From IMG/VR virus record IMGVR_UViG_3300010939_000019, positions 1-64,000 of that record: a stretch of 64,000 nucleotides of DNA; one strand, given 5' to 3'. The notes beneath the pieces were generated by a model. The model was not told the origin of the DNA. It ran no database searches and saw only the letters and a program-made list of their open reading frames with translations. The stretch is from a virus. Positions 1 to 64,000 of this stretch are shown one piece after another (within the stretch, counting starts at the first letter, position 1; the number at the start of each line of letters is the position of its first letter). The translations under genes and the position numbers were made by a program.

Positions 1-1
1 G

Positions 2-394
2 CTGGTCAAGGATGAGACCCCTAACAACAGCGACAAGACGTTCGTGGTGCCCGTGGGGAAGGTGTGGGACATCCACTCAATTCAAGTCGTGCTCGATGCG
101 ACAGCGGTAGTGGGAAACCGCAACCTGTTCATAATGATTCTCGATGCTGCTGGGGCGGAAGTGCATCGCCTACAGGCAGCCGTGAGTCAGACTGCGAACC
201 AAAGCATCTTTCATACGTTCTCTGCGGGGTATCCACGGGAAACTACTCTCCAGGGTACTGTTTTAGTAGGCCTGCTGCCCCAGCCGTTGTTGCTGCCCTC
301 CGGCTTCCAACTACACATCCTCGATGGTTCGATCATTGACCCCACCGCCGACGACCTGTCGGTCTACATCATGGGTGAGGAATACCCTAGTTGA
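2..394 (+). CDS. hypothetical protein, 5'-truncated by window edge, G+C-rich
   Basis: The frame is open from nt 2 (upstream of the listed Met at 44) to TGA 392-394. Third codon positions are mostly G/C, unlike the AT-rich genes that follow. No motif recognised. Confidence 0.45.
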   Translation: MVKDETPNNSDKTFVVPVGKVWDIHSIQVVLDATAVVGNRNLFIMILDAAGAEVHRLQAAVSQTANQSIFHTFSAGYPRETTLQGTVLVGLLPQPLLLPSGFQLHILDGSIIDPTADDLSVYIMGEEYPS

Positions 395-514
395 TACCTG
401 GGTGCCTTGGGCTAGATCGATGGCACGGTGATTGAGTTAGGTAGATGAAGCCAAGTAGGGTCAATGGTGGCACTGTGGCGGTTGTGCCTCACTTAGAAAT
501 AGAAGTCTTCAAGA

Positions 515-1075
515 ATGGTAGGAAACCTTAGTATGGCTGATTTTGAAGATACTAACGGTGATGTTCTGAAGATGGTTCTTATGCTAGAACGTCATCTGGT
601 TAAAGGTGGTACTTTTGATTCTACAAGTATACCATCTCTAGAACAGACAGAAGAGGCTCTGGATGAGACAGAAGCTGAAATGTTTGCATGGTTGGCTGGC
701 TGTGGTTTCTCTACAGCTATAACTGACTATCCTGTAGCAGCCAGAAAGTATCTAGCGTGGTTTGCAGCTCTTGGGACATCATATAGACTTGAGATGTCTC
801 ATCCAGGTCTTCAATCTAATCCAAGAGGCAGTAGTCGATGGATGGTACTGAAGAGAGAGTACGAGACATTAAAGGATATCTGTGAAGGGCCGTCTCTTGA
901 CAGACTTGGTGTAGTCCGTAATCGTGAGTCACTTTCAGTTATAACAGGTGTCAGTCATGATGATAAAGAAGTTCTTTCCACAGATACTGATAAAGTACAA
1001 CCTGCATTTATAAGAGATGGCTTTCGACATCCTGGTAGAGTCCGCAGCTCGCATGTAATTAAAGAGTTACCCTAA
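515..1075 (+). CDS. head-tail connector/adaptor candidate
   Basis: 186-aa ORF at the start of the neck/tail gene string. The call rests on synteny only. Alternative ATG at 533. Confidence 0.3.
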   Translation: MVGNLSMADFEDTNGDVLKMVLMLERHLVKGGTFDSTSIPSLEQTEEALDETEAEMFAWLAGCGFSTAITDYPVAARKYLAWFAALGTSYRLEMSHPGLQSNPRGSSRWMVLKREYETLKDICEGPSLDRLGVVRNRESLSVITGVSHDDKEVLSTDTDKVQPAFIRDGFRHPGRVRSSHVIKELP

Positions 1076-1082
1076 CTGTGAT

Positions 1083-1544
1083 ATGGCTGGTTATAAGGAA
1101 ATACTAGATGATTTACATGCTCTTCTTAATAAGAATGATACCTTCAAGAATAAAGTCTCTAGACATGATTTCTCGGCAATTTCTACTTCAGGTGAGACAG
1201 CTGCTGTCCTTCGTGTTGGTGGCTTTGTTTCAGATGATGAAGCCTTTGGTGGTGTCTACGGTATTGTTTGGGATATCTTTGTTGATATCTATGAAACCTA
1301 TGGCGCTAATATTGAAGAGGATATAGACAATCTTGTTAAGGCTCGTGATACAGTAATTGACCTTATAGAGAAGAATATTTACTTAAGTAAAGGAGCAGGT
1401 GGAGATGGTATTGAATGGACAAGTGTATCTAGAGGAGATAATCTAGGAGTTGTGTTTGATGAGGATGAAAAGACAGTCACTCACTTTACTCTTAGTGTTC
1501 TCGTTCAAGTACGGCAGCAGCATGATATAGTTTTGGCTGAGTAA
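1083..1544 (+). CDS. head-tail joining protein candidate
   Basis: 153-aa ORF tightly packed between the connector candidate and the gp10-like gene. Synteny only. Confidence 0.3.
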   Translation: MAGYKEILDDLHALLNKNDTFKNKVSRHDFSAISTSGETAAVLRVGGFVSDDEAFGGVYGIVWDIFVDIYETYGANIEEDIDNLVKARDTVIDLIEKNIYLSKGAGGDGIEWTSVSRGDNLGVVFDEDEKTVTHFTLSVLVQVRQQHDIVLAE

Positions 1545-1546
1545 TC

Positions 1547-2038
1547 ATGGTAGTAGAATTTGTAGTAACAGTTCAAGGGTTTTCTGAAGCTCAACAGCGT
1601 CTACGTGCTATTAATCGTCAGCGTATAGTTAGGAGCACTCAGTTCTTTGCCCGAAAGAGATTAGAAGAAGGACTAGAACAAGTAAGACAAGAAGCTCCTG
1701 TTGATACTGGTGTACTACAAGACTCTATCGGTATTGATATTAAGAGCCAGGGAGATATATTAACAGGTACTCTTACAGCGACTGCCGAACATGCAGAGTG
1801 GGTACATGAAGGAACAGGTATCTTTGGGCCATCTGGTGAGCCTATAATTCCAGTACGATCTAAGGTTCTAGTCTTTCAAATAGCAGATAGATTAGTGATA
1901 ACGAAGTCTGTTAAAGGACAGCCTGCAAATCCGTTTCTTCGTCGCGGAGCTAAGATTCTCCGTGATAGGGTCGCTTCTACATTGCCTAAAGAGGTAAGAC
2001 AGGATATACAGGTACTCCTCTCTGGAAGAGGTATATAA
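1547..2038 (+). CDS. HK97 gp10-like neck/tail-completion protein
   Basis: EAPVDTGVLQDSI ... AEHAEWVHEGTG matches the aPvdTGxLrxSI ... yAxxvEfGT signature of the HK97-gp10-like family. Its stop overlaps the next start (ATAATG). Confidence 0.7.
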   Translation: MVVEFVVTVQGFSEAQQRLRAINRQRIVRSTQFFARKRLEEGLEQVRQEAPVDTGVLQDSIGIDIKSQGDILTGTLTATAEHAEWVHEGTGIFGPSGEPIIPVRSKVLVFQIADRLVITKSVKGQPANPFLRRGAKILRDRVASTLPKEVRQDIQVLLSGRGI

Positions 2039-3048
2039 TGGCTGCTGTTCGTATTGTAGGGAAAAACGCCAGAATGTACGTATCTGATATTGCTCTCTAT
2101 CTCCGTATGTTCGAGATGGAGAATAACATGGAATTAACAACTGAGGATGCTACAGCATATGGTGTAGATTGGCGGGAATTCGCGCTTATAGATGGATCTG
2201 TTACTATGGGTGTTAATGCCTTTATGGATGAAAAAAGGCCTGTTCTTGATGACGAAACTCTTGTTACTGATGCAGCCTTTGTGAATACCTTCCAGGCTGA
2301 TGGTGGTTCAGTCTTTAAGTCTGATCCTGTAGTCCCTATTATCTTTGTTCCAGGTAATACAGCTGTAGGAGGCGATAAAGCTTTCTTTATGGATAGTATT
2401 CTAGGAAGTGTAGCTCTAAGTGCTCCTCGTAGTGGTCTTCAGAGACTTAGGGGTAGATTCCAGGGAGCACAAAGTCTTCGTGCAGGGCTTATTATAGCTC
2501 AGGTGGAACAATCATTTCCTACTGGTAATACATTTATTCCTGTCCCCACGACTGGTATAGATGTTGGAATTAATGTTGGTATTACTTCATCGAGTATCGC
2601 TAATCCAACTGTTATTACAACACCCACAGAACATAGCATAAAGTCTGGACAGACAGTTGTTATTGAAGGTCATGCTGGAAGCACACCTAGTATCAACGGA
2701 TCACATGTAGCAACACGATTAACAGCTACTACGTTTACAATTCCTGTTAATGTAACAATTGGTGGTACAGGTGGAACTGTAACTAACTCAACTGGAACTG
2801 CTGCAGCTTATTGTGTTTATAAGAAGACAGGCACCTCTGCATTTATTGTAGATATAGAAGACGCAGTTGCAACTGGTGGCCCATATGCATCTGCAAACTT
2901 ATTCCCTTCATTTACAGCAAGGTCATCAGAATATCGAGAGGATACGGCAGATGCAGGTAAACGATTCCATAGAGTCAGAATAAATAATGCAGGAGCAGCA
3001 GAAACACTCGGTCTTATTATAGTATCAACTAATATCAGGCCAGCATAA
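2038..3048 (+). CDS. major tail tube protein, long paralog with C-terminal extension
   Basis: Sits upstream of the chaperone and tape-measure genes. The N-terminal ~165 aa are paralogous to the next ORF (MAAVRIVGKNA..., GVDWREFALIDG, APRSGLQRLRGRF). The extra ~170 aa are Thr/Gly-rich and beta-rich. Confidence 0.6.
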   Translation: MAAVRIVGKNARMYVSDIALYLRMFEMENNMELTTEDATAYGVDWREFALIDGSVTMGVNAFMDEKRPVLDDETLVTDAAFVNTFQADGGSVFKSDPVVPIIFVPGNTAVGGDKAFFMDSILGSVALSAPRSGLQRLRGRFQGAQSLRAGLIIAQVEQSFPTGNTFIPVPTTGIDVGINVGITSSSIANPTVITTPTEHSIKSGQTVVIEGHAGSTPSINGSHVATRLTATTFTIPVNVTIGGTGGTVTNSTGTAAAYCVYKKTGTSAFIVDIEDAVATGGPYASANLFPSFTARSSEYREDTADAGKRFHRVRINNAGAAETLGLIIVSTNIRPA

Positions 3049-3069
3049 AAGTAGAGGAGGAATAAGTGA

Positions 3070-3513
3070 ATGGCTGCAGTTAGAATTCTTGGGAAGAACG
3101 CGGTCTTCAAGATCGCACAGACAGATGTGGCTGGTGTTACTGATGTTTCAGCTGATGGCAATGAGATTACTCTTAACCTTGAGCTGAATAATGAAGATGG
3201 TACTGGCTTTGGTGTAGACTGGCGTGAGTTTACACTGATAGATGGTACATTCAGCATTGACTACACAGCATTCTATGCGTCTGCTGCAGGTGAGTTAGTC
3301 GAGATCTTCCTAGGTGGAGCTACTATGACTGACCTGTTTGATAAGAGGAACTTCGAGTTCTATCCTAATGGTGAACCTGTAGGTGTTACTAAGCCAAAGT
3401 ATTCTGGCAGTGTATTTCTTGCAGGATTCCCGATCACAGCACCAAGAGGAGGTCTAACTTCTATTCGTGTACGTATGAGCGGCGCGTCACAACTAACAAG
3501 AGCCGTAGCCTAA
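3070..3513 (+). CDS. tail tube protein, short paralog
   Basis: MAAVRILGKNA..., GVDWREFTLIDG and APRGGLTSIRVRM align with the N-terminal domain of 2038-3048. RBS GGAGGA lies upstream. Confidence 0.6.
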   Translation: MAAVRILGKNAVFKIAQTDVAGVTDVSADGNEITLNLELNNEDGTGFGVDWREFTLIDGTFSIDYTAFYASAAGELVEIFLGGATMTDLFDKRNFEFYPNGEPVGVTKPKYSGSVFLAGFPITAPRGGLTSIRVRMSGASQLTRAVA

Positions 3514-3557
3514 ATCATTAGGCTACCTCTTAAACTAAGAGGGAGAGGTAAACTGTT

Positions 3558-3980
3558 ATGGAAGTTAATATTGAAGAACGTGATGATGTTATAGTCGCAA
3601 CTATTAATAGTATAACTTATGAGCTGTCCCGTGAGATTACAGGTGGACAGTTCATGGAGTTACGTAAGAAGGCAATAAAGTCTACTGTATCAGAAGATGG
3701 AAGTGATAAAGGTAGACTAGAGATTGACTCAATAGAGTTCGACTTCTGGAATCTCAGCTTTAGACTTAAAAGTCCTGAGATGACAAGAGAAGAACTTCTT
3801 GCTTTGCCTCGTGCTGTTTATCAGTCTCTAACTCTGTTAGCAGGTAAGTTAGATAATAACGAGGCTCAAGGCGTATCTGATTTTTTACAAAGCAACTCAT
3901 CGATCTTCCAAGCATCACTATCGACCTTGGATCTCTTCTCAGGCTCCCCTCCGGATGGTTCAGAAGCTACCTTAGAGTAG
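3558..3980 (+). CDS. tail assembly chaperone (G-like)
   Basis: 140-aa acidic ORF directly upstream of the tape measure. Contains slippery heptamer T TTT TTA at 3881-3887 in the 0 frame. Confidence 0.7.
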   Translation: MEVNIEERDDVIVATINSITYELSREITGGQFMELRKKAIKSTVSEDGSDKGRLEIDSIEFDFWNLSFRLKSPEMTREELLALPRAVYQSLTLLAGKLDNNEAQGVSDFLQSNSSIFQASLSTLDLFSGSPPDGSEATLE

Positions 3981-4075
3981 CTGATAAACAGGCTGATCAA
4001 GCTGCTCTTGATGAGGTAAAAGCTATGCCTGATGAAGCTTTTGATCAAGGTATGGCTTGGGGGAAGCCTATTTAG
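3558..4075 (+). CDS. tail assembly chaperone -1 frameshift product (GT-like), join 3558..3887,3887..4075
   Basis: The -1 frame is open exactly from 3881 (just after a TGA at 3878-3880) to TAG 4073-4075, two nt before the tape-measure ATG at 4078. This is the canonical G/GT layout. Confidence 0.55.
3881..3887 (+). promoter_or_regulatory. -1 programmed ribosomal frameshift slippery site TTTTTTA
   Basis: X XXY YYZ heptamer in the correct phase (codons GAT TTT TTA). Confidence 0.6.
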
Positions 4076-4077
4076 CT

Positions 4078-6714
4078 ATGGTTCAAGAAGGTGGAGCTGA
4101 CAGTCTACGTCTCAATATCGTTATTGAAACTATAGCCAAAATTCAGGCTATAGATGAGGTTTCTGCACGTCTGCAGAAACTTTCTGTTGCATCTATTAAG
4201 GCACAAAATACAGCTGATCAATTTACTGGCGAGCTAGAAGGCAAGATGACGCCAGCACTGCAGAAGTCTGGCGCTGCACTTTCTCAACTTCTTAAAACTG
4301 GTTTTGGCCCTAAATTTATTGGTAGTGTTACAGGTGTTAATGCTGCTTTAGTTGGTGCTGGAAAGACATTTCAGACATATACTAAAGAAGCTCTGACAGC
4401 TGGTGCAATTTCTAGTAGAACAGCTAAAAACTTTAGTGAGCTGTCTCAGGGAATGATCGGTATTGGCATTACAGGCAAAGCTACAGCAGCAACATTCGAT
4501 GAGCTAAGTGCTAAGTTAGCACAATTACGGCCACGAACTGAAGCTGGCAAAGCAGGAGTTAAAGCGCTTAGTAACGAGTTAAGTCTTTTAAAAATCCAGT
4601 TTATTGAAGCTGGTAATGCTGCTGAACAGCGACTTAATAAACCACTAAAGAATACTCAAAAAGCAGGTCAGGGTCTACTTCTCAGCTTTTCTCTAACACA
4701 ATTAGCAGCAGGACGGCTCTCTCAGGCCATGTTCGGTATTGGATTTGCTGTTCTGTTTACGGGATTCAAATTCCTGAACCTTATCACTATATCTGTTGCT
4801 CTTGGTGCTGCACTTGCCTCTATTGTGCTAGATAAATTAGTAGCATCCTTTGGTAGAGGTCAATCTGCTATCGAGCAGGTATCAGAGCAGATGCAGGAAT
4901 TTGAAAGAGCTGTAGGAGAATCTAGAGGAGAAACCAGACTTTTATCAGAAGAATTTAGAAGGCTTGTAGAGTCTGGAGCTGATTTAGCAGGAGGATTTAA
5001 AGAGTTATTTGCTGAGATTGAGCGTGGGCCTGGAATATTTGAGACTTTCTTTCCAGCAGTAAAAAACTTTGGGAATTTTCTTTCAAAGGTATTTACATTT
5101 CAGATAATTGATGCTAAGAATGCAGCACGAGACTATATTGAAACTGTCCAAACTTTCTCAGCTAAAGAATTTGAGGAAGAGTCTGAACGCTTAAGTATCG
5201 CTATATCCGCAGTTCGTCAAGGTATAGATGAGGATTTTGCTTCTATCAGACAGGAATTTGAACGAGCGGGAGAGCTGAGAATTGCCTTAGCTCCTATTGA
5301 GAGAACAAGGAAGGAACTTGACGACTTTTTTGATATTGTATCATCTGAGGCGAAGGATCTGGCTAGTTTTCAGAATAAGATAATTAGGGATCAGGTTGAG
5401 AATCAAATTACTATCAGGCGCGAGGCACTTCAAACTGAATTAGATAATATTCGTGATGGGCAACGTGCTCAGATACAAGTTATTCAAGATGCTCTTAGTG
5501 AACAGACTAGAGCTATTAGAGATGCTTTTGATCTGCGGCTGGATATCATACGAGATCAACTAGATACTCAGATAAATGCTATTCGTGATGCTGCTGCAGA
5601 TGAAATAGAAACTAATAAAGAGAAGATAGATACACTTCAAAATCAAGATCGCCAGCTTAGTTCTGTTCTAAGTGATCTTGAAAGTGAGCGTCAATCTATA
5701 CGAGCAGCCATTATTGGTTCTGAAGCAGAACTAGCTGAGCTTGAAGCAGCAGCTGCTCAGCAGGGTGTTGCAGCATCTGAAGAAAAGACTATAATTAAGG
5801 CTCGCCTTACAGGTTTGGCTGCTCAGCAGAGTGCTATTGATAAGACTATAAGTGCTCAAAAGAAGGAACAAGATAGTCTTCAAGATCAAATAAGGGCTCT
5901 TGAAGATGTTATTGATGCTATAGAAGATGTTAGAGATAGTGCTATTGATGCAGCTAGAGATGAAACTAAAGAGCGCGAGAAGCAGGCTCGTAGGGCTGCT
6001 GATGAAGAGATAAGACAGGCTCAAAGGGCTGCAGAGAATAAGATCAATGCTATAAATGATGCTGTGCGAGCAGCATCACGTGCAGCTACAAGACAGTCTA
6101 ATACTGATATAAGAGAAGCTAGACGCTCTGCAGACGCACAGATAGAGAGTAATAACAGAATTAGAGATAATGCTATAGCTAGCTTTGAGATAAAAAAGGG
6201 TTTAGCAGAAGATCTTATTACTATTAATGAGCAGAGAATAAATGATGAAATTAGAGTTGCTAATGCTATAGAAGACAATATTATTCCTAAGATGCGATCT
6301 CTGATTGAGTTACAGTTAGTATCTGCTGCGTTAGGTATTGGCCCAATATTAGGTGAAAGAGGATTTGGATTATTACAGGCACTGGCACTTAAACAGTTTA
6401 TTGAATCAATTTTCCCAGGTGCTGATTCAAGTAAGATATTAGCTAATATAGTTAGTGGATTTCAGCTTGGTGGAATCGTACCAGGGCCTGCAGGAAGTCC
6501 TAGACTGGCTGTAGTTCATGGTGGTGAAGAAGTTAGAACTTCTAGTCAACAAAGGGCTTTACCATCAGGACAAAGGCCTATTATATTCCAGATAGAGAAT
6601 TTCCATGTTAATAAACCATCTGATATGGTTAAACTAGAACGTATGCTTAGTAGACAAACAGGAACCCAGGTAAGACTCACATCACGATCTCGTAAGCTTA
6701 CTCAAGGTAGATAA
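4078..6714 (+). CDS. tape measure protein
   Basis: About 880 aa, positioned after the chaperone pair. Long Ala/Gln/Glu/Arg/Ile coiled-coil stretches with recurring AIRDA/IRDQ strings, and a hydrophobic segment near aa 205-260. The ORF track also allows a TTG start at 4057. Confidence 0.85.
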   Translation: MVQEGGADSLRLNIVIETIAKIQAIDEVSARLQKLSVASIKAQNTADQFTGELEGKMTPALQKSGAALSQLLKTGFGPKFIGSVTGVNAALVGAGKTFQTYTKEALTAGAISSRTAKNFSELSQGMIGIGITGKATAATFDELSAKLAQLRPRTEAGKAGVKALSNELSLLKIQFIEAGNAAEQRLNKPLKNTQKAGQGLLLSFSLTQLAAGRLSQAMFGIGFAVLFTGFKFLNLITISVALGAALASIVLDKLVASFGRGQSAIEQVSEQMQEFERAVGESRGETRLLSEEFRRLVESGADLAGGFKELFAEIERGPGIFETFFPAVKNFGNFLSKVFTFQIIDAKNAARDYIETVQTFSAKEFEEESERLSIAISAVRQGIDEDFASIRQEFERAGELRIALAPIERTRKELDDFFDIVSSEAKDLASFQNKIIRDQVENQITIRREALQTELDNIRDGQRAQIQVIQDALSEQTRAIRDAFDLRLDIIRDQLDTQINAIRDAAADEIETNKEKIDTLQNQDRQLSSVLSDLESERQSIRAAIIGSEAELAELEAAAAQQGVAASEEKTIIKARLTGLAAQQSAIDKTISAQKKEQDSLQDQIRALEDVIDAIEDVRDSAIDAARDETKEREKQARRAADEEIRQAQRAAENKINAINDAVRAASRAATRQSNTDIREARRSADAQIESNNRIRDNAIASFEIKKGLAEDLITINEQRINDEIRVANAIEDNIIPKMRSLIELQLVSAALGIGPILGERGFGLLQALALKQFIESIFPGADSSKILANIVSGFQLGGIVPGPAGSPRLAVVHGGEEVRTSSQQRALPSGQRPIIFQIENFHVNKPSDMVKLERMLSRQTGTQVRLTSRSRKLTQGR

Positions 6715-6717
6715 GTA

Positions 6718-9471
6718 ATGGCAGACATACTGAAGCTGACAGATGGTATTACAACGATAGACTTTATAGATTCTACTTCTGACTATACACTTCTGGATAA
6801 GGGACTAGATATCAACTTACCTGAGATTAATCGTACTGTTACTGAATTATCACCACTTGTCGAAGGTCAACGTCTATCTGAACGTCAGTATGGCTTTAGA
6901 GAAATAACTATTAGATTCAAAATAGATTTTACTGATCATGATAACTTAGTAAGTGATATAAGAGCTGTTCAGAAGCTACTTGATAAAGCAAAAGAACGAG
7001 CTAAAGCGGGGTTCGGTAGCAAAGTCGAGTTGAAGTATAAGTTTGCTAATGCGACTGATACTGTTATATTTGATGTTGTGGATGGTGATTTTAACCCTGG
7101 GCAATTTGCATCTGTAGTTGTTAAGCGGGAACCATCAGTACTTTTAGACTGTGAACTTGTTCTTCTTTGTGAGCCCTTTGCACGTGGCACTTCTGTTCTT
7201 ATGCGTAACTTCTTAGCTAATGCTAGCTTTGACTGGAATCCAGGTGAGAGCGGCAGAGACAGTGGTGTTATAATAGATCTGGATGGTTCTACTCAAAGGC
7301 TGCACAGAATATCTTCTACAGGGTTTTTCCCTACTGCTACAGAAGGTATCATGTCAGGAGGTATCTGGGTAAAACCAGATGTTACTCCTGCTAATCTGGA
7401 TGTGATGATGAGATGTGGAGATACTACTAAGTCATGGGATTTGGTCTGGTTAGGTAGTCATATTATAGAACTTACTCAAGTCAACTCTGCAGATAGTAAT
7501 ATCATTGTTGCTAGTGATGCGAATGCGACTGTCTCTGGTGTGTGGAACTTTGTCTGGTTCTCTATTTTCATGTATCGTGGTCAACAATGGTTTGTGATTG
7601 GAGTAAATGATACAGTTGTAGCTAGTTCCTTTAGAACATCTGGCTTTACTTTTAAAACTGCTGTCGGCGATTTTGTTGTTGGTGCCAGTGCTAATACAGG
7701 TGGAAATGACTTTGATGGCAAAGTAGGTGGTATCTTTGTTGTAACAGGAGGAAGAACACTTCTCCCGTATCAAATGATCTATATGTATCATTATGGCATG
7801 AGAGGTATGGCAGATAATGCTGGTATTATGAGTCCAAAGTATTGGGGTTTAGAAGCCGCAGACTTTGGCGCTATCTATTTGCTTGATGAAGCTATTGGAG
7901 ATGTTAAAGATTCTAGTGGGAATAGTCGTGGCTTGACCGTGATTGGGTCACCTGGTCGCATAACTAATTTACCTAAACCTGTAGGCTGGACACAGGGCTC
8001 CACATTTGTTAGTTCAAATTTTAGCGGTCTTAAATCTGGAATCCTTGCTAAGTATGGTTTATATGGTTGCCATATCCTTGAAGTTGGAGGTGGCGATGCG
8101 AATATGTATTTTGAGCAAGATATAAGTGTCTCTCCCTCTGTTTCTGGTATGACGATTCTTTTTTGGGCGCGTCAGACTATTGCTACAGGTAATATAGAGA
8201 TAGAACGTGAGATCAATGGTGGTGGAGCTACAACAAAACAGCTTGATGGATTAGTTAATGGTGTTTGGAAACAATATATATGGACTACTGCAATAGTTGA
8301 TATTACTCAATTCAGATTAAGGTTTAAGTGGACTTTAGGAGGAATAGGCGCTGTAGTTATAGATGGTGTACAGATAATTCCAGGCCAGCCTTTTGCTGGT
8401 TTTGACGGAGGTGGGAATCTTCCTGTACTAACAACAGTACGACCTTTTATAGGCTCCCATCAGATAGTAGCTATACCTGATAGCACAAAGGTCAATTTTG
8501 TATCTCTTCAAGATTTCCCTGGTGATGTGCCTGCTACATGTAGAGTAAATTTCAAGAATACAAGTTCAGGTAAGCAGCTTGCTCCTATTAGGCTTGGGGC
8601 AAGGTTCGGAGTAGAACCTTGGAAGCAAAAGTTAGTATGGGAAGCATCATCGCTTATTGTTGATCCTGACGATGGGATTATTCTGGATACTAAGCTTGGA
8701 CATATTCGGACTACTGCAGCTATAACCTTGAAACGGCGAGTACATGCTGTATTATCTAGTCTCTTTCCGTTTCCCTCAGATCAGTTTGGAAGCCATAGAC
8801 TATATATTGGAGTCGAGAGCCATCTGGATCTTATTTCACTATGTCAATTGCGCCTGGGTGGTATAACTGGTTCTACTATACCATTAACAGGTGCTCCTCA
8901 AAAGGGTACAGTTACACAATCTCTTATCTTCCATTTGGTTGATGGAGGTATACTTACATGGCCTCCAGAAACAGCCTTACAAAGATTTCGTGATAGTGAT
9001 GTAACTTCTGCATCTAGACTTTCACCAGATATTGAATTAACGCCTGGACTTGAAATAGTAAATATAGCAGATGCAGCTATTACAGGTCTGGAATATAACT
9101 ATCTAATCGCATTACCTATTGATCATGGCAGTGCAGTACTTCAGCCATCAAATAGCCTACCAGCATTCGGATTACAAGAGAACGAAATTCTAACTATAGA
9201 CACTGTAGATGAAGATGCAATATCAGTTGCCTATTTTAGTAGAGAAGTTGTTACACCTGATTCTACAATTACTAAGACATTAGCTGAATTGGCATCACCA
9301 GATATTGCTGTAATTGGTTCAGGATTTAGAATTGAGCCAGAGTCACCAGGGATGATCGCAGCTGTTTTTTCTGAATGGGGTGCAGCTAATGATGACCCGT
9401 TTGGAAAGTTTATTGCAACCCACACAGCAGAATTATGGATAGAATATACTCCAAGGTTTTTATACGTCTAA
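6718..9471 (+). CDS. large tail-tip/distal tail protein with LamG/concanavalin-like domain
   Basis: 917 aa immediately after the tape measure. The segment WNFVWFSIF...GNDFDGKVGGIFVV resembles a LamG jelly-roll signature. Confidence 0.5.
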   Translation: MADILKLTDGITTIDFIDSTSDYTLLDKGLDINLPEINRTVTELSPLVEGQRLSERQYGFREITIRFKIDFTDHDNLVSDIRAVQKLLDKAKERAKAGFGSKVELKYKFANATDTVIFDVVDGDFNPGQFASVVVKREPSVLLDCELVLLCEPFARGTSVLMRNFLANASFDWNPGESGRDSGVIIDLDGSTQRLHRISSTGFFPTATEGIMSGGIWVKPDVTPANLDVMMRCGDTTKSWDLVWLGSHIIELTQVNSADSNIIVASDANATVSGVWNFVWFSIFMYRGQQWFVIGVNDTVVASSFRTSGFTFKTAVGDFVVGASANTGGNDFDGKVGGIFVVTGGRTLLPYQMIYMYHYGMRGMADNAGIMSPKYWGLEAADFGAIYLLDEAIGDVKDSSGNSRGLTVIGSPGRITNLPKPVGWTQGSTFVSSNFSGLKSGILAKYGLYGCHILEVGGGDANMYFEQDISVSPSVSGMTILFWARQTIATGNIEIEREINGGGATTKQLDGLVNGVWKQYIWTTAIVDITQFRLRFKWTLGGIGAVVIDGVQIIPGQPFAGFDGGGNLPVLTTVRPFIGSHQIVAIPDSTKVNFVSLQDFPGDVPATCRVNFKNTSSGKQLAPIRLGARFGVEPWKQKLVWEASSLIVDPDDGIILDTKLGHIRTTAAITLKRRVHAVLSSLFPFPSDQFGSHRLYIGVESHLDLISLCQLRLGGITGSTIPLTGAPQKGTVTQSLIFHLVDGGILTWPPETALQRFRDSDVTSASRLSPDIELTPGLEIVNIADAAITGLEYNYLIALPIDHGSAVLQPSNSLPAFGLQENEILTIDTVDEDAISVAYFSREVVTPDSTITKTLAELASPDIAVIGSGFRIEPESPGMIAAVFSEWGAANDDPFGKFIATHTAELWIEYTPRFLYV

Positions 9472-9475
9472 CAAT

Positions 9476-11779
9476 ATGTCTAACATAGTTGTTTGTCTGA
9501 CTGCTAAAGCTGATAGAACTGATAAGATTACTAAAGTCTTACAGGACTTAACTAACAGAGTTTCCAGGCTCCGTTTCTCATCAAGTCTTCCTGGTGGGTT
9601 TATGGCACTAACTATGTCCCTGAGTCTTTCTCGTGTCAGATCTTTAGAATGGTATGAGAGATTCTTATTCTTTGGAATAGAAGTCTTTGAAGCTGATTTA
9701 CCTGTTTGGGAAGGTCGAGTAGTTGTAATAAGACTTACTGATCAAGGTGTTGATGTAGATTGTGAAGGGTACTGGAGTAACTTAGCAGACCAGAAACTCT
9801 ACTCATGGTGGGCAGATAACGATATGAATAAGTGGAAGGTGCCTGCTGAGGGAGCTGGCGCGATTTCCGATGAAATCTCACTTACTGGAGCAGGCTCAGC
9901 TAAATATATGGTTACGCAGGGATTAGTACAGTTTACTATAGGTCTTGTTAAAGATACATTCTATGATAATAGTCCTGTAGATAGAAGTGTACTTTATTAT
10001 AGACTTCCTCGTGTTAGTAATTTATCTGATGATAGATTGTTTCAACCAATGACTATTCATTCTATACAATACACTTGGGATTTTATAGGAGTAACAGGTC
10101 ATGCAATTAGAGTATGGACAGCAGATCACTCTAGAGGAACATGGAATCAGCGAGACACGGCTATATTTCCGGTAGGTGTTCGTACTGTTAATCTTGACGC
10201 TGATGGAACCTCTATAGAAGCTGTAGCTGTTGGACTTGAAGCTACTACTGTTGGCGGATTTACTTATACAGGGGAAACTAATGCTGAAAGAGCTATCTTT
10301 AAAAATATCACTATTTATACAGAACGCGATGCTACAACAACAAGAAAGACTAAACAAAAGAAGATTATTACTGATCTAATAAAAGGGAACAGTAATATTA
10401 ATGTCGATACTCATGCTAAACAGATTAGTGATAACCTCTCTTTTGTAGAAGATTCTGAATTAGAAATAATACCTGCTGTCTTTGAAGGTGAAACAATACA
10501 AGATATTATTGCTAAACTGACTAGTTTTGGTATAGCAGAACTGTATAATCTTGTAGAGAATCCTGGGTGTGAGAAAGCTGCTAGTACAGATGGTTTTCTG
10601 CCTATAAGTGCTGCAACTATATCTCAGGATAATACTAAATCTACTCGCGGTAGTAATTCACTTAAGGTAGTAACAACAGCTATAGCTAATGTAGGAGTTG
10701 ATACAGAAAAAGCTGATGGAGTAGGTGGACATCTAGAAAATGTAATTCCAGATAGAGCTTATACCTATGCATTTGATTTTGAGGCAAGTGCTGTTAAAAA
10801 TATGATTATGGCTATAAGGTGGCTTGATTCGGCAGACGTATTTATTTCTGATAGTATATTCCAGTTTGTAGGAGTAACAGCGTTTGCGAGGTTCTCTGTA
10901 GAAGTAGTCTCACCCACTAATGCAGATAAAATGTTTACACGGGTTCACACTGATGGAGATCAAGGCGTATTTAATTTCTGGTTAGATAGAATACAGATGA
11001 CACCAACTCCTCTCTTCGGCAAGGTTGTCTATCTAGACGGCTCTAGTCCTGGTGCTACTTGGGCAGGTCTTGCTGAAGAAACTGCTACGTTTAGACTACA
11101 TCCAGCTATTGCTGGTATGTTCAGTCGAAGAACGCTGCATGTTAAGAAACGGGATGAGCAAAATGTCAGATGGCGTGTTTCAAGACAGAATATAGGTGGT
11201 GTTGAGCTAGAACGTTCAGTGCAAAACTATTTTACTAGAGTGTGGACTAGATTTCAAGATCAATTTTCAGGATTAACTGCTTTCTCTGATGTTAGAGAGA
11301 ATATTGCAGAGCAAGAGATTATCTTCAGTGAAAGAGATACAACTATAGATGCAGATGAAGTATTATCTGAAACTGCGGATAAGATTAGAAATGCCTTTGC
11401 TGAAGATTCTCGTATACCCACACAGGTATCTGAGATAACTCTAACAGGATCAATAGCTAATGCAGCAGGTGTTAATGAACCATTATGGCATATTAAAGCT
11501 GGAGATATAATTTTCTTCCATGATTTAGTACCTCTACCTCAAGTACGTCCTGACTTGATTAGATCTTTAGATACCCTCAGAATATTTGTTATTAAGGAAG
11601 TAGAATATGATGCCTTTAGTAATCAGGTAAAACTAACATTGGACTTTCCGCCATCAAAACTTGATCTTCTGATGGCGTCATTACTTACAAGATCATCAAT
11701 AGGTACTGGTGGAGATGTCGCGGGAACTGGAGTACCAATTGGGAGCTTTCCTAGTGGGCCATTAGGAATCGGCTTTTAA
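9476..11779 (+). CDS. tail-tip/receptor-binding protein with carbohydrate-binding-module-like domain
   Basis: 767 aa, the second large ORF after the tape measure. NPGCEKAASTDGF...STRGSNSLKV resembles the start of a CBM_4_9-type module. Confidence 0.5.
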   Translation: MSNIVVCLTAKADRTDKITKVLQDLTNRVSRLRFSSSLPGGFMALTMSLSLSRVRSLEWYERFLFFGIEVFEADLPVWEGRVVVIRLTDQGVDVDCEGYWSNLADQKLYSWWADNDMNKWKVPAEGAGAISDEISLTGAGSAKYMVTQGLVQFTIGLVKDTFYDNSPVDRSVLYYRLPRVSNLSDDRLFQPMTIHSIQYTWDFIGVTGHAIRVWTADHSRGTWNQRDTAIFPVGVRTVNLDADGTSIEAVAVGLEATTVGGFTYTGETNAERAIFKNITIYTERDATTTRKTKQKKIITDLIKGNSNINVDTHAKQISDNLSFVEDSELEIIPAVFEGETIQDIIAKLTSFGIAELYNLVENPGCEKAASTDGFLPISAATISQDNTKSTRGSNSLKVVTTAIANVGVDTEKADGVGGHLENVIPDRAYTYAFDFEASAVKNMIMAIRWLDSADVFISDSIFQFVGVTAFARFSVEVVSPTNADKMFTRVHTDGDQGVFNFWLDRIQMTPTPLFGKVVYLDGSSPGATWAGLAEETATFRLHPAIAGMFSRRTLHVKKRDEQNVRWRVSRQNIGGVELERSVQNYFTRVWTRFQDQFSGLTAFSDVRENIAEQEIIFSERDTTIDADEVLSETADKIRNAFAEDSRIPTQVSEITLTGSIANAAGVNEPLWHIKAGDIIFFHDLVPLPQVRPDLIRSLDTLRIFVIKEVEYDAFSNQVKLTLDFPPSKLDLLMASLLTRSSIGTGGDVAGTGVPIGSFPSGPLGIGF

Positions 11780-11864
11780 GATGGAGTCCAAAATAGTAAT
11801 AGCAATTTTAAAATTAGTTAGAGCTGTTATAGCTGACCAATGTAACAAACAGTCTAGATAAGAA

Positions 11865-12203
11865 CTAACGTCCTTCGATAGTATGTTCTATGCTAGACTT
11901 AGCAATCAGTCCAGAGCGAGGAATCTTAATACCTTGATCCTTACAATCTGCAAAGAACTCTTCAGTGAGCGCATAAGTAGCTTTTGCATATTCTCTGATA
12001 CCTTGAGCCTTAGCTTTGAGTGACCATGACATTCGGTAATGAGGCAGTGCTCTACGAAACCAAGTTTCTATGTCAGAGAGCATATCGAGTGCAGCTTCTT
12101 CAGGATAATGACTGGCTCTCATAATGTTAATAGCAAATCGCTTATCGCCTCTTTCAGCTTCTATCATATCTTCTCCCTGCCTTATATCTAAGATGCTTGA
12201 CAA
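11865..12203 (-). CDS. hypothetical protein (divergent from the early + operon)
   Basis: 112-aa ORF, one of the few minus-strand genes. It has its own consensus-like promoter at 12216-12244 (minus). Confidence 0.5.
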   Translation of the reverse strand: MSSILDIRQGEDMIEAERGDKRFAINIMRASHYPEEAALDMLSDIETWFRRALPHYRMSWSLKAKAQGIREYAKATYALTEEFFADCKDQGIKIPRSGLIAKSSIEHTIEGR

Positions 12204-12225
12204 GCCTTTAGATATATGCTATCAT
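12197..12225 (+). promoter_or_regulatory. sigma-A/sigma-70-like promoter with TRTG -16 element
   Basis: TTGACA-17 nt-TATCAT, with TATGc immediately 5' of the -10. Member of the conserved promoter family. Confidence 0.55.
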
Positions 12226-12244
12226 ACTTCTGCACGTTTGTAAA
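12216..12244 (-). promoter_or_regulatory. minus-strand promoter overlapping the + promoter
   Basis: The minus strand reads TTTACA-aacgtGCAGAAGTATGa-TAGCAT. Its -10 (12216-12221) overlaps the + strand -10 (12220-12225). Confidence 0.4.
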
Positions 12245-12264
12245 CACCGCACTCTTGCTTTATT

Positions 12265-12453
12265 ATGTTAAGTGTTCCCTTCAAAAGAAAGTTTATCAGA
12301 TTAGGTCATGATCGGCACAGTGTATACTTCAATATACCTAAGCCTTTACTAGACTATCTAAGCAATGAGGGCTTTGACTTTTCTGACTTCGCAGAGATCG
12401 AAGTCAATGATAAACAAGAACTAATCCTGCGCCTGAATCGCGCTAAGAACTAG
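12265..12453 (+). CDS. AbrB/SpoVT-like small DNA-binding protein candidate
   Basis: 62 aa. KRKFIRLGHDRHSVYFNIPKPLLDYL resembles the swapped-hairpin AbrB/MazE motif. First gene after the promoter. Confidence 0.45.
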   Translation: MLSVPFKRKFIRLGHDRHSVYFNIPKPLLDYLSNEGFDFSDFAEIEVNDKQELILRLNRAKN

Positions 12454-12468
12454 GGGAGCTTTTACCCG

Positions 12469-13461
12469 TTGAAATTTGAGCCTCTTACTTCTAGTCAGTT
12501 TATGTCTTTAACATTTCCTGATAATGATATAATCTCATCAGGTATCCTAACAAGACAGAGCCGACTCTGTGTAGGAGGACATCCAGGGATAGGAAAATCT
12601 GTTATTGTAACACAGATGGGACAAGAGCTATCAATGGGTATCAAGATACTAGATAAGTTTAGCTGTAAAAAACCTCAGCGAGTCTTATATATTCAGGAAG
12701 AAATAGGCCCACGTAGTTATCAGATAAGACTTGAAAAGGTTATATCCTTCTACCAGAAGTCTGATACATTCTGGCATTTAAGTTCGACAAGCTTTACCTT
12801 TGAAGATAAGGTACTAATTGTCAAGCTTAAGTCTTTTGTTCTACAGAATAAGATAGATATTATTATCTTTGATCCTCTGTATAAGATTCATACTAGACGA
12901 GAGAATGATCCATCTGATATGGCTCAACTATTTCAGGCAATGGACAGACTTATTAACGAATGCGGTGTTGCTGTAATTATAGTTCATCATCTTCGTAAGC
13001 CTTTTATGACATATAAGGGCGAAGTTATATCTATGGGTTCAATGGATTTCAGAGGTGCAATTATAGCATCTTGGGCTGATACTCTGGCTCTCATTGAAGA
13101 GACTGATACTAAAGATAAGCTGAAGCTAACATGGGCTAAGACTCGTAATGCACCAGAAGAGCTTCATCCTCTCTATCTTCATTTTGATAGAAACTATCTC
13201 AGAATGAGTCCTATTGGTGACGGAAGCCAACCAGTTAATCTTCGTGAAGATATTATAAATATTCTTCAAAGAAACGGAGGTATCTCAGAAGGTAATATTA
13301 TCAGCCAGTTAAAAGTTATGCATGGTAAAAAGGCTGACTCCAGGAATGTCAAAACAGAGCTAAGTAGTCTTAGAAAAGATGGCTCTGTTGCAATATCTGG
13401 TGGTTTGATTACTGCTGTAGTAGCTACTGTTTATAATGCTTGGGATTTAGATGGAATGTAG
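12469..13461 (+). CDS. RecA-fold AAA_25/RepA-like ATPase with C-terminal winged-helix
   Basis: Walker A GHPGIGKS, Walker B IIIFDPLYK, and VIIVHHLRK typical of RepA/DnaB-like ATPases. TTG start. Confidence 0.65.
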   Translation: MKFEPLTSSQFMSLTFPDNDIISSGILTRQSRLCVGGHPGIGKSVIVTQMGQELSMGIKILDKFSCKKPQRVLYIQEEIGPRSYQIRLEKVISFYQKSDTFWHLSSTSFTFEDKVLIVKLKSFVLQNKIDIIIFDPLYKIHTRRENDPSDMAQLFQAMDRLINECGVAVIIVHHLRKPFMTYKGEVISMGSMDFRGAIIASWADTLALIEETDTKDKLKLTWAKTRNAPEELHPLYLHFDRNYLRMSPIGDGSQPVNLREDIINILQRNGGISEGNIISQLKVMHGKKADSRNVKTELSSLRKDGSVAISGGLITAVVATVYNAWDLDGM

Positions 13462-13669
13462 TATGAAGAGAAATCCTTTTCTTGATCTTATAGAGTATAA
13501 CTTCGATCAGATAACTGAAGCTATAGAGAGTCTAACTCTTTCTATATTAGAAGCTGATATAGTATTTAGTAACTTTGAAAGGATAACATACAAGATGCGA
13601 ATGGTAGAGCTGATTACTCTATCGGATCTTTTATCTAAACGTAGTAGTAGGATGATGAGAAAATTCTAA
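13451..13669 (+). CDS. hypothetical protein
   Basis: 72-aa ORF that overlaps the upstream stop by 11 nt. No motif. Confidence 0.4.
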   Translation: MECSMKRNPFLDLIEYNFDQITEAIESLTLSILEADIVFSNFERITYKMRMVELITLSDLLSKRSSRMMRKF

Positions 13670-13680
13670 GTGGAAGATGG

Positions 13681-14262
13681 ATGTTGATACTATGTCTCAT
13701 TATAGGACTATCAATAGGATTAATATTAGGACAAGTAGAAAATGATACTAGACAGATTAGTAGCGCGACTCAAGAAGTTACTCAGACGAGATGGACTGAC
13801 TCTTATAGAGATACATTCACATCAAGAATTACAGATGTGGCTCAAAAGACAGAGGTTGCCCTAGATGCTCAATTAGTTGCGTTTATATCTATGGAGATTT
13901 CGACATCCGAAGTGGAGAACATGGTGCTACGAACACCACCGAATCCATCCTTGTCCATATCACCAACAGATGATTTTAAACTCATGCTCGATAACGTCTT
14001 CGGGATATCAAGCTTTAAAGCTTACAAGGTTGCAGATTGCGAACAAGGTTATAAACTTTCTGCAGGAGTAGACCTATATGTACTTAACCAAACAACAGTG
14101 GGAGCAGCTGGAGAAGTCAGCCTTTGGCAAATTCATCCTATTCACTTTAATAAGTATGACATGGGCAGACTGCAAGCAGATGTTGAATATGCAGCACAAG
14201 CAGCGTGGGAGCTATCTGGATATGGGACAAACTGGACTAGTCCTTGGCGAATCTGTGGTTGA
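13681..14262 (+). CDS. membrane-anchored lysozyme-like/transglycosylase-like protein candidate
   Basis: N-terminal TM helix. GEVSLWQIHPIHF resembles the E-x-GLfQIn catalytic region of lysozyme-like folds. Confidence 0.35.
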   Translation: MLILCLIIGLSIGLILGQVENDTRQISSATQEVTQTRWTDSYRDTFTSRITDVAQKTEVALDAQLVAFISMEISTSEVENMVLRTPPNPSLSISPTDDFKLMLDNVFGISSFKAYKVADCEQGYKLSAGVDLYVLNQTTVGAAGEVSLWQIHPIHFNKYDMGRLQADVEYAAQAAWELSGYGTNWTSPWRICG

Positions 14263-14267
14263 CAGTG

Positions 14268-14408
14268 ATGAAGTGTCGTAACGCTACCTGTAAAAGTTAT
14301 TCAGGAAAGTCTATATATTTCGGTTTATGTTACGCTTGTTGTACCATGCTTTTATACCAGATGAAATATAGACCAGAAAACGAAGCTAAAAGTGTTAGTC
14401 AATGTTAG
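14268..14408 (+). CDS. small Cys-rich (zinc-ribbon-like) protein
   Basis: 46-aa ORF below the track cutoff, MKCRNATC...CYACC. It ends in the TGTTAGCA motif. Confidence 0.3.
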   Translation: MKCRNATCKSYSGKSIYFGLCYACCTMLLYQMKYRPENEAKSVSQC

Positions 14409-14537
14409 CATCGGGGCTAGTCACGAAATTATGACAACTTTCTCTTGGGATACCTTACCCACACACCCACCTATGAAACCCTTGTCTAACACATGCTAAC
14501 AAAGCGATTTTGGTCTGATTTCAATGAGTGAACCGAC

Positions 14538-14993
14538 ATGACTGAGAATTACGGATATCGGGACTTGTTAATAGAGTCTTTAGGTAATAGCTGTAAGAAA
14601 TGTCAATCTGACTCAGATTTAGATATAGATCATATTAAACCTCGCTCTCAAGGCGGAGAGCATAGACTCTTCAACATACAGATATTATGCAGTGAGTGTC
14701 GTAAAGGTAGTAAAACAGGAAAGTCTGTAGAATCGAACCGAAAAAACAGTGATACTCTATTGCATATCTCTAATAATCTTCGTGCTCGCAGAGTAGGATT
14801 AAAACATCGACAAGAAGATGTAGCAAATGCTATAGGAATGCCTAGAGGTACATATGCAGGATTTGAAGTTGGACTCTTTCTACCTAGACTAAGAGTTCTG
14901 GATTCATTTACAGATTTCTTTAAGTGTGAGCCATCAGATCTGTATGAGGATAAAATTCTCAGTGTTATAAGTCTAGAGTCTAATAACTCATGA
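14538..14993 (+). CDS. HNH endonuclease fused to XRE-type HTH
   Basis: CKKCQS...DIDHIKPRSQGGEHRLFNIQILCSEC (HNH), followed by LRARRVGLKHRQEDVANAIGMPRGTYAGFE (HTH). Confidence 0.75.
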   Translation: MTENYGYRDLLIESLGNSCKKCQSDSDLDIDHIKPRSQGGEHRLFNIQILCSECRKGSKTGKSVESNRKNSDTLLHISNNLRARRVGLKHRQEDVANAIGMPRGTYAGFEVGLFLPRLRVLDSFTDFFKCEPSDLYEDKILSVISLESNNS

Positions 14994-15063
14994 ATGCGAA
15001 TAACCTTACATGGATAGTTCTGGCTATAACATGGGTAGTGATAATACTTAACTGGTTAGGAAT

Positions 15064-15195
15064 ATGTCCATGTCTATAAATAAGAAGTGTCGTCACTGTC
15101 TACAATCTATTGAGCCCATCTTAGTTGAGATGCATACACCACCAAGAATAGTTACTATCAGAGATTACTGTCCGCAGTGTAAAAGAAGAGGATAA
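15064..15195 (+). CDS. small zinc-ribbon protein
   Basis: 43-aa ORF with CRHC...CPQC. Confidence 0.3.
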   Translation: MSMSINKKCRHCLQSIEPILVEMHTPPRIVTIRDYCPQCKRRG

Positions 15196-15300
15196 TAATG
15201 GACTTCATTTACTTACACTGATCCAGTTATGATTAAATATCTTATATGGATAAACTGGGAGATACTGCGAAAAGAGATGACGGGATAAGGGGAGAAGGTA

Positions 15301-17376
15301 ATGGCAGACGTAACAGAAGTTAAGCAGACAGAAGTCTCTAAAGAACTATTCAAGCGTAGATACAAATGGCAAGATGAAACATACTCAGGTATGCTTACTC
15401 GTGTAGCTGAGTATATAACTCTTGCTGAAAAGCCAGATAAGCGTAGCAAGTTTTCATCTGGTATATATGACTTGATGGCTTCTGGTGACTTCATGTTTAA
15501 TAGTCCTACTCTCTTTAATGCTGGAACAGGTCAGGGTCTACTGAGTGCATGTTTCGTACTAATTGTGGAAGACAGCCTAACATCTATCCTAGAATGCAAC
15601 AGGCTAGCAGGACTTATAATGAAGTTTGGCGGCGGTGTAGGATATGGTCTAAGTAAAGTCAGAGCTGAAGGTGAACCGATTAAGTCTGTACAGGGTAAAG
15701 CGTGTGGCCCTGTCGCTTTACTCCCATATTATAATGAAGTTGCGAAGTTAGTTACTCAGGGCGGAAGACGCTCTGGTGCTCAGATGGGTATACTCTCTAT
15801 AGACCATCCTAATATCGGAGAGTTTATTCATTTTAAGGATGAGCATCCTGATGAACTACATACCTTTAATATCTCAGTAGCTATTACTGATGAGTTTATG
15901 AAACGATATAAGGCTGGCGATCCTGAAGCTATAGCTAGAATGAGAGAGATAGCTGAGTCTTCTCATAAAACAGGTGATCCTGGTATCTTCTATATAGATA
16001 ATGTTAATAAAGATAATCCTACACCTTGGCTTGGTCAACTTGAGGCTGTAAATCCATGCGGTGAAGTTCCACTGTATCATGGAGAAGCCTGTAATCTTGG
16101 CAGTTTTAATCTTGCTCATTATATTCATATGGGTAACGGTAGCAATGGTAATGGTTTAACTGCTTCAGTTATGCGGGATCAGTTGAAAACTGATATTAGA
16201 CTCGCAGTTAGAGCATTAGATAATGTAATAGATATTAATGATTTTCCAGATCCTGTTATTACTGAAGCTGTAGAGCTTACACGCAAGATAGGTCTTGGTG
16301 TAATGGGCTATGCAGATGCTATATCTCTTATGGGTATGGATTATGATACAGAGCTTGCTGTTAAATGGGGCAGGAACATAATGGCTTTTATCCAGGGAGA
16401 AGCTGATAAAGCTAGTTATGACTTAGCAATAGAAAAAGGGGTTTGTCCAGCCTTTAAAAACTCACCAGATAAGAATATACCTATGGCTAGGAATACTACT
16501 CGTACCTGTATCGCACCTACCGGCTCTATATCTCAGTTAGTAGGATGTTCATCTGGTATTGAACCTCTCTATGAGCTGGAATACGATAGAACTATGTATG
16601 ATAAAGGTATTCCTATAACACTGCATATCCGAGAGCCTGTTCTGGATCTTCTGAAAGAGTATGGTCTAAAGCTACCTAAAACGGCACATGAGATTGCTCC
16701 CGAATGGCACATCGCACATCAAGCTGCTTTTCAATCTAGCGTCAATCTAGCCGTGAGCAAGACTATTAACATGCCGGAAACAGCTACAGTCGATGAAGTC
16801 GAGAAAAGTTTTGTGCGTATGTGGGAATTAGGCTGTAAAGGTGGTACAATCTATCGAGATAAGAGCCGTGAAACGCAGGTTCTCAGTAAGAAAAGTCAGG
16901 TTATAAAGAGTCAAGTGGCTAATAGGCGATTACGTTTACCAGATGAGAGAAAATCAATTACTCATAAGTTCAGAGTAGGTGAACAAGAAGGATATCTTAC
17001 AGCTGGAATGTATAATGATGGAAGTCTCGGTGAAGTATTTATTAAGATAGCAAAAGAAGGCTCTACATTACAGGGGCTATCTGATGCGTTAGGTATTTCA
17101 ACATCATTACTTCTACAGAATCAGGTTCCTATTGGTGATATAGCTCCTAAATATATAGGAAGTCGATTTGAACCAGCTGGAATGACTGGAAATAAAGATA
17201 TACCAGTTGCTACGTCTCTTATTGATTATATCTTCAGATGGCTAAATCTGAAGTTTGGGAATGGCGATAAAGTACAAGTAGTAACAGGCCTGTTCTGTCC
17301 AGACTGCAGTGATCCACTTATTTATCAAGAAGGTTGTATAAGATGCAGAGCCTGTAGTTATGAAAAATGCGGATAG
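15301..17376 (+). CDS. nrdJ: adenosylcobalamin-dependent (class II) ribonucleotide reductase
   Basis: AVNPCGEVPLYHGEACNLGSFNL active-site signature, 691 aa, C-terminal CPDC...CIRCRAC zinc ribbon typical of NrdJ. RBS GGAGAAGG. Confidence 0.9.
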   Translation: MADVTEVKQTEVSKELFKRRYKWQDETYSGMLTRVAEYITLAEKPDKRSKFSSGIYDLMASGDFMFNSPTLFNAGTGQGLLSACFVLIVEDSLTSILECNRLAGLIMKFGGGVGYGLSKVRAEGEPIKSVQGKACGPVALLPYYNEVAKLVTQGGRRSGAQMGILSIDHPNIGEFIHFKDEHPDELHTFNISVAITDEFMKRYKAGDPEAIARMREIAESSHKTGDPGIFYIDNVNKDNPTPWLGQLEAVNPCGEVPLYHGEACNLGSFNLAHYIHMGNGSNGNGLTASVMRDQLKTDIRLAVRALDNVIDINDFPDPVITEAVELTRKIGLGVMGYADAISLMGMDYDTELAVKWGRNIMAFIQGEADKASYDLAIEKGVCPAFKNSPDKNIPMARNTTRTCIAPTGSISQLVGCSSGIEPLYELEYDRTMYDKGIPITLHIREPVLDLLKEYGLKLPKTAHEIAPEWHIAHQAAFQSSVNLAVSKTINMPETATVDEVEKSFVRMWELGCKGGTIYRDKSRETQVLSKKSQVIKSQVANRRLRLPDERKSITHKFRVGEQEGYLTAGMYNDGSLGEVFIKIAKEGSTLQGLSDALGISTSLLLQNQVPIGDIAPKYIGSRFEPAGMTGNKDIPVATSLIDYIFRWLNLKFGNGDKVQVVTGLFCPDCSDPLIYQEGCIRCRACSYEKCG

Positions 17377-17533
17377 CGATGACGAAAGAGATAAGACTCT
17401 TACACTTCTAAAAGTCTATCTTCTGAATATGCAGAAACAGATACTTACATTTAGTGACAAGATGACTACTGAGATTAATGGATTGGTATTTGAAATAGAT
17501 AAGGTATTAGTAAAAGAGAAGAAAAATGAATGA
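17360..17533 (+). CDS. hypothetical small protein
   Basis: 57-aa ORF overlapping the nrdJ stop and coupled to the next gene (ATGAATGA). Confidence 0.3.
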   Translation: MKNADSDDERDKTLTLLKVYLLNMQKQILTFSDKMTTEINGLVFEIDKVLVKEKKNE

Positions 17534-17774
17534 CGAAGATAAATTAGGACTCTTCACATCCAGAGGCCGTTTGCTTATACAAGTTATAAAGAGCCCTGGG
17601 ATTACGACTAGAGAATTAGCGAAAGATCTGTTTCTTACTAGAAGATCAGTATGGGGAAGTATAGGCGAACTCCGACATATGGGATATTTATTAGTTAAGA
17701 GAGAAGGCAGAAAACATCATTACTCTATTAGTCAGTTTGGTCTATCTGAGTTAAGGAAACTTCTGGAGGAATAG
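17526..17774 (+). CDS. winged-helix (MarR/ArsR-like) DNA-binding protein
   Basis: GITTRELAKDLFLTRRSVWGSIGELRHMGYLLVKREGRKHHYSIS. Confidence 0.6.
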   Translation: MNDEDKLGLFTSRGRLLIQVIKSPGITTRELAKDLFLTRRSVWGSIGELRHMGYLLVKREGRKHHYSISQFGLSELRKLLEE

Positions 17775-17786
17775 TTTAATAACTTC

Positions 17787-17870
17787 ATACGGGGCAGATT
17801 TCTGCAGAGATACTCGTCGTCGCCCTCCCGCGATTAATGGGCTAGCTGTAATAGAAGAATCTGCCCCGTA
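17787..17870 (+). other. long-range hairpin enclosing a G+C-rich 56-nt insert
   Basis: ATACGGGGCAGATT (17787-17800) is perfectly complementary to AATCTGCCCCGTAT (17857-17870). No U-tract follows. Confidence 0.5.
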
Positions 17871-17899
17871 TAGAGCTATTAAATAAGAAAGGAGATGAT

Positions 17900-18073
17900 A
17901 TGGTTAAAACTCTAGAACGCTTATTAGGTGTTAGATGTAAAGGCTGTGGAAAACGTAAGCCTCTTAGTCAGTTTATAGGTTGTGCTAAGTGTGGTGAGCC
18001 CTATTGCACAGTTTGTACAATGGGTGGGCCAAATTCGAGAATCTGTACTCCCTGTGAAAACGAGATCAAGTAA
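17900..18073 (+). CDS. small zinc-ribbon protein
   Basis: 57 aa, CKGC...CAKC...CTVC...CTPC. RBS AAAGGAG. Its stop overlaps the endolysin ATG. Confidence 0.4.
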   Translation: MVKTLERLLGVRCKGCGKRKPLSQFIGCAKCGEPYCTVCTMGGPNSRICTPCENEIK

Positions 18074-19272
18074 TGGCTCAGACATGGTTACGCAGTTGTA
18101 TCAAAGTTCCATATCCTGAACCACTGACTCGTACTGACCAGTATGGTTCTGGTGTACCTAACGGTGGCAACCCATACGGTAACTCTATGCAGTTTATTGT
18201 TAATCATGTTGTTGCTGGTATGTTCTCTAATGGTAACAAGCCTACTGATGTAATGCGAGCCAGAGGTAACTCTTGGTGTATCACTCTATATCGAAATGGT
18301 AGAGCTGAACAACACTTTCCGCTAGAAGCAATGTGTTGGCACGCAGGAGCAAAAGCTAACTACAGAGGTATTGGTATTGAATGGGAAGGTACAACAAGTC
18401 ACAGTGGCCCTACTGCTGCTCAGAAAGCTAAGGGTATAGAAGTAGAATCAGAGATTGCTCGATTTCGCGGTTGGACTAATGTTAAGAAAGGTTCAACTGG
18501 ATTCGAGCATAATTACTTTATGAGTACTGGCTGTCCTGGTTTTCCTATACCCTGGTCTGCTCTTGCAGTAGGAACTGCAGTTCAGACTCCAACTGGTATT
18601 TGGGATGATGTAATACCAGTAAATCTGTCTGTTATCTTATACACAGACACCAATCTTGTCAGATTACCTAGTGGAGCCTTTGTTAAGAAGTTAGTCAAAG
18701 GTACTAAGTTAGCAGTTAAAGGACTATGGAAGGGAACGCATTACATAACAGCATATTCGTATGATAGGAAAATCTCTAACGGATTTGCCAGAAGTGCAAC
18801 CATTGCTCCTTCCCCAACTCCATCGCCTCCACCATCATTCTGGGATGATATTAAACTGATCAATCAGTCTGTTAGTCTCTTTGAAGATGTAAACCTTGTT
18901 AAACTGCCAGAGAAAGTCTTTGTTAAGAAACTTCTAAAAGGCACAAAGTTAGCCGTTAAGGGATTATGGAAGAATTCATATTACATTACAGTATATTCAT
19001 TTGACCGTAAGATTCAGAATGGCTTTGCTATCTCAGCTACGATTCCTCCACCACTACCTCCTCCAGATGATTGTGCTAAATATAAAGAGGAAATAATCGC
19101 GCTTGGAAAAGAAATAGTAAGATTAAATGACCTATTAATTACTCTTAAGGCAGATCTAGCTCGATGTAATACTAATACTGCAGCACTAGAGACACAAATT
19201 AGTGATCTTGAGAAGGAGGCTGAAACGGTTAAGCAAGCTATCAAACTTCTAAATAACTACTCAACATCTTAA
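18073..19272 (+). CDS. endolysin: N-acetylmuramoyl-L-alanine amidase (Amidase_2/PGRP) with two SH3-like repeats and a coiled-coil tail
   Basis: FIVNHVVAG...WHAGAKANYRGIGIEWEG...TGCPG amidase_2 pattern. Two 80-aa repeats, Pro-rich linkers, C-terminal heptad region. Confidence 0.85.
   Translation: MAQTWLRSCIKVPYPEPLTRTDQYGSGVPNGGNPYGNSMQFIVNHVVAGMFSNGNKPTDVMRARGNSWCITLYRNGRAEQHFPLEAMCWHAGAKANYRGIGIEWEGTTSHSGPTAAQKAKGIEVESEIARFRGWTNVKKGSTGFEHNYFMSTGCPGFPIPWSALAVGTAVQTPTGIWDDVIPVNLSVILYTDTNLVRLPSGAFVKKLVKGTKLAVKGLWKGTHYITAYSYDRKISNGFARSATIAPSPTPSPPPSFWDDIKLINQSVSLFEDVNLVKLPEKVFVKKLLKGTKLAVKGLWKNSYYITVYSFDRKIQNGFAISATIPPPLPPPDDCAKYKEEIIALGKEIVRLNDLLITLKADLARCNTNTAALETQISDLEKEAETVKQAIKLLNNYSTS
18598..19077 (+). 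repeat. tandem 240-nt (80-aa) duplication encoding the cell-wall-binding repeats
   Basis: IWDDVIPVN...KGTKLAVKGLWKGTHYITAYSYDRKISNGFA versus FWDDIKLIN...KGTKLAVKGLWKNSYYITVYSFDRKIQNGFA. Confidence 0.8.
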
Positions 19273-19282
19273 GGAGATTGCT

Positions 19283-19573
19283 ATGGCACCAGAGAATGAG
19301 ACAGAACTTGTATTCAATGAAGAAGCATTTTATGAGACTACTCCTAAGACCTTAACTCTTACAGGGTCTACAAATAATAATGCTCTGCAAGATGGCTCTA
19401 TACGAGCTATGATTGTGGGTATCCCTGCTGGTATTCTATGGTTTCTACAGGCTGAATATAATATTCTATCTGACGACGGATATGCTGCTTTAGTGAGCCT
19501 AATGGTTCCAGCAGGTATTCTTATATGGTCTTTCTTTGATAAGTTCATTAAGCCAAAGCTTATTACTCCTTGA
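19283..19573 (+). CDS. holin candidate
   Basis: 96 aa directly after the endolysin, with two predicted TM helices (MIVGIPAGILWFL, LVSLMVPAGILIWSFF). Confidence 0.5.
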   Translation: MAPENETELVFNEEAFYETTPKTLTLTGSTNNNALQDGSIRAMIVGIPAGILWFLQAEYNILSDDGYAALVSLMVPAGILIWSFFDKFIKPKLITP

Positions 19574-19869
19574 TAAGAAGTAAACATGATATTCCTCACG
19601 GAGAAGCTATCAGCATTGCTATAGCATCCTGTGGTCATAACTTAGGGTGTGGATGCGATGGTGTATCTGAATGTTGCTTTAAATGTCCTCTTGAATACTG
19701 TCGATTTGAAGTAATAGGTGGACTAAAAGCAATACAGAATATAGACCGTAACAGGGAGATAATACAATTGTATAGGCAAGGACAAAACACAACTATTCTC
19801 TCTAGACAGTTTAATTTAAACAAGACAACTATACGTAGAATTGTGAAACATAATGGCAGATTGGATTAA
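19570..19869 (+). CDS. Cys-rich protein with C-terminal HTH
   Basis: ILSRQFNLNKTTIRRIVKH resolvase-like HTH. N-terminal CGCDGVSECCFKC. Confidence 0.4.
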   Translation: MIRSKHDIPHGEAISIAIASCGHNLGCGCDGVSECCFKCPLEYCRFEVIGGLKAIQNIDRNREIIQLYRQGQNTTILSRQFNLNKTTIRRIVKHNGRLD

Positions 19870-20959
19870 CTCTGATGGTAGAGTTAAGCTTCTACATGGT
19901 GACTGCGTACAACGTATGGAGGAGCTGCCATCTAACTCTATTGATGCTATAGTAACTGATCCTCCTTATGGTCTGCTTTTTATGGGGAAGAAATGGGATG
20001 ACATTTCTAGAGTTAAACTCTTCCACCATAAATGGGCTGTTCCTGCTCTGCGTGTACTGAAACCTGGAGGCTATATACTATCCTGTAGTGGAGATAGAAC
20101 ATATCACAGGATGGCAGTAGCTCTTGAAGATGTAGGATTTGATATTCGACATATGATTCTCTATCTGTATGGCTCTGGCTTTCCGAAAAGTCAAGATATA
20201 TCTAAATCTATAGATAAAAAGCTTGGAGCTGAACGAGAGAAGATACAGCCTGGAAATGCGCCTGCCTATCAACGCCGAATTGGTAATACTCGTCCCTGGA
20301 TGGACGATCCTGATCATAAAATAGATAGCTCTGTACCTATTTCAGATAAGGCTAAAGAATGGGAAGGTTGGGGAACAGCTCTTAAACCTGCTGTAGAACC
20401 TATCTGTCTGGCCCGAAAGCCTTTAAAAGAGAAGACAGTAGCTAGTAATGTGATTCATCATGGTACAGGTGGGCTTAATATAGATGCTAGTAGAATAGGT
20501 ACTGAAGATAATAGGCGCTATCCATCTAACGTTATTCTAGACAAAGAGGCTGCTCAGTTACTTGATAGTCAGAACGATCCTACCCAGTCCAGACGTAATG
20601 TCTTAACCAGTAAGCCTGGACAGATATATGGTGGTGGTGATGGTTTACCAAGCTTCACGGGTCTTTACAGCTTTGATGATTTTGGTGGGCCTTCGAGATT
20701 CTTTTATACAGCTAAGGCGTCTGTATCTGAACGTCGAGGGAGTCAGCATCCAACTATAAAGCCACTGGCACTTATGAAGTACTTAGTAACACTTATAACT
20801 CCTCCTGGTGGTACTGTGCTTGATCCTTTTGCTGGCTCTGGTACAACTTTAGAAGCTGCTTATACTCTTGGTTTTTCATCAGTGGGTATTGAAATGGACA
20901 TTGAGAACTTGACGACAATTATACGTAGACTTGAACAGATGAGTATGCAACTGGAGTAA
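19853..20959 (+). CDS. DNA methyltransferase, N6_N4 family (m6A or m4C)
   Basis: IVTDPPYG catalytic motif followed by the C-terminal LDPFAGSGTT AdoMet motif. Confidence 0.85.
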   Translation: MADWINSDGRVKLLHGDCVQRMEELPSNSIDAIVTDPPYGLLFMGKKWDDISRVKLFHHKWAVPALRVLKPGGYILSCSGDRTYHRMAVALEDVGFDIRHMILYLYGSGFPKSQDISKSIDKKLGAEREKIQPGNAPAYQRRIGNTRPWMDDPDHKIDSSVPISDKAKEWEGWGTALKPAVEPICLARKPLKEKTVASNVIHHGTGGLNIDASRIGTEDNRRYPSNVILDKEAAQLLDSQNDPTQSRRNVLTSKPGQIYGGGDGLPSFTGLYSFDDFGGPSRFFYTAKASVSERRGSQHPTIKPLALMKYLVTLITPPGGTVLDPFAGSGTTLEAAYTLGFSSVGIEMDIENLTTIIRRLEQMSMQLE

Positions 20960-20961
20960 CT

Positions 20962-21231
20962 ATGGCTGATTTATATCTAAGCCTAAGCTATAATGAGTAT
21001 AAGAAGCTTGAAGAACAGCTTAGAGACTGGGAAAATATAGAGACTGTACACATGACTATGGATGAACGCTTTTACCATAAGGCTCTGAGGCTGGATATGG
21101 GAGATATCGTTCTTGAGATTCAAGGGCCAAGAGTGATGGCTCCACCAATTGCAGATATGGATGATGATAAACAAAGAGCTGAAGATATAGTGGAACAGAT
21201 AAGAGCAGATAAGGAAACCTTGAATAGCTAG
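20962..21231 (+). CDS. hypothetical protein
   Basis: 89-aa ORF tightly packed after the methyltransferase. Confidence 0.5.
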   Translation: MADLYLSLSYNEYKKLEEQLRDWENIETVHMTMDERFYHKALRLDMGDIVLEIQGPRVMAPPIADMDDDKQRAEDIVEQIRADKETLNS

Positions 21232-21232
21232 A

Positions 21233-21302
21233 GTTCTCTGGTGCGCGGGGAGGCCGCGCAGGGGTCGTCGATGTCAGGGAAACCTGCTCCACGCTCCAGA
21301 AC
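21233..21302 (+). other. G+C-rich structured element after a stop codon
   Basis: 7-bp hairpin 21242-21260, 4-bp hairpin with a GAAA tetraloop 21275-21286, and closing helix 21233-21241/21296-21302. Confidence 0.4.
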
Positions 21303-21328
21303 ACTTTAGTTAGAAAGGAATTTATGAG

Positions 21329-21526
21329 TTGATAGTAATACAAAAAGACGAAGGCCCAGAAATGCGTTCAATAGATATAATACAACGCATTATAGACTTT
21401 CTAAGTCGTGTAACTGGTTGGCCTATGACTGTTAGTGAATATCCTATCCGCTGTAATATCTGTAAAGCTAAAACAAAAGGTAATATTATTATTGGCTACA
21501 GAATGGAGTGTAGAGAGAATCATTAA
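21329..21526 (+). CDS. hypothetical protein
   Basis: 65-aa ORF (TTG start). ATG alternative at 21362. Confidence 0.4.
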   Translation: MIVIQKDEGPEMRSIDIIQRIIDFLSRVTGWPMTVSEYPIRCNICKAKTKGNIIIGYRMECRENH

Positions 21527-21537
21527 GGAGAAGAATT

Positions 21538-21828
21538 ATGGCAAGGAATCCGCGCTTAGATCAGTCTAAGAATACTGTACAGGGTCTAGAACTAATGATA
21601 AAAAGTCTACAAGATCTTCTGATGGATGCTCGAACAGGTAGTAAAATAGTTAATGTAGTAATGGATTGTCACGCTGATACACAGCAGGGTGCTTCTCCTG
21701 GAGCAGATTCATGGGAAAATCTTTACACTGGTCTTCATAATTATATTTATAGAATAAATATAATTGATATAAAACAGTACGAAGAATATATAAAGAAATC
21801 AATATTGTGGTCTGCTCCAGTCAATTAG
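21538..21828 (+). CDS. hypothetical protein
   Basis: 96-aa ORF with RBS AAGGAG upstream. Confidence 0.5.
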   Translation: MARNPRLDQSKNTVQGLELMIKSLQDLLMDARTGSKIVNVVMDCHADTQQGASPGADSWENLYTGLHNYIYRINIIDIKQYEEYIKKSILWSAPVN

Positions 21829-21845
21829 CAAAAGGAGGATAAACT

Positions 21846-22166
21846 ATGCTCCAATCCTATGAGACTGCCTTCTTCGAAGATAAGAATACAGGTCTACCTT
21901 TAGGTGGCTTCGCCAAAGCTGTAGGTATAGATATACAGTTTCAACCTGGGCCTCTTAATGGTAAAGAGCCAACAGGTGCCTTTATCGAAACACTGATTTC
22001 TATAGTAGTAGATAGGCTTCAGTATTATCAAAAGGTAAATAATAACAGATTCAGATGCAGAGAGAACAGTCTAGCTATTACACATCTACAAGAGGCGCTA
22101 CACTGGCTTAATCATCGTACTAAAGATAGGATAACTAGAGGAGTAGAAGGTACACATAAGCCATGA
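21846..22166 (+). CDS. hypothetical protein
   Basis: 106-aa ORF with RBS AAAGGAGG. The C-terminal LQEALHWLNHRTKDRITRGVEGT looks like a conserved phage motif that I cannot name. Confidence 0.5.
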   Translation: MLQSYETAFFEDKNTGLPLGGFAKAVGIDIQFQPGPLNGKEPTGAFIETLISIVVDRLQYYQKVNNNRFRCRENSLAITHLQEALHWLNHRTKDRITRGVEGTHKP

Positions 22167-22306
22167 TTGTTCGCTGCTCTAAATGTCTATCAATCCTGAC
22201 CAAACATGATTTCCAGACTACTTAACTTGGTGGCCTTATTGTATCTGTATATCACTTTGCGGACGGTGTGAGCAGCGTCAAATTATTGAAGCGCTAGAGA
22301 AAATTA

Positions 22307-22528
22307 ATGCCAGTAAACTTAAATAACTGGAAAACTGTTCGTGGTTTTGTTGGAGCTGGAAGTCGTCTGCACTTAACACGAGTACAGGAGCGGGCACCTT
22401 ATAAAGAATCAGAGAAATCGTTATGTGGCATTGGCCCTGTAACTATCGAGCGATCTGACTGGCCTACTGACTGGAAGAAAACACCATTATGTATCAGATG
22501 TAAAAATCGTGAATTATCAAGAAGATGA
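22307..22528 (+). CDS. hypothetical protein
   Basis: 73-aa ORF. No motif. Confidence 0.4.
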   Translation: MPVNLNNWKTVRGFVGAGSRLHLTRVQERAPYKESEKSLCGIGPVTIERSDWPTDWKKTPLCIRCKNRELSRR

Positions 22529-22604
22529 TCTGTGTGGAGGAGGGAACCCAGGCATTGGCGACCCCTGATGTTGTCCCCCAGGGGCGAGCGGTAGCGAGCT
22601 AGAT

Positions 22605-22937
22605 ATGTATAGTTATTATCCAAGTTATCCAGATGGATGGGGGATATTCTCGTTTTGGATAAAACAGTGGGCATGCTGGACTTGTTCATGTTGTTGGTGG
22701 AGAGCACCAAAAAAGGAGAAGTCCGATATAGTTGTTCATCACAATAATATGAATAAGTCAGACTGTAGATCTGAAAACTTAAGAGTATTGTGTTGTGATT
22801 GTCATGATTTTATGCATGGAAGAAAGTTCTCAGTTCGTCGAATGAAAGTTGTTGTAAATCGTCGAGAGCAGGTGAAGAGACGAATGATGGGAAGATATGA
22901 TAATCAAGGCTGGCCTATAATTGAGTTAGCAGTATGA
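22605..22937 (+). CDS. HNH endonuclease-like protein
   Basis: VVHHNNMNKSDCRSENLRVLCCDCHDFMH. Confidence 0.6.
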   Translation: MYSYYPSYPDGWGIFSFWIKQWACWTCSCCWWRAPKKEKSDIVVHHNNMNKSDCRSENLRVLCCDCHDFMHGRKFSVRRMKVVVNRREQVKRRMMGRYDNQGWPIIELAV

Positions 22938-23260
22938 AGATTTACTTGGCAGGCCCATATACAGAAGGTGATGCTGCTCTGAATGTACGACGTATGATTG
23001 AGTTAGCGGAACTGATAGTAAAAGTAGGACATACGCCTTTTATTCCTCTTCTGTATCACTTCTGGCATTTTATGTCTCCTCATGATTATGGTTACTGGAT
23101 GGCTCTAGATCATGCTTGGATAGAAGCTTGTGACGCTCTTGTTTATCTTGATGGTGAATCTTCAGGAACACAAGAAGATATAACAGTAGCTGAAGAGCTA
23201 GGAATAGCTGTTTATTCTGAGCAGGAATTCTTTAACTGGGTTGCTAAGGGGCATAAATAG
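22934..23260 (+). CDS. nucleoside 2-deoxyribosyltransferase-like (DUF4406-like) protein
   Basis: MKIYLAGPYTEGD...CDALVYLDGESSGTQEDI pattern of the Rossmann-like N-deoxyribosyltransferase superfamily. Confidence 0.55.
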   Translation: MKIYLAGPYTEGDAALNVRRMIELAELIVKVGHTPFIPLLYHFWHFMSPHDYGYWMALDHAWIEACDALVYLDGESSGTQEDITVAEELGIAVYSEQEFFNWVAKGHK

Positions 23261-23272
23261 TCTCTAAAATAC

Positions 23273-23301
23273 TTGACAAGTATGCAGATGTATGCTATAC
23301 T
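23273..23301 (+). promoter_or_regulatory. conserved promoter copy
   Basis: TTGACA-agtatGCAGATGTATGc-TATACT, 6 nt upstream of the ATG at 23308. Confidence 0.55.
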
Positions 23302-23307
23302 TTTATT

Positions 23308-23547
23308 ATGGCAACAGGTGATATAGATATTAACTGTAAGCATAGAAAGCTAAAGTGTTCAGTAACATATTCGTCAGATCGTCAAGAAGATAAGGCTATT
23401 GTCTCATGTAAATTCTGTGGTTTCAGTATAGAAATAGTAGATAAAATGCTTACAGATGATATGATTAAGTATGAGTTTAATCTTGCTGTGAAGAATCTTC
23501 GGAAGGGCCGACGGATTTTCACAGGTGGTAATGGTCGCGTCTCTTAG
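23308..23547 (+). CDS. hypothetical Cys-containing protein
   Basis: 79-aa ORF. Confidence 0.5.
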   Translation: MATGDIDINCKHRKLKCSVTYSSDRQEDKAIVSCKFCGFSIEIVDKMLTDDMIKYEFNLAVKNLRKGRRIFTGGNGRVS

Positions 23548-23599
23548 TAGAGGAAAATCAAAGGCAGATCCTTGTATTATGTCAACTAAAATACATGGT

Positions 23600-23670
23600 G
23601 CCCAAAGATGGGTATATGTTTGGGCGCTATATTAACAAGACGCCCAAACATAGATTGACTTTTGGGCGTC
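23600..23670. promoter_or_regulatory. two palindromic operators GCCCAAA-N12-TTTGGGC
   Basis: Operator 1 is 23600-23625. Operator 2 is 23639-23670, with 10-bp arms GACGCCCAAA/TTTGGGCGTC. Centres are 42 bp apart. Confidence 0.55.
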
Positions 23671-23682
23671 ATGTGGTATACT
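23655..23682 (+). promoter_or_regulatory. promoter overlapped by operator 2
   Basis: TTGACT-16 nt-TATACT with TGg extended -10. The -35 lies inside the operator spacer. Confidence 0.5.
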
Positions 23683-23758
23683 AGATAGGATTGAACTTCG
23701 TATTACCTACGGTATATAGTTAATGCCCCGTAGTTACTAGTTGGCGAGATTATTTATT

Positions 23759-24277
23759 ATGAAGGAACTGCACTCAGTTAGAAGACGTGTTACTTGGAAG
23801 ATGGGAAAGATGTATGGACGTGGTTGGGTACAGGGTTCTATAGAAGCGAGTGCTGATGTTAAAGAACAATATCATTTGAGTGGGATAACTTATTCAGAGT
23901 TGTATAGGCTTCTTATAAATAGAGGAAGAGTTACAACACGGCGTAAAAGTTATCCAATGATTTTTTTAAATCTCTCATTGAAGGATGATGACTTCTATTA
24001 TATCAAATCGATATATGAGAAGCATAGATGGTCACGGTTTCAACAATGGGCTAAAGGAACTCAAATTCAGCTTATTTGGGAGGGTGAGAATGCTCAAGCT
24101 CTAATTAGGAAGCTTCAAAGGTATATTTCTGTTTTTGATAAGTCTGATGATCTTTCACTCGTCTTAGAGCGAAGAATCTTTAGAGTTATGAGTTTAGCGG
24201 CCCTTAAATGGATTCCAAAAGGAGGTCAGGATGTAATAGAAGAAGTAGATGTTCCTGAAGATATTTCAGTTTGGTAA
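23759..24277 (+). CDS. hypothetical protein
   Basis: ATG at 23759 (the track lists a TTG start at 23741). About 172 aa, basic. No confident motif. Confidence 0.5.
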   Translation: MKELHSVRRRVTWKMGKMYGRGWVQGSIEASADVKEQYHLSGITYSELYRLLINRGRVTTRRKSYPMIFLNLSLKDDDFYYIKSIYEKHRWSRFQQWAKGTQIQLIWEGENAQALIRKLQRYISVFDKSDDLSLVLERRIFRVMSLAALKWIPKGGQDVIEEVDVPEDISVW

Positions 24278-24298
24278 GTTATTAAGAAGGAGAAGTTA

Positions 24299-25084
24299 AT
24301 GCCATCTGATGCACAAGACGCATGGGAGACGGAAACACTAACACCTATCAACGATGCGGAAGTTACTGTCGTTGATGCTTATTTTGAAGAGGGAAAGTAT
24401 AGTACACAGATAGTTTTGGGAGTGAGAATAGATGTGCCTCATGACCCAGTGAATATCTCATTTGAGATTGCTAAGGTCTGGTACAGTTGTGGCTCAGATT
24501 GGGTTGTTCAAGACGCTGGTGCTAGTATTGTAAAGCCTACAGCAGACGCGAGCAAACCTGCTAAGATTCATGCTTCTAGTAACTATGGTAAGCTTATGGA
24601 TCGTGTACTGAAGATTGGTGTAGATATGCGTGGCCGTGGTAATCCTACTGAGGCTAAAGTATGGAAAGACTTGCGGTTTCATATGCAGCGAGAATCAGTG
24701 AAATATACTGGTCTTCCTACTGCTGAGGGTGGTACACAAGATGTAGATGCTTCTATTCTGCTTCCTGTTAGTCATCTTCCTGCTCTAGGTGCAGTTGCAA
24801 CGCCTGTAGTAGAGACGCCTGCAGCTACATCAACTTCTGTTGTTACACCTCCTGTGTCAGCATCTGTAGTAGACGGTTCAATAGAGAGTCATTTAATTTC
24901 TGTCCTTCTTGGTAAGAGTTCTGTAGTTGAGGCGAAACAAGCTGCAATGCGTGATTCTAGAATTGCAGCTGATGATGCTATTAGTTCTAGAATTCTAGAG
25001 AATCAGCTTATTGAGTCTTACTTTGAAGGTGATTCTCCAGTCCTTGTTATGGCTGATGATAAGATTGCGAGAGCCAGCGGATAG
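24299..25084 (+). CDS. hypothetical protein
   Basis: 261 aa, RBS AAGGAG. Central Ala/Val/Thr/Pro-rich linker. Sits upstream of the recombination genes. Confidence 0.5.
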   Translation: MPSDAQDAWETETLTPINDAEVTVVDAYFEEGKYSTQIVLGVRIDVPHDPVNISFEIAKVWYSCGSDWVVQDAGASIVKPTADASKPAKIHASSNYGKLMDRVLKIGVDMRGRGNPTEAKVWKDLRFHMQRESVKYTGLPTAEGGTQDVDASILLPVSHLPALGAVATPVVETPAATSTSVVTPPVSASVVDGSIESHLISVLLGKSSVVEAKQAAMRDSRIAADDAISSRILENQLIESYFEGDSPVLVMADDKIARASG

Positions 25085-25247
25085 CAGTAATTAGTTTATG
25101 CTGAAAGAACGTTCTGCACATGGCAGGAAGGTGAAGGCGATTGAGGTCGTCCTTCTGGCGGCAATTGCATTCTAATGATTACCGATAGTTAGAATATTAG
25201 CTGCTATAGTTTAAATCGCGGTAGAAACCAAGTATAAAAGGAGAAGC

Positions 25248-25610
25248 ATGCCCTTTAAAATTAGTGGTATTGAATTAGTTAGACGACTCAGAGTAAGAGT
25301 ACCAGAATACAGATCTATGGCAGAACATTGTACTCAGCACGCTGAGGAGATAAAAAAGAAACTTGATAATATTTCTGAAGCGGTTGGCCATGAAAGGGTA
25401 CAGATTATGCCTATGCCGAATCCTGATCAGATGTGGTTATCTTGTGCTGAGTCTTGTAGTGCTAGAGCTGATGATCTCATGTGGCTTAGTGACTCTATAG
25501 TAGAAGATCAAGTGCATGAGGTCACTGGAGATGAATTGCTAAATTTAGGTATTGTGGGTGCTATTGGTGAGTCTAGTTTAGACTTATTTGAAGATGAGCC
25601 AGGCGAATAA
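25248..25610 (+). CDS. hypothetical protein
   Basis: 120-aa ORF with RBS AAAGGAG. Confidence 0.5.
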   Translation: MPFKISGIELVRRLRVRVPEYRSMAEHCTQHAEEIKKKLDNISEAVGHERVQIMPMPNPDQMWLSCAESCSARADDLMWLSDSIVEDQVHEVTGDELLNLGIVGAIGESSLDLFEDEPGE

Positions 25611-25764
25611 TTGTTCTCATGTTTGCACAGGGCCGCATGGATCAAGATATTCTGAACAGTTTAAGTTAATGTGTCATACTGTATGTCCTGGCTGTAAAAG
25701 GCCAATCAAGTATGGAGAGCTAAATAATCATCGAGTTAGGGAATGTCATGCTGAGTCTAAGTGA
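25594..25764 (+). CDS. small zinc-finger protein
   Basis: 56-aa ORF below the cutoff, CSHVC...CHTVCPGC...HRVRECH. Overlaps both neighbouring genes. Confidence 0.3.
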   Translation: MSQANNCSHVCTGPHGSRYSEQFKLMCHTVCPGCKRPIKYGELNNHRVRECHAESK

Positions 25765-25996
25765 CCAGGGTATTGTTCTTGAAGAAGATTGGGGTTGGCC
25801 TGTTAGCATTGTTGAGATGACAGAAGATGGAGAGTCGCTTTTCTTCATGGTCTGGTGCGCTCAAAAAGACGGTGATAGTCAGTGTGAGTGTCAGCCTACT
25901 CCTCCTGTAGGAACAGCAACAACGAAAGAAGGTGCTCTTGAAGCATGGCGATTTCAACACTTCGAGAAACGCTATCAAGGTAGGCGACGACAGTAA
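25748..25996 (+). CDS. hypothetical protein
   Basis: 82-aa ORF. Confidence 0.45.
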   Translation: MLSLSDQGIVLEEDWGWPVSIVEMTEDGESLFFMVWCAQKDGDSQCECQPTPPVGTATTKEGALEAWRFQHFEKRYQGRRRQ

Positions 25997-27765
25997 TGGT
26001 TTTAGAAGATACCAAGGGAAAAACAGTACATCATAAACCTCCTGATTTTAATAGTGTGTGGACTTCATCGCAGCTAAGTTGTGAGCGGTACTGTTATCTT
26101 ATTGCTCAGGGTATCGAAGGTGACTTTGTAGAGTCAGCTGTGCTTGATGAAGGTCGTCTTCACGAAGATGATGTAATAGCTAAACTACAAGTTAAGGGTG
26201 TTATAGTTACAGATAGACAAGTAACACTACGACATCCTACATTGCCTTTAATTGGTCATCCTGATGGAAGAGTTTATATACCTCCTGACATGTCTTCAGG
26301 AATTCTTGTTCCTGGAACCAGATATCTTCTCGATGTAAAGTGTGTTTCTCTTGGGACTCAAATTCTTAAGGCTGATTTGACTTGGGTAAATGCTGGTGAT
26401 TTACGGGAAGGTGATAAGGTAGTTGGATTTGATGAAAATCCAGATGGGGGCCGTAGACGACTGCGAGAATCTACTGTGGTTAGTAATAATATTGAAATAA
26501 TGCCAGCATTGGATACTGTTTTATCAGACGGCAGTGTATTACGTTCTTCCAGTTCACATTATTGGTTAACTAGTAGGCTTTCTGGAGAAGCAGAAAGAAT
26601 TGTTCCACCGTTCTGGGAAAAGACTTCTGAACTCTCTAGCGGCTTTATTCCTAAAAGAGATAGATTTGATTGGGAGGCTAGCTCTTATTATCTTCCTAAA
26701 TATTTCTCTGTTTGGGAAGAAGACTTCTCATACGAAGCTGGCTACTTGTCTGCTTCGTGGGATGGTGAAGGGAGTTTATTTTATTCACCATCCCGTCCAT
26801 GTTGGCAATTAGAGTTCAGTCAGTCTGAGAATGAGATGCTGGAAAGAGTGAAGGCTTATCTGGATGAAAAGGAATTTAACTATAGAACTAATGACAGAAT
26901 AACTTCTAGTGGCAAAGTGAATGTTTTAGTAACTTTACAAGGTGGCTTTGCTGAGATAACTCGATTCTTAGGGCAGTTTAGACCTCCTCGTCTGCTATCA
27001 AAATTTCATTGGGAGAAACAACCATTCTTACAGATGAAGTCACTTCCAGAAGTTGAAGATGTGGTAGATGTTGGTGAGAAGTCATTGTGTGTCTTACAGA
27101 CAACGACTGGCACGTTTATAGCTGAAGGGTTTGCCTCTCACAACAGTTTCGACAGAAGTTTCCATCAGAAGGCTATTAAGGACTTCGTTGGTAACTTTCC
27201 ACATTTATATAGACAGTTACAGAGTTATTCTCTGATGTCTGAAGATCATGAACCTGTTTATGTACCGGCTAAAAATAGAGCATCTGGTGAGATTCATGAG
27301 TTAGTCCTTGATCCTGATGAAGAAGAGTGGTCTAAGATAGAAACTATGATAACCATTCTTGATAACGCTGTTCATGATCCGAAGTTTGATTATAAGTATT
27401 TACATTGTCCTCCTGCTGATTCTATATCTGGAAGGTACTGTCCTTATCGCGTAGTAGGTATGTGTGAGCATCAGACTAATATTCCTAATATTACTGAGGC
27501 TCAGGTAGTACAAGCTTTATCTGATTATCAAGAAGGTAAGACTCTTGAAAAAATAGGTGGAGAACGTAAGCTGGAAGCTAAAGAGATTATGGCAGCGTAC
27601 TTAAAGAATCATAATATTACAAAGATGAAGATAGGTGATAAGGTTCCTATGATAACTGACGAGAATAGTCGATCCTGTGATTATGATATGTTAGAGCAAG
27701 AAGATCTTGTACTGTATAAGAAGGTAGTGAAAAAGACACCTTACCAGAAGTTTCAAATCAGATGA
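25996..27765 (+). CDS. Cas4/RecB-like PD-(D/E)XK exonuclease interrupted by an intein
   Basis: The exteins carry GHPDG...YLLDVK|SFD (D...D-x-K nuclease motif) plus an N-terminal Cys and a C-terminal CPPADSISGRYCPYRVVGMC cluster, as in Cas4-type Fe-S nucleases. Confidence 0.7.
   Translation: MVLEDTKGKTVHHKPPDFNSVWTSSQLSCERYCYLIAQGIEGDFVESAVLDEGRLHEDDVIAKLQVKGVIVTDRQVTLRHPTLPLIGHPDGRVYIPPDMSSGILVPGTRYLLDVKCVSLGTQILKADLTWVNAGDLREGDKVVGFDENPDGGRRRLRESTVVSNNIEIMPALDTVLSDGSVLRSSSSHYWLTSRLSGEAERIVPPFWEKTSELSSGFIPKRDRFDWEASSYYLPKYFSVWEEDFSYEAGYLSASWDGEGSLFYSPSRPCWQLEFSQSENEMLERVKAYLDEKEFNYRTNDRITSSGKVNVLVTLQGGFAEITRFLGQFRPPRLLSKFHWEKQPFLQMKSLPEVEDVVDVGEKSLCVLQTTTGTFIAEGFASHNSFDRSFHQKAIKDFVGNFPHLYRQLQSYSLMSEDHEPVYVPAKNRASGEIHELVLDPDEEEWSKIETMITILDNAVHDPKFDYKYLHCPPADSISGRYCPYRVVGMCEHQTNIPNITEAQVVQALSDYQEGKTLEKIGGERKLEAKEIMAAYLKNHNITKMKIGDKVPMITDENSRSCDYDMLEQEDLVLYKKVVKKTPYQKFQIR
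26341..27144 (+). mobile_element. intein with LAGLIDADG-type homing endonuclease domain (aa 116-383)
   Basis: Begins CVSLGTQI right after the catalytic Lys and ends ...FIAEGFASHN followed by Ser. Block-B-like SSSH. Internal YEAGYLSASWDGEGSL. Confidence 0.7.
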
Positions 27766-27777
27766 CATCTACTTTAC

Positions 27778-27806
27778 TTGACAAGCTTTCAGATATGTGT
27801 TATAAA
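27778..27806 (+). promoter_or_regulatory. conserved promoter copy
   Basis: TTGACA-agcttTCAGATATGTGt-TATAAA. Confidence 0.55.
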
Positions 27807-27857
27807 AGAGATAGCTAATAATTATATCTCAAGGATGAATAGGGAAAGAAGTAAATT

Positions 27858-28688
27858 ATGGCTGCTAGAGAAAAGATAATGCTTGGTGGAGAGTCGAAGT
27901 CTGGGAAGACTTTTTCTTGGCTCTCTATAGCGCGAAGTAATCCAGATTCCCAGTTCTATGTTGCAGAGCCTGATGATGGTATTAATAAGGTTCTAGAGAA
28001 TGAATATGAAGATGTATTGAAACATGGTAATGTTCATGGTGCTCATAAAAGTCTAGAAGGATTATGGATGCCACCTGAGTTTATTTCTCAGAACTGGAAA
28101 GATGTACGTAATTTTGTAAGTGGACTGAAAAGCCTTCGGGATGCAGGTGAGTTAAGTCCTGATGATTGGATTATACTAGAAGGTATGGATATTATTACTC
28201 GTATAATTCGGTCAGAATATATTGCAGATACTAATAAAATAGATTCTAAGACGAAAGCAATGATGGCAGATCCTTGGGAGGCTATTAAGTCAAAGCGAGC
28301 TAGGGGCGCGCCTGTTCTGGAACCATCTGATCATGATGCAATTAATTATGAGTATGAAGGTCAGATGACTACTCTAGTGTATACTATGCCTTGTAACTTC
28401 TTAGGAACGTCCGGTATTGAGCGTATCCATTTTGATTCTAAGTTTATGGACGAAGATCAGAAGCAGTATTATGCATCCCTGGGAACTGGTCTTAAACTGG
28501 AAGGTCATAAGCGTAATCCGCGTATGTTTGATACTATAGTCTATCTGTATGTAGGTAGTGAGTATCAGATGGAGGTTCTTGGAGATAGAGGTATTGGTAA
28601 ACAATCTCGGCGTAAATGTACAGACTTCTGGCTGGAGCTACAACGGTCTAGAGCAGCTAAAATATCTGAAGGAGCTGTAGCGAAGTGA
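27858..28688 (+). CDS. AAA/RecA-like ATPase (possible Sak4-like recombination ATPase)
   Basis: N-terminal Walker A GGESKSGKT, WIILEGMD Walker-B-like. Sits next to the exonuclease gene. Confidence 0.5.
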   Translation: MAAREKIMLGGESKSGKTFSWLSIARSNPDSQFYVAEPDDGINKVLENEYEDVLKHGNVHGAHKSLEGLWMPPEFISQNWKDVRNFVSGLKSLRDAGELSPDDWIILEGMDIITRIIRSEYIADTNKIDSKTKAMMADPWEAIKSKRARGAPVLEPSDHDAINYEYEGQMTTLVYTMPCNFLGTSGIERIHFDSKFMDEDQKQYYASLGTGLKLEGHKRNPRMFDTIVYLYVGSEYQMEVLGDRGIGKQSRRKCTDFWLELQRSRAAKISEGAVAK

Positions 28689-28897
28689 CTGTATTTGCCA
28701 AAGCGTGGAATTCTTTAAAGCAGAGTATAGAAGAAAAGAATTCTTGGGGTAAAAATGAATTAAAAATGTTAATGTTGATGTATGACTGTCTACATACAGC
28801 AGCCACGGAGAATGATAGGGGAGAAGATGCATATAACGATCTTCAGGCTTGGTTAGAGTATGTGCAGATTGTGGACTCTGTGGACTCTCAGGTATAG
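28685..28897 (+). CDS. hypothetical protein
   Basis: 70-aa ORF overlapping the upstream stop (GTGA). Confidence 0.45.
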   Translation: MTVFAKAWNSLKQSIEEKNSWGKNELKMLMLMYDCLHTAATENDRGEDAYNDLQAWLEYVQIVDSVDSQV

Positions 28898-28959
28898 AGC
28901 TGTTAATCTACAGATGTAAGGATACTGCTGATGGTTTTCATACAGTTAGACATGAGTGA

Positions 28960-29224
28960 AAGGAGAGATCTCGGAGTCCACTCAGAACGGTAAATCAGGA
29001 TACCTTTGTAGAAAGGTAATGCTTGTTCACCGTCTCCTGTGCGCCTGAGCAGTCCAGCTTGTTCGTCATCGAGACTGGACTTTCTTGCTGAGATTCATCT
29101 TTTAGGTCTTTTGAGCATCTCAGTAGGGAGTAATGGAGGTTTCAGAAAAGAGTGACTGTCATTCTGATCTGACAGTAAGTAAGATGGACAACTGAATTCT
29201 GAGTGGACTTTGAGGTCTCTTCTT
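28960..29224 (+). ncRNA. candidate structured RNA (~265 nt), family unknown
   Basis: 28-bp closing helix 28960-28987/29197-29224 whose only non-Watson-Crick pairs are 4 G-U wobbles. Four internal 7-bp hairpins. No ORF of 60 aa or more on either strand. Confidence 0.5.
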
Positions 29225-29234
29225 AAGAATAGGT

Positions 29235-29639
29235 ATGATAGTTGGGAGGTACGATAATGTGGTTACAGCGAAAGAAAAGATACTAGACTTACCTAGACCA
29301 CTTACTGATAATCTATCAGATATAGGTGACGAACTGGGTGTTAGTAGACAATATGTTCATCAGATTGTAACTGAAGAAAAGATACCGTATATAGTTGGAG
29401 GAGTTAAGCAGAGACAAGTATGCATAAATCCTGAGTGCGATAATCTGACTTCTTACTCAGATCCAGATAGAGATTCATACTGTGATCTGTGTGACTCTAT
29501 AGAACTTAGACGTAAAGGAGAATGGGTAAAGTGTACTCTTTGCAGAACATCAGTCTATCGTCGTCAGTCACTACTAGCAAGAACTAAACAGGTTTTCTGT
29601 AGTACAGGATGTTATAATAAGTTTAGACAGATTAAATAA
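29235..29639 (+). CDS. HTH plus zinc-ribbon DNA-binding protein
   Basis: LSDIGDELGVSRQYVHQIV HTH, and C-terminal CxxC pairs. A GTG at 29259 has a better RBS (GGGAGG). Confidence 0.5.
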   Translation: MIVGRYDNVVTAKEKILDLPRPLTDNLSDIGDELGVSRQYVHQIVTEEKIPYIVGGVKQRQVCINPECDNLTSYSDPDRDSYCDLCDSIELRRKGEWVKCTLCRTSVYRRQSLLARTKQVFCSTGCYNKFRQIK

Positions 29640-29654
29640 AGGATTAATATAAAC

Positions 29655-30079
29655 ATGTATTCTATTAAAATCAAGAGACGGTTTTATGAGAAAACAGAAT
29701 ATATTGAAGGTCATTTATTGTGGTTGGGCGCTTTAGATGGTTGCAGTTATGGTAGTTTCTGGAATGGCGAGACAGTAGAACATGCTCACAGAATTGCCTG
29801 GAAGTTAATTTATGGTGATATTCCAGATGATAAACATATACTCCATAAGAATATCTGTCAGCATCCTCCGTGTGTAAATATCAGGCATCTCTATCTTGGA
29901 ACTCACCAAGATAATATGAGAGATACAGTGAAAGCTGGAAGTCACTATTTTGCAAGCAGAACTCATTGTCTAAAAGGTCATCGAATACCTATCATCGTCA
30001 GCAGTTAAATGGTGGCTCTATGGGAATGTGCCGATCTTGTAATAGAGAGCGATCCAGAATAAATAGAATGGCTTCTTAA
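29655..30079 (+). pseudogene. HNH_3-type homing endonuclease disrupted by a frameshift
   Basis: GHLLWLGALDG...HAHRIAWKLIYG...HKNICQHPPCVNIRHLYLGTHQDNMRD is open to 30008. The expected C-terminus NTYHRQQLNGGSMGMCRSCNRERSR continues in the -1 frame from about 29981 to 30079. Confidence 0.5.
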
Positions 30080-30083
30080 TACT

Positions 30084-30773
30084 ATGGTGAGTATATTATA
30101 TAGTCCTTCAGAGCCGTGGGAAATAAAAAATGACTTTGGTAATGTTGGTATTTCAACACCAAGTATTCCTTGTGATTATGTTTGGTATTGTAATGGGCGC
30201 AAAACGCAGATAGAACGTAAGCATGTACCACAGGACTTACTAGCATCTATTAACGATGGGCGGCTTACTAAAGTAACTCAGATACTTATCCAGAATATCG
30301 AGAAAGGTGGACGTAGTTATCTTCTTTTAGAAGGCTTTATACGCTGTAACAGTAGTGGCTTTATTCTTAATCCAGATAGACCTAGTGGGTGGGAAATAGA
30401 TAAGGTTTCTAGTCTGATCTCTTCTATTCAAGCATCTGGTATAGAGTTACTTCTGAGTCCTAGTATTAAAGAAACAGCTCTGATACTTATTAGCCAGATG
30501 AGATGGGAGATGAAGGGAGAACATAAAAGCACTCGTACTAGACCTGGGCCTACGCATGAATGGGGACAGCCTGCATTCGCGCCTTATATGCTTTGGTCGA
30601 TACAAGGGATTCCAGGAGTAGGAGCAGATCTTGCAGAGATATTGTATGGTACGGCTCCAACTTGGGAAAAGCTATTAGAGTTATCAATAGAAGACTTACA
30701 GCAGTTAAAACGTATTGGCAAAAAGAGAGCTGAGGGGATATGGACATTTCTCCACACAGGAAAACTGTTATAG
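30084..30773 (+). CDS. ERCC4 (XPF/Mus81-like) nuclease with C-terminal (HhH)2 domain
   Basis: GRKTQIERKHVPQDLLASINDGRL carries the ERKxxxD signature. C-terminal GIPGVGADLAEIL...LKRIGKKRAEGIW helix-hairpin-helix pair. Confidence 0.75.
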   Translation: MVSILYSPSEPWEIKNDFGNVGISTPSIPCDYVWYCNGRKTQIERKHVPQDLLASINDGRLTKVTQILIQNIEKGGRSYLLLEGFIRCNSSGFILNPDRPSGWEIDKVSSLISSIQASGIELLLSPSIKETALILISQMRWEMKGEHKSTRTRPGPTHEWGQPAFAPYMLWSIQGIPGVGADLAEILYGTAPTWEKLLELSIEDLQQLKRIGKKRAEGIWTFLHTGKLL

Positions 30774-31228
30774 TTATAGAAGGACGATTTTGGGCTAAAG
30801 TTAATAAAACTGAAGGTTGCTGGAATTGGACAGGAGCTAGAGGTGGACTGTATAATTATGGACATTTCTGGATGGGTTATGATAGGGGAGTCCAACAAGC
30901 TCATAGAGTTTCTTGGTTTATATCTTACGGAGAATTTCCTCAGCAATGTGTTCTTCATAAATGTGATAATGTTATATGTGTAAGGATAGAGCATCTATTT
31001 TTAGGGACGCGAACAGATAATGCGAGAGATAGAGATTTAAAAGAGAGACAGGTTAAAGGTGAAGATCATGGAATGGTAAAACTTAGTATAGAAGAAGTTA
31101 AAGAGATTCGTCTCCGCTATACTGAAGAAAAAGTATATTATTGGGAACTGGCTGATATATATGGCGTATCTCCAAGTCAAATTGGTCGAATTGTTAGAGG
31201 TAAAAGATGGAGTCATGCTTCTTCTTAA
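30740..31228 (+). CDS. HNH_3-type homing endonuclease with C-terminal HTH
   Basis: GCWNWTGARGG...QAHRVSWFISYG...HKCDNVICVRIEHLFLGTRTDNARD. C-terminal ELADIYGVSPSQIGRIVRG. Confidence 0.8.
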   Translation: MDISPHRKTVIVIEGRFWAKVNKTEGCWNWTGARGGLYNYGHFWMGYDRGVQQAHRVSWFISYGEFPQQCVLHKCDNVICVRIEHLFLGTRTDNARDRDLKERQVKGEDHGMVKLSIEEVKEIRLRYTEEKVYYWELADIYGVSPSQIGRIVRGKRWSHASS

Positions 31229-31400
31229 GGGCTTTCCAGGAATAGATGCAGAAATAGCTGATATTCTATTTAATGCTGCTCCTACATTTGAGAATCTGTT
31301 AGCTATGTCTGTTGAGGACTTTACAGAACTAAAGCGATTTGGCAAGAAACGTAGTGAAGGACTATATCGCTTCCTCCATGAGGGTAAATTAATTGACTAG
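31215..31400 (+). CDS. stand-alone (HhH)2 fragment, diverged duplicate of the ERCC4 gene 3' end
   Basis: LKGFPGIDAEIADILFNAAPTFENLLAMSVEDFTELKRFGKKRSEGLYRFLHEGKL aligns with aa 172-229 of 30084-30773. Confidence 0.5.
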   Translation: MLLLKGFPGIDAEIADILFNAAPTFENLLAMSVEDFTELKRFGKKRSEGLYRFLHEGKLID

Positions 31401-31412
31401 AGGTAGTGATAA

Positions 31413-31523
31413 GTGATAAAATCTCCTTGGCCTGATTGTCCTAATTGTTCAGGGATAAAGCTGTATAAAAATGCAGGTAAGTGGCGCTGTTGGTATTGTG
31501 GTTATAATAGAAAGATCAAGTAG
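31413..31523 (+). CDS. small zinc-ribbon protein
   Basis: 36 aa, CPNC...CWYC. GTG start. Confidence 0.3.
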   Translation: MIKSPWPDCPNCSGIKLYKNAGKWRCWYCGYNRKIK

Positions 31524-31744
31524 TGACTCAGAAGCCTGAGATTTCTTTCAGGATTAAGATAACAGGTATACGAGAAAAAGTTAAAGGTTCTGAAGTTCAT
31601 AGAGGGGATGTTGGTATAGAAGGCGCAGTAGTGGACTGGATGGATATAGAAGGATTTGAAGTATGGATACCAGTTATTATTCTGTATGATGGTAAAGGAA
31701 AAGTAGTCTTTGGAGATAAAATATGGTGGAAGAGGTTAAGCTAG
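31523..31744 (+). CDS. hypothetical protein
   Basis: 73-aa ORF, GTG start overlapping the upstream stop. Confidence 0.4.
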   Translation: MTQKPEISFRIKITGIREKVKGSEVHRGDVGIEGAVVDWMDIEGFEVWIPVIILYDGKGKVVFGDKIWWKRLS

Positions 31745-32175
31745 ATATCCAAGCGGCCCGTGAGCGCTGCGAGGCGGCGTGTGTAAACTGTGGCGCACCA
31801 TTCACCCCGCGCCGTAAGGATCACCGCTTCTGTTGCGCTCGGTGTCGTTGGACGTATAAGGAGCGCACGACTGGACGAGAGGCGCGGAACCGGCGAACGG
31901 CGGCATATCGCAAGACGGAAAAGGGGAAGGCGGTTGCTAGTGCTATTACGCGCCGACAATATCAAAAGAACCCCGAAGCTGCGATGGCTCGGGCCATGTC
32001 TGGTCATGCCTTGCGGAGAGGTGAAATCGTACAAGCCTCAGAATGTGAAAGTTGTGATGCGCCAGGTCGCCTGGAGGCCCATCACCACAACGGATACAAG
32101 CGCGATCATTGGCTCGATGTGCGCTGGCTTTGCAAGCCGTGCCATGTGGAGGTTCACCATGTGTTGCAGAACTGA
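31723..32175 (+). CDS. zinc-ribbon plus HNH nuclease-like protein (first gene of the G+C-rich island)
   Basis: CVNCG...CCARC, then CESC...EAHHHNGYKRDHWLDVRWLCKPCHVEVHH. Composition switches to G+C-rich at about 31741. Confidence 0.6.
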   Translation: MVEEVKLDIQAARERCEAACVNCGAPFTPRRKDHRFCCARCRWTYKERTTGREARNRRTAAYRKTEKGKAVASAITRRQYQKNPEAAMARAMSGHALRRGEIVQASECESCDAPGRLEAHHHNGYKRDHWLDVRWLCKPCHVEVHHVLQN

Positions 32176-32350
32176 CGCCCACTCCGATCTAGTCAAAGCT
32201 CTGGAGGCACTGGAGGAGGCGCAGGGGTTGCTACGGCGTTTTCATGTCGCTGGCTTATTGAGTTACGAGAGCGGGAAAACTAATGCGGTGGGAGATGTTT
32301 GGCGGGATGTTGACCGCTTTCTGCCCAAGGAGGGGAACAATGACGACTAA
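32159..32350 (+). CDS. hypothetical protein (G+C-rich island)
   Basis: ATG at 32159 overlaps the upstream stop. Only the 3' part of track ORF 31790-32350 is non-overlapping. Confidence 0.3.
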   Translation: MCCRTDAHSDLVKALEALEEAQGLLRRFHVAGLLSYESGKTNAVGDVWRDVDRFLPKEGNNDD

Positions 32351-32570
32351 CGGAGGGTGCATACACATTGACGGGTGTACCTGCTACGCCCGCCTACAGG
32401 CCAAGGTGAATGAAGTTTTACGAGAGAAGGAGGCCGTAGAGGAGCAGTTGCGCGGCTGCAAGGCGCTGGAGCGTCTACTTGTGGCACCTACTTACGACGT
32501 GGCGGCACATGATGAGGCTCGTGCCGCCATTACGCCCGAAGAGGCAAGCGAGAAGGAGGAAAAGCGATGA
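32340..32570 (+). CDS. hypothetical protein (G+C-rich island)
   Basis: ATG at 32340 preceded by AAGGAGGGG, in frame with track ORF 32283-32570. Confidence 0.4.
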   Translation: MTTNGGCIHIDGCTCYARLQAKVNEVLREKEAVEEQLRGCKALERLLVAPTYDVAAHDEARAAITPEEASEKEEKR

Positions 32571-32740
32571 ACGACCCTACCTGTTACGTCTGTGGGCACA
32601 CACCGGAGGAGCAGCGTGAGGAGATTCGAGAGTGTGAGGAACCGGACTGCGCCTGCGGAATGTTCGAGCCGCGTGAGGACGACGACGAGGAAGAGGATGC
32701 GTCGAGGGTGAACGTTACCTATCGCGTGATGAGGGGATAG
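32567..32740 (+). CDS. small Cys-rich acidic protein (G+C-rich island)
   Basis: 57 aa, CYVC...CEEPDCAC. ATGA overlap with the upstream gene. Confidence 0.35.
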   Translation: MNDPTCYVCGHTPEEQREEIRECEEPDCACGMFEPREDDDEEEDASRVNVTYRVMRG

Positions 32741-32809
32741 CTATCCTAGAAAGGTGGTCACGGCCATGAGGCCCATCAGCGAAGCCGATCAAAGGGAGAG
32801 AGCAAGCCG

Positions 32810-33043
32810 ATGATTTCTGAGGCTGACGAAATGGATTACAAGCAGCAGGAAGGCGAGGAGCGGCGTCGGGCGTTTTTGGAGCGCAGGGCGATGATGGGTG
32901 GGCCGGATGCGCCGGAGCCGTGCGAAAGGTGTGACGGCAATGGCCGCGTCGTTACAGACGCGTGTCTATGTCCGGCTCCTCTACACGATGAGGATTGCTA
33001 CCGCGAGTGTCCCCGCTGTCTTGGAACGGGAGTGCAGCCGTAA
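32810..33043 (+). CDS. small Cys-rich protein (G+C-rich island)
   Basis: 77 aa, CERCDGNG...CPRCLGTG (DnaJ-type CxxCxGxG-like pairs). Confidence 0.45.
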   Translation: MISEADEMDYKQQEGEERRRAFLERRAMMGGPDAPEPCERCDGNGRVVTDACLCPAPLHDEDCYRECPRCLGTGVQP

Positions 33044-33681
33044 TGCTGAGCGATGAGGCGCTGAGGCTGCTGGAGCGGCTAACGACCGATGAGGCGATGC
33101 ACTACCTCGTTGACCACGGCAATCCTGGCTACCCTGGCGACAAAGGTGTGCAGGTGGGGAACGAGCTGCACTGCAATTACTGTGATGCCAACGTGGATAG
33201 TGTGGATAGTGACGATCGATCACACAAGGCCGATTGTCCCTGGGCAGAAGCCCGTGCCTTCCTAGCCCAGCCCGAAGGGGCGCGAGAGGCGGCGCTGGTG
33301 GCGCTGGTGGACAAGGTGGCTTCCTATTCGCACGACCCTGACCTTATGTGGTTCCTCAATGAGCACCCTACTCGCTCCAATCGCTTCTTAGCAGCAGAGC
33401 TAGTTCGCTTAGAGTGTGCCCTTGCCGACACCTCCCCGGCTGCTGCGGTGCTGCTGGCACAGGCAAAGGTGGGCAGGGAGCACGTAGCATGGGGCGAAGA
33501 CAGCCAGCGGACACTTAATCGAATGTGTGAGGCGTACAGGGAAAGTAAGCAGGAGGTTCGTGCGCTGCTGGCCGCGAAGGCCGCACTGGAAGCGTGTAGG
33601 TACACACGCCATTGTGGGGGATGCGAAAATGCCCGCGCTGCCCTAGAGGTGGCCCTGATTGTGAGAGAGCCCATCACGTGA
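33043..33681 (+). CDS. hypothetical protein (G+C-rich island)
   Basis: ATG at 33043 in a TAATG overlap with the upstream stop. About 212 aa, Ala/Leu-rich. Confidence 0.5.
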   Translation: MLSDEALRLLERLTTDEAMHYLVDHGNPGYPGDKGVQVGNELHCNYCDANVDSVDSDDRSHKADCPWAEARAFLAQPEGAREAALVALVDKVASYSHDPDLMWFLNEHPTRSNRFLAAELVRLECALADTSPAAAVLLAQAKVGREHVAWGEDSQRTLNRMCEAYRESKQEVRALLAAKAALEACRYTRHCGGCENARAALEVALIVREPIT

Positions 33682-33815
33682 GCGCTGAGGTTCGCTGTCC
33701 CTATTGCAATAAGAAGCTCGCCGAGAGGCTGAACGGGAAGGTAGAGTTCATCTGTCGAGACTGCGAGCATAATAGAATAGGATATGGTTATATGGACGGG
33801 AAAATTATGATATGA
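33678..33815 (+). CDS. small zinc-ribbon protein at the right edge of the island
   Basis: GTGA overlap. CPYC...CRDC. Composition returns to AT-rich inside this ORF. Confidence 0.35.
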   Translation: MSAEVRCPYCNKKLAERLNGKVEFICRDCEHNRIGYGYMDGKIMI

Positions 33816-34153
33816 CAAGGCGATCTAATAGATTGTTTGATCAGAATGATCAGGAGTACCGTTCTGCTACTGGTCTAGATAGCATTGCTGGAAAAGAAGG
33901 TTATACTCTTGATGCTGATTATAATAGAGATCATCATCTTTATACTTTTCAATATAGAGGTCATGGTATAGTAGTGCCAGAGTCTGAAATAATGTGGGAG
34001 ACGTATCCTATGAATCTTTTAGCTGAAAAGATTACAGAATTTATCAAGTCTATAGATAAACAGATTGGATGGAACTGGGAACCTGGTAAACAGAAGTTAG
34101 GACATAATGAGATACTAGCACAATTAGAAGCCAGTTGTAAGGAGGTGGAGTAA
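33812..34153 (+). CDS. hypothetical protein
   Basis: 113-aa ORF. Confidence 0.5.
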   Translation: MTRRSNRLFDQNDQEYRSATGLDSIAGKEGYTLDADYNRDHHLYTFQYRGHGIVVPESEIMWETYPMNLLAEKITEFIKSIDKQIGWNWEPGKQKLGHNEILAQLEASCKEVE

Positions 34154-34154
34154 A

Positions 34155-34355
34155 ATGGGCCATCATCTAACGGAAGATAATAAGTTTAAGAGTGATAAGT
34201 ATAAATGGTGTCCTGAAGGATACTTTGCTCTAAAGTTTACTGATCCTGATGCTCGTCAGTGTATTGCTTTTTATTCTGTACTTACACAAGATAAAGAGTT
34301 AGCAGATGATCTAATAGAGGCTCTTAAGAATACCGAAGATGCAGACTCTTCCTGA
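34155..34355 (+). CDS. hypothetical protein
   Basis: 66-aa ORF with RBS GGAGGTGGAG. Confidence 0.45.
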   Translation: MGHHLTEDNKFKSDKYKWCPEGYFALKFTDPDARQCIAFYSVLTQDKELADDLIEALKNTEDADSS

Positions 34356-35079
34356 GCCTTACTTTAAGAGTATGGATGGCAGAATAGTTCTCTATCATGG
34401 AGATGCTGCTGAGATTATGCCGCTGCTCTCTGATAAGGAATTCAAGGCTATTACTACTGATCCTCCTTTCGGGATTTCCTGGAAGAGTAATTGGACAGCT
34501 AAACATCTCCAAAAAGAAGTCCTCAAGGGTGATAAAGACCTGACTTGGATGGGTGACTTTCTAGTAGATTGTGAAAGGCTACTACAGCCAGAAGGTTCAC
34601 TCTATGTTATGACTCGATGGGATAAGATAGGCTTCCTGATTGGCCTGATACGGAATCTTACTAAGCTGAATATTAGAAACTGTATTGTATGGGATAGAAT
34701 TATACATGGTCTTGGTGATATGAAAAGTTATGCTCCTGTATATGACTTAATCTTGTATGCTACAGAAGGTAAGCCTGACTTACTGAGTGATTATAGATTC
34801 ACAAACTTATGGTCAATCAATCGTGAGAATGACAGAAGCACAAATCATCCGACTAGTAAACCAGTGGCTCTCTTTGAGAAAATGTTAGTATGTTCAACTC
34901 AGCAGGGAGACCTGATACTAGACCCATTTGTAGGTTCTGGCCCTAGTCTTGTAGCAGCTAATAAGTTAGGTCGATCTGCCATCGGAATAGAAATAGATGA
35001 ATATTTTTGTAGTTTAGCCGCGCAAAGATTACAGCAACTTCCGATGTTCTTCGAACAGGAAGAAATGGAGATTTCTTGA
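34339..35079 (+). CDS. DNA methyltransferase, N6_N4 family (second copy)
   Basis: ITTDPPFG and LDPFVGSGPS motifs. Confidence 0.85.
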   Translation: MQTLPEPYFKSMDGRIVLYHGDAAEIMPLLSDKEFKAITTDPPFGISWKSNWTAKHLQKEVLKGDKDLTWMGDFLVDCERLLQPEGSLYVMTRWDKIGFLIGLIRNLTKLNIRNCIVWDRIIHGLGDMKSYAPVYDLILYATEGKPDLLSDYRFTNLWSINRENDRSTNHPTSKPVALFEKMLVCSTQQGDLILDPFVGSGPSLVAANKLGRSAIGIEIDEYFCSLAAQRLQQLPMFFEQEEMEIS

Positions 35080-35205
35080 TAGGGAAATCTATAGAAGAGA
35101 TAGCGGATATGTTTAGTGTTGTTCATGGACACGTAAGTAAAATTGTTAATAGAGTAGTGTGGCAGCATATATAAAAATGTTTATGGGACAAAGTGAGATG
35201 ACATT

Positions 35206-35523
35206 ATGAGAAAGATTAGAGTAAGTGTTTCAGATACTAGATCGAAAACAGGGTGGACTGAAGTAACAGCGTATGAGTCTAGAGTTCTAGGCTTGATCTT
35301 CCATCACCCTTTAGTTTTATTAAAGAGACGATGGAATATTACGCATATACACTCTGGAAAATCTATCATCTCTGGAAAATTTAAAACACTTAAAGAAGCT
35401 GAAGTATATACTCAACGATGGTTAAAAAGTATAACTGATTGGACTCAGACTGAAGATCAGTTAATAGAAGAGTCACAAGGTAATCCTGCTAGATTTGAGA
35501 AAGCGAGGATTGAATGGTTCTGA
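35206..35523 (+). CDS. hypothetical protein
   Basis: 105-aa ORF. Confidence 0.5.
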   Translation: MRKIRVSVSDTRSKTGWTEVTAYESRVLGLIFHHPLVLLKRRWNITHIHSGKSIISGKFKTLKEAEVYTQRWLKSITDWTQTEDQLIEESQGNPARFEKARIEWF

Positions 35524-35527
35524 AATT

Positions 35528-35545
35528 CGCTTTAAATAGGTGCAG
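35528..35545 (+). promoter_or_regulatory. CGCTTTAAAT/TAGGTGCAG composite intergenic motif
   Basis: CGCTTTAAAT abuts TAGGTGCAG directly after the stop at 35523. Confidence 0.45.
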
Positions 35546-35637
35546 GGAAGTACAAAAAATCGAATCTGAGTAGTCAGATAATCTTCTGAAGAAGTCTCAG
35601 TCATATCCTAGATGCACTGTATTGACTGTTATAGTGC

Positions 35638-35666
35638 TTGACATTATTGCAGATGTATGTTATACT
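35638..35666 (+). promoter_or_regulatory. conserved promoter copy
   Basis: TTGACA-ttattGCAGATGTATGt-TATACT. Confidence 0.55.
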
Positions 35667-35727
35667 GTGTATGGTGGAGTAGGTGTGGTGGTAGTCAGAG
35701 AAAGGAGATAAGGGATGAGGTTTATCT

Positions 35728-35904
35728 GTGGGTAGAACAAAGGAGATAAGTAAGACATCTAGAGTGATACGTGTTGATCCAGAAGTGCATCAATCTACTA
35801 TAAATATTCAGACAAAGTTAATGGTGGCCGTAGGTCATTTCGTATCTACGAATGACGCAATAAAGTTTTTCTTTAAGCTTAAGGAGAACCATGGAAGATT
35901 ATAG
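35728..35904 (+). CDS. hypothetical small protein
   Basis: 58-aa GTG-start ORF downstream of the promoter. Overlaps the next start. Confidence 0.3.
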   Translation: MGRTKEISKTSRVIRVDPEVHQSTINIQTKLMVAVGHFVSTNDAIKFFFKLKENHGRL

Positions 35905-36946
35905 ATGTCAATATTGTGGAGATGGGCCTTTCCAGAGTGAAGTTTCTAAAAGTGTCCATGAAGGAAGGTTCTGTGATAAGAAACCAGATGATATACTAGT
36001 AACTCCTGTAGATGTAAAAGATACTAATGGCCAGTCGGGACATGCATTAGATGACGAAGAGAAAAAGAAATGGGAAGATAAGAATAAGACAGCCACTAGA
36101 CTTCAGTTCTTTAAATCAGATCCAAACTTCGTTATGCCAGAGCGTTTGCAGGGTAAGCTGGAGCGAATGAGTGTCAGACGAGAACATTCACCGCAGCATC
36201 TCTGGCTTGTAGGTGACGCTGGTACAGGTAAAACTAGTCTTGTTCTAGAGTTTGCAGCTATTACGAAGTCACCAACTTACAAGGCTCCTTGTTCTGCTAT
36301 GACAGAGGTAAGTCAGTGGATGGGTAGAACAGCGTTTACTCCAGAGCGTGGAACGTACTATATTCCTAGTGTCTTCGTAGAGGCTGTTGAAACAGAAGAC
36401 GCTGTAGTTATCTTTAATGATGCTACTCGTGTAGAGAACCCTAAAGTTCTGAATCCTCTTATGGATATTTGTGATGAGACTGGGGCTACATGGTGTGAAG
36501 AGATGGGCAGAGATATCCGAGTAGCTAAGGGTGTTGTCTTCTTTGCAACATCTAATGAAGGTTGGCAGTATACGGGTGCAGATGAAGCAGATGTTGGACT
36601 GAAAGACCGCTTTGATGTGATACCTATTCCGCTTCCACCTGTAGATATTATTCGACAGATAATCTATTCTAAGATTGGCGATACACCAGAGATTGCTACT
36701 GGAGTAGATTTCTTTATGCAGTGTATTAAGAAAGGTCTCCCACTTTCTATTCGTCATGCTCTAAGACTTGCTGCTGATATTAAATACGGAGCTAGTCTAG
36801 TAGATGCTGCTATACTTGGTATGATAGGTAACATGACACCTGATCAACAAACAGAGGCTTTGCAAGTTTTACAGGTTAAGTCTACTAGCCTGGGCGGTAT
36901 TGGCGACTTAGAGATAGAAGATAAATGGAGCCACTGGAATGGATAG
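35891..36946 (+). CDS. AAA+ ATPase, MoxR/CobS-like, with N-terminal C2HC zinc finger
   Basis: Walker A LVGDAGTGKTS, Walker B VVIFNDATR. N-terminal CQYCG...HEGRFC. Paired with the downstream vWA gene. Confidence 0.7.
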   Translation: MEDYRCQYCGDGPFQSEVSKSVHEGRFCDKKPDDILVTPVDVKDTNGQSGHALDDEEKKKWEDKNKTATRLQFFKSDPNFVMPERLQGKLERMSVRREHSPQHLWLVGDAGTGKTSLVLEFAAITKSPTYKAPCSAMTEVSQWMGRTAFTPERGTYYIPSVFVEAVETEDAVVIFNDATRVENPKVLNPLMDICDETGATWCEEMGRDIRVAKGVVFFATSNEGWQYTGADEADVGLKDRFDVIPIPLPPVDIIRQIIYSKIGDTPEIATGVDFFMQCIKKGLPLSIRHALRLAADIKYGASLVDAAILGMIGNMTPDQQTEALQVLQVKSTSLGGIGDLEIEDKWSHWNG

Positions 36947-37118
36947 GCGTGAACTTCTCGTTAATAAGATGTTTAAGCTTCATGAAACTGAAGCGAGTTT
37001 ATGGGAAGATAATACTAGCGAAGATGCTCCATTTAAATATGGGTTAGAAACGTATACAAAGATTGCGAAGCTAGCAACAGAGATACGTGATGGGATAGTA
37101 GGACTTAGTGAGGAATGA
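36939..37118 (+). CDS. hypothetical small protein
   Basis: 59-aa ORF between the AAA+ and vWA genes. Overlaps the upstream stop. Confidence 0.3.
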   Translation: MDRRELLVNKMFKLHETEASLWEDNTSEDAPFKYGLETYTKIAKLATEIRDGIVGLSEE

Positions 37119-37200
37119 CGAAGAGTCTGCGTGAACGGTTCTTGGAAAAGACTCTGCGAGAACGGAACAGCATAGGAGTTGCAAAGGTTAGGTATCCCTA

Positions 37201-39225
37201 ATGAAGAATCTATCTGACTTTTGGAGAACCAGACGTAGCTATGATAAAGCTGTAGAAATGAAAACTGTGTTGGAAGATCTCAAAGCTTTTATCGAGATGG
37301 CTGCTGACGAAGGTGAATTCAATGTTAGATGGGGTACAGCTTCTCAGAATGAGAGTGCTGAAAAGAAAGTAACACTTAGTTATATGCCTGTTGCAGATAT
37401 ACCGACACCGTTCTCTGGTAAGGCTATTGACGTTATAGCAGGCTTTGCGGCACATGAGGCTGGACACCGTATCAGAGATCAGCGTGGTCAATCTGTTAGA
37501 CTACTTGATGATAATGAACGTCCTACAGGTATGACTTCTAATGTAGAACGTGCTATTAGAAATATTCTAGAAGATGTATACATAGATCATTATCTCTATG
37601 TTAGTAAAGCTCCTGTGCTTGAGACTTATATCAGACGTGGTAGAGATTGGGATAAAACTCAGGCGAAGTATGCTATTGATGTTGATGAGTTAAAGCAGAA
37701 AGCTCAAGCTGAAGGTCTGTCTAAGATTGATATTCTTAGGCTCTGGATTAAGTATGAGCTATATGCTTTTAATTCAGCAGAGGAACTGAAGGACTTCCCT
37801 GACTCTGTTCTAGAGACACTACTTAACTTAGCCCAAATAACGGATACATACTGTAAGAAAAAGGGTTTAGTAGATGCAGTGTCAATATATGAATCTATAT
37901 GGGATCAGTTTAAAGGTTATAGTGAGCCTGTTATTCAACCTTCTGGTAATGGAGAAAGTGGAGATGATGGTAACAATGGAGAAGATGAGGATGATCAAGG
38001 GACAGACTTTAGTAGTGGCTCAGGTAGTAAGAAAGAAGACGATGACCAAGAATCAGAGGATGGTAAGATAGAAGATTCTAATAGTATAGGCCAAGAACCA
38101 GAGGATCAAGATTCTGAAGATGATGAGGCTGAGGCTGATAATGAATCTGGAATAGGTGCAGATAGGGATGAAGAATCTGATGATGCAGATAGGGATGAAG
38201 AATCTGATGATGAGGAAGTTGATGACGAACCGTCTTCAGGTGAGACAGATAAACTCTATGATAATCTCTTGTCATGTCAAGACGAAGAGCGTAATGAGCT
38301 ACCTGCAGAATTAGGACAAAGCGTTGAAGCTGCTATCATGAATGACAGAGAAGATATATCTCAAGATGTAATAGAAGAATTTAGTGATGAAGGTTTCTTT
38401 GATGCTATGCAAGATCAGTATCACTCTAATATCATTGTTGAGAAGGCAACGACGCTGATTCTACCTAATCAAGATGATGAAGTATCTCGTAGTATTCGAC
38501 AGATATTCAACTTCCGTAAGAGACGTAAGACACGATATAGTCGTGGAACTGAAGAAGGAACAATATCTCAGACAAGGCTTTATCGTGCTGGTATGGGTAG
38601 TTCTCACCTGTATGAGAAGAGAGATATTAAGGATAGTCTGGATATCAATGTCTGCATCTTATGTGATATGTCTTCATCAGTACATGCAAGTCAGAAGATA
38701 CTAGGTCAATGTGTCAGCTCTTTAGCGTTAGGTTTATCCCATCGCAGAGGAGTAAAGGTATGTATATTAGCTTATAACTCTCCTGTTTTATTATTTGGTG
38801 CTGACAAAAATGATGTAAGTATATATCGTCTGTTTGAAACAGGTAGCAAGGAAGTAAGCTTTATCGAAGCTAATGGTGGAACACCATCCGTAGCAGCTAT
38901 GGGAGCTGTTCCTGGCTTGATACGTAGACTACTTGGTAGAGCTAGTGATAACCTTCTTATTCATATCACTGATGGCTTCCCGCATGATGAGAGTCTTTTG
39001 GGTACAGATATAGAAGACTTAATAGAAGTCTTAGCTAAGAAACACAAGATAGATACATACTGCCTTGCTGTTATGGGTTATGGTGCAGGTACTGCTGGTC
39101 TTGCAAGTAATCAGGATAATCTACTTAAGAAAGCATACGGTGATTCTTATGAGAAGCTGAATAGTTATACTGATTTGCCAGAGGCTCTTAGGAAGCTATT
39201 ATATAATCTGTTGGTGACAACATGA
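37201..39225 (+). CDS. vWA-domain protein (CobT-like) with N-terminal HExxH motif and acidic linker
   Basis: C-terminal MIDAS-like DMSSS in NVCILCDMSSSV, HEAGH at aa 85-89 (nt 37453-37467), and a D/E-rich region at about aa 250-345. Confidence 0.7.
   Translation: MKNLSDFWRTRRSYDKAVEMKTVLEDLKAFIEMAADEGEFNVRWGTASQNESAEKKVTLSYMPVADIPTPFSGKAIDVIAGFAAHEAGHRIRDQRGQSVRLLDDNERPTGMTSNVERAIRNILEDVYIDHYLYVSKAPVLETYIRRGRDWDKTQAKYAIDVDELKQKAQAEGLSKIDILRLWIKYELYAFNSAEELKDFPDSVLETLLNLAQITDTYCKKKGLVDAVSIYESIWDQFKGYSEPVIQPSGNGESGDDGNNGEDEDDQGTDFSSGSGSKKEDDDQESEDGKIEDSNSIGQEPEDQDSEDDEAEADNESGIGADRDEESDDADRDEESDDEEVDDEPSSGETDKLYDNLLSCQDEERNELPAELGQSVEAAIMNDREDISQDVIEEFSDEGFFDAMQDQYHSNIIVEKATTLILPNQDDEVSRSIRQIFNFRKRRKTRYSRGTEEGTISQTRLYRAGMGSSHLYEKRDIKDSLDINVCILCDMSSSVHASQKILGQCVSSLALGLSHRRGVKVCILAYNSPVLLFGADKNDVSIYRLFETGSKEVSFIEANGGTPSVAAMGAVPGLIRRLLGRASDNLLIHITDGFPHDESLLGTDIEDLIEVLAKKHKIDTYCLAVMGYGAGTAGLASNQDNLLKKAYGDSYEKLNSYTDLPEALRKLLYNLLVTT
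38158..38211 (+). repeat. perfect 27-nt tandem duplication (ADRDEESDD x2)
   Basis: GCAGATAGGGATGAAGAATCTGATGAT occurs at 38158-38184 and again at 38185-38211. Confidence 0.9.
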
Positions 39226-39602
39226 GTAAGGTAGACTATTATGTCTGTGAGCAAGATGATATAGATCATGACTTTAAAACAGTTAGACTTAAAGTCAACA
39301 GGACGCTCTATCCACAAGCACAGGTCTGTAAGCGTTGTGGGTCTATCTTTGACTTAGGTAACCTAGGTGCAGATATTAAGAAGGTAGTAGCTCAATTATC
39401 TGGTATGGATTTAACTCAGTTTAAACTTAAGGAAGCGACTAAGACTAATCAAGCAGTTTTGCTTGCTAGAAAGATGGAGAGGATTTCAAGGCCAACAGTC
39501 AAGGGCAAGGCTTTCCATGAGCGATTAATAAAGACATTACTAACGAAAGAGGAAGAACGTAAGCATCAGCCTTCAGCGTCACCCTGGCGCATGAATGGAT
39601 AG
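39222..39602 (+). CDS. hypothetical protein
   Basis: 126-aa ORF overlapping the upstream stop (ATGA). Confidence 0.5.
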   Translation: MSKVDYYVCEQDDIDHDFKTVRLKVNRTLYPQAQVCKRCGSIFDLGNLGADIKKVVAQLSGMDLTQFKLKEATKTNQAVLLARKMERISRPTVKGKAFHERLIKTLLTKEEERKHQPSASPWRMNG

Positions 39603-39891
39603 GAAAGGATTTAAAATGGAAACTAATAACGAAGATGATGTATGCTGTCCTTTTGAAGACATACAAGATAAGAGTTTAGAGACAGCTAGGATTCTACTTA
39701 CTAATCTTGGAGCTAGAATGCTGCGTGGTCTAAAGAATCAAGTTACTACAGATGAACATAGGTCGTTATTACTCTGTGTTAGTATTATCGAAACGGAACA
39801 GCAGCTACGATCCTACCAAATTACCAGTGGGCATCATCATCCCATAAAAGCAGCCACCGATGGCGAAAGTGGCAATGCTAACAAATGTTAG
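39595..39891 (+). CDS. hypothetical protein
   Basis: 98-aa ORF. Its stop lies inside the TGTTAGACA motif. Confidence 0.45.
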   Translation: MDRKGFKMETNNEDDVCCPFEDIQDKSLETARILLTNLGARMLRGLKNQVTTDEHRSLLLCVSIIETEQQLRSYQITSGHHHPIKAATDGESGNANKC

Positions 39892-39966
39892 ACACTAGTT
39901 TCGAGAGGAGGCTGGTGGGGGAGGATAGTCAAGGGCACTTTAGAAACAAAGAGGATTTGTCTAACA

Positions 39967-40341
39967 ATGTCTAACACTTTATTGCTAGTAATTGAGGAGT
40001 GTGCTATGAGTGATTACGAGAGTATGCGAGAAGACGCTAAACGTGAACGATACGAGGAGAAGCAAGAAGCTGTATTACCAGAGCCGTGTGGCTGTGAATT
40101 TCTTAGTGAGTGTTGCGGTATAGCTCCTGACGAAGCCTCACCTGATATAGCTAAAGATAATCTAGCAGGTATCTGTGGTGGATGTAGAGAGCATACTGTC
40201 TTCGAACCTTCTCAAGAACAGACATGGGTGCAGATATATTCTGGTATATATGGCGATGATGCAGATGGTAATCGAGGAGTGCCAATGAGAGTGTTTGAGT
40301 GTACTAGTTGTAAGGAAGAGAAGGAGGTAATCTATGTTTGA
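39967..40341 (+). CDS. Cys-rich hypothetical protein
   Basis: 124 aa. Alternative ATG at 40006 with RBS GAGGAG. CGCEFLSECCG...CGGC...CTSC. Confidence 0.45.
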   Translation: MSNTLLLVIEECAMSDYESMREDAKRERYEEKQEAVLPEPCGCEFLSECCGIAPDEASPDIAKDNLAGICGGCREHTVFEPSQEQTWVQIYSGIYGDDADGNRGVPMRVFECTSCKEEKEVIYV

Positions 40342-40528
40342 AGCTATAGAGTTACGTAAACAGGTAGAGAAGGGCTGGCCTAGTAAGTTTGAAGTTATGA
40401 CAGAGAAAGAGATGGCTGATATTACTTATGGTGCTATGACTGCTGCTAGTAGAAGAATAGAGGAGTTCTTACTAGATAAGTTAGGTGAGCGAGAACAGTC
40501 TTACTCTCATAGAGGAGGTAATCTATAA
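40334..40528 (+). CDS. hypothetical protein
   Basis: 64-aa ORF, RBS AAGGAGG. Confidence 0.45.
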   Translation: MFEAIELRKQVEKGWPSKFEVMTEKEMADITYGAMTAASRRIEEFLLDKLGEREQSYSHRGGNL

Positions 40529-40758
40529 TGGTAGGTGAAGTAAACTGTATGTGTGAGTTTGGAAGTCCAAATGATCAGTGTCCTATTCACGGATATGAAG
40601 CATGGAAGAAACAAGCACAGGAAACATATAAACAAGAAGAAGATTGCCCACGTTGTAGCGGTGATCCAGATGGTGTATGTCATCATCAAAATGAGGATAT
40701 GATTCCTGCAGATGAAGCAGGTGAGGCATCAGCTAATCAGAAACATAGGTGGGGATAA
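40528..40758 (+). CDS. Cys-rich hypothetical protein
   Basis: 76 aa, RBS AGGAGG. CMCEFGSPNDQCP...CPRCSG...C. Confidence 0.45.
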   Translation: MVGEVNCMCEFGSPNDQCPIHGYEAWKKQAQETYKQEEDCPRCSGDPDGVCHHQNEDMIPADEAGEASANQKHRWG

Positions 40759-40761
40759 ACT

Positions 40762-41058
40762 GTGAACTTAAATAGATTTCTTGAAGAGCTTAGTAAGACT
40801 GGTGGTAATTGGTATGTAGATCATCAGAATATTAGAAGAGGTAAGGAGCATGATATAAGTAATCCTTATCACTGTCCTATCTCAGCAGTTGGTTCAAGAG
40901 TAAAGAAACGAGTGTATGCAGTTTATGAATTTATGGATGCAGGTGACGCTATAGGATTAAGTTCAGAACTTATAGGTTGTATCTTTGCTGCGACAGATAA
41001 TGTAGGTGAACCAGTACTACGGACTAGAATTCTAAAGGCTGTAGGACTAAAGGAATAA
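40762..41058 (+). CDS. hypothetical protein
   Basis: 98 aa, GTG start. Confidence 0.45.
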   Translation: MNLNRFLEELSKTGGNWYVDHQNIRRGKEHDISNPYHCPISAVGSRVKKRVYAVYEFMDAGDAIGLSSELIGCIFAATDNVGEPVLRTRILKAVGLKE

Positions 41059-41075
41059 TAGAGAGGTATATTAAT

Positions 41076-41351
41076 ATGAAGACTAGCATTATTGGAGCTC
41101 ATTATCCAGAGGAAGTTTTAGGCATTAACCGTGTACTGAGTTATAGCTATTGGAATCAGAGTGGTATCGGTATTGTTATAGTAGCAATAGAAGGTTATGC
41201 TGACGATTGGGCTGCATATATAGGTGCAGGTACTGCTGGTATATCTGAAGAGGAGACTGTTAGGTATATCTGCAGAAAGGGTTGTAAGTTATCTCGTAGA
41301 AAGGCAGCTGCATGGTTTCCTCAGTTCCCGATAAAGAGGTATAGAGAGTGA
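41076..41351 (+). CDS. hypothetical protein
   Basis: 91 aa. DDWAAYIG motif of unknown function. Confidence 0.5.
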   Translation: MKTSIIGAHYPEEVLGINRVLSYSYWNQSGIGIVIVAIEGYADDWAAYIGAGTAGISEEETVRYICRKGCKLSRRKAAAWFPQFPIKRYRE

Positions 41352-41803
41352 GAGAACCAGCAGTTCTAGCTAGACGGCCTCATTATCAGGGTATGCCTAT
41401 ACCTGCTAATATTATAATAGATGATGGTATACCTGACTTTGCAGCTATAGATAAACGTCAGTCAGTTAAGCTAGCAAAGAAACGTTTCTGTGCTATGTGC
41501 GGAACAAGACTTAGAAGACCAATAGCTTTCATAGGTGGGGGCCTGTCACTCAAAGATGGAGTGTTCAGTGATGGGCCAATGCATCCTAAGTGTGCTAGAT
41601 ATGCAGCTGAAGTCTGTTCATTCGTTAGTGATAAGCATCATGAATATAGAGTACATTATAAGGAGCATTCTGGCATGGATTCTGAGATAGTACCTATGGG
41701 TAAATCAGAGATTATGGGTATACTCATAGCTACAGATTACGAGATAGTAACAGGAGGTATATTCGAGGCTGTTAATATTAGAAGTAGGGAGATGATTGAG
41801 TGA
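41348..41803 (+). CDS. hypothetical Cys-containing protein
   Basis: 151 aa, FCAMCG...HPKCARYAAEVC. Confidence 0.5.
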   Translation: MREPAVLARRPHYQGMPIPANIIIDDGIPDFAAIDKRQSVKLAKKRFCAMCGTRLRRPIAFIGGGLSLKDGVFSDGPMHPKCARYAAEVCSFVSDKHHEYRVHYKEHSGMDSEIVPMGKSEIMGILIATDYEIVTGGIFEAVNIRSREMIE

Positions 41804-41914
41804 CTACTGTATATGGTGAATCCGTAATCTGTAATCGTTGTGGGTGCAGCTTTGTGCCAAAGAACTTAGAAGAGCTTAGGCGTTATTACTCAGGTGAATC
41901 TTGTGTCCATAAGC

Positions 41915-42199
41915 ATGAAGAGTCTTGTAAATATGTCAGATGACCTACTAACTAAGATACGTGAAGCTAAAGGATATATAGATAAGGCTGTATCTGTTTT
42001 AGGATATGTCACAGATCACCAGAGAGATGAATACTTTATGGAAGCACTATTAGCTGTAGAGGATACAGCTACTGATTTATCTTATGAAGCATGGTCTATT
42101 AAGATGAATATATGGGCAGCTCAGGGCAAGATATCTAGCTTTCCTGAGCCTTCAGTGCAGTCATTCACTGGAACTAGAAAGATACCAGAGGTAAGATAA
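41915..42199 (+). CDS. hypothetical protein
   Basis: In frame with track ORF 41894-42199. ATG candidates at 41915 and 41933. Confidence 0.4.
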   Translation: MKSLVNMSDDLLTKIREAKGYIDKAVSVLGYVTDHQRDEYFMEALLAVEDTATDLSYEAWSIKMNIWAAQGKISSFPEPSVQSFTGTRKIPEVR

Positions 42200-42417
42200 T
42201 GGATGAAGCTAAGTGCTCAGCTAACTGTGACAAAGACTTCAAAGATCATGAAGTGATAGTAGGTGTCACTACTGCAATAGTTTCTAACATTGATGATGCT
42301 ATTGTCCCAGATGATCAGCCTTGGCTAGCTTTATATCATAAGCAGTGTTGGAAGGGAGCAATCATAGTGGGAGTTAAGAGTGGGGATTCCGCCAAAGAGA
42401 CAGGCGACTCTGGATAG
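42199..42417 (+). CDS. hypothetical protein
   Basis: 72-aa ORF, TAATG overlap. Confidence 0.45.
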   Translation: MDEAKCSANCDKDFKDHEVIVGVTTAIVSNIDDAIVPDDQPWLALYHKQCWKGAIIVGVKSGDSAKETGDSG

Positions 42418-42793
42418 TCTGACTGAGCTAGCTCTAAAACGAGCATGGCCGAAGTTAGGAAGACAGACTCGCCAAGTGATGTATCTGGCTATAGTTAAGG
42501 GCTTCAAGAATAAAGAGATAGCAGATATGTTAGATATAAGCTTTCATACTGTATATGAACAGCTATGGCGGGCTGTACAAAAAGCACATGCTAAGACTAG
42601 AAGACAAGCCTATGCGTTCTATGCTATCAGATTTAACCAGGAGAATAAAATGGTTTGTAAAGAGTGTAAAGATACAAAGAAGATAGGACTATGTTCAGGT
42701 TGTGGTACTGAAGAGAATGATCCTCATCATCATCTAAAATGCCAGAGAACTGGATTCACACAAATAGATTGTCCTGCTTGCAAAACGCTTTAA
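42380..42793 (+). CDS. sigma-70 region-4/LuxR-type HTH protein with C-terminal zinc ribbon
   Basis: RQTRQVMYLAIVKGFKNKEIADMLDISFHTVYEQLWRAVQKA matches the region 4.2 pattern. C-terminal CKEC...CSGC...CPAC. Confidence 0.55.
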   Translation: MGIPPKRQATLDSLTELALKRAWPKLGRQTRQVMYLAIVKGFKNKEIADMLDISFHTVYEQLWRAVQKAHAKTRRQAYAFYAIRFNQENKMVCKECKDTKKIGLCSGCGTEENDPHHHLKCQRTGFTQIDCPACKTL

Positions 42794-42817
42794 ATAAGAA
42801 AATGCTTAGGAGATACT

Positions 42818-42973
42818 ATGAAGATAAACAACACAAGTAAAAGAAGATTTCTTGTCTTTCTAATGGTGCTTCCAGGACTGCTGGCACTACAGTCTATGAC
42901 TAATGCTAGTGATTTAGAGTTTCTGGGATTCTCTATTACAATATTTGTTATTGCCTATCATCTATTTGAGTAG
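42818..42973 (+). CDS. small membrane protein
   Basis: 51 aa with two hydrophobic helices. RBS TAGGAG. Confidence 0.35.
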   Translation: MKINNTSKRRFLVFLMVLPGLLALQSMTNASDLEFLGFSITIFVIAYHLFE

Positions 42974-42976
42974 AAG

Positions 42977-43019
42977 CGCTTTAAATCCTAATTTCGCTTT
43001 AAATCTGAATTAGGTGCAG
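42977..43019 (+). promoter_or_regulatory. 2 x CGCTTTAAAT plus TAGGTGCAG composite motif
   Basis: CGCTTTAAAT at 42977-42986 and 42995-43004. TAGGTGCAG at 43011-43019. Confidence 0.5.
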
Positions 43020-43102
43020 GGCAGATGAAAGAAGATGAGCTTCGAAAATCACAGTACCTCACGTCGGCGAACATTTGTTCGTGAAGATACCGGCAGGGGC
43101 AC

Positions 43103-43131
43103 TTGACACATTTGCAGATATGTGATATAAT
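43103..43131 (+). promoter_or_regulatory. conserved promoter copy (best consensus)
   Basis: TTGACA-catttGCAGATATGTGa-TATAAT. Confidence 0.6.
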
Positions 43132-43236
43132 ACTGATAGTGGAATAGGTTTAGCAAGAGGAAGGGGAAAGGAGGGAAGAAGAACGAACCTTCCCGCTTTT
43201 AGTATTTAGACCGGAAGTAAAAGGAGCAAGTAAGGA

Positions 43237-43596
43237 ATGACGAAGCAAAGGACTGTTAAGTTGACGGTTCTCCCAAGTTGTGATTTCTGCATATTGGAGA
43301 ATCCACTAAGCACGCCACAGATAGCTCGATCCGATGCGCCCACTGCAAGTGGTTGGGCGTATCTTTGTTACTATCACTTTAAGGGATACGCACTGTCTCA
43401 GGGGACGAAGTTAGAGGCTGAGGATGAGATAGTGCAGACGACGGACTGTCCTAAGTGTGGTACTCCAAATCGGATAGGTCGGAAGCGTTGTGTGTGGTGT
43501 TCAGAGAAATTAGAAAGGGAGGATAGTCTGGAATCAGGTGCAGTCGAGCAGGAGATAGTCTTTGCAAGGCAGAGACTAGCTAAGGAAGGTACATGA
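43237..43596 (+). CDS. zinc-ribbon protein
   Basis: 119 aa, RBS AAAGGAG. CDFC...CPKCG...CVWC. Confidence 0.5.
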   Translation: MTKQRTVKLTVLPSCDFCILENPLSTPQIARSDAPTASGWAYLCYYHFKGYALSQGTKLEAEDEIVQTTDCPKCGTPNRIGRKRCVWCSEKLEREDSLESGAVEQEIVFARQRLAKEGT

Positions 43597-43805
43597 TGCA
43601 CAACAAATACTGGATTTTCAGAATGTGGTATTGTCTACGTCGGTGGTTTTATCGAGACAGATATGTGGCTCCAATGTGGAGAGACAAGAATCATCATGAC
43701 AAAGAAGAGTAACATTCCTTGGAAGCGATGTCTCTCTTGCTATAAACGAAAGCGTATTCATAAGACACAGATCTATTGTCATATGTGTATCAGGAGGAAT
43801 ATAGG

Positions 43806-43991
43806 ATGAAACAGTTTGAAGGTAAGATAATCATGAAGATTCCAGAGCTGTCACGAACAGGATATAGTAGTCCAGAGGAGGCTGCTCTCGGTACAGAGAT
43901 ATTTCTTAATGGAGAGATAGCTTCTCAAATCTTCAATAGGTTCGGTGTTTCAATTCGAGTCCATATAGGAGAGGAAGTGAAAGTAGAATGA
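43806..43991 (+). CDS. hypothetical protein
   Basis: ATG at 43806 with RBS CAGGAGG, in frame with track ORF 43776-43991. Confidence 0.4.
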   Translation: MKQFEGKIIMKIPELSRTGYSSPEEAALGTEIFLNGEIASQIFNRFGVSIRVHIGEEVKVE

Positions 43992-44147
43992 TGAGTTGGC
44001 GAGACTTCCGCCAAGTAGGAAGTGTAACATGGGGTGGTGGTCTAAACAAAGAGAACTGATTAAAGGAAGCTTGGGAAAGAGGCTTTCTGGCCAGAGACTT
44101 TGGAAGTCATGGAGAGCTATATCAGATGAAGAGAAAGAAGAAGCGTA

Positions 44148-44345
44148 ATGGCTAAGTTCTCTCTACAGCGAGAAATTAAGAGAACGCGAAAAGAACTGGA
44201 TGAAGAACTGAAGGCACTAGGAGAACTGATGGTTTCAGTTGACTTAGCAACTGTATCAATTCTGCATAAACGAGGTTATCTTAATAGAATAGAAGCTGAG
44301 TTTGTGCAAGAGACTTACTCAGGAGATAAGAAAGAGAACGAGTAG
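44148..44345 (+). CDS. hypothetical protein
   Basis: 65-aa ORF. Confidence 0.45.
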   Translation: MAKFSLQREIKRTRKELDEELKALGELMVSVDLATVSILHKRGYLNRIEAEFVQETYSGDKKENE

Positions 44346-44354
44346 ATATCTAGT

Positions 44355-44377
44355 CTGGCCTTCGAAGTTAGGTGCAA
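44355..44377 (+). promoter_or_regulatory. 23-nt conserved junction CTGGCCTTCGAAGTTAGGTGCAA
   Basis: 21/23 identical to 46173-46195. Lies 24 nt upstream of the ATG at 44401. Confidence 0.5.
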
Positions 44378-44400
44378 TTCAGATAAAGGAGCAAGCACTG

Positions 44401-44565
44401 ATGAGAATTATACCACTAGATATTCAGGAGCTCATAGATATAGCTGCTCGCCATCATGTTCATAGATGTCTTATGTGTCAAGTTATCTGGGGCTGTCAAA
44501 CAGAAGAGTGTAAACCTGAAGGAAGTCTGATTTCAGAAATCCTTTGTCGAAAATGTAAAGACTGA
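44401..44565 (+). CDS. small Cys-rich protein
   Basis: ATG at 44401 with RBS AAAGGAG. HRCLMCQVIWGC...CKPE...CRKC. Confidence 0.45.
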   Translation: MRIIPLDIQELIDIAARHHVHRCLMCQVIWGCQTEECKPEGSLISEILCRKCKD

Positions 44566-44885
44566 TGTTTGTTCAGAAAGGAATAAGACAGATGCCGCAT
44601 ATGCTAGAAGTACCGATAAAGGGCTTTGATCCGAAGGGACAGCATACTCATTTCTGTGAGTATTGTGAGACAGAGGCTCTTTGTCAGGATTCTTTCTATC
44701 TGCGGCATAAAGATTTAGGTGATGTGATACTCTGCAGATCTTGCTGTGAAGATACTAAGATACAGTTAGTCTTCAGAGCTATCAAGAAGCTCTTAGTAAC
44801 TGGCAGTAATATCACGGATGATAACGGTGTCTACAGATATGGTGTAGAAGTAGAGAAAGTTCAGAAAGCGAAGGTCAAAAAGTGA
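44565..44885 (+). CDS. Cys-rich hypothetical protein
   Basis: 106 aa, CEYC...CRSCC. Confidence 0.5.
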   Translation: MFVQKGIRQMPHMLEVPIKGFDPKGQHTHFCEYCETEALCQDSFYLRHKDLGDVILCRSCCEDTKIQLVFRAIKKLLVTGSNITDDNGVYRYGVEVEKVQKAKVKK

Positions 44886-44916
44886 GTGTATTGGGTCCAG
44901 ATAAGGAGAGTGTACT

Positions 44917-45201
44917 GTGAGCCGCTATAGTAAACAGCATTATGAAGATGTAGCTCGAATCCTAAACTACCAGAGGTATCAAGCTTGTGAAGATGTAAGC
45001 GACGCACTAGACGAAGTTAGTGATAAATTTGCTGACCTCTTCGTCGCCGACAACCCCAAGTGCTGTATTCATTGTGGTTATGTGAAGGGCTCCACTGAGG
45101 TTTGTGACTCTGCCAATGGACAGCTTCGGGATGAACATACCTTCGAGTACGGCTTTGATCGTGAGCAATTCCTAGCAGCCTGTGGGCTAGGATTACTATA
45201 A
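44917..45201 (+). CDS. hypothetical protein
   Basis: 94 aa, GTG start with RBS AAGGAGAG. Confidence 0.45.
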   Translation: MSRYSKQHYEDVARILNYQRYQACEDVSDALDEVSDKFADLFVADNPKCCIHCGYVKGSTEVCDSANGQLRDEHTFEYGFDREQFLAACGLGLL

Positions 45202-45224
45202 GAGCTGGAGCAGATAAGAAGAAA

Positions 45225-45446
45225 ATGATGGTAAGAACTACCTGCGTCCACTGCGATAAAGTACCAAAATATGTGATTCAGGTTAAGGATGGACACTATG
45301 CTGTGAAAGTAGCCCAGAAGACACCACAGTATTGTAGAAGAGATGCTTATAGTGTTGCCGATCAGTTAGCCCTTTCGATCCGGTATGGCACTAGTGCTCA
45401 CATCAGCTTAGAGGGAAGGAAGGAACAAGTAAAAACAGATGAATAG
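45225..45446 (+). CDS. hypothetical protein
   Basis: 73-aa ORF. Confidence 0.45.
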   Translation: MMVRTTCVHCDKVPKYVIQVKDGHYAVKVAQKTPQYCRRDAYSVADQLALSIRYGTSAHISLEGRKEQVKTDE

Positions 45447-45528
45447 TGAAACATGGATTAGTCTTATAGCTATGATACTAGGTACTGCTTTTCTTGCAGT
45501 GATGCAAGTGGTATAGGAAAGGAGCATT

Positions 45529-45948
45529 ATGAGTTCAGATGATTATCTGTATGTTCAACTCATTCCAGGCTCAGACTTATGGACTGTAACTCATGAGTTT
45601 GATTCTGCAGATGGGCCAAGAGAGACAAGAGATACAGATCCTAAATACCTTACATGGTATGAAGCTTACGAAGCTGCAGAAGATATGGGCGAACAAACTG
45701 AATACGGAATTAGAGTGCAGAGAAATAGGATTCCGACGCAGAAGGAGAAGGAGATGGATACGTTTAAGCTCTTGCGTATCTGTTCTAATTGTGGTAAGAT
45801 GTATGAACAGGGTCTGGATAACTACATGAGGTTCTTTGGTAATGGTAAATCAGAACTGTCTATTTCGTCTAATGTACTGAAAATGGATTGGAATTGTTTT
45901 GACTGTATATTTGACTGTATACTAGAGTTGACTAAGGAAGAGAACTGA
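45529..45948 (+). CDS. hypothetical protein with C-terminal Cys pairs
   Basis: 139 aa, RBS AAAGGAG. CSNCG...CFDC. Confidence 0.5.
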   Translation: MSSDDYLYVQLIPGSDLWTVTHEFDSADGPRETRDTDPKYLTWYEAYEAAEDMGEQTEYGIRVQRNRIPTQKEKEMDTFKLLRICSNCGKMYEQGLDNYMRFFGNGKSELSISSNVLKMDWNCFDCIFDCILELTKEEN

Positions 45949-45955
45949 GAATAAT

Positions 45956-46171
45956 GTGAATCTTCTTGATAAGATCATAGCTTGGCTTTACAGGTTTGAG
46001 CCACAGAGTAAAACCGCAATATACGAATGTGATTGCTGTGGAAAGTATCGTCGTTCTATAGAAGACTGCGGCTTATACCACCTGTGTCGAGAGTGTTTAC
46101 TGAATCCTTGTAGTGAGGATATAGAAGAAAGGATGGAAGACCTGAAAATGAGCGAGGGAGAAAGTCACTGA
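45956..46171 (+). CDS. small zinc-ribbon protein
   Basis: 71 aa, GTG start. CDCCG...CREC. Confidence 0.45.
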   Translation: MNLLDKIIAWLYRFEPQSKTAIYECDCCGKYRRSIEDCGLYHLCRECLLNPCSEDIEERMEDLKMSEGESH

Positions 46172-46172
46172 G

Positions 46173-46195
46173 CTGGTCTTCGAAGTTGGGTGCAA
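46173..46195 (+). promoter_or_regulatory. 23-nt conserved junction CTGGTCTTCGAAGTTGGGTGCAA
   Basis: Second copy of the 44355-44377 element, directly upstream of RBS AAGGAGAG. Confidence 0.5.
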
Positions 46196-46209
46196 AGGAG
46201 AGAATCACA

Positions 46210-46389
46210 GTGAGTCGAGAATCATCAGATGAAGTTACAGTAAGTGAAAGTTTAGTAGAACAATTATTGATGATCGCTGAGACGTATGATGATATCATGG
46301 ATACTATGAGATTTGATGTGTCTTCTGTTAGAGCGACTATACTTGAGGCAAAACAAGCAGGGATAAAATCATTAAGAGAACCAGAATGA
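46210..46389 (+). CDS. hypothetical protein
   Basis: GTG at 46210 follows RBS AAGGAGAG. The track start TTG 46186 lies inside the conserved junction. Confidence 0.4.
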   Translation: MSRESSDEVTVSESLVEQLLMIAETYDDIMDTMRFDVSSVRATILEAKQAGIKSLREPE

Positions 46390-46628
46390 TGATAAAGACT
46401 ATTCCTGCTACCATTCAGCTCAGAGATGGCTCTGTCAAGGAAGTTAGAGTCATAGAATATAGCCTCCCATGTGGCTCTATAGGACACTCTATGACTCTAA
46501 AGACAGGTAAGCCGGTATGGGAGATACATGTTAAGAACTGCAGAATATGCAGAGAGGAATATGGTTATGGTGAAGTCCCTACAAATGGAAACAACAATGG
46601 TGCAAGAAGTCTTATCTACCTTCACTAA
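46386..46628 (+). CDS. hypothetical protein
   Basis: 80-aa ORF, ATGA overlap. Confidence 0.45.
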   Translation: MMIKTIPATIQLRDGSVKEVRVIEYSLPCGSIGHSMTLKTGKPVWEIHVKNCRICREEYGYGEVPTNGNNNGARSLIYLH

Positions 46629-46773
46629 CAGAAGTCGTAAGAGTCCTATATGTGTAACATGCGGCACAGATAAGATAAAACCAGAACATTTTAGGTGCAA
46701 TAAGAGTCGCAGAGAGTTTAAGATAAGTCATATGTGTCAGGGGTGTCAAGATGATGTCTTTAGTGAGGAGTAG
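46585..46773 (+). CDS. small zinc-ribbon protein
   Basis: An internal ATG (46585) of track ORF 46528-46773 minimises the overlap. CVTCG...CQGC. Confidence 0.4.
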   Translation: METTMVQEVLSTFTNRSRKSPICVTCGTDKIKPEHFRCNKSRREFKISHMCQGCQDDVFSEE

Positions 46774-46980
46774 ATGATGAGAAAATCAGTAGCAATGTTA
46801 GACGAAGTACAAAAGGCTCTTGGTCTATGTGAGGTTGTATTAACTGACCATGAGCAGTATGATGATTGGCAGAACAATGAACCAAGCGCAGAGACCGAGG
46901 CTGTCATGTCTGTTCGTGTTGTTAAGCCTTGGCTTGAAGCTGTGATAGATCAACAAAGAGAAGTCCTGGGGCCGCTTTAA
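46774..46980 (+). CDS. hypothetical protein
   Basis: 68-aa ORF. Confidence 0.5.
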   Translation: MMRKSVAMLDEVQKALGLCEVVLTDHEQYDDWQNNEPSAETEAVMSVRVVKPWLEAVIDQQREVLGPL

Positions 46981-46999
46981 ATATCTGTCTTGGGTGCAG
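46973..46999 (+). promoter_or_regulatory. CGCTTTAAAT-N8-TGGGTGCAG composite motif
   Basis: CGCTTTAAAT at 46973-46982, TGGGTGCAG at 46991-46999. Followed by RBS GAGGAGG and the ATG at 47021. Confidence 0.5.
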
Positions 47000-47020
47000 A
47001 GAACGAGGAGGAATACAGAA

Positions 47021-47143
47021 ATGGTCTGTCCAAAATGTCAGCAGAATCTGGTTGTTAAAGGAGCATCTTATACTCATAACGGACAGTGGTATCGCTGTCT
47101 ATCTTGTAAAATATCGGTAGCTATACACGATACCTGTAGTTAG
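47021..47143 (+). CDS. small zinc-ribbon protein
   Basis: 40 aa, CPKC...CLSC. Confidence 0.35.
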   Translation: MVCPKCQQNLVVKGASYTHNGQWYRCLSCKISVAIHDTCS

Positions 47144-47227
47144 TAGAAGGAAGTTAGAAGGATAATTTAGGTACTGCTAATGTCAAACTTGTATAGCAAG
47201 GTCAGCAGTAATAGAGGAGAAAACATA

Positions 47228-47416
47228 ATGTCTATAGCAAAAATAACTTATCCGAACTTCAAGATATTCCAGGTCTGTCATAATTGTGGTCGTCTAATAG
47301 AACGATCTTTGCCTGCTCATGTTACGGAATATGATGGCAAGTTGTGGATAGATGCTACTGATCTAATCAAGAACTGGAGATGTAGTGAGTGTAAGCCTAA
47401 TGATGATACAGACTAA
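47228..47416 (+). CDS. small zinc-ribbon protein
   Basis: ATG at 47228 with RBS AGAGGAG (the track start is 47180). CHNCG...CSEC. Confidence 0.45.
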   Translation: MSIAKITYPNFKIFQVCHNCGRLIERSLPAHVTEYDGKLWIDATDLIKNWRCSECKPNDDTD

Positions 47417-47436
47417 TGCTGATCTATGAAGTATTT

Positions 47437-47445
47437 TAGGTGCAG
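47437..47445 (+). promoter_or_regulatory. TAGGTGCAG motif copy
   Basis: Lies 21 nt upstream of the ATG at 47467, followed by RBS AGAGGAG. Confidence 0.4.
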
Positions 47446-47466
47446 ATTAAAGAGAGGAGATAACTA

Positions 47467-47589
47467 ATGTGGTATAAGGTATTAGTGCAAGAAGTCTATA
47501 TACAGACAGTAGAGATTGAAGCGGATAGTCTTGAAGAGGCAATCAATAAAGTAGCTGATGATAAAGGCGAGGAAGTTAATGATCCTTAA
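47467..47589 (+). CDS. hypothetical small protein
   Basis: 40-aa ORF with a good RBS. Confidence 0.3.
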   Translation: MWYKVLVQEVYIQTVEIEADSLEEAINKVADDKGEEVNDP

Positions 47590-47758
47590 TACAGTCACAC
47601 TTTAGAACCAGATACATGGAAAGTGGAAGAGAATAAGCAATAAGAGGATTAGCTCTATGTCAATAGTATATAGACAAGTTAGCAATAAAGATAATAACAT
47701 GACGCTAATTTAGCAGGAACTAAGTTAAGAGATAGTCGTCTATATCGTCCTCTTACTA

Positions 47759-47787
47759 TTGACAATACCAGAGAAATAGACGATAAT
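47759..47787 (+). promoter_or_regulatory. weaker promoter-family copy
   Basis: TTGACA-ataccAGAGAAATAGAc-GATAAT. Confidence 0.4.
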
Positions 47788-47846
47788 AGCATTATCGGGT
47801 TGGGTCAAGTAGTTGGCCGATACAGGCCAGAAGAAAGGAATTAGAA

Positions 47847-48443
47847 GTGGCAACTGCAACAAGAGAGAAGATTCAGGAGATTGCCGAGCGTCTAGCAAAG
47901 CTCTCGCCTGAAGCTCAAGCTGAAGAGATCGAAAAGATAGAGAAGAATGTAACGAAGCGTGAGACTAAGGCTCAGAAGTCAGCGCTTCAAGAGCACAAAG
48001 ATGGCCTAGCATCAGCCTTTGTGGACACCTTGCTTCAGTACGCATCCAGCAAGAAGGTCGAGCCTGATGTTCTTATACCTCTAGGAGTGAAGATCAATAA
48101 GTCCGAAGATGGTCGCGGCTTCGTGGGTGCAGTCACTGGCAAGGGTACTGGTTCTAAGGGCGGCAACGGAACCAGAGGCGAGTCCTTCTTGAAGTCTAAC
48201 GGCGTTCAGGCTATCGAGCTGAACGGTAAGCCTCTTGAAAAGACTGCAGAGAGTGAAGTCCTTCGAGTAGCTCATGGTGCTGCAAAAGCTAAAGATATCT
48301 ACAAAGATAAGTCTCCTCATGTTGTAGCGATGCAGCCAGAGAACCTGAAGCTTATCAAGGATAAGGGCTTCATGGCTGTTCTTGAGAGTGGTCAGAAGGT
48401 TTCACTAGCCAGTTTGTATGAGAAGGCTAATAGTCAGAAGTAG
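47847..48443 (+). CDS. Lys-rich hypothetical protein, paralog of 49522-50004
   Basis: 198 aa, GTG start with RBS AAAGGA. The C-terminal AKAKDIYKDKSPHVV matches ERAKDIYDKDSPERF in the paralog. Confidence 0.55.
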   Translation: MATATREKIQEIAERLAKLSPEAQAEEIEKIEKNVTKRETKAQKSALQEHKDGLASAFVDTLLQYASSKKVEPDVLIPLGVKINKSEDGRGFVGAVTGKGTGSKGGNGTRGESFLKSNGVQAIELNGKPLEKTAESEVLRVAHGAAKAKDIYKDKSPHVVAMQPENLKLIKDKGFMAVLESGQKVSLASLYEKANSQK

Positions 48444-48547
48444 GCACAGCACGTCAGGTTATAGTCATCATCTGACCCGACTCGCCACCTGACGACTGGA
48501 TAGACAAACAGTAATAGAATAGACAGTTACGCAGAGTGCGGACAGGG

Positions 48548-48581
48548 CCTCGCAGTTATGAGCTGCGGGGTCTTGTCTCTT
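48548..48581 (+). terminator. possible intrinsic terminator
   Basis: 8-bp stem CCTCGCAG/CTGCGGGG (one G-U pair), 7-nt loop, then TCTTGTCTCTT. Confidence 0.4.
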
Positions 48582-48776
48582 ATACTAAGAGATACCAAGA
48601 GATCGCCGAGTCGCCGTAGTCCTCAGATTCGTCAACTGACACAGTAGGTAAAACTCCTACTAATGATGCTGAGAGTCTTAATTTCAGAGCATTCAGTGAA
48701 AATAAGTGTGACAGATAACTGTCTTCATTATGTCTGATACAGATGTCGCTTTAAGACAATTGCCTTCATCGCCCTA

Positions 48777-49010
48777 TCATGTTGACGTTCCTTTAGATAT
48801 TACGTTGCAGACTGTGAAGTTGTATCTAGTTTTGGCTTTGAAGCTGGCATAGTCCAGGTTTCTGGTCTGATCTTCGCAGATACACTCAAAGCAGAATTCA
48901 CAGCTAACACAAGGCGAGTCTGTGAATATCTGACATAATCTACAGTGATTCTTTTCATGGGCGAGCGAGTGTTGTGCAGACTTTCTGGTTTTGCCTTTAA
49001 ATAGCTGCAT
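48777..49010 (-). CDS. Cys-rich hypothetical protein (minus strand)
   Basis: 77-aa ORF in an otherwise ORF-free 1-kb stretch, CRLC...CVSCEFCFEC. No clear RBS. Confidence 0.3.
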   Translation of the reverse strand: MQLFKGKTRKSAQHSLAHEKNHCRLCQIFTDSPCVSCEFCFECICEDQTRNLDYASFKAKTRYNFTVCNVISKGTST

Positions 49011-49039
49011 CTGAGCTTCTAAGATAATACTGTTCTGCT

Positions 49040-49125
49040 CTTCGAAGAGGTGCAGCCCTTTAATAACTAGATTAGGTGCAGATATCCTTTAAATCTTCAT
49101 TCGAATCTGGCGCTGTTCTTCGAAG
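49040..49125 (+). promoter_or_regulatory. cluster of CTTCGAAG / rGGTGCAG / CCTTTAAAT motifs
   Basis: CTTCGAAG-AGGTGCAG at 49040-49055, TAGGTGCAG at 49073-49081, CCTTTAAAT at 49086-49094, CTTCGAAG at 49118-49125. Confidence 0.5.
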
Positions 49126-49446
49126 ACCCTAACCTTATACTCAAAAGAAGCAGCATTTCTATTCCGGTATCAGAAGAGGGTGATCGTAGAACAAATGTCT
49201 AATAGACATAATAAAGAGGATAGATGAAAGTACATCGGGGAAGTGATAGACATAACGAAGAGGTCTCTAATGGTATAGGTATTAGTACATCTGGAACTTT
49301 GTTCGACGAAGAGGCCAACCTCACTAATCCAAAAGAAGCGGACATAACATATCGGCTTCTCTATCTATATTACTTGACATAATCTGCACCCAAAATAGGA
49401 ACTGCGATTCCATATTACGTCTACGTCTCTATGCCGTCTCTAGTGC

Positions 49447-49475
49447 TTGACGGCATAGATGATTCATGATACGAT
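49447..49475 (+). promoter_or_regulatory. promoter overlapped by a 10-bp inverted repeat
   Basis: TTGACG-17 nt-TACGAT with TGa. The IR CTATGCCGTC (49429-49438)/GACGGCATAG (49449-49458) covers the -35. Confidence 0.45.
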
Positions 49476-49521
49476 CTAGGTGTCGGGAATCAATGGTTCG
49501 TAGCGAAAGGAACGAAGCACA

Positions 49522-50004
49522 ATGACAAGCAAGAGAGACGCGATAGAGGCGGCCAAGCAAGCGCTGGCAACTGCTCGCAAGGCCGTCGCGGTAGACGACG
49601 AGCGTATCGTCAAGGCGGTGGATGGTATAGCCACCAAGCTCCACAAGTGCTACCTCGCAGCCTGCAAGATGGCCAAGGTGGACGCATCCGCGATGGTCTT
49701 CGTTGTGAACATGGACGGTGCTAACCGGCGTGGTGGTGGTGCCGGTGGTGACAAGTCACCGTCTCTAGGTCGCCAAGCCAAGGTGACGGGGTGGACAGTG
49801 AACAGTAAGGATATCGGCTCGCCGATGGCATCGAAGCTCATAGCCACTATCTACAACGTAGAGCGAGCCAAGGATATCTACGACAAGGACTCGCCCGAAC
49901 GCTTCATTCGCAAGTCCGCCTTCCTTGACCGCATTAGCAATCGTAAGGTCAAGGTGATCCACGATGGCAAGACAAGCGACGCGGTAGCGTTCCTGAAAGC
50001 ATAG
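49522..50004 (+). CDS. hypothetical protein, G+C-rich paralog of 47847-48443
   Basis: 160 aa with the shared KDIY-x-KDSP motif. Strongly G/C-biased third positions. Confidence 0.55.
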   Translation: MTSKRDAIEAAKQALATARKAVAVDDERIVKAVDGIATKLHKCYLAACKMAKVDASAMVFVVNMDGANRRGGGAGGDKSPSLGRQAKVTGWTVNSKDIGSPMASKLIATIYNVERAKDIYDKDSPERFIRKSAFLDRISNRKVKVIHDGKTSDAVAFLKA

Positions 50005-50016
50005 GTCTGTATTAGT

Positions 50017-50052
50017 GAGAGGCGGTTATCCCGACGCCGCCTCTCTTCTTTT
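50017..50052 (+). terminator. rho-independent terminator
   Basis: 9-bp perfect stem GAGAGGCGG/CCGCCTCTC, 11-nt loop, followed by TTCTTTT. Confidence 0.7.
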
Positions 50053-50095
50053 GCACCCAACACGTATTAGTATCTACTAAGAAGAGAGGTAAGCA

Positions 50096-50188
50096 ATGGA
50101 CGAGATACGCAGAGCCGTAGGCTACATCTTACTAACTATCTTCATGGTGATGGTACTTATCTTCATTGTCGGCCCCGCACTAACTTAA
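50096..50188 (+). CDS. small hydrophobic peptide
   Basis: 30 aa with a single TM (ILLTIFMVMVLIFIV). RBS GAGAGG. Confidence 0.3.
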   Translation: MDEIRRAVGYILLTIFMVMVLIFIVGPALT

Positions 50189-50974
50189 AAGATAAGTAGA
50201 GACTAACTCTGAAAATTGTGCGATTCGTGATTTTATGTGTCTAGGTCACTCAGGCATGGCTAACCGAAATTCCAGAATCTTAGCCAGCCTTTCCGAAACT
50301 CGCTGTCCTCTGTGCCTATGTCTTGGCACATCTCGTCTATAAACTGTTCTGCTGCCATATCTACAGGTATATATTGAGGATTACTCATTACCCTTCTTTT
50401 TATATACCCTCTTGCTTCTTCGTCTGTGCCATCGCGCCAGAATCTCTGTCCAGGAGACGGTATATGATCTGGTACACAGGCATCAGTTCTCCAGTTAATA
50501 TGCTGGCTTTCACCACCACATCCTTCAATGTAGCAAGTTGTAATAAATGAGGTAATACCATCTCGACTGTTCCAGATAACCTCTCACCTATTACATTTTC
50601 TACACTGATAATTCATTAGACAGAATGCTTCACCATAATTATAGCCCACTGTTTCGTCCTCTCAAATGGATAACCAAAAATCAGTTTTATCAGTGCTGTC
50701 TGCTACAGGTGTGAATTATACCAGTATCCAGAGTTCCATAAGCGCTGCAACTACACTGCCACCAGATAGACCACGCGACCGACTTCTTCATTAGGAATTT
50801 TCGTCTAGGTGATCTTCACAAACAAAGCGAGGATGATCTACGTATCTTTTATCTATCGGCTATCCTATCCGTCATCATCGCCTACATGTACTTGAAGACA
50901 TCTGCATTCCCAGGTGGCTGTATTTTTACAGAGTGAGACATCACAGTTTTTGAAGCGTTCGTATATAGGCATAG

Positions 50975-51235
50975 TTATCTCTTTACCATACGTCTGGCAA
51001 GCTCCTTACTACTAACATTACATGCTCCTCTTGCTAAAGCTCTTGTCAAAGCAGAATTCGTTGTCAGATCATAGTGTGGATGGTTCCTGTGAACTTGGAA
51101 CCAATGTCTCTTCAAGCCCATATTCTGTGCGAAAGCGTGTAGCTCTTCTAGGCTAGTATCACTAACTAGATGAACGCCATCTGTAAGTATCATTTGCCTT
51201 ACTTGTTCTGTGTCCACACTTAATACAGCGACCAT
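50975..51235 (-). CDS. DUF4031-like protein
   Basis: HLVSDTSLEELHAFAQNMGLKRHWFQ...HPHYDLT...ALARGA matches my recollection of the DUF4031 pattern. Confidence 0.6.
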   Translation of the reverse strand: MVAVLSVDTEQVRQMILTDGVHLVSDTSLEELHAFAQNMGLKRHWFQVHRNHPHYDLTTNSALTRALARGACNVSSKELARRMVKR

Positions 51236-51318
51236 TTTTATCTATAACTGGAGGGCCACAAGAGATATATACAGTAGTTCCTTTACGGAAGTTCTTGTGA
51301 ACTATACGCTTCACTTAC

Positions 51319-51498
51319 TTAACTAGATTTATCTGCTGGCCATATTTTATCAAGTATAATGGCAAAGACACGAACTGTCTTTCCTCTTAAGTTATCGGCT
51401 GTTCCTAGATGTCTAATCCCAAATAAGTCAGGACAGATAACAATATTTCCGCCTGTAATATTAGTGTTGCTGAAACCAGATAGCGACTCCTGCTTCAT
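51319..51498 (-). CDS. hypothetical small protein
   Basis: 59-aa ATG ORF, one codon under the track cutoff. Confidence 0.3.
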   Translation of the reverse strand: MKQESLSGFSNTNITGGNIVICPDLFGIRHLGTADNLRGKTVRVFAIILDKIWPADKSS

Positions 51499-51607
51499 AA
51501 CAGTTAAGTCTTCTCTTTCTATACATCATAGCTGCAATATGGTGCTGTGGTATAAAGCAGCCATGCGAACTTAAATACTTCTCTAGCTTATTAAAGAAGT
51601 CAGTCAT
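51461..51607 (-). CDS. hypothetical small protein
   Basis: 48-aa ORF. Its ATG overlaps the upstream stop (ATGA). Confidence 0.3.
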   Translation of the reverse strand: MTDFFNKLEKYLSSHGCFIPQHHIAAMMYRKRRLNCYEAGVAIWFQQH

Positions 51608-51840
51608 CTTCCAAGAAATATATCTGCAATACAGCTGCCACTGAGTTCTGGATTACCTTTAAACTCAGTGCGGCATCGCTCAAATGCAATACAGGCTCTA
51701 TATTCACCTGTGGTGCTGGAAGTCTCTTTACAGTCGATTCCACTACCATTACTACTGGCAAGAGATATAAATATGACTATAGATATACCAATAATGGCAA
51801 TACCAATTCCTACTAGTGCTGCTCGTCCAATGTCTATCAT
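51604..51840 (-). CDS. membrane-anchored Cys-containing small protein
   Basis: The ATG at 51840 follows RBS GAGAAGGAG (the track start is 51885). One TM helix, then a 4-Cys domain. Confidence 0.45.
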   Translation of the reverse strand: MIDIGRAALVGIGIAIIGISIVIFISLASSNGSGIDCKETSSTTGEYRACIAFERCRTEFKGNPELSGSCIADIFLGR

Positions 51841-51847
51841 GTTATCA

Positions 51848-52300
51848 TTACTCCTTCTCATTATTATATACTGTAAACCTATCATTCAGATATGGTTCTA
51901 TTATAGGCTTTACATCCTCCCATTTTAGTCTACCGTTACCACAGCCAGGACGAGGCATAGCTATAGTCTCGATTACTGGAGAGTTATTTACTATAGAAGA
52001 AATATATCTAACACCTTCTTCAATTAAGTCTATATCTGCTTGTTGACACCAGTGATCTTTAACAGGGAGTGTAATGATAATATAACCTATATCTGTATTG
52101 GCTTCCAGAAAGAAAGGCCTGTTTCCACTGGACTTAATAAGAGCGCCTAAAACATATGAGAGATGTTTATCTCTCTGAGCTGCCTGTAAGGCTACACCAC
52201 GTCCCATAACACAAGCACCATCTTTACGAATAGTACCATTGGTAGTAATAATTATAGCATCTGCTTTAGAGTCCCATAAGTTACCATATACTTCTTTCAT
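51848..52300 (-). CDS. macro-domain (ADP-ribose binding/hydrolase) protein
   Basis: GNLWDSKADAIIITTNGTIRKDGACVMGRGVALQ and PRPGCGNGRLKWEDV fit the macro-domain N-terminal and Gly-rich loops. Confidence 0.6.
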   Translation of the reverse strand: MKEVYGNLWDSKADAIIITTNGTIRKDGACVMGRGVALQAAQRDKHLSYVLGALIKSSGNRPFFLEANTDIGYIIITLPVKDHWCQQADIDLIEEGVRYISSIVNNSPVIETIAMPRPGCGNGRLKWEDVKPIIEPYLNDRFTVYNNEKE

Positions 52301-52527
52301 GAGATCAACCTCCAGGCATATGCTACTCTGTCTCGTTTGTTAATAACTTCTTTATATTCTACGATCCTGTCATGATATGCGACCCAGAGTCTGTCCATAA
52401 TCCATGCTCGACGTTTATTAAGTTTCTCTTGAAGATACCTAGCAGTACACCATTTCTTAGCACTGAGATAAGATAATAACTCTGAGTAGTCATAACTAGT
52501 TGTAACAGGTGACACAATGTTCGACAT
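52297..52527 (-). CDS. winged-helix-like small protein, first gene of the minus-strand operon
   Basis: 76 aa. ATGA overlap with the macro-domain gene. Confidence 0.45.
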   Translation of the reverse strand: MSNIVSPVTTSYDYSELLSYLSAKKWCTARYLQEKLNKRRAWIMDRLWVAYHDRIVEYKEVINKRDRVAYAWRLIS

Positions 52528-52542
52528 GCTATGCCAATTATA

Positions 52543-52571
52543 ATATTAGCATAGGTCTGTAGTTTTGTCAA
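52543..52571 (-). promoter_or_regulatory. conserved promoter copy driving the minus-strand operon
   Basis: The minus strand reads TTGACA-aaactACAGACCTATGc-TAATAT. Confidence 0.5.
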
Positions 52572-52592
52572 GCACTATAGACAACATAGAAA

Positions 52593-52624
52593 TAAGGGGC
52601 TGAGCCACCTATCTCAGCCCCTTA
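52593..52624. other. perfect 12-bp hairpin/palindrome between divergent promoters
   Basis: TAAGGGGCTGAG-8 nt-CTCAGCCCCTTA. Confidence 0.6.
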
Positions 52625-52783
52625 CCAGCTGGTGCAATCATCTACCAGCCAGATCAGAAGGAGGGTCGTCACAACACAGCAACCGATCTATCCATATCAT
52701 ACTTATCATACTTAGAGCCGGATGTCAAATTAGATTCAGAGATACTTGACAACCGGCCTACTATGCTATATATGTAAGGTGAG

Positions 52784-53491
52784 ATGGTATGGAAAAACGC
52801 TACGGGGCGTCGAGATATAGCTATGGGTGGCAGTAAGGCTGTGGTCTTCGCCAAGAACAAAGAGCCAATTCTTGATGAAGAGAGTGGTACTTTTATCTGT
52901 GGTGAAGAGCTAGGCCGTCCTGGTCTACTTTGCAAAGGTACTCCTATCGCTCCACGCTGGCGGTGTAGGCGACATGGTGGAGCTTGGAAGGCTACAGAGA
53001 AAGGTCTAGCTCCAGCTAAAGGTGCTGCTAGTATATATGATCCTCATCGTCTCTGGAAAGGCTATGAGAACATACGGAAAGAGCTGACAGCTCATCCTGA
53101 GCTTATGGAACAGCTCTATACTACAGACTTAGGCGAAGAGCTAGCTGTAGCTCGTATCGTATTAGCTGAGCTTATAAAAAAGACTAATGGCAAGAAAGAC
53201 AGTGATAGTGATATTGATAGAGAACTTGTTCTCAGCTCTCTAAAGGTCATCAGTCGTATAGCTAAAGATGCTAAGATTATCAGAGAAAAGGAGAACGACG
53301 TTATCAAACGAGAGTTCATGGATGGTATCATTGCTGCCATCACTCATGCCTTTACACGCTGCAATAGTTATCAACGTCCATCTGATAGAGCAAGAATATT
53401 CATGTCTGAGTTTGCGGCACTGCTTCCAGGTAATCCTGCTCCAGACTTAGATACTAGTGATATCATAGAAGCTGAGAAGATTAGTGGCTAG
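52784..53491 (+). CDS. terminase small subunit candidate
   Basis: 235 aa, directly upstream of TerL and overlapping it by 8 nt. Synteny only. Confidence 0.45.
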   Translation: MVWKNATGRRDIAMGGSKAVVFAKNKEPILDEESGTFICGEELGRPGLLCKGTPIAPRWRCRRHGGAWKATEKGLAPAKGAASIYDPHRLWKGYENIRKELTAHPELMEQLYTTDLGEELAVARIVLAELIKKTNGKKDSDSDIDRELVLSSLKVISRIAKDAKIIREKENDVIKREFMDGIIAAITHAFTRCNSYQRPSDRARIFMSEFAALLPGNPAPDLDTSDIIEAEKISG

Positions 53492-55193
53492 GCAAATGAA
53501 GATAGAATCCTTACAAGTAGTTGGTGACAAAGGTGCTGACTATCTTACCAGAGGATTACGTGAAAGTCTTATAGGTACTGAAGTATCAGATGTTGAAGAT
53601 CTTCTAGAGTGGACTCACAAGAATCGCCTTATTAATGGTCATGAAGTAAGCTTACCACCATCACAACTTGGTATCTATGAAGACTTATCACCTGAAGTAG
53701 TTATCCAGAAAGGAACACAGGTATTCGTATCTGAGTTTCTAGTTAATCTCTCTCTATGGTCTATTGACTCTAAATATGCAGATCGCGGTAATGTTCTATA
53801 TATGATGCCTACACAGTTACTTATGGATGACTTCTCTCAGTCACGTATGGATAAAGCCATAGAAGAGTCACCGTATCTTAACAGGCGCTTTAAAGCTTCT
53901 ATGTCCAGGAATCAAGCTAACAGATCCAGACTAAAACGCCTTGGTGGTAGCTCTTTGCATATGAGAGGTTCAGACTCTCTTAAACAGGCTATCTCTGTTG
54001 ATGCTGATATAGTCATAGATGACGAGGTTGACTGGTTCAGCGAAGAGACTATAGAATGGACTAAAGAGCGTCTAGGCTCAAGTAAGCAGCCATTATTCAG
54101 AGCTGTCTCAAAACCGACATATCCTGGCCAGGGTATTGACTTAATGTACAGTGAATCCGATAAGCGACAGTGGCATATTAAGTGTGAACATTGTAACAGA
54201 TGGCAGCCTATAGACTGGTGGAAAAACATCGTCTTTCATTATGACGATAGAATTCAAGCTGTCACTGATGTAAAGGTTCTATGTAGTAACGAAAAGTGCC
54301 GCCAGCCTATTAATCGTCTCGCAGATGGTGAATGGATAGCAGCTCATCCAGGTAGACGAATACATGGCTATCACTTATCACGCCTTCTGTCTCCGCTTGC
54401 TAATCTAGTTGATATGGCTGAAGATTCTCTTAGGGTTTCTGATATACCAAAACTTCAGCGCTTCTATAACTCAGGTCTTGGATTAGCATATGCACCAAAG
54501 GGTGGTAGAATTGATAGTTCAGAACTTAAGTATGATAGTGAGCTAACACTACACACTGCTAATGAAGGCTATGGTGGAGTCGACGTTGGGCTTAAACTTC
54601 ATGCTGCTGTTATCGAAAGAGATAATGACAGGTGGGAAGTTAGACAGCTTGAAGAATTTGATACATTCGAAGAGTTAGATCGTTGGTTTAATAGAAATAA
54701 TATCAAGACCTGTATTATAGATGCTCGTGGCGATCCTAGAGCTACTACAGAATGGGCTGAAAAGTATACTGGTCGTGTATATCGCTGGACACACGTAGAA
54801 AACACTAACGATGTACGATACACTGAAGACACTGCTGAAGTAAAGCTCAATCGTACTTCTCTTCTTGATAATATGTTTGCTGCTTGTCGTGAAGAACGAC
54901 TAGTCTTTCCAACTGATATTAGAAACATTCCTAGCTTCTTAGCGCATCTTCGTGCTCTAGTACGAGAATTAATCAAAGACCCACGACTGAATAAACTAAT
55001 ACCTAGATACGTTGGCTCTGCGCCAGATCACTATGCTTTTGCTCTTAGTTATGCTATACTTGCAGCAGGTGAAGACTTAGCTAGTCCACCACCTACAGTC
55101 ACTGATAAAGAGGCTTTCGTTTTTGCAGGTCAGTCAAGTTCTGCATCATGGACAGGTGTAGGTAAAGGTCGAGGCTGGAGAGGTATAGGCTAG
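53484..55193 (+). CDS. terL: terminase large subunit (GpA-like)
   Basis: 569 aa. VIQKGTQVFVSEF...LYMMPT resembles the KxaQvGxT ATPase region of the GpA family. CEHCNRW...CSNEKCRQPI zinc-finger-like insert. Sits upstream of the portal gene. Confidence 0.8.
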   Translation: MARQMKIESLQVVGDKGADYLTRGLRESLIGTEVSDVEDLLEWTHKNRLINGHEVSLPPSQLGIYEDLSPEVVIQKGTQVFVSEFLVNLSLWSIDSKYADRGNVLYMMPTQLLMDDFSQSRMDKAIEESPYLNRRFKASMSRNQANRSRLKRLGGSSLHMRGSDSLKQAISVDADIVIDDEVDWFSEETIEWTKERLGSSKQPLFRAVSKPTYPGQGIDLMYSESDKRQWHIKCEHCNRWQPIDWWKNIVFHYDDRIQAVTDVKVLCSNEKCRQPINRLADGEWIAAHPGRRIHGYHLSRLLSPLANLVDMAEDSLRVSDIPKLQRFYNSGLGLAYAPKGGRIDSSELKYDSELTLHTANEGYGGVDVGLKLHAAVIERDNDRWEVRQLEEFDTFEELDRWFNRNNIKTCIIDARGDPRATTEWAEKYTGRVYRWTHVENTNDVRYTEDTAEVKLNRTSLLDNMFAACREERLVFPTDIRNIPSFLAHLRALVRELIKDPRLNKLIPRYVGSAPDHYAFALSYAILAAGEDLASPPPTVTDKEAFVFAGQSSSASWTGVGKGRGWRGIG

Positions 55194-55195
55194 TT

Positions 55196-55405
55196 ATGGA
55201 ACAACAGTCTGTCTCAAGACTAGAAATAATAAAAGACTTAGAGAGCGTCATTGAAGAAATAAGATCTGGTAAGTATTCATCAGTAGCTCTTCTCCAGAGC
55301 ATTACAGTCAGTGAAAGAAGTATCAATCCAGGTATTTCTGAGAGTTATCAGAGTGGCAAGCAAGTTACAATTATACTAGCGGCAGGAAATAACAATGGCA
55401 ACTAA
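55196..55405 (+). CDS. hypothetical protein between terminase and portal
   Basis: 69-aa ORF in a position analogous to lambda gpW. Confidence 0.4.
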   Translation: MEQQSVSRLEIIKDLESVIEEIRSGKYSSVALLQSITVSERSINPGISESYQSGKQVTIILAAGNNNGN

Positions 55406-56816
55406 TCAGAAGTTACAAAAGTCTGCCTTGTCTCCCCGACAATCCACTACAGGATTGAATGTTTGGGGTGGCTCCATCATGGAGGACTACCTAGTTGAAC
55501 TCCGTGGCAAATCCGGTATCGCTGTTTATAACGAAATGCGAAAGGGTAATCCTATTGCAGGCGGCTTTATACGTGCTATTGAGATGGCCTTCAGATCTGT
55601 TACATGGTTAGATATACCATATGAGATGGACGAAGAAGGTATGGAACGGGCTGCCTTTCTAACTTCAGTTCGCAAAGATATGAAAGACCCTTGGGCTGTT
55701 ATTATGGCTAATGCAACAACAGTCCTTCCATTTGGTCATGCTCCATTTGAGATGACATTTAAACATCGCAATGGTAAGAAGGGTAAACAGCCATCTGAAT
55801 TCGATGATGGTAAGATCGGTCTGGAGAATCTTGATCTTATTCCACAAGATACTATAGAACGATGGGAGACAGAACTAAACTCTCCTGAAATTATAGCTAT
55901 TACACAGAAACCGCCTCCAAGCTATACAGAAATTAGAATCCCAATAGAGAAGGTTATCAACTTCAGGCTCAGAACGGAGAAAGATAATCCGGAGGGAGAG
56001 AGTATATTTAGGCAAGCCTATCGTCCCTGGTACTTTATGAATAATCTGGAGGCCATTGAGGGTATCTCCTTAGAGCGTACAGGTGCTGGTATACCTCTAA
56101 TAGTTCTTCCAAAGGGCGCAACAACAATAAAAGATAAAGGCGCTCTATCTGATGAACAAGCAGCCATAGATATAGTAAAGCAGGTGAGAGTAGATGAACA
56201 GGGTGGTATCGTACTATTCTTCGGATGGGAATTCCGATTGGCCAGACCAGAGGGACGAGTCGATCCTGACTTGTTCGATCTTGCCATCAAGCGCCATCGC
56301 TCTAATATGCTTATCTCTGTCCTGGCCGCTTTTCTTGAATTTGGCACAGCTAGAGTTGGCTCTTTCGCTCTGGCCCAACAGTCGCGTTCCTTCTTCGAAG
56401 TTGCTCTTGAAGGATACGTCTCTATTATCGAGGAAACATTTAATAAGAAGTTTATCCCGCTCCTCTTTGAACTGAACGGTATTGTAGACGGCAAATATCC
56501 GAAGCTGACTCATACTACAGTAGGTGATCCTGAGCTTGAAGCTCTAGCAAAGTATATCAAAACCTTAACTGAAACTGGTTATCTGAAGCCTGATCCTGTT
56601 TTACGCGACTATCTCAGAGATGTAGCACGTCTGCCAAAGGGAGCATCTGTTTCAGAGCGTCAAGAACTGGCCAATAAAGACGAGGAGCCTAATCCTGAAA
56701 TGACTGATCAGAATGGTAATGGCCAGTTCCCAGTAGATAGTGATGGTAGCGAAAATGGCCGACGAGAGCTAAGGCGTATGGCTAGGGCTATGGCAGATGA
56801 TGAAGGTGATAAATAG
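55395..56816 (+). CDS. portal protein
   Basis: 473 aa after TerL, with an acidic C-terminus. The N-terminal YNEMRKGNPIAGGFIRAIEMAF resembles Mu gp29/DUF935-type portals. Confidence 0.7.
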   Translation: MATNQKLQKSALSPRQSTTGLNVWGGSIMEDYLVELRGKSGIAVYNEMRKGNPIAGGFIRAIEMAFRSVTWLDIPYEMDEEGMERAAFLTSVRKDMKDPWAVIMANATTVLPFGHAPFEMTFKHRNGKKGKQPSEFDDGKIGLENLDLIPQDTIERWETELNSPEIIAITQKPPPSYTEIRIPIEKVINFRLRTEKDNPEGESIFRQAYRPWYFMNNLEAIEGISLERTGAGIPLIVLPKGATTIKDKGALSDEQAAIDIVKQVRVDEQGGIVLFFGWEFRLARPEGRVDPDLFDLAIKRHRSNMLISVLAAFLEFGTARVGSFALAQQSRSFFEVALEGYVSIIEETFNKKFIPLLFELNGIVDGKYPKLTHTTVGDPELEALAKYIKTLTETGYLKPDPVLRDYLRDVARLPKGASVSERQELANKDEEPNPEMTDQNGNGQFPVDSDGSENGRRELRRMARAMADDEGDK

Positions 56817-56953
56817 TGATAACTGATCTTGTTAGAGTAATAAGAAGTGATGGTAAGATAATAAAATCAGGTACTACAGATATTCCTCGCTGTTTTTGGT
56901 GCGGAGTAGGTTGGAGTATACATGATACAGGAAGTCAGTGCCCATACCGATGA
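56816..56953 (+). CDS. small Cys-containing protein
   Basis: 45 aa, GTG overlapping the portal stop. CFWCG...C. Confidence 0.3.
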   Translation: MITDLVRVIRSDGKIIKSGTTDIPRCFWCGVGWSIHDTGSQCPYR

Positions 56954-57213
56954 TAATTCCTGCTCAGAGTAAGATTCTAGTAGAGGTCTATGCTCAGAAA
57001 CATTCTCTTATTCACTTACCTGAGTTTGTAACTCAACCTAATCTATCTGTAGCAGAGATTGTCAAAGGCGGTAACGGCAGTTTTAATATAGGTCAATTGA
57101 TTCTAATCCCAACAAGAGCTGGCCTTATTATAAGAGAAAATGGTACTAAATATAGACTCATTAATGAATCAGATATTATTGCTAAGATTATAAGAAAAGA
57201 TGACGATGAATAA
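56950..57213 (+). CDS. GroES/Cpn10-like co-chaperonin candidate
   Basis: IIPAQSKILVEV...IHLPE...AEIVKGGNG...GQLILIP...GTKYRLINESDIIAKI follows the Cpn10 pattern. ATGA overlap start (the track start is 56938). Confidence 0.5.
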   Translation: MIIPAQSKILVEVYAQKHSLIHLPEFVTQPNLSVAEIVKGGNGSFNIGQLILIPTRAGLIIRENGTKYRLINESDIIAKIIRKDDDE

Positions 57214-57347
57214 TATATGTACAGCTTCGTGATGGCATCAGTTGAAGTATCTATTACACTCTTAAGTGGTAAGCTGACAGGTATTTTAAAGAGCAGTAAT
57301 ATATCTGTATCTAGATAATCAAGTAAAATAAATATCAAGAAATAGTT

Positions 57348-60203
57348 ATGCCATTCAAGATACCTAATGAAGCAGATGTTGATGCTGCTCATGTCGATCA
57401 GGCCGAGCCAGATTCAGTAGACTTCGACATCATCGCAGCGGCTTTTGCCTTAGATGGTGTTGTTTCTGGTTGTGTGGTAACCGCACAAGGCCCTGTAACT
57501 TTAACCGTGGATGTTGCTGCTGGCACTGTCCGTATTACGGGTGTAGATGGGACTATTAGTGGTACAACTGCTACTGTAGGAGCTGCCGATCTTACTGATC
57601 CTAGATTCGACCTAATTGTGGCTGGGTTAGGAGATATTGTGGCGGTGGTTGCTGGAACTGCATCCTCCAACCCCGTCTTCCCCGCTGTTCCAGCCTCCCG
57701 TGCTGTCCTTGCTGCTATTTATATCCCTTCTGGGGTTACAGCGATAGCGGCGAACCAGATAGTTGACAAGAGGATTGTGTTACTAGTTCAGGTCGGGATA
57801 ACACTAGCCGCTGATGCTCAGGAACTACTTAATATCACTGCTCAAGAATTGGGACTGGTGGCAAAGGCCGCTAATCTAATCCTAGCTGGCCCTATCTCTG
57901 GTGGTACTGCTGACCCAACCTTTCGAGCCCTCGTTGATAATGATATTCCCGCCGCTATTGCTCGTGACAGTGAGGTCACGGCAGATATTGCCACTCATGC
58001 TGCGCTGGTTGCAGTCCACCACAGTTTAGTCACCGTCAGTGGTGCTCCTAATTACCTAACCCTAGCCGGTCAGGATCTTATACGTGGTCTTATTGACCTT
58101 ACATCAGATGTAACTGGCCTTCTTCCATCGGGGAACATAGCTGCTGATATAGCGAGGGATAGCGAGCTACACTCTGAGATTCATGGCTCTGGACAACATG
58201 GTTCTGAGAGCGATGCGGCGGCCATCCACGACAACGTAGCCGCCGAGATCGTCGCTATCACGGAGAAACTCACTCCCGTCGCTGCCGATCTCCTGCTAAT
58301 CGAGGATTCGGTGGCGGCCAACGCGAAGAAGAGGGTGCAGGTAGGAAACCTCCCAGGTGGTGCGGGTGGCCACACAATACGGGACGAGGGGACAGACCTT
58401 GCGGCAAGGACGGGGCTGAACTTTCTCGGCCCGATGGTAGATGCGGTCGACGACGTGGGCGGGGACGAGTCCGAGATACGCCACTTCTCTCGCCTATACG
58501 ATGCCATCGTTGCGCCGAGCGCTGAAGCAGGTGCCTTCGCCGGAGGTTCAATCCCTGTTTTCACGACTGTCGCTGCTGCCATCACTGCGGGACACCAGAA
58601 TATATTCGTTCGTGGCGACCACTCTGGCGAGGTCGATCTGACAATCGCCGTCGGAGACAGCGTTGACGTGATTGTGGGTGCCGACCGGAAGTCGGCGAAG
58701 ATGCCGAACGTCATCTGCAACCGCGCCGAGGTACTGTTTCAGAGCCTCCTATTTGATGGCAAGAGCCTCACCTGTGGGGCGAACGGCATCCAGGCCCTAC
58801 GCTGTGAGTTCAAGAACCTCAATGGGTTCTTTGACCAGGGAAGTGTTAAAGTCGACCTTGTTGTTCGCGCCTGTGTATTCGATACTTGTACGGACGCAAT
58901 TAGAGGGGCAGTGTTAAACAGCCGCCTTTCCGTAGTCTCCAACGTCTTCAAGAATTGTATCGGGGCATTCTGTGTAGACGTGACGAGCAACACGGCTGGG
59001 GCCGTTGTCACCGGCAACATCTTCCGAGTGAGTAATACAGCCTCGATCCTCGTACGTGTTGGGCCGAGCACATCAAATATCCAGATCAGCGGCAACAGCT
59101 TCTTCCTGTCGGCCTCCCAGACAGGGGTTAGTGCCAATCAGTTTTGTATTATATCTGGTAACATCTTCAGTGGGGGCGCCACGGCTATAGGTGTCGTCCT
59201 GATCTTCCGCAATAATATCGTCGCAGGCAATCTATACAGGGGTGCTCCGAATCCCTGTATAGATGTCAAAGAGAGCGCCAACCTCATCGCAAATAATACA
59301 TTCCATCTGTCTAGCACTATCATCACGGTAATCGACGTTTCGGCAAACAAAGGGAACACGACCATCATTGGGAACGCCTTTGTTGCGAACACGGGTACCG
59401 TCGCTCACGTCGCGGTTGATCTGACAGCTGGCGCGGAAGCGGCCAAGGTACTTATCTCTAGTAATACCTTTAGCTCGCTGTCAATCGGAACGCTTGCTTG
59501 GGCTGGGGAGCCGGTAACTGGCTTCACGGCGGATACGCGCATTATCGGCAATGTCGGGGTGCCGGACAACGTGAATACAATCAAGGGGGAAGACGATTTC
59601 TACTTCCTTGACATAGGTTCCGCCAACGAGTCCTGGGTCAGCGTGGCCTCTGGCGGTTTAGCGCCAGCCCTACAGAACGCACATGGAGGCAGGGTACGCC
59701 TGGAGGCCACGACGGCTGGGCATAGGTCTGGCCTTCAGAATGGGACAAACACACTGGGGGCGTTCTTCGTTTTTGTCTCTGGCCGTCGGGCGAGTTATGA
59801 GGCCATCATAGATCACGTGGTAGGAACACCGCTGAATGTGGCCTTCCGACTAGGCTATGCAGATACCTGGAACGTCGCTGGTGACCCAGTGGGTGGCGTC
59901 TTCTTTCGCCGTAGCGGAACGGGGAACTGGTTTGGTGTTATTCGTAACGCTGGCGCGGAGACGATATTAGACCTGGGACAGGCGACGGGTGCTCGGTTCC
60001 TCATGCGCTTCACGAGGGGTTTGGTGAACGGAAGTGGCAGCCGCGTTCAGTTCTACATCGACGGTGTGCTGAAAGTCACGACCAGTACGTTGACCAATCT
60101 CCCGATCAACGCGCAGCACGTCGGGGGGAAATTGGATATTATTAACACGCAGAACCAGGAACTCGACGTGGACGTTATCAAGTGGGAAGGAGACCGGAAC
60201 TAA
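57348..60203 (+). CDS. G+C-rich fibre/tailspike-like protein with right-handed beta-helix repeats
   Basis: 951 aa. Repeated GN-I/F motifs (VTGNIFRV, ISGNSFFL, ISGNIFSG, VAGNLYRG, IANNTFHL, IIGNAFVA) typical of pectate-lyase-like beta-helices. The C-terminal about 200 aa look jelly-roll-like. Confidence 0.65.
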   Translation: MPFKIPNEADVDAAHVDQAEPDSVDFDIIAAAFALDGVVSGCVVTAQGPVTLTVDVAAGTVRITGVDGTISGTTATVGAADLTDPRFDLIVAGLGDIVAVVAGTASSNPVFPAVPASRAVLAAIYIPSGVTAIAANQIVDKRIVLLVQVGITLAADAQELLNITAQELGLVAKAANLILAGPISGGTADPTFRALVDNDIPAAIARDSEVTADIATHAALVAVHHSLVTVSGAPNYLTLAGQDLIRGLIDLTSDVTGLLPSGNIAADIARDSELHSEIHGSGQHGSESDAAAIHDNVAAEIVAITEKLTPVAADLLLIEDSVAANAKKRVQVGNLPGGAGGHTIRDEGTDLAARTGLNFLGPMVDAVDDVGGDESEIRHFSRLYDAIVAPSAEAGAFAGGSIPVFTTVAAAITAGHQNIFVRGDHSGEVDLTIAVGDSVDVIVGADRKSAKMPNVICNRAEVLFQSLLFDGKSLTCGANGIQALRCEFKNLNGFFDQGSVKVDLVVRACVFDTCTDAIRGAVLNSRLSVVSNVFKNCIGAFCVDVTSNTAGAVVTGNIFRVSNTASILVRVGPSTSNIQISGNSFFLSASQTGVSANQFCIISGNIFSGGATAIGVVLIFRNNIVAGNLYRGAPNPCIDVKESANLIANNTFHLSSTIITVIDVSANKGNTTIIGNAFVANTGTVAHVAVDLTAGAEAAKVLISSNTFSSLSIGTLAWAGEPVTGFTADTRIIGNVGVPDNVNTIKGEDDFYFLDIGSANESWVSVASGGLAPALQNAHGGRVRLEATTAGHRSGLQNGTNTLGAFFVFVSGRRASYEAIIDHVVGTPLNVAFRLGYADTWNVAGDPVGGVFFRRSGTGNWFGVIRNAGAETILDLGQATGARFLMRFTRGLVNGSGSRVQFYIDGVLKVTTSTLTNLPINAQHVGGKLDIINTQNQELDVDVIKWEGDRN

Positions 60204-60436
60204 TGGCTCAAGTTGTAATTATGGTCTCGGACGGACTACGAGATGATGCTGCGACTGTCTTTGCCTCTAGTGCAGAGGTCAGGTTATTTCTTCATCGGGT
60301 GCTGTGGCAGGAGATTCGTCGCCGAATGATCGTCGCCTTTGTCGGCCCTCTGGCCACGGCGGGGTCAACTAAACTTGAGGCGGACGTGGAGGCTGAACTC
60401 GCTCGACTCGATACCCGCCATGGGCTGGAACCGTGA
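60203..60436 (+). CDS. hypothetical protein (G+C-rich)
   Basis: ATG at 60203 in a TAATG overlap with the fibre stop. Confidence 0.4.
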   Translation: MAQVVIMVSDGLRDDAATVFASSAEVRLFLHRVLWQEIRRRMIVAFVGPLATAGSTKLEADVEAELARLDTRHGLEP

Positions 60437-60828
60437 GCGACTCTGGCAAAAAGACTGCCATCGCCAAGCTGGCTTCGATTATCGCGTCGGCGTAGTCTAG
60501 TGGCTCAGCCGTTTACGCTACGGAAATCTGCGGGTGGTTCTACTCTTCGGGGAGGAGATACTCTTAGAGGAAGAGAGCGTCCTCTTCCTGTAATAACGGT
60601 CATAATAACTCTTGTCAGTGGGCGCTTGACAAACATAACAAAAGGGGCTACGCTCTCAATAGTAGCTTTATCAGGACAGCTAAGGATAGTACGAATGGCG
60701 CTTGTGTTCGCAATACAACTCTTTTCAGGAATAACTACAGTTATTACAAAGAAGGACACAGAAGATATAGATATAACTCTAGCTTCTGGCAAGGCAGATA
60801 TTACTAAAGAATCTAAGGATTAACAGTT

Positions 60829-61158
60829 ATGCCTATTAAATTCTTTGTCGGAAATACACTTCCTGTCTTTACGTTCACTGTTAAAGATGAAGATGGTAAT
60901 GTTGTTAATCTCTCCAGTCCTAATCTTATATCGTTTAAATGTCATATTCGCGAAGAAGAAGAGTTGACTAATAAATTCTCTGGTGTAGAAGAAGATGGTT
61001 CTATTATAGATAAGCCTATAGGTCGTCTAGATTATACTCTCCCTGTTGGTGGTATTGATACTGCCGGTTCTTATACCGCACAACTCGAACTGGTTTTTAG
61101 TACTGGCATTCAGGAATCAGAGCGATTCAGGTTTACAGTAGAGGATGGCTTGAAATAA
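60829..61158 (+). CDS. Ig-like (BppU_N-like) small structural protein candidate
   Basis: GNTLPVFTFTVKDEDGNVVNLSS...ISFKCHIR...GRLDYTL...DTAGSYTAQLELVF pattern. Confidence 0.4.
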   Translation: MPIKFFVGNTLPVFTFTVKDEDGNVVNLSSPNLISFKCHIREEEELTNKFSGVEEDGSIIDKPIGRLDYTLPVGGIDTAGSYTAQLELVFSTGIQESERFRFTVEDGLK

Positions 61159-61778
61159 TGCCGTCAACTCAGAAAGTCAGACGTTTTATGTGTGCTATTT
61201 GTGGCAATAGAGTTAAGCCTAGATCAGGACAGAAGCTGCCTTCTAAAGCTGTAGCATGTGAACAGTGTACTGCAGATATTAAGAAGTCAACACGTGAAGA
61301 GCTAGAACGTGAATCTCCTACAAAACGGTTTCTTATGAAGTTCGCTTCTAATCTTTCTGGTCAACTTCCTGCTACTATAGTACAAGATGCTATGAAGAGA
61401 GCTAGAGGACATGCTGGTGGAACAGGTAAAATAACTAGAATTATAGAGAAGACTGAGATAGAGAAAGCAGCTGGTGTTCTTGATAAGAAACTAGTTGGCT
61501 ATCGTGATAAGGCTACAAAGGAAGAGATGCAGGAAGGTCGTATTTGTGTTAGCTGTAGCTTCTTTGGTATCGAAGGTAATAAAGGTGTATGCCAACTCGT
61601 AGAAGGTGACATAGAACAGTTTGGTACATGTGACTTATTTCAACAGGGAGAGTATACAGTTATGAAGTCACAGCCTGATTCTAGTGATGTTCATGTTGAT
61701 GAGCTGTTTCAAGATAAAGAAATGGTTACACTCTGTAAGTTTGAGTCTCCTGATGATGCATCAGAGGCTGAACAATAA
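61158..61778 (+). CDS. Cys-rich hypothetical protein
   Basis: 206 aa, CAICG...CEQC and CVSCSFFG...GVCQL...GTCDLF. Confidence 0.45.
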   Translation: MPSTQKVRRFMCAICGNRVKPRSGQKLPSKAVACEQCTADIKKSTREELERESPTKRFLMKFASNLSGQLPATIVQDAMKRARGHAGGTGKITRIIEKTEIEKAAGVLDKKLVGYRDKATKEEMQEGRICVSCSFFGIEGNKGVCQLVEGDIEQFGTCDLFQQGEYTVMKSQPDSSDVHVDELFQDKEMVTLCKFESPDDASEAEQ

Positions 61779-61779
61779 C

Positions 61780-62001
61780 ATGAATCCGTTTAAGAAGCAT
61801 CAGAATAATCCTGAGCCTGATCCTGGTATACTTATCGATTCTCACGAGAAACTGTGGAGTGCTGTAACTAGTTTAAGAATAGGTCAAGCTAGATTAGAAG
61901 AACGGATACGATATAGTTGGCTAGTAAGTGTAGGAATTATGGCAAGCCAAGTGGCAATCCTTAGCTTGGTAGCTGTTATCTTAGTTACACTGATTACATA
62001 G
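61780..62001 (+). CDS. small membrane protein
   Basis: ATG at 61780, right after the upstream stop. C-terminal TM helix VAILSLVAVILVTLI. Confidence 0.4.
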   Translation: MNPFKKHQNNPEPDPGILIDSHEKLWSAVTSLRIGQARLEERIRYSWLVSVGIMASQVAILSLVAVILVTLIT

Positions 62002-62011
62002 AATATAGCAG

Positions 62012-62695
62012 ATGGGTACTAAAGAAAACGCCACTATGCCTGATCGTAATGCGGCCTATTCTTCTGTGTGGGCTGCTGTTAAATCAGGTAAACTGAAACG
62101 TCATAAATGTGCGAGGTGTGGAGCAGGTAAAACACAAGCGCATCATCCTACAGGTTCTTATAGTGGTACTAAAAATATAGTCTGGCTATGTGATAAACAT
62201 CATCGTGCTGCTCATGTAAGAAAGCGCTCTGGTTCAGGGTATAAGAAGTCCGAAGAAATGGAGATAGTTAAGACAGATGACTCTCAGCGTTTAGTCTATC
62301 TTGTAGCTGTTAAACCTAACACTCTTGATACAGATAATCAGTGGTTTCCAATTGAGACTGTAGAGTTAATGGCTCATCGCTTTCTAGTTAGATATGGTCT
62401 TGGGGAAGCTCATATCTTTGAAGAGCATACTAAGAAAACATCAGGTGTTTTTATGGCTCAAAGCTATTTAGCACCTGTAGACTTTGTTCTTAATAGTCAC
62501 AGAATACCAGAAGGTACATGGATGGTAGTTTTATATGTTCCTAATGATGATATCTGGAATAAGATTATGAGTGGTGAGCTAACTGGTGCTAGCCCACGGG
62601 GGCCAGCAACTCTTCTACCTGGAGTGATGCCGACTCTTGAAGAGGTACACGGTTCTTCCATTGATGATAGACATGGTGTATCTGTTGGTGGCTAA
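62012..62695 (+). CDS. HNH-like zinc motif fused to XkdF-like (S78_2) prohead protease-like domain
   Basis: KCARCG...AHHPTG...IVWLCDKHHRAAH, then DDSQRLVYLVAVKPNTLDTDNQWF...GTWMVVLYVPNDDIWNKIMSGELTGAS as in XkdF. Confidence 0.6.
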   Translation: MGTKENATMPDRNAAYSSVWAAVKSGKLKRHKCARCGAGKTQAHHPTGSYSGTKNIVWLCDKHHRAAHVRKRSGSGYKKSEEMEIVKTDDSQRLVYLVAVKPNTLDTDNQWFPIETVELMAHRFLVRYGLGEAHIFEEHTKKTSGVFMAQSYLAPVDFVLNSHRIPEGTWMVVLYVPNDDIWNKIMSGELTGASPRGPATLLPGVMPTLEEVHGSSIDDRHGVSVGG

Positions 62696-62879
62696 GAGCT
62701 ATCTCAGCTCTCAGAGCTATTGATCTAAAAGATAAACCTGCTCGTCTCAGCAAAACTATTTTCTTATTTCGTTCTGCCATCCATTCTTCCATATGATCAT
62801 GGCTGTGATATACTCTGCATTTGCCACAGTCTGTATCCATAGTGTCTTCAAGTCTATCATATCTCATGGGATGTGTCAA
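62589..62879 (-). CDS. possible HTH protein on the minus strand
   Basis: 96 aa, IVLLRRAGLSFRSIALRAEI HTH-like. Its 3' 107 nt overlap the convergent protease-like gene, so it is doubtful. Confidence 0.3.
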   Translation of the reverse strand: MTHPMRYDRLEDTMDTDCGKCRVYHSHDHMEEWMAERNKKIVLLRRAGLSFRSIALRAEIALSHQQIHHVYHQWKNRVPLQESASLQVEELLAPVG

Positions 62880-62974
62880 GTAGGATAGGACGCCTATCTA
62901 GCAAGGGCATGGTTTTGCCTTGACATCGCCAGCTCTATATAAGATATTAGAGGTGGAGGCGGGTAGATTAGGTT

Positions 62975-63014
62975 TAGAGTAGTTTGAGTTTGAGTAGAGT
63001 AGTTTGAGTTTGAG
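62975..63014 (+). repeat. perfect 20-nt tandem duplication TAGAGTAGTTTGAGTTTGAG x2
   Basis: Copies at 62975-62994 and 62995-63014. Confidence 0.9.
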
Positions 63015-63122
63015 ATGGCAGGAGATATTCTTAAACGTCTGAGACTTCCAGGCAGGCTAGGCGATCCAGATATCAAGGACTTGTCGTTAGTCAAACGAGC
63101 AGCGAATAAGGAGAAGGTGATT

Positions 63123-63923
63123 ATGGCAAAGAGTAAAGAAAGCGATGACCCTCAGACTTATGACTTTTCAGAGGTTAATGATAAAACTAAGAGTGCTATT
63201 GCTTTAGCACATGAGGCAGTCAAGGATAAGGATATTATGGATTCTCTACCGGATGAGGTAGGGGAATTTTTTAAGTCTGCAGCTAAAGAGCTAGACTTAG
63301 ATGTAGAGATTATAAAAGCTGAACATCCTGAGCCGAAGGATGGCGAGAGTGATGAAGAGAAGAAAAAGAGGCTAGAGAATCTTAAGAAGGCTCAAGAAGA
63401 GGCTGATGAAAAGAAAAAGACTGAGATGATTAAATCAGCCTTTCCTGGTGTTCTTGAAGCTGCTCAGAAGGTTGTAGTTGAACCACTTCAGACTGAGATC
63501 AAAAAGGCTCAAGATGATCTTACTGAGATGAGAGATAAACTTCAGCGTGATGATATGCGAATCTTTGCCAGAGATATGATTCCTGGCGATGATCAGCCTT
63601 CTGATGAAAAGGTTGATGAGCTTATCACAATTAAGAAGTCTATGGATGACAAGAGTTGGAAAACTTATACTGAAAGCCAACGCGGCTTAGTAACTCAGAT
63701 TGAGAAATCGGCCCTGTTTGAACGTCAGGCTAGTCCAGTCGCAAGTTCGGCTGGCTCAGCTTATAGTAAGTTAGAGGAAATAGTTAAAAGCACTATCGAG
63801 AAGTCAGAGGACAAAGACCAGAGTAAGGCTTGGGATCATGTCATAAAGACAAATCCTGTTCTATATGAGCAGTATCGTACAGAACAGGCTGTACAGGCTA
63901 AGGTCGGCTCAGCTAGTCAGTAG
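63123..63923 (+). CDS. scaffolding protein candidate
   Basis: Acidic, Lys/Glu-rich, coiled-coil-like, located between the protease-like and capsid genes. The ATG at 63123 has RBS AAGGAGAAGG. The track start 63015 has none. Confidence 0.55.
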   Translation: MAKSKESDDPQTYDFSEVNDKTKSAIALAHEAVKDKDIMDSLPDEVGEFFKSAAKELDLDVEIIKAEHPEPKDGESDEEKKKRLENLKKAQEEADEKKKTEMIKSAFPGVLEAAQKVVVEPLQTEIKKAQDDLTEMRDKLQRDDMRIFARDMIPGDDQPSDEKVDELITIKKSMDDKSWKTYTESQRGLVTQIEKSALFERQASPVASSAGSAYSKLEEIVKSTIEKSEDKDQSKAWDHVIKTNPVLYEQYRTEQAVQAKVGSASQ

Positions 63924-63940
63924 TCGGAGGATAAGAGATT

Positions 63941-64000
63941 ATGGCAACAGGAGAAACTAATGCACCATCTTTCAGCTTACCAGCGGCTACAACTTTAGCC
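63941..64000 (+). CDS. major capsid protein candidate, 3'-truncated by window edge
   Basis: ATG with RBS GGAGG directly after the scaffold gene. Only 20 codons are visible. Synteny only. Confidence 0.4.
   Translation, partial: MATGETNAPSFSLPAATTLA

Follow-up and report, generated by a model that had tools for sequence, protein, structure and literature searches.

Folds that combine two multi-helix junctions with a pseudoknot are rare, and most of those characterised are ribozymes, riboswitches or scaffolds of ribonucleoprotein particles (RNPs). Large aptamers comparable in size and junction complexity to the RNA described below are those of the lysine, cobalamin and T-box classes, and the P1 helices of riboswitches typically have 4–8 bp. 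RNase III cleaves double-stranded RNA of about 20 bp or more, and it processes the polycistronic mRNAs of phages T7 and lambda as well as the stems of rRNA precursors. GOLLD and ROOL are phage-encoded RNAs, associated with phages or prophages, of about 600–800 nt with elaborate multi-junction folds, which were found by covariation, are widespread, often lie near tRNA genes and are of unknown function (PMC12286853).

The element analysed here, of about 265 nt, lies at positions 28960-29224 (+ strand) of a viral DNA of 64,000 nucleotides (positions 1 to 64,000 of IMG/VR record IMGVR_UViG_3300010939_000019), the whole of which is hereafter called the window. It represents a family of structured, phage-encoded RNA that had not been described before, on the + strand and within an early/recombination gene block; literature searches turned up no account of it. 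We consider it almost certain that 28960-29224 is a genuine novel structured RNA family. The element is categorically new at the RNA-family level; we do not claim a new mechanism.

Like GOLLD and ROOL, the RNA is phage-encoded and has an elaborate multi-junction fold supported by covariation. Unlike them, it is small, occurs in one phage clade, is linked to genes for an HTH/double-zinc-ribbon protein (HTH-Zn) and an ERCC4 nuclease, and gave no match to their covariance models (CMs). With phi29 pRNA, Y RNA/YrlA and 6S RNA it shares paired 5′ and 3′ ends that form a long helix bearing a central functional domain. It differs from these RNAs in the lack of a CM match, and genes for Ro/TROVE, RtcB, RNA ligase or phi29-type proteins were absent among the window proteins scanned, a set comprising part of the small ORFs. 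The packaging and structural genes of this phage, unlike those of phi29, include a gpA-type terminase and a Mu-type portal. Retron msr/msd RNAs are similar in having inverted repeats (a1/a2-like) on both sides of stem-loops and in their phage or defence-type context. A retron was rejected: no reverse-transcriptase (RVT) domain was found in the flanking genes, in 36 window ORFs searched with Pfam or in the ORFs scanned with PHROGs, and the fold is one of junctions and a pseudoknot, not one of msr hairpins and a long msd hairpin. The present RNA belongs to none of the compared families, each family-level test that was run being negative.

A preliminary description, made from the letters of the window, had not recognised the element as a known RNA and had proposed an Rfam scan, a covariation analysis and a check for a small protein. 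These gave, respectively, no match, abundant covariation and no conserved small ORF. At gathering thresholds, Rfam 15 had no match anywhere in the window. With permissive filters, the interval 28600-29600 gave three chance-level matches (E-values of 5–10; 13–17 bits against thresholds of 35–47), and ten homologous loci gave nothing at the element. The Rfam 15 families covered included group I and II introns, RNase P, tmRNA, 6S, pRNA, YrlA, GOLLD, ROOL, HEARO, T-box, riboswitches and ribozymes. ARAGORN predicted no tRNA or tmRNA gene in the window. Two stretches, GAGCAGUCC and AUGAAUAGCUG, resemble by eye the CR-I and J18/2 segments of RNase P; the RNase P covariance models did not match. A group I intron was also rejected, since the element lies between ORFs that are genes in their own right, having a stop codon and a Shine-Dalgarno (SD) sequence of their own, the upstream gene varies by lineage, and there is no CM match.

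The minimum free energy of the + strand of 28960-29224 was −115.7 kcal/mol, compared with −77.6 ± 4.9 kcal/mol in dinucleotide shuffles (z = −7.85; none of 200 shuffles was as good). The opposite (−) strand reached only −85.2 kcal/mol (z = −4.98). The homologous element in locus L001 had a folding z-score of −6.56. As had been stated from the sequence, no ORF of 60 aa or more is present on either strand of 28898-29234; the ORFs overlapping this interval have solely 30–38 aa. The real gap without coding is probably 28960-29258, because an ORF in another frame stops at TGA 28957-28959 and the downstream gene likely begins at GTG 29259. We give almost no credence to chance folding, to a commonplace intergenic hairpin or to a small protein gene missed in annotation, for which those short ORFs, and nothing else, would speak; the z-scores, the covariation described below and the absence of a conserved reading frame stand against it. 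Across the homologues, the longest + strand ORFs (26–53 codons) occupy non-homologous positions and frames, stop codons fall inside invariant blocks, and indels are not multiples of three. The SD-like AAGGAGG at the 5′ end of the element was considered as a ribosome site or ORF start and set aside, as no conserved start codon accompanies it; in the L133 subclade it is replaced by AAAACUAU, and the partner strand has changed to compensate.

Homologues were found through a neighbouring protein. A blastn search of the window against 50,697 phage records retrieved nothing similar, and tblastn of the HTH-Zn protein against phage records gave no match. The 276-aa Sak4-like protein encoded upstream (27858-28688) had 13 relatives with 53–100% identity in a collection of 5.8 billion proteins. 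The contigs encoding these relatives were taken as homologous loci, and the element was sought in them with nhmmer profiles, which located it in all lineages but L132. The best-conserved stretch, CGTCTYYTGTGYRSCTGRRCRG, served to build a degenerate pattern. In IMG/VR, this pattern recovered the same phage group only; in one genome per GTDB species, it gave eight matches, none of them real, an absence that holds at the stringency of this pattern; in a metagenome collection, it recovered 13 true loci, corresponding to four clearly distinct versions and to L161, which is near-identical to L137. The exact 15-mer AACGGTAAATCAGGA had 115 matches in viral contigs, all by chance except one related contig, and a second independent pattern, AGTAATGGAG-N30-60-AGCYGAATY, added no further lineage in viral contigs. 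The RNA is confined to one clade of uncultivated tailed phages. Two source names were given, both of them marine sediment metagenomes, and no cultured phage has a terminase more than 27% identical to that of this phage.

Fifteen distinct homologous sequences were aligned (alignment A3), and a structure of 80 pairs, including a pseudoknot that was spotted by eye, was tested on them. RNAalifold, run on 11 sequences, had predicted 71 pairs, 48 of them with compensatory changes. In the 15 sequences, 97.4% of the cells of the 80-pair structure were canonical, against 84.0 ± 0.6% in shuffles, and a control in which the partner was slid by 1–3 columns gave 37–47% pairing. Changes on both sides were seen in 55 of the 80 pairs, and none of 500 shuffles reached any of these measures. 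The claim of a structured RNA is thus well founded in the homologues. The helices and junctions of the window are listed below from 5′ to 3′.

28960-28987, + strand: 5′ arm of P1, the clamp or closing helix, pairing with 29197-29224 (19 of 27 pairs with compensatory changes)
28988-28991 and 29029-29032, + strand: P2, 5′ strand CGGU and 3′ strand ACCG (100% paired; two of four pairs covary, for example G-C to C-G in L137)
28992-28999, + strand: conserved AAA, then the 5′ strand of the pseudoknot, UCAGG (28995-28999), which pairs with CCUGA
29000-29028, + strand: P2a, a variable hairpin region; in the window, hairpin 29001-29018 with a GUAG loop; a hairpin in every homologue, differing in length and sequence
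29033-29037 and 29135-29139, + strand: P3, UCUCC with GGAGG (100% canonical; one-sided changes only, C to U giving U-G)
29038-29050, + strand: UGU, an invariant junction strand, followed by a GC/GC mini-hairpin; its loop, CCUGA (29044-29048), supplies the 3′ strand of the pseudoknot
29051-29081, + strand: P4 hairpin (8 of 10 pairs with compensatory changes)
29082-29129, + strand: P5 hairpin of 13 bp with a variable loop of about 12–45 nt (11 of 13 pairs with compensatory changes)
29130-29139, + strand: invariant junction GUAAU (29130-29134), then the 3′ strand of P3, GGAGG (29135-29139)
29142-29172, + strand: P6 hairpin (9 of 9 pairs with compensatory changes), in place of the hairpin 29155-29176 drawn earlier
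29173-29194, + strand: P7 hairpin, CAGY/RCUG with a loop of about 15 nt (100% paired; two of four pairs covary)
29197-29224, + strand: 3′ arm of P1, partner of 28960-28987

P1 corresponds to the 28-nt inverted repeat from which the element was originally recognised. Twenty-four of its 28 positions are Watson-Crick pairs, and the sequence confirms that the other four are G-U (28963/29221, 28969/29215, 28973/29211 and 28974/29210). In the 5′ arm, the outer half is SD-like (AAGGAGAG) and the inner half (AGUCCACUCAGAA) is conserved in sequence. The outer half is maintained by compensation, as in the change from AGGAG/CUUCU to AAACU/AGUUU in L133. Each of the 14 sequences whose termini are complete has a helix of 24–29 bp with a free energy between −33 and −48 kcal/mol, and most homologues have at most one internal mismatch in it. 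In L117, the 5′ end of which is lost in a run of N, it has 22 bp.

P1, P2, P3, P6 and P7 meet in a five-way junction with linkers of 0, 0, 2, 0 and 2 nt. The mini-hairpin, P4 and P5 form a four-way junction that P3 in turn closes, and the invariant strands of this junction are UGU and GUAAU. The pseudoknot joins the internal loop of P2 to the loop of the mini-hairpin, and thereby links both junctions. Its five pairs (28995-28999 with 29044-29048) are 100% canonical and covary, U-A being replaced by C-G in L127 and L128 and G-C by U-G in L137. In the mini-hairpin (29041-29050; 2 bp), one of the two pairs covaries, with C-G replaced by U-A in L126 and L127. P3 is consistent with the homologues; its covariation does not prove the pairing. 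Sixteen unpaired positions are invariant, nearly all of them in junctions (AAA, UGU, GUAAU and AA), and the loops vary. UGU and the stretch GUAAUGGAG, in the region of junction GUAAU and the P3 3′ strand, are identical in all 15 sequences, and the AA at 29195-29196, 3′ of P7, is likewise invariant. Sequence identity in the RNA is 62–89%, and that of the adjoining HTH-Zn protein falls to 32–47% in the more distant lineages. The L133 subclade has an insertion of 25–45 nt in P2a.

The inner secondary structure previously proposed for the element stood in part. Three of its four hairpins (29001-29018, 29051-29081 and 29088-29123) agree with the covariation-backed P2a, P4 and P5, and its short helix 28988-28991/29029-29032 agrees with the covariation-backed P2. 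The fourth hairpin, 29155-29176, and the helix 29141-29145/29192-29196 did not hold: both are complementary in the window, yet the hairpin was just 58% paired across the 15 homologues and the helix was unsupported in them. Together, these two comprise 12 pairs, of which one, in the hairpin, showed compensatory change, no better than in shuffles; P6 and P7 take their place. P3, the mini-hairpin and the pseudoknot were absent from that earlier model.

The alignment also identifies the strand that folds. The paired columns contain 143 G-U cells and only 8 A-C cells, and by arithmetic from the cell counts about 86% of cells would pair on the opposite strand, against 97% on the + strand. Therefore, it is the + strand RNA that folds, and the element is not a DNA palindrome, a double-stranded cruciform, a MITE or the terminal repeat of a transposon. 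Comparison of the sequences thus points to a + strand transcript as the folded molecule, as had been suggested from the wobble pairs of P1, and this is the sense of all the neighbouring genes.

A DNA-level element would be a MITE-like element with terminal inverted repeats (TIRs), a cruciform or recombination target of the neighbouring nucleases, or a + strand single-stranded DNA (ssDNA) replication origin. The 28-bp terminal inverted repeats would suit such an element, as would its place in a recombination module with many HNH and LAGLIDADG homing elements. Folded ssDNA origins are, moreover, strand-specific and tolerant of G-T pairs, as the present fold would be. However, each genome or contig has one copy, the rest of the window and about 200 retrieved loci contain no other, the arm sequence is not repeated in the window, and the position is syntenic in all loci, not scattered. 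A double-stranded cruciform or TIR is excluded by the asymmetry of G-U and A-C cells. Covariation in six inner helices and the pseudoknot, together with invariant junctions, would be needless for a transposase or a cruciform, and folding of the + strand as ssDNA would leave the pseudoknot and the invariant junction nucleotides unexplained. We therefore hold any DNA-level explanation to be very improbable, and the MITE/TIR version of it was rejected.

The RNA lies in a block of + strand genes with the order RecE-like exonuclease, Sak4-like annealing protein, small zinc-knuckle ORF, RNA, HTH-Zn, HNH and ERCC4-HhH. The features on which the following argument depends are these.

27770-27806, + strand: promoter-like element of the type TTGACA-N17-TATAAA, the member of repeat family D1 nearest to the RNA
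28957-28959, + strand: TGA, the stop codon that ends the small zinc-knuckle ORF upstream and directly adjoins P1
29244-29639, + strand: HTH/double-zinc-ribbon gene (HTH-Zn), with SD GGGAGG at 29244-29249 and probable start GTG at 29259; next gene after the RNA
30084-30773, + strand: ERCC4-HhH nuclease gene (Pfam ERCC4 and HHH_5), the conserved second gene of the unit

The upstream stop codon is 0–6 nt from P1 in most homologous loci. An HTH-Zn homologue follows directly 3′ of the RNA in every locus with enough sequence to tell, at a distance of 17–70 nt from P1. The HTH-Zn family is itself clade-confined, with 19 proteins among the 5.8 billion. In the relatives, the ERCC4-HhH gene comes directly after the HTH-Zn gene; in the window, the two are parted by an inserted HNH gene (29655-30008), which is present in this genome only. 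What lies upstream of the RNA differs in three lineages: L127 has a radical-SAM gene there; L128 has an ORF of 73 aa, which five more genes separate from the Sak4-like gene; and L137 has a consensus TTGACA-18-TATAAT promoter, about 40 nt from the RNA. Despite these differing upstream neighbours, the RNA is followed by the HTH-Zn and then the ERCC4 gene in all three. L132 has neither the RNA nor the HTH-Zn gene. The RNA is embedded in operons and genetically coupled to the HTH-Zn/ERCC4 pair. This gene linkage comes from few independent events, since the homologues form one phage clade with conserved gene order.

On the + strand of the window, no promoter- or terminator-like sites above chance flank the element, and the transcript containing the RNA is probably driven by the promoter-like element at 27770-27806. 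Our preferred, though tentative, reading is a stable RNA that is processed by host RNase III and acts through its tertiary fold. The RNA would be made as part of a polycistronic mRNA, because in most genomes it has no promoter or terminator of its own. Host RNase III would then cut P1, an uninterrupted double-stranded RNA of more than two helical turns. P1 looks like an RNase III substrate because it keeps its length despite drift in its outer sequence, and it is near-continuously double-stranded over at least about 20 bp. The same length conservation is also compatible with another double-stranded RNA-binding protein or with an exonuclease barrier. Cleavage would free a compact RNA of about 210–260 nt, shielded by the remaining helix, and would part the upstream message from the HTH-Zn/ERCC4 message, the latter gaining a new 5′ end.

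In this arrangement the RNA resembles the RNase III stems of rRNA precursors, of 23S intervening sequences and of T7 and lambda sites, in all of which a long terminal helix of more than 20 bp brackets RNA within a longer transcript. Here P1 is kept by compensatory change, and its cleavage is predicted. The T7 and lambda sites differ in being simple hairpins of about 60 nt without conserved cargo, whereas here a conserved two-junction fold of about 210 nt is enclosed.

The freed RNA would act by its tertiary fold, and its partner may be a protein or a small ligand. It more likely works by shape, that is by binding a protein or ligand or by catalysis, than as an antisense RNA, because conservation of unpaired nucleotides is concentrated in the junctions, the loops being variable. 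Candidate partners would be the HTH-Zn and ERCC4 proteins, which are inherited together with the RNA. The AlphaFold2 model of HTH-Zn (pLDDT 81) gave weak PDB matches (E ≥ 0.18) to sigma-region-4-type HTH domains only; these are DNA-binding domains, and the result counts against the preferred reading.

The main rival to a processed RNA is an mRNA leader that acts in cis: its aptamer, as a riboswitch or as an autoregulatory binding site for HTH-Zn, would tune the translation or stability of the HTH-Zn/ERCC4 message. We regard this as possible but on the whole unlikely. Constant placement next to a single gene family is what classically marks a cis-regulatory leader, and it counts against a processed trans-acting RNA: the RNA always lies 5′ of one gene family on the same strand, within the short spacing given above and with differing upstream neighbours, and it shares its phyletic distribution with the HTH-Zn gene. 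In L137, the consensus promoter directly upstream places the RNA in a 5′ leader, which likewise counts against processing. The size and junction complexity are within the range of large aptamers, and like the lysine (five-way junction) and cobalamin riboswitches the RNA sits 5′ of a specific gene and has a five-way junction, a long-range loop contact and invariant junctions. A conserved, covarying aptamer-like domain is thus found where a riboswitch would have one.

However, no expression platform was found: there is no + strand terminator, and no conserved or significant fold sequesters the SD or start codon in seven homologues. When the 3′ arm of P1 was left free to pair with the SD and start region, z-scores ranged from −1.3 to +1.2, and each locus folded differently. 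The long and stable P1 also differs from the short switchable helix of riboswitches and is far too stable for toggling by a ligand. Known phage translational operators are far simpler than this fold, and unlike the genes behind large riboswitches, the downstream gene offers no metabolic clue. The processed-RNA and leader models are compatible, as RNase III cleavage could itself set the expression of the downstream genes.

Catalysis by the RNA itself would make it a new large ribozyme that processes itself out of the transcript or works on a substrate from host or phage. The compact shape with two junctions, a pseudoknot and invariant junction nucleotides is of ribozyme-typical complexity, conservation exceeds that of the flanking proteins, and some processing would be needed for an RNA that has no promoter and terminator of its own. 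The RNA resembles no Rfam ribozyme class, however, no cleavage site can be inferred, and RNase III offers a simpler route of processing. For these reasons we consider a ribozyme improbable. There is a modest chance, which we would put well short of an expectation, that the RNA represents a new functional class: a large ribozyme, a high-affinity aptamer released in many copies, or an RNP subunit with the HTH/zinc-ribbon and ERCC4-HhH proteins. Such an aptamer may, for example, soak up a signalling or defence nucleotide of the host, and such an RNP may act in phage recombination or counter-defence. All three would be compatible with the complex fold, the invariant junctions and the close linkage to these genes.

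The comparative support for the fold is unusually clean, with covarying pairs of this number obtained from just 15 sequences, and not one of the 4,227 curated Rfam families matches the RNA. The phage lineage that carries it has no cultured relatives. If it is a processed trans-acting RNA, it is a further example of phages hiding functional RNAs in operons; if it is a leader, it regulates through an unusual platform that may depend on RNase III. Its significance is tempered by a narrow distribution, a single clade of environmental phages. The RNA is small enough for chemical probing and cryo-EM, and, with the adjoining genes as candidate protein partners, its function could be tested in a heterologous system.

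The window covers most of a tailed-phage genome; the longest recorded contig for the Sak4-like protein has 67 kb. Besides the genes discussed above, a ribonucleotide reductase, an amidase endolysin, two N6/N4 methyltransferases and a DnaB-like ATPase were annotated in it. The RecE-like exonuclease at the head of the recombination block carries a LAGLIDADG intein-like insert.

The HTH/double zinc-ribbon (HTH-Zn) gene lies directly 3′ of the structured RNA. The alignment with homologues of its protein begins at GTG 29259. A Shine-Dalgarno (SD) sequence (GGGAGG, 29244-29249) lies ahead of this codon, and translation from it gives a protein of 126 aa, the same length as in relatives. The mechanical ORF start of the gene, ATG 29235, is probably wrong. 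On the 5′ side of the RNA, a small zinc-knuckle ORF (window 28685-28959) appears to be frameshifted, running in one frame at 28685-28897 and in another at 28849-28959. Its counterpart in the related uncultivated phage contig L001 is a single 85-aa ORF. The frameshift could be programmed, or could reflect a pseudogene or a sequencing error.

A subclade of related contigs (L133, L171, L160 and L170) has an insertion of 25-45 nt in hairpin P2a of the RNA, carrying a conserved CCUCGCUUU motif.

L133 5520-5585, and L171, L160 and L170 (for all, columns 53-100 of A3, the alignment of 15 distinct homologues of the RNA): P2a region with the insertion

In this subclade, the SD-like AGGAG is missing from the base of clamp helix P1, and the SD sequences ahead of the downstream gene are all weak. 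The P2a insertion and the SD differences may be due to a different host group.

A sigma-70-like promoter family (TTGACA-N17-TATACT), whose members share the spacer motif CAGATGT, was observed in the window, and a promoter of the same type was found in the related contig L137.

Window 12189, + strand: family member
Window 23265, + strand: family member
Window 27770, + strand: family member
Window 35630, + strand: family member
Window 52547-52579, - strand: family member
L137 6181-6210: promoter of the same type, about 40 nt 5′ of the RNA

These are probably the early or middle promoters of the phage.

In relatives, the HTH-Zn and ERCC4 genes overlap or are adjacent. In this genome only, they are separated by an HNH_3 endonuclease gene (window 29655-30008), beyond which the following ORFs are found.

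Window 30084-30773: ERCC4-HhH nuclease gene
Window 30740-31228: HNH-HTH gene
Window 31161-31400: 79-aa ORF

The 79-aa ORF repeats the HhH C-terminus, with 51% identity to the ERCC4-HhH gene's own end; by eye, it seems nearer to the L001 version. The region 30084-31400 looks like the result of a homing-endonuclease cassette having duplicated or displaced the 3′ end of the ERCC4-HhH gene.

The RecE-like exonuclease gene (window 25996-27765), in the recombination block upstream of the RNA, contains an insert of about 266 aa at residues ~118-383 that matches LAGLIDADG_3 weakly. The L001 homologue (320 aa) lacks the insert and shows 69-73% identity on either flank of the insert site. The insert probably represents an intein carrying a homing endonuclease.

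Three GC-rich islands (31700-34000, 48000-50000 and 58000-60000; GC 0.48-0.56 versus ~0.40 elsewhere in the genome) may be assembly chimeras or recently acquired DNA. A GC-rich ORF (31723-32175) stands at the start of the first island; its C-terminus is HNH-like by eye, and Pfam gave a weak HypA match and nothing else. Two other local inverted repeats were observed between genes, one at 23582-23685 (45-nt arms, 71% complementarity) and one at 17775-17883 (26-nt arms, 88%); the latter may be either a terminator or a further structured element.
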